64,000 nucleotides of DNA. Origin: Eledone cirrhosa (lineage: Eukaryota). A program made the position numbers and the translations under genes. Each line of letters opens with the position of its first letter. Positions within the stretch are counted from its first letter, which is position 1. The notes below the pieces were generated by a model that made no database searches, had not been told where the DNA came from, and worked only from the letters and a program-made list of their open reading frames with translations. Where the stretch lies: assembly GCA_964016885.1 (NCBI GenBank), contig OZ024745.1, positions 98,332,001 through 98,396,000 on the forward strand. Direction: 5' to 3'. Shown one piece after another: positions 1 through 64,000 of the stretch.

Positions 1-14150: not shown

Positions 14151-14507
14151 AATATAATTTAGCGAGAATCGCATTTCGGCGGGTAGAAATTAGCGAAACG
14201 CAACTTCCATATTGTGGTGACAAGCGCTCGATGGAACTGAAGAAGATACCAGAGCTATAAACATAAGTTAAAAAGGTCATACACGCTGAGACGATGGTTT
14301 AGAAGCCATTAACCACCATAGCCAAAAAAGCGAACATATATATATATATATTGGTAAAAGGAAAAGAAAATGCATTTTCTTTTCCTTTTACCAATATATC
14401 ATAACTCGTGTGTTACACCTCTATTCTTTTAAATATATATATATAATACAATCGGTACAGTATATGGAAGGAATATATTAGGTTAACGCTTGAAATAGCA
14501 GGAAGAG

Positions 14508-14547
14508 GGTCTTAACGTTTCGGACGCTAGTCCTTCATCAGAAGAAA
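14508..14547 (-). ncRNA. Minimal type I hammerhead ribozyme
   Basis: Minus strand TCTT-CTGATGA-A-GGAC-TAGC-GTCC-GAAAC-GTT-AAGA; stem I TCTT/AAGA; palindromic stem III. Confidence 0.72.
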
Positions 14548-14749
14548 CAATGAGAAATAAGATAGATTGAAGGGACGGGCGGGTTGGAATTGGAAATTAA
14601 GTCTTTAGATAAAAACAACAGGTCCATTCATATTGACATCGCTTGGAAAACTGTTGATGCTGGCGTTTTGTGTATGATTTATTTTTTAGAAAAGTGAAAT
14701 GGAAAAAAACCGTTTTGTTAAAAGAGCTATACTTGTGCGCGTGCGTATG

Positions 14750-14807
<58 letters not shown>

Positions 14808-15159
14808 TTATTATACGTCCGTACGAAGCTAAGAAGAAATGTGTGTGCATATGTAAGTAAAAGAATGTGTGTGTGTGCTTGTTTCCTACACATTGTCAAG
14901 TTACCGTACCCTAGTAATAAAATTAGCATATCCTAAAGGACTCAAATTTTCAAAAGCCTCGCGTTAAATGTGTTTATACTATAGTACTATACTGCGTTTT
15001 GGTTTTATGGACGATTGAACGTTTAAGGTTAATCCAATACTCCAGAAGTTACCCAGTGGCAATTTTTCAAAAAGATATTTTCACCCAATATACACCCCAC
15101 CCTACACACCGTACCACATCCTCCCAATTCCGTCCACTATGTCGGTGACACAACAAAAA

Positions 15160-15391
15160 GCATCCAGTTCACACTGTAAAGTGGTCGTGTAGGAGACACG
15201 GTAAAAAGACTCCCAGTCCACACTGTAAAAGTGGTTGGTGTTAGGAAGGGCATCCAGCCGTAGAAAACCTGCCTGGGACACTTCCGTACGAGCGAGAAAC
15301 GGTCTCCCGACCATTCCGGCATCAAATGGAACAAAACCGTCTAACCCATGTTAGCGTAGAAGATGGACGTTAAACGATGATGATGATGATA
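15160..15391 (+). mobile_element. RTE-derived bipartite SINE-like element with (GAT)n tail
   Basis: GTGGTTGGTGTTAGGAAGGGCATCCAGCCGTAGAAAACC ... AACCCATG...GGACGTTAAACGATGATGATGAT, resembling RTE 5' and 3' UTR pieces. Confidence 0.55.
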
Positions 15392-16231
15392 TTTACCATC
15401 ACTCGGTTTCGTTCAGTAGTTTGAATTTACACTCCACGACAGCATTGAAGGTACTTCTGAATTATTCCCATTGACCAATCATTGCCCAGACTCTAAACAC
15501 CGTGGAAATCGATGGAGCTCGGCGCGAAGTTCATATTCTGACTAATTTTTCGCCTTCAGTTTTAGGCGTAACATGCAACAACAGAAGCTGTATTAAATGT
15601 TTTTAACAAGTTTTATTAGTACCCTTGATACTGTCGCGGATTGTTAGATCTTTGACAGCATCTGACAAAGAGGAAATTTTAAAGTACAGATGAACAGGGA
15701 GAATAACAACTGACAAACTTTCAATTATGTTGATGTTTTCTCTTTGCTTTGTATTTCATTTCTTGAGAGAATTATTCTCCTCTGAATTAAGCTATTTGAT
15801 TGGGGATACGATAATTAAGAAATATAAAATACAGATCGTTAATTTCAAAATAGTAGAAAGAAACTATATTAGTATTTTAATAAACAAAACAGGCCTACTT
15901 TAAATGTTCTCAACTTCGGGCTGATTTTAATTATAATTGAAAAAAGAATATGTGCAGATCCAGATTCAGAGAATTTACCCCAGGCTAGGAACACTCGGAA
16001 CACTTCCAAAATCCAATACACTTTATATTAACAAATTACAATAATCGAATTGAATGGCATCAGTAAATAAGCAGATTTATTTTCTGTGGGACGTTAATCA
16101 ATAGACTTACATTTCTATTTCTCTATTTCGATAACATTAAACCCGTCATACAACAATTAAGCCTAATTTATTTCAAATTTCTCATAAATAAAAGCCAGCT
16201 GAATAAATCCGATTATTACTACATGTTATTG

Positions 16232-16380
16232 AGGGCGGTGGATTGGCAGTATCGGTAGAGCGTCGGACAAACTTTGTGGCATATAGTTTCGGCCCTTTTC
16301 GTTCTAAGTTCAAACCCCGCCGAGGTTAGCTTTGCCTTTCATTCTTAAGGAGGCGATAAAATAAAGTACTAGTAACGCAC
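16232..16380 (+). mobile_element. SINE family 1 copy (3'-incomplete)
   Basis: GGGCGGTGGATTGGCAGTATCGGTAGAGCGTCGGAC...GTTCAAACCCCGCCGAGG. Confidence 0.75.
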
Positions 16381-16435
16381 AGTCTTCTTCCTCCAAATTC
16401 TTCTTCTGAATGCTTGTTTGTTTGACTACTGTGTA

Positions 16436-19400
16436 CATATATTAACCAAGTGTAAAGGTGGTGTTACATCTATTAACCAAGTGTAAAGGTGGTGTTACAT
16501 CTATTAACCAAGTATAAAGGTGGTGTTACATCTATTAACCAAGTGTAAAGGTGGTGTTACATCTATTAACCAAGTATAAAGGTGGTGTTACATCTATTAA
16601 CCAAGTGTAAAGGTGGTGTTACATATATTAACCAAGTGTAAAGGTGGTGTTACATCTATTAACCAAGTATAAAGGTGGTGTTACATCTATTAACCAAGTG
16701 TAAAGGTGGTGTTACATCTATTAACCAAGTGTAAATGTAGTGTTACATATATTAACCAAGTGTAAAGGTGGTGTTACATCTATTAACCAAGTATAAAGGT
16801 GGTGTTACATCTATTAACCAAGTGTAAAGGTGGTGTTACATATATTAACCAAGTGTAAAGGTGGTGTTACATCTATTAACCAAGTGTAAAGGTGGTGTTA
16901 CATCTATTAACCAAGTGTAAAGGTGGTGTTACATATATTAACCAAGTGTAAAGGTGGTGTTACATCTATTAACCAAGTGTAAAGGTGGTGTTACATCTAT
17001 TAACCAAGTGAAAAGGTGGTGTTACATCTATTAACCAAGTGTAAAGGTGGTGTTACATCTATTAACCAAGTATAAAGGTGGTGTTACATCTATTAACCAA
17101 GTGTAAAGGTGGTGTTACATCTATTAACCAATTGTAAAGGTGGTGTTACATATATTAACCAATTGTAAAGGTGGTGTTACATATATTAACCAAGTGTAAA
17201 GGTGGTGTTACATCTATTAACCAAGTATAAAGGTGGTGTTACATATATTAATCAAGTGTAAAGGTGGTGTTACATCAAATACAAGTATAAAGGTGGTGTT
17301 ACATATATTAACCAAGTGTAAAGGTGGTGTTACATATATTAACCAAGTATAAAGGTGGTGTTACATCTATTAACCAAGTGTAAAGGTGGTGTTACATATA
17401 TTAACCAAGTGTAAAGGTGGTGTTACATATATTAACCAAGTGTAAAGGTGGTGTTACATATATTAACCAAGTGTAAAGGTCGTGTTACATATATTAACCA
17501 AGTGTAAAGGTGGTGTTACATCTATTAACCAAGTGTAAAGGTGGTGTTACATCTATTAACCAAGTGGAAAGGTGGTGTTACATCTATTAACCAAGTATAA
17601 AGGTGGTGTTACATATATTAACCAAGTGTAAAGGTGGTGTTACATCAAATACAAGTATAAAGGTGGTGTTACATCTATTAACCAAGTGTAAAGGTGGTGT
17701 TACATCTATTAACCAAGTGTAAAGGTGGTGTTACATCAAATACAAGTATAAAGGTGGTGTTACATATATTAACTAAGTGTAAAGGTGGTGTTACATATAT
17801 TAACCAAGTGTAAAGGTGGTGTTACATCAAATACAAGTATAAAGGTGGTGTTACATATATTAACCAAGTGTAAAGGTGGTGTTACATATATTAACCAAGT
17901 GTAAAGGTGGTGTTACATCAAATACAAGTATAAAGGTGGTGTTACATATATTAACCAAGTATAAAGGTGGTGTTACGTCTATTAACCAAGTGTAAAGGTG
18001 ATGTTACATATATTAACCAAGTGTAAAGGTCGTGTTACATATATTAACCAAGTGTAAAGGTGGTGTTACATCTATTAACCAAGTGTAAAGGTGGTGTTAC
18101 ATATATTAACCAAGTGTAAAGGTGGTGTTACATCAAATACAAGTATAAAGGTGGTGTTACATATATTAACCAAGTGTAAAGGTCGTGTTACATATATTAA
18201 CCAAGTGTAAAGGTGGTGTTACATCTATTAATCAAGTGTAAAGGTGGTGTTACATCAAATACAAGTATAAAGGTGGTGTTACATCTATTAACCAAGTGTA
18301 AAGGTGGTGTTACATCTATTAACCAAGTGTAAAGGTGGTGTTACATCAAATACAAGTTTAAAGGTGGTGTTACATATATTAACCAAGTGTAAAGGTGGTG
18401 TTACATCAAATACAAGTATAAAGGTGGTGTTACATATATTAACCAAGTGTAAATGTGGTGTTACATCAAATACAAGTATAAAGGTGGTGTTACATATATT
18501 AACCAAGTGTAAAGGTGGTGTTACATATATTAACCAAGTGTAAAGGTGGTGTTACATCAAATACAAGTATAAAGGTGGTGTTACATATATTAACCAAGTA
18601 TAAATGTGGTGTTACATCTATTAACCAAGTGTAAAGGTGATGTTACATATATTAACCAAGTGTAAAGGTCGTGTTACATATATTAACCAAGTGTAAAGGT
18701 GGTGTTACATCTATTAACCAAGTGTAAAGGTGATGTTACATATATTAACCAAGTGTAAAGGTCGTGTTACATATATTAACCAAGTGTAAAGGTGGTGTTA
18801 CATATATTAACCAAGTGTAAAGGTGGTGTTACATCAAATACAAGTATAAAGGTGATGTTACATATATTAACCAAGTATAAAGGTGGTGTTACATCTATTA
18901 ACCAAGTGTAAAGGTGATGTTACATATATTAACCAAGTGTAAAGGTCGTGTTACATATATTAACCAAGTGTAAAGGTGGTGTTACATATATTAACCAAGT
19001 GTAAAGGTGGTGTTACATCAAATACAAGTATAAAGGTGGTGTTACATATATTAACCAAGTGTAAAGGTCGTGTTACATATATTAACCAAGTGTAAAGGTG
19101 GTGTTACATCTATTAACCAAGCGTAAAGGTGGTGTTACATCTATTAACCAAGTGTAAAGGTGGTGTTACATATATTAACCAAGTGTAAAGGTGGTGTTAC
19201 ATCTATTAACCAAGTATAAAGGTGGTGTTACATATATTAACCATGTGTAAAGGTGGTGTTACATCAAATACAAGTATAAAGGTGGTGTTACATATATTAA
19301 CCAAGTGTAAAGGTGGTGTTACATATATTAACCAAGTATAAAGGTGGTGTTACATCTATTAACCAAGTGTAAAGGTGGTGTTACATATATTAACCAAGTG

Positions 19401-22400
19401 TAAAGGTGGTGTTACATATATTAACCAAGTGTAAAGGTGGTGTTACATATATTAACCAAGTGTAAAGGTCGTGTTACATATATTAACCAAGTGTAAAGGT
19501 GGTGTTACATCTATTAACCAAGTGTAAAGGTGGTGTTACATCTATTAACCAAGTGGAAAGGTGGTGTTACATCTATTAACCAAGTATAAAGGTGGTGTTA
19601 CATATATTAACCAAGTGTAAAGGTGGTGTTACATCAAATACAAGTATAAAGGTTGTGTTACATCTATTAACCAAGTGTAAAGGTGGTGTTACATCTATTA
19701 ACCAAGTGTAAAGGTGGTGTTACATCAAATACAAGTATAAAGGTGGTGTTACATATATTAACTAAGTGTAAAGGTGGTGTTACATATATTAACCAAGTGT
19801 AAAGGTGGTGTTACATCAAATACAAGTATAAAGGTGGTGTTACATATATTAACCAAGTGTAAAGGTGGTGTTACATATATTAACCAAGTGTAAAGGTGGT
19901 GTTACATCAAATACAAGTATAAAGGTGGTGTTACATATATTAACCAAGTATAAAGGTGGTGTTACATCTATTAACCAAGTGTAAAGGTGATGTTACATAT
20001 ATTAACCAAGTGTAAAGGTCGTGTTACATATATTAACCAAGTGTAAAGGTGGTGTTACATCTATTAACCAAGTGTAAAGGGGGTGTTACATATATTAACC
20101 AAGTGTAAAGGTGGTGTTACATCAAATACAAGTATAAAGGTGGTGTTACATATATTAACCAAGTGTAAAGGTCGTGTTACATATATTAACCAAGTGTAAA
20201 GGTGGTGTTACATCTATTAACCAAGTGTAAAGGTGGTGTTACATCAAATACAAGTATAAAGGTGGTGTTACATCTATTAACCAAGTGTAAAGGTGGTGTT
20301 ACATCTATTAACCAAGTGTAAAGGTGGTGTTACATCAAATACAAGTTTAAAGGTGGTGTTACATATATTAACCAAGTGTAAAGGTGGTGTTACATCAAAT
20401 ACAAGTATAAAGGTGGTGTTACATATATTAACCAAGTGTAAAGGTGGTGTTACATCAAATACAAGTATAAAGGTGGTGTTACATATATTAACCAAGTGTA
20501 AAGGTGGTGTTACATATATTAACCAAGTGTAAAGGTGGTGTTACATCAAATACAAGTATAAAGGTGGTGTTACATATATTAACCAAGTATAAAGGTGGTG
20601 TTACATCTATTAACCAAGTGTAAAGGTGATGTTACATATATTAACCAAGTGTAAAGGTCGTGTTACATATATTAACCAAGTGTAAAGGTGGTGTTACATC
20701 TATTAACCAAGTGTAAAGGTGATGTTACATATATTAACCAAGTGTAAAGGTCGTGTTACATATATTAACCAAGTGTAAAGGTGGTGTTACATATATTAAC
20801 CAAGTGTAAAGGTGGTGTTACATCAAATACAAGTATAAAGGTGATGTTACATATATTAACCAAGTATAAAGGTGGTGTTACATCTATTAACCAAGTGTAA
20901 AGGTGATGTTACATATATTAACCAAGTGTAAAGGTCGTGTTACATATATTAACCAAGTGTAAAGGTGGTGTTACATATATTAACCAAGTGTAAAGGCGGT
21001 GTTACATATATTAACCAAGTGTAAAGGTGGTGTTACATCAAATACAAGTATAAAGGTGGTGTTACATATATTAACCAAGTGTAAAGGTCGTGTTACATAT
21101 ATTAACCAAGTGTAAAGGTGGTGTTACATCTATTAACCAAGTGTAAAGGTGGTGTTACATCAAATACAAGTATAAAGGTGGTGTTACATCTATTAACCAA
21201 GTGTAAAGGTGGTGTTACATCTATTAACCAAGTGTAAAGGTGGTGTTACATCAAATACAAGTTTAAAGGTGGTGTTACATATATTAACCAAGTGTAAAGG
21301 TGGTGTTACATCAAATACAAGTATAAAGGTGGTGTTACATATATTAACCAAGTGTAAAGGTGGTGTTACATCAAATACAAGTATAAAGGTGGTGTTACAT
21401 ATATTAACCAAGTGTAAAGGTGGTGTTACATATATTAACCAAGTGTAAAGGTGGTGTTACATCAAATACAAGTATAAAGGTGGTGTTACATATATTAACC
21501 AAGTATAAAGGTGGTGTTACATCTATTAACCAAGTGTAAAGGTGATGTTACATATATTAACCAAGTGTAAAGGTCGTGTTACATATATTAACCAAGTGTA
21601 AAGGTGGTGTTACATCTATTAACCAAGTGTAAAGGTGATGTTACATATATTAACCAAGTGTAAAGGTCGTGTTACATATATTAACCAAGTGTAAAGGTGG
21701 TGTTACATATATTAACCAAGTGTAAAGGTGGTGTTACATCAAATACAAGTATAAAGGTGATGTTACATATATTAACCAAGTATAAAGGTGGTGTTACATC
21801 TATTAACCAAGTGTAAAGGTGATGTTACATATATTAACCAAGTGTAAAGGTCGTGTTACATATATTAACCAAGTGTAAAGGTGGTGTTACATATATTAAC
21901 CAAGTGTAAAGGCGGTGTTACATATATTAACCAAGTGTAAAGGTGGTGTTACATCAAATACAAGTATAAAGGTGGTGTTACATATATTAACCAAGTGTAA
22001 AGGTCGTGTTACATATATTAACCAAGTGTAAAGGTGGTGTTACATCTATTAACCAAGTGTAAAGGTGGTGTTACATCTATTAACCAAGTGTAACGGTGGT
22101 GTTACATATTTTAACTAAGTGTAAAGGTGGTGTTACATCTATTAACCAAGTGTAAAGGTGGTGTTACATATATTAACCAAGTGTAAAGGTCGTGTTACAT
22201 ATATTAACCAAGTGTAAAGGTGGTGTTACATATATTAACCAAGTGTAAAGGTGGTGTTACATCAAATACAAGTATAAAGGTGGTGTTACATATATTAACC
22301 AAGTGTAAAGGTGGTGTTACATATATTAACCAAGTGTAAAGGTGGTGTTACATATATTAACCAAGTGTAAAGGTCGTGTTACATATATTAACCAAGTGTA

Positions 22401-22575
22401 AAGGTGGTGTTACATCTATTAACCAAGTGTAAAGGTGGTGTTACATATATTAACCAAGTGTAAAGGTGGTGTTACATATATTAACCAAATGTAAAGGTCG
22501 TGTTACATCAAATACAAGTGTAAAGGTGGTGTTACATATATTAACCAAGTGTAAAGGTGGTGTTACATCAAATAA
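16436..22575. repeat. 31/29-bp minisatellite array (ATTAACCAAGTGTAAAGGTGGTGTTACAT[C/A]T and CAAATACAAGTATAAAGGTGGTGTTACAT)
   Basis: Tandem units read directly; the same variant cassette recurs at 18288, 20277 and 21193. Confidence 0.97.
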
Positions 22576-23099
22576 ACAAGGAAACAACTTGTCCTGGTAC
22601 TATCGTGGTTGATTGTATAGCTGATATCGTTGTTGTTTATCCCTAGAACGGCTCTGATTGAACAGACCTATGATCAAAGCCATTACAACCATAACCATCC
22701 CTTTTTTGGTGGTATGTAGAACTATAGTAACTATTGTCCTTTCCCTATTTAAGATGCCAAGGTGTGGCTTGGGGGAGATTTGGCTACTATTTATAATAGG
22801 AAAAGCAACCACGTAGAGGCTCGTACGTTGATTTGTAATGCTCTTGTATTTATATTTGGCAGAATATTTGATAGGGTTGTTTCACCATTATTCCTTAAGT
22901 GGAAAAGGGTGTATGTATTCGACTTCAGATATAACGTATAGTAGTCTCTACGTCTGTGGAATATAGTTTTTAACATCATGTCGCATAGGAAGGCGATACC
23001 TTACAGTTTCGGGCAACTACCGTCTATCACACATGTAGTAGTGTTTTTGATAAATATGTCACAAGATGATGGTTTGTTAGACATATATGTTGTTATTAT

Positions 23100-23670
23100 C
23101 TCCGTTCTTCGGATCCGAGTCCATGGTGAAGATCGACCCACTGCCTTCTTTTGGCCAGGAAGGGCAGGCAATTTTCCTCTGTCTGGTGTCAGTAGCCAAA
23201 GAGGTTGTATGGTGAACCACGTTGAAAGGACTGAAAACAGACACTTTTCTCTTCGGCTAATCCCTCAACTTTTTCAAATTTCACTTGGAAAGGAAGGTGA
23301 GGGTGGAGAGAGAAGTGCTGCCACCCCAGTACATTTGCTGAAAGGTGGGTGAATGTGGCGAGAATGACCCATGTGAGTGGGCTTACTCTGATCATGCGCC
23401 TGTGGGTTGGTGAATTTGATGAGGAGATGGGTGCCCTTCCCGGGTGCTCTCTAGGCGTCGGGTAGTTCAGGATTGGTGGAGTACCTGAGTTAACTCTGGG
23501 TGGTTATCCCCTCCTATTGGGGAATTTTTCATTGTTGTATTGTTCTTGTTATTTTGTTATTGTTATTTATAGTTTTACACGTTTTATATGTAAACCCCAA
23601 CTATCCCTGTCAAGAGTATCATCCCCTATATGTCGGCCCTTGTGGCCAATAAATGAAACCATTATCTCCG
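23100..23670 (+). mobile_element. Diverged 3' fragment of L1/Tx1-like LINE
   Basis: Encodes RKVRVEREVL..ERWVNVARMTHVSGLTL, homologous to the C-terminus of the 51552-52163 ORF; 3' end GCCCTTGTGGCCAATAAATGAAAC resembles the other copies. Confidence 0.65.
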
Positions 23671-24576
23671 TTCATGGATATTGTAAAGGGTGTGTCACAT
23701 AGTGGTCTGAACGCAAGTGAGGCTATTGATGTTGGCGGAGGGTGTTTCTCCTGGAATATTTTCTTATACTGATGTCTTACTGAAGAATGCATTCCCGACC
23801 CACACCATGTTGCACGCGTCACTTCATTGGTGCGTTTGTTTTACCACGGTTGTTTACACGTTCCCTGCCTTATCTAACCGTATAACACTCAAAGTCTATT
23901 TAAACTGATTCTAAGCTTCACTCAAGTCTTTTTGTCTGTGAAATTGTCTGTATAAATGTCCATGGAAGCTGTGAGTTTTGTAAAAGAGATGACAGACCCC
24001 GTACTGCTGAGCTCTTCCGCAATATTGGAGCATCGGCGGCCCGTCTGAGAAGGGAGCTCCACGAGGTTGGGTGGCTGTTGCAGAGTGTGTCACTGGCCAT
24101 CGTCCGGGGGGGGGGGATGCTTTTGCCGTCTTGTCCGCGGGGCGCAGCACTCCTATCCCCTTGCCCTAGGCCCAAAGCCCAATCACTCTCCCCTCTCTTC
24201 TGCGAAACCAGAGCTCTTACCATCCCCTCCCTTTCTCGTTCTTTTTCTTCTTTCTTTCTCTCTTTTTTTCTCTATATTTCCCTATTCTTTCTTTCCTTTT
24301 GTTTCCCCGCTCCCCCTTTTTTTTTCTTACTAAATAAGATTTGTTTTTTTGCTTTTGAATAAATTTGAATGCTTTAATTTAGTGTCAAAAAATAAAAATC
24401 GTGAAATACTTATATTTGGCGTTCACATATGGCTACTGAGGTAGCGGCGACGTGATCACTACTTAAAATATATACAGCGAGACTTAAGTATGTTTATTAT
24501 ACACAAACATATATGTGTTTTAAATGTGGTTAGTCAGTTATTTCGGTATCGAAATTTCTTCTCAGTGTTTAGAGTT

Positions 24577-24761
24577 AATTGTTTCTACTTTAGGCACAAG
24601 GCCAGCAATTACCCAGTGCATTACTGGTACTTTATTTTATCGACCCCATAAGGATGAAAGGAAAAGTCAACCTCGGCGGGATTTGAACTCAGATCGTAAA
24701 GGGACGTAACTATGCTGGAAAGCATGGCGTCCGACCCTCTACTGATACTGCCAATCTACCA
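24577..24761 (-). mobile_element. SINE family 1 with 17-bp TSD
   Basis: TSD CAGTGTTTAGAGTTAAT at 24563-24579 and 24762-24778. Confidence 0.9.
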
Positions 24762-25177
24762 CAGTGTTTAGAGTTAATACTTTAAAGATATTAAACTAAC
24801 ATGGAAAGTTATTAAACTAAAGATATTAAACTAACATTTAAATGTTTGGAAGGTAGAATCTCTGTATATTTCACTCCATTCTTATTTTCCTAAGATGAAG
24901 TTAGTGTATGATGTATTTATTGTTTGCTACAAACCTTAAGATGCTATCTAAATATATGATCATTTGCGCGCAGGTTGTTGACATTTCCAACTCTATTTGT
25001 TATCCACCTAGGTGGCTTAGGTATCTCCTAAGTGTTGTTTCAGAGTGAGAGCAGCTGTATTCATGCTGGAATAGATTGTTCAATAGTTTTTATCACGTGT
25101 TTTTATATAACCAGTAGTGATATCACCGATAACCTTTAACACGACATCGGTTCCTTTTATCTCCTAATCTTGTAAAG

Positions 25178-25219
<42 letters not shown>

Positions 25220-25242
25220 TATATATATATATATATATACAG

Positions 25243-25297
<55 letters not shown>

Positions 25298-25370
25298 ATA
25301 TATATATATATATATAAATTTAAATATCTCTCTCTCTCTATATATATATATATATCTATCTATCTATCTA

Positions 25371-25509
<139 letters not shown>

Positions 25510-25538
25510 AAATAGTTCTAGTCCTGTAGAAGCTTTTC

Positions 25539-25589
<51 letters not shown>

Positions 25590-25860
25590 AAGATATATAT
25601 ACAAAATAATAATAATAAAAAAACAATAATAATAAAATGTTGTCTAAAGATAGTAGTAAGAATTCCGAAAACTACTTCTCCCTCTGTTTTTAGGTTGCCT
25701 GTATTCTAGTGTTTATCAGATCGTTTATAAATGTAGATATTTGAGTACCGAGTGGTTGTATCTGCGATGAGAGTGCTGCCCTGTCTGGTTTGTTTATATT
25801 TTTATCTTTCGCTTCTGAGGCAGATTTTCACTGCTTTCTTGGATGTCTTTTAAATATTGA

Positions 25861-26036
25861 AGGCCAGTAATTTGGGTGAGGGAGAGTCGATTAAATTGAC
25901 TCCAGTAGGTTACTGGTACTTTATTTTATCGACCCCGCAAGGATGAAAGGCAAAGTTAACCTCGGCGGGTTTTGAACTCTGACCGTAAAGGACCGTAACT
26001 CTATGCTGCAACGCATGGTGTCCGACTCTACCGCCC
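25861..26036 (-). mobile_element. SINE family 1 variant with 14-bp TSD
   Basis: CTTTTAAATATTGA on both sides; different 3' segment. Confidence 0.8.
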
Positions 26037-27205
26037 TTTTAAATATTGATGGCAAAATGGCAGAGCTATTAGAGCTTCGATATTTGTTCCGGTTCTCTGC
26101 AGCGGGGTTCAACTCCCGTTAAGGTCAACTTTGTATTTCATCATTTCGGAGTCGATAAATATATCACCAAATAATTGGTGAATTGGCGAGTGTTTTTTGT
26201 TTTGTTCTTTTTTCTTTGGGGTTTTATTTTTTAAAGAGTCGGGCAGGGTGTTTTGCAGTATAAGCTTCAGTTCTGTGTGTTCTGTGTTCAAATTCTACCT
26301 CCTTCTACTATGAGATGCGGCCAACAGATAATAGTTCCCCGTCTGGTCAGATGATTGGTTCCATTCTTTTTCAAAAATATATTGCCAGACATAACAAGAG
26401 TTGGAATAACACTAAATATCTGTTCTCAATAAATTTTCAGACAATTTGTGGAGGGGGAGAGAGATGGAGGCGATGACAGTGGGAGTTGGGCTCTTCCACG
26501 TTCGGACCATATCCTTGTGGTTGTATTTAATGTAGTTGCTATTTGTAGTTATTTTCACAAACCCTGAAAATAAGCCGCATGTTGTGGCAAGACAATTTAT
26601 TTCACCTTGCCCAAGTCCTCTCAGCTGCCAAAAATGAGTTTTACCTATGATACAATGTGTCACATTGAATCTCCCTCAGAACTATGCTAATAACTCAGCC
26701 ACTTACACTTCAATTTCACAAGTAGTCAGTTCCATTATTCGAACGGTGGAGCACACGCAGTTGAAATCGACGGAAATCAAATATACACACTCCTGCATAT
26801 ACGCGAATCGTCTTCTGCACAACGAAAAAACAATAATAGCTGCCTAGGGTTTAAGATTGTATGGATTTCATCCCAAACATTTTCTAACCACTTCATATAG
26901 CCGATAGAAAAATGTTCACGTGATCGCTATTTTTTCCTACGCAGTAACGGAATAGATCCTTCTTTAAATCAAAAGAGCATGTGAGGTGAACATAACACTT
27001 ACGGCATCTTTGATTACTAACAGATTTGGTAATATTCTCTCTAACTGTTGATGCAGTTATCGCTGTCAACTAGGAACATCAAAGCGAGATTGCATGCGTT
27101 TTTTTTAATCTTCAAATCAATCTACACACTCATACCTTTCCATATGTGTGTGTGTATATTTACATATATATATACACACATACACACACACATATATATA
27201 CAGTA

Positions 27206-27264
<59 letters not shown>

Positions 27265-27377
27265 GTATATATATATGTATGTATATGTGTATATATATAT
27301 ATATATGTGTATATATGTATATGTGTATATATATATATATATGCATATATATATACAAATATATATATATGTGTGTG

Positions 27378-27411
<34 letters not shown>

Positions 27412-27416
27412 CACAC

Positions 27417-27447
<31 letters not shown>

Positions 27448-27562
27448 CAGATATATATACGTATATATATACATACATATATACATATATTACTATCCAG
27501 CCAATTTTCAACCGTCAAGGTTGTTTTCCATGGTTATGTCACTATTTATAAAACAAATTTTG

Positions 27563-27627
27563 TATTTTATCTGATGAAAGCGCACCAAGATTGGCTTGGT
27601 TGCCCTTGAAATATATATAATAAAATA
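27563..27627 (+). ncRNA. Type I hammerhead ribozyme, family C copy 1
   Basis: Stem I TATTTTAT/ATAAAATA; core CTGATGA; stem II AAG-C-GCACCAAG/CTTGGTTGC-C-CTT; GAAA; AT-palindromic stem III; AUA triplet. Confidence 0.8.
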
Positions 27628-28018
27628 ATTATGGTTTTATAAACATAGTTTCCATTTATTAATATATGTAAATTTTCTAGTATTCTACTCTAACCATAAA
27701 TTCCTCAATCTAAGATTGACCTGTAGTATCGAATTTCATACTATAAACCCCAATTGAATATATATCTGACCAGGAATGCTTTTTGCTTTTTGTGAAAATC
27801 AGTCATATGGAACTATTATCATCTTGCCTGACGGTTTGAACTTTACAACACCACCTGCCTCTTTGAGGTCAAATACCAACCCTACTAGCATCTACAAACT
27901 GACCGAAGAGAATTAAGATTATTCCTACTGACAACATTAAATTATTCCTAACAAACTCATATATCCCAAGGCTCTGATACACCATAAACACAGAGCTGGC
28001 ATATCTAAGAACTGACTA

Positions 28019-28074
28019 ACTGCCTGATGAGGTCATAGCCACTCAATGGCTATCATCGAAATATATTTAGCAGT
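28019..28074 (+). ncRNA. Type I hammerhead ribozyme (D)
   Basis: Stem I ACTGC/GCAGT; CTGATGA; stem II GGT-C-ATAGCCA/TGGCTAT-C-ATC; GAAA; short stem III (AATATATT palindrome); UUA triplet. Confidence 0.8.
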
Positions 28075-41675: not shown

Positions 41676-44600
41676 AGTTGAGCTACATTACGCGGTAAGA
41701 TTACATACATTAATTCTACATAAGTGTTTGAACTGTAAGTGGGTTGTAAAACTCCTATTTATATGAACGATACATACACTTATGATATATGAACGATACA
41801 TACACTTAAACATATAAATGCAAAGTTGTTATATTACATTTGTAAAGAAATATGCAAGTAACGTTTTCGATTCAGAAACAAAAACATAAGTGTTTGAACT
41901 GTGAATATGTTGTAGAACACCTATTTATATGAATGATACATAAACTTTAACATATAAATACAGCGTTGTCATATTATACTACATTCATAACGAAATATAC
42001 TAAGTAACGGTTCTTTTTGTTCTCAATTCAAACGATTCAAGAACAACGTTTAAAACACAGTTGTAGAATTAAAAACTAACTGAAAAGAAATATTACCCAA
42101 GCTGTGAATAACTTTAAATTAGATTCTGACAGAACTGTGTCGAAACTTTTAAAGAAGATCATCGACTATTTTGAAAAATAAATACAAAATATTAGTGAAT
42201 AGACGAACTCATCATGGCAAAACGTACAAGTCTCCTTCGACCAAATCGCAACTACAACCGTTGTATACAGTGGAGCTACGAGCTTAACAAAGAATTATAT
42301 GAAGCATACAAACAATCAGAACCCCAAAAGTTCGGTTTTATGCAAAGGCTAAAAACTTTATGGAACTCCAAACACCCAGAATTAGACTTTTCTCCAAAGC
42401 ATTTAAATGAACAGGCAAAACGTATCACTAGATGTAAATTGATACATCTAACGGAATTGAGTGATACTACAAATACAGCCCTTGTAGACAACCACCCCAC
42501 CTCCACTGACAGACAAAGAGAATGGCCAGCTAAATCTAACAGTGAACAGCTCACCAACAATTTTGCTGAAATCCATCCCACTTCCACTGAAGAACAGCGA
42601 GAATGGTCAGCTAACTCTAGTAGTAATTGTCACCACATCAACAACGAGGCTGAAATTCATGACTCTACTGTACAAACAGAACACCAAAAACTTGTGGATA
42701 CCTTACAAGTGATATGGGACGATATGTTTCAAGAGATACACAGCCTTAATGTGAGTGACAGACCATACAACACCAGAATCAGTTAAGAACCCACTAAATT
42801 GGAATTGGAAGCAGTGAACGAAATAGCTGACAATTATCTGAAGGCTATACGATCTAAAGGTGTAGAAACGACATTTGAAACGCTTAACCTTTTTGTTATA
42901 TGTTTCAGCTGTCACATTGCTATCATATAACAAACATCTAAAACCACGCAATCAAGATACAAACAAAAAGCCTGAACCAGCGTGGATGCGAAATTTAAAA
43001 AGCAAAATTTTGTCCCTGAGACGAAGTATCTCACACATCCTAGTCGTTATGAAATGCAACATAGAGAGCAACTTCACACGACACCAGGAAGACCTAAAAG
43101 AAAGGTTAGAGAGACGATTTTGAGATACAAAATTTAAAACTTTAAACTCCAAATTACACCAGTTGAAACAACAACTCACAGCTACAACAGAAAGACTAAA
43201 ATATAAGTCAACAGCACATAAACGACAAGTGCTAAATAGATTGTTTGCCAGAGATCCTAAATCAGTTTATCGCAGCTTCGGTGGCAAAAGCTCAATCTCT
43301 GTAAATGACATCCCTTCAAAAGAACAGGTTGAGAGCTACTGGAGATCTGTATGGGAAACGGATGACGGATTCAACAGACAAACTAATTGACTAAAAGAAC
43401 TGGAACAGGACTACTGCCAACATGTCCAGACAAAACAATATGACATAGATGGGTCAATACTGGAAACAGCTCTACAGAAAATGTCAAATAGGAAATCACC
43501 AGGCCCAGACCTCATTACAGGATACTGGTTGAAGAATTTCACTTTCTATCGGCAAGATCTCATACGGCTGTTTACAAAAACCATTAAAGGCACACAAGAA
43601 CTGCCCAGATGGTTATCAACTGCCACTACTCTCCTCATTCCCCAAAATAGCCAAACCACCCTTGCTAAAAATTACGGCCCTATAGCCTGCCAAAACATCA
43701 TGTATAAATTATATACTGGGTGCCTTAACCTGTTCTTACAGGATCACTGTGATACCAACAACATCATAACACCTGAGAAAGCTGGTGGAAAGAGGGAGGT
43801 GTGGGGTTGCATAGATCACCTACTAACTAATAAAATGTTTCAAGAAAAAACAACAAAGAATCGCAGAAACATGACTGTGGTGTGGCAGGACTATCAAAAA
43901 GCATTTGATAGTACCCATTGTACCTCATGGGTGGATTGTTAAGGCTTTACAGTTAGCCAAAGTTCCACAACCATTGGTAGCTGCTGTTGAACGCCTGACC
44001 AAGAACTGGTACACCAATTTGATCCTTAGAGGTGAGAAGGTGCAAGTTAAGACTGATAAGATACATTACCAGAAGGGCATCTTTCAGGGTGATAGCTTGT
44101 CAGTGCTACTCTTCGTTCTCTCACTAAATCCACTATCTTACCTACTCAGGAAACAAGGTTGACAAAGAAGTGGGTCCAGAAGTATCCCCCATCTTTTCTT
44201 TGTTGATGACCTGAAGTTGTATGGGCCAAATATCAATGACATCAAGAAACAATTGGACCTCATTACACAATTTTCAACAGACATCAAAATGAAATTTGGT
44301 GAGTCCAAGTGTGCATATTTGGCAGTAAAACGTGGAAGAGCTGTGCCCTCCTCTAGAAATCTAGAGATGAACGGCCTGACAATACAACCTCTACAGTCAG
44401 GTGACAACTACAGATATCTTGGACAGGATGAGAATGTCAGATATGATGGACCCAGAACTGAATACCTCAGAAGAGTAAAGAAAATATGGTCATCAGAACT
44501 GCCAGCGTACAACATATACATTGCCCACAATACTTATGCTGTGCCAATTCTAACGCCAACATTTGGCCTGCTTAACTGGTAATTGCAAGAACTAAGTGAG

Positions 44601-45790
44601 ATGGATGTTAGAACTCGCAAATTTCTCAGTGTTACTGGGAACTTTAACATCAATGGTGATGTGGATAGGCTATACTTCTCACGCAAGGAAGGTGGCCGGG
44701 GTCTAAAAATCCATATTAACATCATATGAGACCCGGATAGTAACACTGAAGCAACATCTTCAACAGAGGAAAAAGGTTCGCAACCATCTTGCCCAGGTTT
44801 ATGAGCATGAAAAAAAATATGATTAGAATAGCCACTGATCTGGACGAGAGATATGGAATAAAGCCTGATATAAATCTCTCACCCAGAAAAAATCGGAAGA
44901 TCCTATTCAATGTTCAAACAAGATGAAAAAATTGACCAATTTACAGAAAAAGTTGTGCATTGATACTTGAGACGTAAAACACAGACCATAGAGGGGATAA
45001 ACCACTCAAAAAGCCTGCATGGAGTTCCGACAAGTTTATGACATCACACCTTGAGGGATATCTCTATGCAATACAGGAACAAGAACTACCTATCAAATAT
45101 CTGCTGCACAAAAGGGGAGGGCTATCAGCTGACAATAAATGTAAGTTATGTAAAACAAAGATCGAGGATGTAAGCCACATTGTTGCCAACTGCGAAAGAA
45201 TGTCATCTCGCTACTACCTCTCCATGAGACACGATGGGATAGCTAGAACCATCTGGAACGCACTTCGGAAAACAAAATTAACAACAAACGAGGAAGAATA
45301 TATTGAGACAGATGGCACTAAGGAATACTGGTGGAACCTGAAAATAAAAACTGCCACCAAATTAAAGCACAACCGGCCTGATATTGTTGTTTGGGACCAC
45401 ACATTGAAAACGTGTTCTGTTGTGAAGATCAGCTGCCCACTTGATGTAAACGTTGTCAGAAAAATACAGGAGAAGGAGAACATCTACGGACCATTGATGA
45501 GGAGTTTACAAATCCAGTATCCAAGATACACCTTTAACTTCATACCCATCATTATTGGAGCTACGGGCTATATACCAACCCGCTTGGACCAAAGTATGAC
45601 TGAACTTGGATTTGCGGACAAAGAGCGCAGCTCCCTAATTCATAGTCTACAGATAGCTGCGATAGCTGGCACCTTCAAAATTTGCAAAACATTCTTGCGA
45701 TTCAAGGGATGACAATTTCTTTTCTTTTAAACCTTGCCAACAGGAAGGTGGCCGGTCAAAAAGATATACTCGAAATTAAGAGAAAGAGAT
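41676..45790 (+). mobile_element. R4/Dong-like element, family B (near full-length, decayed)
   Basis: KSPGPDLITGYW, NYGPIACQN, GIFQGDSLS, FVDDLKLY, CKLC..HIVANC, RHD, NRPDIVVWD motifs; starts after (CATA)n and ends before ACATATATACATACATA. Confidence 0.88.
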
Positions 45791-45810
45791 AACATATATA
45801 CATACATAGA

Positions 45811-48800
45811 CAGTCAACGCGATCAGTCGTATATTTTGGCGTGGGAGACTATTTATTAAATTTAAGATGAATACTATCTCCGACACAACTACAGTCAGGT
45901 TGAATAACTGGTTATTCTTCTAACTAGCCCTTCTGAAGACACCTTTTATTCGAATTCGTAGAAATATCCGACTAAATACATAATTCATTTTACAAGGATT
46001 TGCTACAAACAGCATGGCTGAACACAACATCAACAAAAAAATTAAGGAAGTACCGAAGACAAATAACAAGGAAGGTAATCAAACTTTATTCAGTTGTAGC
46101 TACAGAAGAAAACAAAATTATAAATCGCATTTCTCTTGGAGTTGCGAACTTAATAATGATTTATTTAATTGTTATAAAATGGCAAAAAAACAATCCCTCC
46201 ATTGGCTATATGAATAGAATGAAGCTACACTGGGACGAAATACAACCAGAGCTAAATCACTTCACAGCGAAACAATTACGCCAACAAGCGACGTTTGTTG
46301 AACGTAAAAATAAGATAAATATTATTAATTGTAAGTCGCCAACAACAAACATGTTATCAACAACACGTGTTACAGGTCGTCATGCTACTAGACTTCCTAG
46401 CAGCCAGGTCAAACAGCGTCTTGAAACAACGATGCCTGTAAGAAATTTGACACCACCTGTACCATCTAAGTCTACCTCGAATGCTGGGGAAACCCTATCG
46501 ATAATAATAATAATCGAAGAAATTTGACACCACGTGTACCATCCGTGTCTACCTCGACTATTGTGGAAAATACTATCGATAATGATAATCAAAAGTATAA
46601 ACAATTGAAAAATGAACGAAATCTTCCAGAGAGAAATTAACTCATGTATAAATATCTCTCTTGTTGAACGTGTTAAAACGACAATGTTGAACAAAAAACC
46701 AAATATTGAAATATTACGTGTTATTGACGAAATAGGGGATGAATATTTACGACGGATAAAAACACCAACATTTTGACAAATCAACGCCTGTTTATATGCC
46801 TTAGCAATGACAGTGAAGCATTTATCTTGGTGATAGTAGAGATATTAACAAGAACAAAACACCACCAAAAATACCATCATATATAACTAAAATAGAAAAA
46901 AAGTTTGCTGACCTACGAAAAAACATAGGACATGTGAAATGCTCCTTACATGCAAACAAACACACAACAACCTCACTCCTCACCAACAAAGAGTGAAAAA
47001 TAAAATAGAGACGATGTCTGGTTACAATAGAACCAGAACTCTCCAATATAAGCTGATCACCCTCAAACAAGAATTGGGAGCTGTTAGCGAAAAACGCCGA
47101 TACCTGAAGAAGGTAGATGAGAGAAAAGTGCTTAATAAAAGATTCAGACGAAACCAAACATCAGTGTATAGAGATATGAAGGGAAAAATAATAAGTGTCA
47201 CTGAGGCCCCATCCCAGAAAGACATAGATTCCTTTTGGAGAAAAATATGGGGTGAAAAGAAGAATTCCAACCAAGATGCAGTGTGGCTAAGAGAAATCCG
47301 AAAGAAATATTGTTCCTACACTACAACAAAAACATACGAAATAAGTGAGGGTACCCTTGAGACTGTGATAGGAAAACTCCAAGTTAAGAAAACACCAGGA
47401 AGAGACATGATTGTCGGCTACTGGTACAAAAAACTGATATTCTATCGGAGGTATCTTACTGACCTCTACCAACAAGTTCTTAAGGGAAATACACTTATAC
47501 CAGAATGGTTGACATTAGCACAAACGTAACTGGTCCCCAAGAACAAAGACACCCACTTGGCAAAACACTACCGACCCATTGCATGCCACAACCTGATGTA
47601 TAAGATGTATACAGCCTGCCAGCACCTGATGTATAAGATGTATACAACCTGCCTGAACCTATTCCTCCAAAATCACTGTGAAAATAATAGTATCATCACA
47701 GATGAACAAGCAGCTGGATAGAAAGGGATTTGGGGATGTGCTGAACAACTCCTAATCAACAAAACTGCGATGTCGGAGGTGCGACAACTTAGGAGGAATA
47801 TGACTACAGTCTGGCTGGACTACAGAAAAGCTTTTGATTCTGTTCCCCACTCTTGGATGATAGAGGCTCTCCAACTTGCTAAAGTCCCAGACATTATTGT
47901 CAGAGCCATAGAGAGGCTGTCTTCTTCTCAGGCTACTATCCTAAGGTTAAAGACAGAGAGGGAGGACTCTATTTTACTGATAAAATAAAATATTGCATGG
48001 GTATATTTCAGGGGGACTGTCTCTCTGTGATATTATTCATCTTGTCATTAAACCCCTTGTCCTTTCTGCTCAAGAAACGTGAGGGATACATCATTGGCAC
48101 ACAGGGGGACAGAAATACGAACCTAACCCATAATTTCTTTGTGGACGATCTGAAACTCTATGCCAAGAACATGGATGGGATGAAGAAATATCTTGACCTG
48201 GTCACAACGTTCTCAAAGGATATAGGAATGGAGTTTGGCCAAGATAAATGCTCATACATGACTGGAAAGCGGGGAAAAACAACAACCCAATCTAGCAACA
48301 TTCTCATCAATGGCCTAACTGTTTCACCGATATCTGATGAGGACTGCCACAGATACCTGGGGATAGATGAGAACATATCCTATAATGGTATATGTAATAA
48401 AGAACGCGTAACCAGGGAATACTACACCCGATTAAGAAAGATCTGGTCATCGGAACTCTCTGCGCAAAACAAAACAGTGGTTCACAATGTGTTTGCTGTG
48501 CCTGTCCTAACACCAACGTTTGGAATACTCAATTGGACGATAGACGAAATCCGAGCAGTTGATGTTGGAACTCGAAAAATACTGAACAACACCGGAAACT
48601 TCCACATCAACAGTGACATAGACCGCCTTTACTTGAAACGCAAGCAGGGAGGAAGAGGCCTAACATCAGTCCAGACAACATTTGAATGTCGCATCATATC
48701 TCTCCGACATCTACGAGCCTCGAAGCGTAGAAGCCCGTTTATCGAGCAAGTCTATCATGAGAGTTGGGAAGGAACTCCTCGAGAGATATTCCCTGTGTGA

Positions 48801-49297
48801 TAATCAAAATCTCACACCCAGGGATGTCGCTCAGCAGTATCGCAGTGAATCCATGGATGAAAAACTGCATGCCTATCAGCAAAAAATCATGCATGGATAT
48901 GTTGCCAGGAAGCTCCAGAGTGAGAGTAATATAGATAAGGAAAGTAGTCTATCTTGGACCAACAACCGCTATATTGGCTCCCACTTTGAAGGATACGCTT
49001 TTGCAATCCAGGAACAGGAGATTAGCACGAAATACCTGATTCACAAAAGAGATAGGGATGCAGGCAAAACACCTAGATGTGATAACATGTGCAGACTCTG
49101 CAGAACTAACATCGAGGATATCACCCATGTCATCAGCAGCTGTCCAAAGATGTCATCGCGGTACTATCTACTTGTGCAGCATGATGTAGTGGCCAAAACA
49201 CTGTACAATGCAATTCGTAAAAAAGTTAGCCCCGATAATAAACACATTAAAAGCTACAACAATGTGGAAGACATCCATGTACATAATATGAGAAGTA
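45811..49297 (+). mobile_element. R4/Dong-like family A copy 2 (3' end replaced)
   Basis: Same 5' start CAGTCAACGCGATCAGTC and collinear with 6502-10400. Confidence 0.88.
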
Positions 49298-49468
49298 CGG
49301 CCTGATATTGTTGTTTCGGACCACACATTGAAAACGTGCTCTGTTGTAGAGATCAGCTGTCCACTTGATGTCAACGTTGGAACAAAAATACAAGAGGAGG
49401 ACATCTATGGACCATTATTGAGGAGTTTGCAGATCCAGTATCCAAGATACACCTTCAGCTTCATACAC
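49298..49468 (+). mobile_element. Family B Dong endonuclease fragment fused to family A copy 2
   Basis: Matches 45374-45548 (CGGCCTGATATTGTTGTTT.GGACCACACATTGAAAACGTG...). Confidence 0.85.
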
Positions 49469-49969
49469 AATTGCACGGCTGTTGATTCTCCTGCAGTCAA
49501 CCAACCTTTCCTTCTGGAATTTGTATTTTTATTTTTGTTATGTGAGTTTGCATGGGCACATACATACTTATATTTGAACACGTATTATTTGAGAAAGAAT
49601 GAAATAAATTATTCCCATGTTACTAGAAAGATACGTTCAATAATTGAAAGAGCGAACGTTGGTAATTCCTATGTCCTTTGGCAGAACTTAATTACCGTGC
49701 TGCATTGGGAGTTTCATAATGTATTTAGTCCCACAGTTATCACTGGAGACTGGGTCCTCATATGAAGGTGTTGTATTATAAGTTTGATAATGTATTGAGT
49801 GATGGAGTTACCACTGAAGACTGTGTACTCATATGTAATGTATCTAAACAAAGTAAGCTTGGTGGATCCCCATCTAATGCTACATACAGTGTTGAACTCT
49901 AACACTGCAAGCTAACAGAGGATATGTTTGTTTTACTGTATAGTCACTACACACCGAAGCTTTATAATA

Positions 49970-50170
49970 AAGATTTCCACTTTAGGCACAAGGTCAGCAA
50001 CTTGGGGTAGGGGGGAAGTCGTTTAAACCGACTTCGGTACTTGGCTGGTACATAATTTTATCGACCCTGAATGGAAGAAAAGCAAAGTTGACAACGATAG
50101 GATTTGAACTCAGAATCTAAAAAATACTGCTTCACAGTTGTCCAACGTTCTCAATACTCGGGCAATCCAT
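49970..50170 (-). mobile_element. Diverged SINE family 1 copy
   Basis: TTTAGGCACAAGG...TTTTATCGACCC...GATTTGAACTCAGAA. Confidence 0.65.
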
Positions 50171-51258
50171 TGCAGTGTAGAACTTGTTTGAATCTTTATG
50201 AACATAACCATCTGGATTGACAGTTTTGAACATAGGTAGAGTACATTGCTACTATGAGGGTAGGAACTTTCAAACACTGGATACAAATTGCAATTCTTCC
50301 CTTGCTATTCGTATTGAACACAGAATTAACATAAATCTGGGTTCTTCGATATAATCGAAAATTACAAATCAAACATGACAACGCCAGTGGCAATTTATTC
50401 CTGCAGCAGAATGACTCATGGTGACTGCACAATTCACTTCCGGTTTACGTACATGCTGTGTATTATGGTGCAGACTATAAAGTGGATATTAGCTGCAGAG
50501 CTTTTACAATCAAATTGGATACTTTATGATGTCCTACTTTGCAACATCGTGATTCTGATATCAAATTCTGCTAAGGTCAACTTAATATTATTCATTTCAG
50601 GATCAATATTCTTGGAAAGTTTGTTGCCATGGATGATACAACTTATTACAGAGTGAAGTTATCGTTTAGTATTTAATGTTGATCTTTCAGTTCTTGTCTC
50701 AACCTTCTAAAGCTGGCAAAATATGGACATGCTCTAGTTATATACTAAGTTCGATTCATCTGTCAATAATTATATTTTGCCGAGTCAGAAGAAATTAAAC
50801 GGAATGGAAAGGGCCTCTGTGAGCTTCGACGTTGAGCGGTTTAGTTATTCTATCATCGGAACAGCCTGCTTGTGATATTAATGTGTAAGTGACTGAGCAT
50901 TCCACAAGCATTTTCTGTCTGCCCTATTTCACTCACAATGCATGGGTCAACTCGATGCTATGGTAAATGACACTTGTCCGAGATGTCAGGCAGCGAGATC
51001 GAACCGGTGATCTAATGATTGCGAAACGGATATCTTAACCATTCGGCTATGTTATGACCGACTTAAAAGAAACAAAATATTGTAGAGTATAAATTTTGGG
51101 AAGCGGTTAGCGTAAGACCAATGTATCGGGTGACTATGTTTTGATAATTATGTAGTATAGCATGTAGTAGTATAGCTTGTAGATGTGACACAATTTCTTC
51201 TCAATCTACAGGATACTGAGCAGAGATCGTCGTATGTATAGCTAACGACTCTTACTAG

Positions 51259-51292
<34 letters not shown>

Positions 51293-53222
51293 CTTTTATT
51301 TGCCACTAGGGCATCAAAAGTGGGACAAGTACAAAGGGGGGAGTTTACACAAAAAGGCGTCCTCAATAAGGAGGAGGCAATAACAAAATATAAAAATAAA
51401 ATAAGATATAACAAAAAATAAAATTTATAACAAAATCCTCAATAGAGAGGAGGCGCCTTGGGGGGTCGCACACACCCCCGAAAAAAGTGTGCAACCCTTC
51501 TCCTCAGGAGCACAGAGAAGGGGTGCTCCCTTGGTCTTTCATCTTCCTCACCTATAGTCTGATGTAGAGTGAAGGCCCATTCACACGGGCCATTCTCGCC
51601 ACTTTCACCCATCTTTCATAGAAACGGCTGGGGTGCAGCACCTCTCTCTCCATCCTGATCCTTCTTCCGAAATGATATCGGAAGAAACGGACCAGTTGTT
51701 GGCCAGAGAGAAAGGTGCCTGACCTCAGTCCTTTCAGACGCGTCCACCATACAACCTCTTTCGCCATGGCTATTACGCACAGAAACACCGCCTCTGCTTC
51801 ATCTTTGAAGGGGGGAGGCGGCTTGATCATTACAATAGACTCGGTGGTCAACCGGATCGGTCCCACCCTTGACAGCAGTTGTTCGACATAGCCCCACAGA
51901 TCGGCTACGCCCGAGCAGTGTACCAATGCGTGTGTAACGGTTTCCTCGTCGCACACGCATCTGGGACAGATCTTTTTGGCGGGGTCCCTACCCGGGCGCC
52001 CGTGTCTGTAGAGCCTTTCTCGAACGGGTAAAGCCCCTCGGTAGCACTGCCAGGCCAGGGACTTCTGGAAGTTGTCCATAGGTCCTGGGCTGAATGTCCT
52101 ACCGAACAGGCTGGCAGTTCGTCCTCCTCCATGTCTAGGGCTTCTCCGAGGGCGTCGTCGCACCTGCTGCGTACCAGCCCTCTATAGAATGTTGCGGTGG
52201 AGTCTCCACTGATAACCGGATCCGCCTGCCAGAGGGCGGTGAGCGCCTGGGCACACTCAGTGTGCCAGGCGCCCAGTTTTCTCGGTCTTTGCTTGACCCA
52301 GGATTGCAGCTCGGTGAGTGAGACGAGTCTGGGAAAGGTTCGTCTCACAAACGAGGCCCACACCGGTTGTCCGGTGAGGAATACGTAGAGGTGCCGTAGC
52401 CTTAATGCGTGTTTACGCATCATTAGCCACGGCATCCCCAGCCCTCCTTTCGAAGGGTGTTGACAGCAGATGGATCTCCTCACCATAGGAGCCCGCCTCT
52501 TCCAAAGGAATTGGAAGAGCGCGCGCTCCATCTTGGTGAGGGTTTCCCTTGGGCAGGGCACTACGGTCAGGCGGTAGTAGATGACGGACGCTATGTAGGT
52601 GTTCGCCACCTCCGCCCGACCTTTCAGGGATAGTTTGCAACTGGCCCACTTCTGGGTCAGTGCAAACACCCTGTTCGTCACCTCCGCCCAGTTTTTCTCC
52701 ACCTGGAGGTCCGGTCCGAACCAGACCCCGAGCAACTTCACCGGGCCCTCCGTCCAGCGTCCGACGACGCCATCGGAGGGCATCGGTCTGCCCCTCCACG
52801 TGCCGAGTTGCAAACCGATCGACTTGTCCCGGTTCAGCTTAGCCCCTGTGAACTTTTCGTACTCCTCCAGTAAGGTGCCGACCGCCTCGATTTCGGAGGC
52901 CGTCGACACCATTACTGTCACGTCATCGGCGTAGGCCGACACCGCTTTCCGCAATCCCGGTTCCAAAGGGATGCCCTGCAACAACTCCAACTTCCGCAGT
53001 AGTGGCTCGAGAGTCAACACATACAGAAGGGAGGAGAGAGGGCACCCTTGTCGGATGGACCGCGCGATTTTGAACGGCTCCGAGAGGTAGCCGTTCACCT
53101 TGACCCTAGAGCAGATGCGGCTGCTGTGCATAGCAGTGATCCAGCCCCTGAAAACGGGTCCGAAGCCTGCCGCCGCTAGCACCGCATCCAGGTAACCATG
53201 GTCGACCCTATCGAACGCCTTC
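51259..53222 (-). mobile_element. 5'-truncated L1/Tx1-clade LINE with poly(A) tail
   Basis: RT motifs KAFDRVDH, RQGCPLS, SAYADDVTV, KLLGVWF, GGLGMP; zinc-knuckle CPRC..EETVTHALVHC; one frameshift near 52110; AATAAA and poly(A) (T-run 51259-51286). Confidence 0.92.
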
Positions 53223-53549
53223 TGTACTATAAATCAAATTAAAATCTCATCTTTATTTCAGCCATTGTATATCTAACAGTAAATTACCTGATGTATTATT
53301 TGCTTTTTAAGATGGTAAGGTGGGATTAAAAGATTTGGGGGGAAATTTGGCTGCTATTCCTAACAGGTTGAGTGAGCGCATATGGATTCTGTATTTGGCT
53401 CGTGAAGCTATCACGTTGCCTGTTGTTGTTGTTATTTGGATCGAGATCAATCCTGATCGAACCATGACAATCCCCTAGTCCAATTTACGTCCTCTTATTG
53501 GTATTACTGTTTTTAATGTTGGTTTCTGTTTCTACGTTCTTTTTGTGAA

Positions 53550-53770
53550 GGCGATTGGCTTACTGGTTAGGATGTTCAGCTAACGACCTTATGGTCCTGA
53601 GTTCGCTTCCTGGTGGCGTGTTGTGTCCTTGAGTAAGACACTTTATTTTATGTTGCTCCAATTAACTCAGCTGGGAAAAAATGAGTTGTACTCGTGATTA
53701 AAAGAGCCAGACTTCTCATACACAGTGATGCTAAATCTCTCTGAGAACTTCATTAATGGAACACGTGTCT
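53550..53770 (+). mobile_element. tRNA-derived SINE (second family)
   Basis: A/B-box-like TGGCTTACTGG...GAGTTCGCTTCC followed by GTGTCCTTGAGTAAGACACTT. Confidence 0.55.
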
Positions 53771-54041
53771 GCTGCTGCTGCTGTTGTTGTTGTTGTTTCT
53801 GTTATCTGCTGTTTTTGTTGTTGCTGTTTCTGTTACCTGTTGTTGTTGCTACTGTTATTGTGGCTGTTTCTGTTAGCCATTGTTGTTGCTGTTACTGTTA
53901 CTGTTGTCTGCTGTTGTTGTTGCTGTTAGTGTTACTGCAATTGGTTTTTTTTTTGTTGTTGCTATTATTTATGCTGTTATTGTTGCAGTTACTGTTACTG
54001 CAATTGTTATTGCTGCTGTTATTGTTGCTGTTACTGCTATC

Positions 54042-54087
<46 letters not shown>

Positions 54088-54365
54088 ACTGTTATTGCAA
54101 TCGTTGTTGTTGCTGTAACTGTTGCTGTTATTGTTGCTGCTATTGTTGCTGTTATTGTTGATCTTACTGTTGTTATTGATGCTGTTATTGCTGTTACTGT
54201 TGCTATTACTGTTGCTGTTATTTTTGCTATTATTGCTGTTACTGTTGTTGTTATTGATGTTATTCTAACTGTTATTGCTGTTGTTGTTATTGTTGTTATT
54301 GATGCTATAGCTGTTGTTGTTGTTGTTGTAGGTGCTGTTGTTGATGTTGTTGATGTTGTTGTTGC

Positions 54366-54396
<31 letters not shown>

Positions 54397-54401
54397 GATG
54401 A

Positions 54402-54441
<40 letters not shown>

Positions 54442-54830
54442 ACTCTTGATGTTGTTACTCTTGATGTTGTTACTGTTGTTGTTCCTCATGTTACCGTTAT
54501 TCAGGATGTTGTTATTATTGCAGTTATAGCTGTTATTGATGTTGTTGTTGTTGTTGATGTTATTGATGTTGTTGTTGTTGTTGTCGTCGTCTTGATGCTG
54601 TTGTTGTTGTTGTTGTAATTAACAATGATATTGTTATTGTAGTTTGGGAAATCAATTGTGCTACAACAGTTTTCAGTTATTACTGCTTAACTGTTCTGGC
54701 TGATCTACACGACGATGATGATGATGGTGGTGGTGGTGTTGGTGGTGGTGGTGGTGGTGGTGGTGGTGGTGATGGCGGCGGTGGCGGCGGTGGTGGGGGG
54801 TGGGGTGGCGGTGGGGGGGGGGGGTGATAC
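53770..54830. repeat. (TGT)n/(GGT)n low-complexity tract
   Basis: Direct reading. Confidence 0.9.
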
Positions 54831-55021
54831 AGTTATTCTCATCGATGCGTTCAACACAAAAACTGACTCAAGCCTATTGACCAAACCTAGTAAATTAGAT
54901 GTAAAGGATGTGGAGTGTGGTGGTCGGATTAGGAGAGGGAAGGGGGGAGGGGTGGGGGGGATGATAAAAAGGAGGCAATCGAAGAAAGGATATATATATA
55001 TATATATACGTACATATATAC

Positions 55022-55082
<61 letters not shown>

Positions 55083-55083
55083 C

Positions 55084-55248
<165 letters not shown>

Positions 55249-55358
55249 TATATACGTATATATATACATATATACATATATACATATATATATACATATA
55301 TACATATATATATATATATACATATATATATACATATATTATATATATATATATATAT

Positions 55359-55435
<77 letters not shown>

Positions 55436-55468
55436 TATATACGTATATATATACATATATATATACAC

Positions 55469-55501
<33 letters not shown>

Positions 55502-55669
55502 CATACATATAATGAGAGAGTGGGTGAGTGAGGAGGGGGGGTGAGAGAAGTAGGAGGAGAGAGTGAGGGTGAGGAAGAAAGGACGTTGAATAACACATTC
55601 ATAAGAACACATGACGTATTGTCATTGGAGATATGTGCCAGCAGGCATTGCTTTCAACACGTCTTACAC

Positions 55670-55750
<81 letters not shown>

Positions 55751-56041
55751 TGTGTGTGTATTTATGTATGTATATGTGTATGTATATTTATATATGTGTA
55801 TATATATGTATATTTATATATATATATATATATATATGTATATTTATATATATATATATATATATATGTGTATATATATGTATATTTATATATATATATA
55901 TGTGTATATATATGTTATACTTGGGGGGAAGGTCATATTTGTGTAATAATATTGCCAGAATTAATAACAGAACACACTCACTGTTATTAATTCATCGCCG
56001 TTATGTACATATATATATGTATATATATATGTATATTTATA

Positions 56042-56082
<41 letters not shown>

Positions 56083-56092
56083 ATGTATATAT

Positions 56093-56194
<102 letters not shown>

Positions 56195-56294
56195 CTGTGT
56201 GTATTTATATATATATATATATACTACCCAAGGAATATTCAACTGATAAGGTATGTTATACTTGGCTATGTCAAAATTTATAAAACACTCTTTG

Positions 56295-56356
56295 TATTTT
56301 ATCTGATGAAAGCTTACCAATGTTTTTGGTACCCTTGAAATATATATAATAGAATA
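56295..56356 (+). ncRNA. Type I hammerhead ribozyme, family C copy 4
   Basis: TATTTTAT-CTGATGA-AAG-CT-TACCAA..TTGGTA-CC-CTT-GAAA-TATATATA-ATAGAATA. Confidence 0.78.
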
Positions 56357-56499
56357 AATATGGTTTTATAAATATAGTTTCCATTTATTTAATATCATTG
56401 AATATTTACTCAAAAATCAGTTAAGTGCTCTGAATCAGTTATAAACATTTATATTTGTTAAATTTCCAACAAATGAAATATCCTTTCTACTTATATATA

Positions 56500-56555
<56 letters not shown>

Positions 56556-56618
56556 TATATTGATATATATATATATATACATATATATATTGATATATAT
56601 ATATATATACATATATAT

Positions 56619-56775
<157 letters not shown>

Positions 56776-56808
56776 TATATTGATATATATATATATATAC
56801 ATATATAT

Positions 56809-56904
<96 letters not shown>

Positions 56905-56922
56905 ATATATTTATATATATAT

Positions 56923-56990
<68 letters not shown>

Positions 56991-56992
<2 letters not shown>

Positions 56993-57228
56993 CGAAGGAA
57001 ATGTGGTAAGGAACCAGGTGGACCATAACGCACCAAAGTACTCAATACTTGAGGTAGTAGAGTGGGTAATAGGAACCAGTAAGACCCCGACAGCTGAGCT
57101 CAAGCCGTCGAAACGGCTTGAGCTCAGCTGTCGGGGTCTTACTGGTTCCTATTACCCACTCTACTACCTCAAGTATTGAGTACTTTGGTGCGTTATGGTC
57201 CACCTGGTTCCTTACCACATTTCCTTCG

Positions 57229-57230
<2 letters not shown>
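56991..57230. repeat. Perfect palindrome of the Penelope 3' terminus (118-bp arms, 4-nt loop CGAA)
   Basis: Arms 56991-57108 and 57113-57230; symmetry extends into the flanking TA-array variants. Confidence 0.92.
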
Positions 57231-57300
<70 letters not shown>

Positions 57301-57325
57301 ATATATATATAAATATATATCGATA

Positions 57326-57457
<132 letters not shown>

Positions 57458-57554
57458 TCGATATATATATATATATATATATGTATATGTATATGTATAT
57501 GTATATATATATACATATATATATCGATATATATATCGATATATATATATATAT

Positions 57555-57616
<62 letters not shown>

Positions 57617-57707
57617 CGAAGGAAATGTGGTAAGGAACCAGGTGGACCATAACGCACCAAAGTACTCAATACTTGAGGTAGTAGAGTGGGTAATAGGAAC
57701 CAGTAAG

Positions 57708-57801
57708 ACCCCGACAGCTGAGCTCAAGCCGTTTCGACGGCTAATTCTGGACTAAATGAAAGTTTATCCTGGTATTTAAATAGCCGATCTTCTCAAGGGG
57801 T
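57708..57801 (-). ncRNA. Core-variant hammerhead ribozyme (copy in the inverted pLTR)
   Basis: Reverse complement of 60825-60918 with one visible mismatch in the stem II loop. Confidence 0.72.
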
Positions 57802-57933
57802 AATTCCATATATGGTCAAAGTGATTGTCAAAAATCAGTAGTAATTCTGTGGTTGCAAATTAGTAGGGGAGATGGTGGCTAAACCTGCCAGTAGGAGAAA
57901 GAGGGGAGGGGGTGGAGTAGACCCAATCAAGCG

Positions 57934-59697
57934 TTGGTAGTGCCAGCTACAGCTGGGCATGAGGTCAAAGAAGATACAGGGGAGGGGGAGGGGGAGGAAG
58001 TCGGAACGGTAGGTAGAACAATGGGGGGTAGAAATAGGAAAAAAAAAAAAAAAAAAAATACTGAGAGTGAAGAAAGGCAAATAAGTGTAAAGAAAAGTAA
58101 AGTAAATTTTGACCGTAAACCCTCCATCAGGCTTATTAACCCAACGAAGTCCGACATAGGGAGAATCAGCAAAATAATCCTAGACCGCGTGATACCAAAA
58201 GTCAAGCAACACACCCGACTTAGCCTATGGATCAACACCCAGGAAGTAATCTCCTGGTTCAGCAATATGGAGGATAAACGAGAAACTAAATTCATACAGT
58301 TCGACATAGAGAGCTACTATGCTTCTATCACCTTACCGCTACTTACTGCCGCCTTGGACTTCGCCGAAACACTCGTGCCCATCACCGACCAGGAAAGAAA
58401 AATCATCCTCCACGCCAGGAAGACAGTCTTACTCTTTGACGACTCTAAATGGATAAAAAGAGCTCCCGACTCACCCTTCGACGTCAGCACGGGCGCCACG
58501 GATTCGGCGGAGGTCACTGATCTTATAGGATTATTCCTAATAGCCAAACTCACTGATATGTTTCCTGCATTCGGTGGTGGATTGTACCGTGATGATGGGC
58601 TCCTTACCCTTAAAGGGTACAACCCCAGTAGTACAGATCGGGTCCGGAAACAATTAATCAGATTCTTCCGCGACTGGGGATTTAAAATAACCCTACAAAC
58701 GTCCCTGACCCGAGTAAACTTCCTGGACGTAACCCTCGACCTCGAAAACGACCTGTACTACCCATACAGGAAACCTAATGACAATCTGCACTACATCCAC
58801 CGCCGATCAAACCATCCTAGGAACATCACAAACAACCTGGTCAAAAACATCTCCCTCCGCATATCCCGTTTGTCAGCTAATGAGCGGATATTCGATGAAC
58901 ATGCGCCTTATTACAACCAGGCCCTCAAGCGGAGTGATTTCCGGGAGGAAATATCCTACTGTCCAGCTCCCATTAGCGGAACCAGCAGGAGACACCGCCG
59001 CTCACGCAATGTAACATGGTTCAATCCTCCCCACAACGCAGAGGTGACTACTCCCATCGGGAAACTATTCTTTAGGCTCATTGAAAAACACTTCCCATTA
59101 CAACACCGCTACCACAACATAATTAACAAAAATACCATCAAACTCTCTTACAGCACTACACCAAACTTCGCACAAAACATCGTCTCCTCTAACAACAAAA
59201 AACTCAACCCCGATGGCAGAAATAACCTAATTAGCAGTGGAGAACCGACCAGGAGGTGTAACTGCCCGGATAGATCTATTTGCCCACTCGACAATAGATG
59301 CAGAGACCGTAATGTGATCTACCAGTGCAACGTGAGGACGGATACCTCCAACAAAGCCTATATAGGACTTACCGCATGTGACTTCAAGACCCGGCTATAC
59401 CAACATAGACATACCTTCCGAAACCCGGCCCGGCGTCACGCCACTACACTTTCGGGCCACATATGGGACCTCAAGGACAACAACATCACCTATGATCTCA
59501 CTTGGAGATTACTGTCCAGAGCCAATTCTTACACGGGAGGACGCCGTCCGTGCAATTTATGCTCGGAGGAAACTTTACAAATGCTGTTTTCGACGGACCA
59601 ACTCCTAAACAAGAAAGATGAACTGGTTACTGCATGTAAACATAGATTGCGTAGGACTTACCTCGCCCTCAAACCCCATAATGACCCGGGGGGGTAG
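57934..59697 (+). CDS. Penelope-like reverse transcriptase + GIY-YIG endonuclease (uninterrupted frame; first ~58 aa come from the inverted pLTR)
   Basis: RLINPTKSDIG, FIQFDIESYY, GLYRDDGL, VNFLDVTL, WFNPP, CNCPDRSICPL linker, NVIYQC..AYIGLTACDFKTRLYQH, CNLCSEE, NKKDEL. Confidence 0.9.
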   Translation: MVVPATAGHEVKEDTGEGEGEEVGTVGRTMGGRNRKKKKKKNTESEERQISVKKSKVNFDRKPSIRLINPTKSDIGRISKIILDRVIPKVKQHTRLSLWINTQEVISWFSNMEDKRETKFIQFDIESYYASITLPLLTAALDFAETLVPITDQERKIILHARKTVLLFDDSKWIKRAPDSPFDVSTGATDSAEVTDLIGLFLIAKLTDMFPAFGGGLYRDDGLLTLKGYNPSSTDRVRKQLIRFFRDWGFKITLQTSLTRVNFLDVTLDLENDLYYPYRKPNDNLHYIHRRSNHPRNITNNLVKNISLRISRLSANERIFDEHAPYYNQALKRSDFREEISYCPAPISGTSRRHRRSRNVTWFNPPHNAEVTTPIGKLFFRLIEKHFPLQHRYHNIINKNTIKLSYSTTPNFAQNIVSSNNKKLNPDGRNNLISSGEPTRRCNCPDRSICPLDNRCRDRNVIYQCNVRTDTSNKAYIGLTACDFKTRLYQHRHTFRNPARRHATTLSGHIWDLKDNNITYDLTWRLLSRANSYTGGRRPCNLCSEETLQMLFSTDQLLNKKDELVTACKHRLRRTYLALKPHNDPGG

Positions 59698-60553
59698 ACT
59701 AGGGCTATAACACCCCAGTTGCCGATTTTGCAATAGGTAACCCCTGCTTGCCAAGGAAGACGTAAGATCTTCTTTGTATTCTTTTATCGCTTCCTTTATT
59801 TCCTTCCCCCCTCTCCCCTTTGTCCTTCTACCCCAGCTCTTCTCCTTTGTCGGCGTCTTTTCTCGCCCACCCGAGGCTGCCCTTTGGCCCCATGTAGCCT
59901 TAGTACCCCCACCCCCCTCCCCTAGTCTTTGATAGATTTGGCGGACTCCGCCCTTTATAGCAGTTGGCTTAGACCCCGGATACTTGCCCCCTCTTTCCGA
60001 CCGCTCCCACTATTCTCTGTGCCCTCTATATTTCTTAGTGGCACTTATGCCTTATTTTTTCGTTTCAGTATTTCTTGCTTCGCCTTTCTTCTGGGCGGGG
60101 TGGATTCTGAATTTATTTCTCCGTTTTCTACCTTTATTTCGTACGAACTTTCATGTAGCTTGTTTTAGATCTTTTAGAGTTAGCATTAGTATATATTTTT
60201 CTCGGGACTCAGAATTATTATCTCGTACAAGTTCACTTTGCTGCACTGGGTCGTTGCTGGCCCGGGATGGAAACCTTTATTGTTTATTTCGTGGTAGTCT
60301 CTTTAGTATTTTGGCCCCTTTTGTTGACCCGTCACCGTATCATTTACGTACTTATACCTCTTAAAAGGGTCTTTGCTTAATCCGTCCCACCTAGTTCTCT
60401 TACTTATTTCCTTATTTATTCATTTATTTATATTTTTTTACTTCTTTCTTTCTTTCTTTATTTTATTCTCGCCTAACAATAGCCTGACACCTAGGTCGTA
60501 GAATTTAATTTACTTTACTTTTCTTTACACTTATTTGCCTTTCTTCACTCTCA

Positions 60554-60587
<34 letters not shown>

Positions 60588-60824
60588 CCTATTTCTACCC
60601 CCCATTGTTCTACCTACCGTTCCGACTTCCTCCCCCTCCCCCTCCCCTGTATCTTCTTTGACCTCATGCCCAGCTGTAGCTGGCACTACCAACGCTTGAT
60701 TGGGTCTACTCCACCCCCTCCCCTCTTTCTCCTACTGGCAGGTTTAGCCACCATCTCCCCTACTAATTTGCAACCACAGAATTACTACTGATTTTTGACA
60801 ATCACTTTGACCATATATGGAATT

Positions 60825-60918
60825 ACCCCTTGAGAAGATCGGCTATTTAAATACCAGGATAAATTTTCATTTAGTCCAGAATTAGCCGTCGAAACGGCTT
60901 GAGCTCAGCTGTCGGGGT
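60825..60918 (+). ncRNA. Type I hammerhead ribozyme with U3-A8 core variant in the Penelope pLTR
   Basis: ACCCC-TTGAGAA-GA(T)CGGCTA...TAGCCGTC-GAAAC-GGC-TTGAGCTCA-GCT-GTC-GGGGT; three stems and a GUC triplet. Confidence 0.75.
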
Positions 60919-60928
60919 CTTACTGGTT

Positions 60929-61007
<79 letters not shown>

Positions 61008-61163
61008 ATATATATATATATATATCGATATATATATATCGATATATATATATATCGATATATATATATATATCGATATATATATATATATATATATCGA
61101 TATATATATGTATATATATATATCGATATATATATGTATATAGATATAGATATATATATATAG

Positions 61164-61199
<36 letters not shown>

Positions 61200-61206
61200 A
61201 TTTATT

Positions 61207-61384
<178 letters not shown>

Positions 61385-62157
61385 CATATGTATATGTATG
61401 AATATATATATATATGTGCGTGTGTGTGTCTGTTTGTGTCTGTGTGTCTGTGTGGTGTTTGCGTTTGTATGTATGTAAGTGTTTGGCTGTGTAAACAGGA
61501 GAAACAAACAAAACTCAATAGACGAGGTGATTGATATGTATTTCATTTTAACTGCAAAGCTATACCAGTGACTTAAGGGGCAGAAGTTTTGTACTTAACA
61601 GCTCTTTTAACCAGATATAGATGAAATCGAATTTACTGTAATGGGCCTCCTTCGGTTTCGACGATGAGTGTTCCAGCTGTTTGATCAATAGAACAGTCTC
61701 TTCATGAAATTAACGTATAAAAGGAGGCTGAGCATTTTACAAACACATGTATCATTAACGTAATTCCCCGGGGTGGGGGTGATTCAGGGTGACACAGTGT
61801 GTAACAATGCTTGCCCTTTCAATTAGAAATGCAATCCATCCGACGGGCTTCTAAACAGTTTCCGTCTACGCAATTGCTCAAGGTTTTTTCAAGCAGTAGA
61901 ATTGAACTCAATACCGCATTCAGGCATGCTGCGACCACCAGATAGATAAGATGCTATTTTAGTTCCTATATATATATATATATGTCCCCTTTATTTACGT
62001 GTCCCAAGGACTTTTTTTAGCCGTTGCTCGCACCAACCGGAGGTATATGGTCTTTAAAGCGATGAAATACCAATGATGGTTGGAAGATCACTGATGAAGG
62101 ACTAACTTTATTCATATGTAACCCAATAGCAACCACGCAGCACGTTTATTCTTATAA

Positions 62158-62339
<182 letters not shown>

Positions 62340-62417
62340 AATGAGTTATATGGTTCACTGGACTTAGACCATTAAGTTCACATGAAGATATGTCACTATC
62401 TTAATACTAAATATTAT

Positions 62418-62583
62418 AGGGTCGGACGCCATGCTTTGACGCATAGAGTTACGGCCCTTGCCATTCTGAGTTCAAATCCCGCCGAGGTTAACTTTGCCTT
62501 TCATCCTTACGGGGTCGATAAAATAAAGTACCAGTAATACACTGGGTAATTTGCTGGCCTTGTGCCAAAAGTAGAAACAATTA
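62418..62583 (+). mobile_element. SINE family 1 inserted into a family-C HHR element
   Basis: SINE core; ATTATA on both sides; host sequence continues on both flanks. Confidence 0.8.
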
Positions 62584-62644
62584 TATTTTATCTGACGGAA
62601 GCGTACTTAAATATTAGTACCCTTGAAATACGTATAATGAAATA
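62584..62644 (+). ncRNA. Hammerhead family C copy 5 (core mutated: CTGACGG)
   Basis: TATTTTAT-CTGACGG-AAG-C-GTACT..AGTAC-C-CTT-GAAA-TACGTATA-ATGAAATA. Confidence 0.65.
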
Positions 62645-62698
62645 AATATGGTCTTATAAAGCTATTTTCCACTTATTAATATTATTAATATGTATATG

Positions 62699-62809
<111 letters not shown>

Positions 62810-62888
62810 GTATAATTGGAATTTTTTTTCTCGCCCTCACGTAGCTGATACATAAATGTAAGTATGCATACGTACACATATATATATG

Positions 62889-62919
<31 letters not shown>

Positions 62920-64000
62920 ACACACATACATATATATATATAAACATATACACACACATATATATATATACACACACGCGCACACACACACACATATATA
63001 TATGTACGTATGGGTTATATCGAACATTAACAATAATATTCGATTCATTTGTAAACAAACGGTCCGATTAAAGCTGTGCCGTGCCGATGACAAGTTATCA
63101 TCCGTTTGTTCAACAGTGGCATTGAGGAACAATCAACATGTTTCTGGGTCATCACCCTTCATCACGACTGATATCCTCTCAATGATGATAGAATTACCAG
63201 CCTCCACATGTCAACAACACGTAATGATACCCCGTCATATTAACTTTGAAATTCTCACGATACTAGACATGTTCTTTTCCCCTCACTCATTGAAAAGTGT
63301 ATCTTTGCCCGAAATATCAAGGTAAAGCAGAAAAATATCAGGGAGATGTTGTGTAGTAAGAGAGCACCAGTGAGCACAAACCTTGCTGGTTTAAATGTTG
63401 AGAGAGAAAGAGTGAGATTGTTCGATTATATATAATATTTGAGGACTTGGTTGTTGTTTAGAACATTTTAGTTCTTCGATAAAATCTCATTATACCCGTT
63501 CAATTTGATATTGAAATATTGTGAAACAAAGAGAAAATGAAGACATCTGTTAAGTACGGATAGAGTTAATTATTAGTCATCCAGAGATTTGATACGACGT
63601 TCAAATACTCGGATCAGTTGTGTTAATAGAAGTTATTTATAACAAGAAAAGTTTGTACTGATATGATATCTGTGTGGAGATGTTATGAGGTGTTTGTATT
63701 ACAGAGTGAATGCGTTGATGACTAACGTGTGGCTTACTAACCTGCGTGTGTTATGACTTGAATGAGACAACCTGCCATATTAGGCAAGCTGCCACAGATG
63801 AAGTCGCGTCGAGCGTCACACAGCAGGATAAATAAAAAGAACACTGCTGAGTTGTGTTGAGATCAGAGTGACAAGAGAGAAACATAGGCGAGATGAGGTC
63901 AATATACTCCTTCATTCCATCATAGATATACTAAGCCATGACGTTAGAGTTATGTTGGTCAGTGTTACATACTGTTTTCGCCACACATACATACATGCAT

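What the first reader, a model, noticed from the sequence alone, without database searches (positions are those of the whole stretch)
27563..28074. Two different same-strand hammerheads 450 nt apart: retrozyme-like cassette
Seen: HHR C1 (predicted cut after 27619) and HHR D (cut after 28069) lie on the + strand within one (TA)n-bounded segment (27491-28113). They have unrelated stem I sequences but the same architecture: 3 bp, a C-C mismatch, an extended stem II and an AT-palindromic stem III. A third HHR on the opposite strand follows at 28390-28455. Known: tandem HHRs in retrozymes release unit-length RNAs that can circularise. Inference: read-through transcription could excise a 450-nt RNA. 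Alternatively, this is two nested pLTR remnants.
Basis: partly seen in the sequence, partly recalled or inferred. Interest (0 to 1): 0.75.

Follow-up and report, generated by a model that had tools for sequence, protein, structure and literature searches.

The report
Two jumping-gene tails meeting by chance
The two predicted self-cutting RNA motifs match the hammerhead pattern, but they are the tail ends of two different, very common Penelope-type jumping genes joined at only this one place in the genome, so the pair is likely an ordinary chance neighbour and not a circular-RNA-making element.

Summary
The three hammerhead (HHR) motifs lie at the stated places, with cuts predicted after 27619 and 28069, and their stems covary across families. 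The 450-nt spacer is not a unit. Bases 27491-27667 are the 3' end of one Penelope-like family (C; 8,354 exact motif copies). Bases 27663-28117 are the 5'-truncated 3' end of another (D; 3,310 copies). They overlap at TATAT. Longer copies of both lead to RT and GIY-YIG ORFs with Hydra-clade motifs, 39-46% identical to each other. The junction occurs once in 3.0 Gb. None of 92 positionally sampled D ribozymes has an intact C ribozyme upstream within 1 kb, and about 5 such pairs are expected genome-wide by chance. The two stems I are incompatible, so the pair cannot form the double hammerhead these motifs are thought to need, and a circle would hold no intact ribozyme. This D copy also has a private change in its helix III palindrome. 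No RNA run was available.

The parts
27155..27490 (.). Degenerate (TA)n microsatellite, left flank and likely target tract
   Evidence: period 2, 82% matches
27491..27667 (+). 3' end (pLTR region, short-type end, 5'-truncated) of Hydra-like PLE family C
   Evidence: 97-98% hits genome-wide; 97% to a long C copy that carries the EN ORF; 8,354 exact motif copies
27563..27627 (+). Type I hammerhead C1: stem I 27563-70/27620-27, core 27571-77, stem II 27578-607, helix III ATATATAT 27611-18, predicted cut after 27619
27663..27667 (+). C/D junction, a 5-nt TATAT overlap shared by both families; unique in the genome
27663..28117 (+). 5'-truncated 3' end (3' UTR/pLTR) of Hydra-like PLE family D
   Evidence: (3,310 exact motif copies)
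28019..28074 (+). Type I hammerhead D: stem I 28019-23/28070-74, core 28024-30, stem II 28031-57, helix III 28061-68 with a private A>T at 28067, predicted cut after 28069
28118..28262 (.). Perfect (TA)35 tract, then (AG)35 tract, between D and the inverted C copy
28263..28542 (-). Third, independent insertion: tailed 3' end of a diverged C-family copy (about 82% to C1) with its own HHR (28390-28455, predicted cut after 28398), tail-to-tail with D

Best explanation
The segment is the 3' ends of two different Penelope-like retrotransposon families (C and D, Hydra-type), each carrying its family's hammerhead motif, which likely landed one after the other in the same TA microsatellite and are joined at a TATAT overlap. 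Inferred mechanism: each family's RT/GIY-YIG protein primes reverse transcription at TA repeats, copies the RNA from its 3' end and usually stops early, joining the new 5' end at an internal ATAT to target TA. Repeated hits on one TA tract put unrelated tails side by side; the order here is not resolved. The pair is predicted to be inert as a cassette. These short-helix-III ribozymes are thought to need a partner with a matching stem I, C and D cannot supply that to each other, D's palindrome is mutated, and a longer read-through RNA is predicted to trap C1 in a duplex with the inverted C copy.
For: Shown: (a) A whole-segment search returns only the window itself across the junction; the other long hits start at query 158-208 (40 of 3,965 candidates scored). 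(b) The junction 33-mer with <=2 mismatches has 1 hit in 3.0 Gb. (c) 0 of 92 D anchors in 90 positionally taken loci have an intact same-strand C HHR upstream within 1 kb, and 0 of 32 C anchors have a D hit. 0 of 29 top D loci have one. 27 of 27 visible top C loci lack D; 2 rows were cut. (d) Longer copies of D and of C lead to RT and GIY-YIG ORFs, 39-46% identical with no nucleotide match, with Hydra motifs. (e) Both families sit in TA: 38 of 43 short C ends are followed by >=10 nt of TA, and 26 of 91 D copies start at one internal ATATG next to TA. (f) Other C/D contacts occur with other breakpoints and in other orientations: L005, L176, L116, L218, L229. (g) Background: 14 HHRs in 400 kb of evenly placed stretches, 0-1 in shuffles. 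3 of 92 D anchors have some other same-strand HHR-like motif within 1 kb, against 3.5% expected; 4.6 C-to-D pairs are expected genome-wide. (h) Stem I cross-pairing fails at the first or second pair. (i) 116 of 172 C1 bases pair with the inverted copy in the MFE of 27491-28542. Literature: single metazoan PLE min-HHRs showed no cleavage and dimers only low cleavage (PMC4209133).
Against: The junction has no TA spacer, whereas only 5 of 43 short C ends lack a >=10-nt TA run. The two copies have similar private divergence (D 7 of 437, C 2 of 170; Fisher p=1.0). Both facts also fit a single template-jump event. The sample bounds recurrence only to under 3.2% of D copies (about 106 loci), and it comes from one contig. 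The genome-wide test covers this exact junction only. The hypothetical circle folds somewhat better than shuffles (z -2.1), though it includes D's own hairpin. Cleavage and expression were not tested, and no read bridging the junction was seen (inconclusive).
Confidence: 0.76

Rival explanations
1. One insertion event: the D protein copied D RNA from its 3' end, jumped at TATAT onto the 3' end of a C RNA and finished there, giving a one-off cross-family chimera.
For: The junction is seamless at 5 nt of overlap, placed at C's natural short 3' end. The two halves have similar ages. Template-jump chimeras are known for LINEs (search listing only: PMC2104539, PMC4476161).
Against: The two other C-then-D contacts seen (L005, L176) have TA spacers. 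D's 5' ends commonly join at ATAT anyway, and C also inserts with little TA (5 of 43). The families' proteins are only 39-46% identical, and the one PLE studied in vitro likely binds a motif in its own RNA (the authors' hypothesis, PMC11167929 passages).
Confidence: 0.13
2. Whatever its origin, read-through transcription lets both ribozymes cut (as monomers, or paired in trans with abundant family transcripts), releasing a 450-nt RNA that RtcB could circularise as a dead-end by-product.
For: Both catalytic cores are intact. A host ligase, not the HHR, circularises retrozyme RNAs in vitro (PMC7229834 passages). Thousands of family copies could supply partners in trans.
Against: The active folds lie 3.8-4.0 kcal/mol above the MFE. 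D's helix III duplex is weakened (-1.0 homodimer and -1.6 with a normal partner, against -3.2 kcal/mol). The inverted C copy would mask C1. The ORFs examined in the window are transposon-like; no host gene was identified. PLE HHR cleavage was low in vitro, and no reads ended at the cut site in anole RNA-seq.
Confidence: 0.07
3. The 450-nt segment is a true amplifying retrozyme unit.
For: The size and low GC fall in the range of animal retrozymes (150-450 bp, PMC7229834); both HHRs are on one strand.
Against: It is single-copy, not a tandem of identical units, and the circle junction cannot rebuild stem I, so a multimer could not be cut to units.
Confidence: 0.01
4. The junction is an assembly error joining two repeats across collapsed TA.
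For: No contig or read bridging 27663 was listed in 8 runs.
Against: Those runs are RAD-seq reads or fragmented contigs, probably of other individuals, and the tool warns that holes prove nothing. Both halves carry only a few private changes, and similar C/D contacts exist elsewhere.
Confidence: 0.03

Closest known systems
Hydra-clade EN+ Penelope-like elements, including Hydra-1_Obim of Octopus bimaculoides (Craig et al. 2021, PMC8557442; section 11 and one supplement row read)
   Same: RT followed by a C-terminal GIY-YIG, CxCX5C linker, no CCHH, CxxC and CxH around the conserved E/N, DKT (family D), HHRs, (TA)n targets, 5' truncation, inverted 5' copies, optional tail.
   Different: Only non-coding 3' ends are present at this site. 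The C-family tail is about 95 nt rather than 30-40. No tree was built, and I did not compare C or D with the Hydra-1_Obim sequence.
Metazoan PLE hammerheads with a small palindromic helix III (Cervera and de la Pena 2014, PMC4209133; parts 1-2 of 4 read)
   Same: Type I, large helix II, palindromic helix III, mostly solitary or in inverted pairs 100-700 bp apart, predicted to act as dimers.
   Different: Here stem II has 3 bp, then a conserved C.C or C.U mismatch, across at least four families. No extra nucleotide between A9 and the base of stem II is needed. I did not find this detail in the texts searched, but supplements and Lunse et al. 2017 were not seen.
Animal non-LTR retrozymes (PMC7229834; bioRxiv 10.64898/2026.07.22.740005)
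   Same: Two same-strand type I HHRs a few hundred bases apart, AT-rich, derived from PLE pLTRs.
   Different: Retrozymes are tandem repeats of one unit with an HHR in each unit. This is one copy each of two unrelated families, single in the genome, and the released RNA could not re-form a ribozyme.

Membership tests
Type I PLE hammerhead | CUGANGA / GAAA / NUH core | tested here: met
   all three motifs
Type I PLE hammerhead | Stems I and II paired, with compensatory changes across families | tested here: met
   97% of cells paired, 10 of 13 pairs with two-sided change, 0/500 shuffles as high; the 13 rows were picked by a pairing scan and are related, so this leans towards the structure
Type I PLE hammerhead | Palindromic short helix III (C1) | tested here: met
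   ATATATAT at 27611-18
Type I PLE hammerhead | Palindromic short helix III (this D copy) | tested here: not met
   ATATATTT; private change at 28067
Type I PLE hammerhead | Match to an Rfam hammerhead model | tested here: not met
Type I PLE hammerhead | Self-cleavage | not testable with these tools
   needs in vitro transcription
Non-LTR retrozyme | Tandem repeats of one unit, each with an HHR | tested here: not met
   two unrelated families, one copy each
Non-LTR retrozyme | The unit between cuts recurs in the genome | tested here: not met
   1 hit; 0 of 92
Non-LTR retrozyme | Neighbouring HHRs can form a double hammerhead, and the circle re-forms the HHR | tested here: not met
   D5':C3' fails at the first pair, C5':D3' at the second
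Non-LTR retrozyme | Highly self-paired circular form | tested here: inconclusive
   -72.3 kcal/mol, 51% paired, z -2.1 against 60 shuffles
Non-LTR retrozyme | Expressed as unit-length linear and circular RNA | not testable with these tools
   no RNA run was available to lay
Hydra-clade PLE (parent families C and D) | RT followed by C-terminal GIY-YIG endonuclease | tested here: met
   Atlas leads (RVT_1 in 13-17% of members of three clusters; GIY-YIG in 31% of one cluster); Pfam gave no hit on C or D ORFs
Hydra-clade PLE (parent families C and D) | CxCX5C linker; CCHH absent; CxxC and CxH around E and N | tested here: met
   against the definition; seen in D (L061, L062, L064-L069) and C (L070-L072)
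Hydra-clade PLE (parent families C and D) | DKT motif | tested here: inconclusive
   found in one D copy (L063); the C copies fetched do not reach that far
Hydra-clade PLE (parent families C and D) | N-terminal RWK motif | tested here: inconclusive
   found only in a separate PLE piece in L070, not assignable to C or D
Hydra-clade PLE (parent families C and D) | Insertion into (TA)n | tested here: met
Hydra-clade PLE (parent families C and D) | Phylogenetic placement with named Hydra elements | not tested
   no reference sequences were fetched

The most novel reading that the evidence does not exclude
The spacer-less TATAT joint records a Penelope reverse transcriptase jumping between the RNAs of two families only about 40% alike in protein. 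Such cross-family joins (an estimated thousands of heterologous HHR pairs in this genome) would release chimeric HHR-bounded RNAs, a raw supply from which new retrozymes could arise.
Probability: 0.04. Interest if true: 0.55.

Novelty: new member of a known kind. Interest (0 to 1): 0.13.

Why it matters
As a system it matters little: it is one of many chance HHR neighbours in a genome with an estimated 10^5 PLE hammerheads (14 in 400 kb). It is a useful caution. Two same-strand hammerheads make a retrozyme candidate only if their stems I match and the unit recurs. Minor additions are two abundant Hydra-type families and a C.Y mismatch in stem II shared across families and missed by Rfam, which is a testable structural feature.

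Tried and rejected
Rfam on the window and on the segment: no hammerhead model matched; the shown hits are microsatellite look-alikes of miRNA and snoRNA models. Pfam on C and D ORF pieces: nothing. The weak RVT_1 hit (E 0.007) is on L070:1312-1950, which one search suggests belongs to another PLE piece, so I do not count it for C. PDB sequence search with D RT: only chance G-protein hits. Sequencing runs: no RNA holder listed, so there is no evidence on expression either way. DNA contigs and RAD-seq reads show no 28069-27620 joint and no listed piece bridging the C/D junction; this is inconclusive. A genome-wide count of C-then-D pairs at any spacing could not be made, so recurrence with other breakpoints is bounded only by sampling. 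The D sample is 92 anchors from the first 100 listed matches on contig C1 (the last 6 and one locus already held were not fetched; some inverted pairs share a locus). My first label, 'Neptune-like', was dropped after checking the motif definitions. C inserted inside an intact D was rejected because no upstream D sequence lies in the window. The minus-strand HHR as the inverted 5' duplicate of C1 was rejected because it is tail-to-tail and only about 82% identical, whereas such duplicates are head-to-head and 92-99% identical to C1. Order of insertion by age: not resolved. The bacterial promoter scan is irrelevant to this host. Lunse et al. 2017 was not held and is known only through the review PMC6765202. 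Earlier findings near this place or like this sequence: none.

Full report
Observation. Two more lie at 35254(-) and 56303(+). That is 5 in the window against a mean of 0.04 in 100 shuffles. An alignment of 13 such motifs from several families has an invariant core and an invariant C at the fourth position of stem II. It is 97% paired, with two-sided changes in 10 of 13 pairs (the rows were chosen by a pairing scan). Rfam does not recognise them. One detail differs from the finding: D's helix III is ATATATTT here. The family form is ATATATAT in 27 of 27 passing top hits and 60 of 92 sampled anchors, 21 of which did not pass the scan. Reads of two DNA runs show A at 28067 almost without exception.

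Context. The window is G000:C5:98332001-98396000 of a 3.0-Gb, microsatellite-rich genome. The ORFs examined in the window are transposon-like, and a Helitron-type PIF1 helicase ORF lies to the right.

The segment is two things. Searching the genome with 27491-28117 returns only the window across the whole length; all other long hits cover the right part. The left part is a separate family. Exact 22- and 20-nt HHR motifs occur 8,354 (C) and 3,310 (D) times. In other copies, C runs on to TA directly or through a tail (18 and 11 of 29). D extends upstream through its 3' UTR into a GIY-YIG ORF. Extended loci show RT and endonuclease ORFs upstream of both. They are 39-46% identical in protein, with no nucleotide match. 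The endonucleases have a CxCX5C linker, one cysteine between the GIY and YIG words, and CxxC...E...N...CxH; one D copy has DKT. These are the Hydra-clade marks in Craig et al. (PMC8557442, section 11), whose supplement lists a TA-targeting Hydra element from an octopus. Long C and D copies map to 27492-27667 and from 27663, overlapping at TATAT, and no upstream D sequence is present in the window.

Does the pair recur? The junction 33-mer with up to 2 mismatches has one hit, the window. Among 92 D anchors taken by position on one contig, none has an intact same-strand C HHR upstream within 1 kb, and none of 32 C anchors has a D hit; the 95% upper bound is 3.2%. C and D do meet elsewhere, with other breakpoints and orientations. 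L005 and L176 have a C end without a whole HHR, a TA spacer and a truncated D; L116, L218 and L229 have C downstream. Forty evenly placed 10-kb stretches hold 14 HHRs (shuffles 0-1), about 10^5 per genome. At that density 3.5% of HHRs should have a same-strand neighbour within 1 kb; 3 of 92 D anchors have a heterologous one. About 4.6 C-then-D pairs are expected from the exact motifs alone. Other heterologous same-strand pairs were seen at 290, 305, 433 and 950 nt.

How it arose (inferred). Both families end in TA: 38 of 43 short C ends are followed by at least 10 nt of TA, and 26 of 91 D copies begin at one internal ATATG beside TA, the same kind of break as here. Successive insertions into one TA tract explain the locus. 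Either D entered the TA behind C and joined at C's last TATAT, or C primed at the TATAT in front of a truncated D. Private changes (D 7 of 437, C 2 of 170) do not give the order. The missing TA spacer and the similar ages keep a single template-jump event open (0.13). The third HHR belongs to a separate, diverged C copy lying tail-to-tail.

Could it work as a cassette (predicted)? Short palindromic helix III HHRs cleave poorly alone and better as dimers (PMC4209133; review PMC6765202 passages; PMC7229834 passages). In a double hammerhead the 5' strand of stem I of one motif pairs with the 3' strand of the other (established model, from my knowledge of Forster et al. 1988). For C and D these pairings fail at the first or second base pair. 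The same failure means a 28069|27620 circle would hold no intact ribozyme, although a host ligase could still close such an RNA. D's mutated palindrome weakens its dimer helix. The active folds lie about 4 kcal/mol above the minimum, and a transcript reaching 28542 is predicted to bury 116 of 172 C1 bases in a duplex with the inverted copy. For the one PLE studied biochemically, HHR cleavage was not needed and no RNA-seq reads ended at the cut (PMC11167929 passages). Expression could not be tested.

Comparison and verdict. Animal retrozymes are tandem repeats of one HHR-bearing unit (PMC7229834 part 2 of 6; bioRxiv 10.64898/2026.07.22.740005 parts 1 and 3 of 5). This locus fails that test and the recurrence test. 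It works like, and by the motif tests is, a pair of Hydra-type PLE 3' remnants; tree placement was not tested. I did not search the literature for these two families by name; an octopus repeat annotation lists Penelope-like elements without the words Hydra or hammerhead in its main text (PMC13282606 passages). Supplements of the bioRxiv preprint and of PMC4209133 were not seen and may show the stem II mismatch. Ordinary finding; interest 0.13.

Noticed in passing
L234:5575-6388 (G000:C15, about 27746600-27747400); also L024: A true homologous array: four near-identical (99%) 166-167-nt units, each with an intact HHR of a third family (helix III ATGCGCAT), a partial fifth unit, an inverted copy at the 5' end and TA at the 3' end. 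It is a far better retrozyme candidate than the finding.
   Followed up: partly
L146 and L148 (G000:C1:1603426-1606447; C1:3545949-3548970): Same-strand C-C HHR pairs with cuts 364 and 305 nt apart and compatible stems I, 2 of 32 C anchors. L148 also has an inverted partial copy between them.
   Followed up: partly
all fetched loci: Stem II has 3 bp and then a C.C (or C.U) mismatch in at least four HHR families with different stem sequences; a possible tertiary contact, not matched by Rfam.
   Followed up: partly
window 57895-59694 (+): An uninterrupted 600-codon frame of a third Hydra-type PLE (RT, CxCX5C, GIY-YIG; about 36-46% to C and D), with no Pfam hit and no HHR found by my scan downstream to 64000.
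   Followed up: partly
window 28575-30900 (-): Helitron-like piece with a PIF1 helicase ORF (29093-30091, E 1e-53) and an STPR-repeat ORF. L005's C fragment is also preceded by what looks like a Helitron-type end (recalled resemblance).
   Followed up: no
D family, window equivalent near 27959: 26 of 91 sampled D copies begin at the same internal ATATG about 65 nt upstream of the HHR: a truncation hotspot, or a short non-autonomous subfamily.
   Followed up: no
window 570-4902 and 16434-22568: Long minisatellites: 43-nt unit x 102 and 31-nt unit x 200.
   Followed up: no
window 6844-10395 and 42199-49762: Two related LINE-like RT copies sharing 77-nt and 33-nt repeats.
   Followed up: no
window 35254-35206 (-), 56303-56348 (+), 62581-62773 (+): Further C-family ends in the window, two with passing HHRs.
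   Followed up: no
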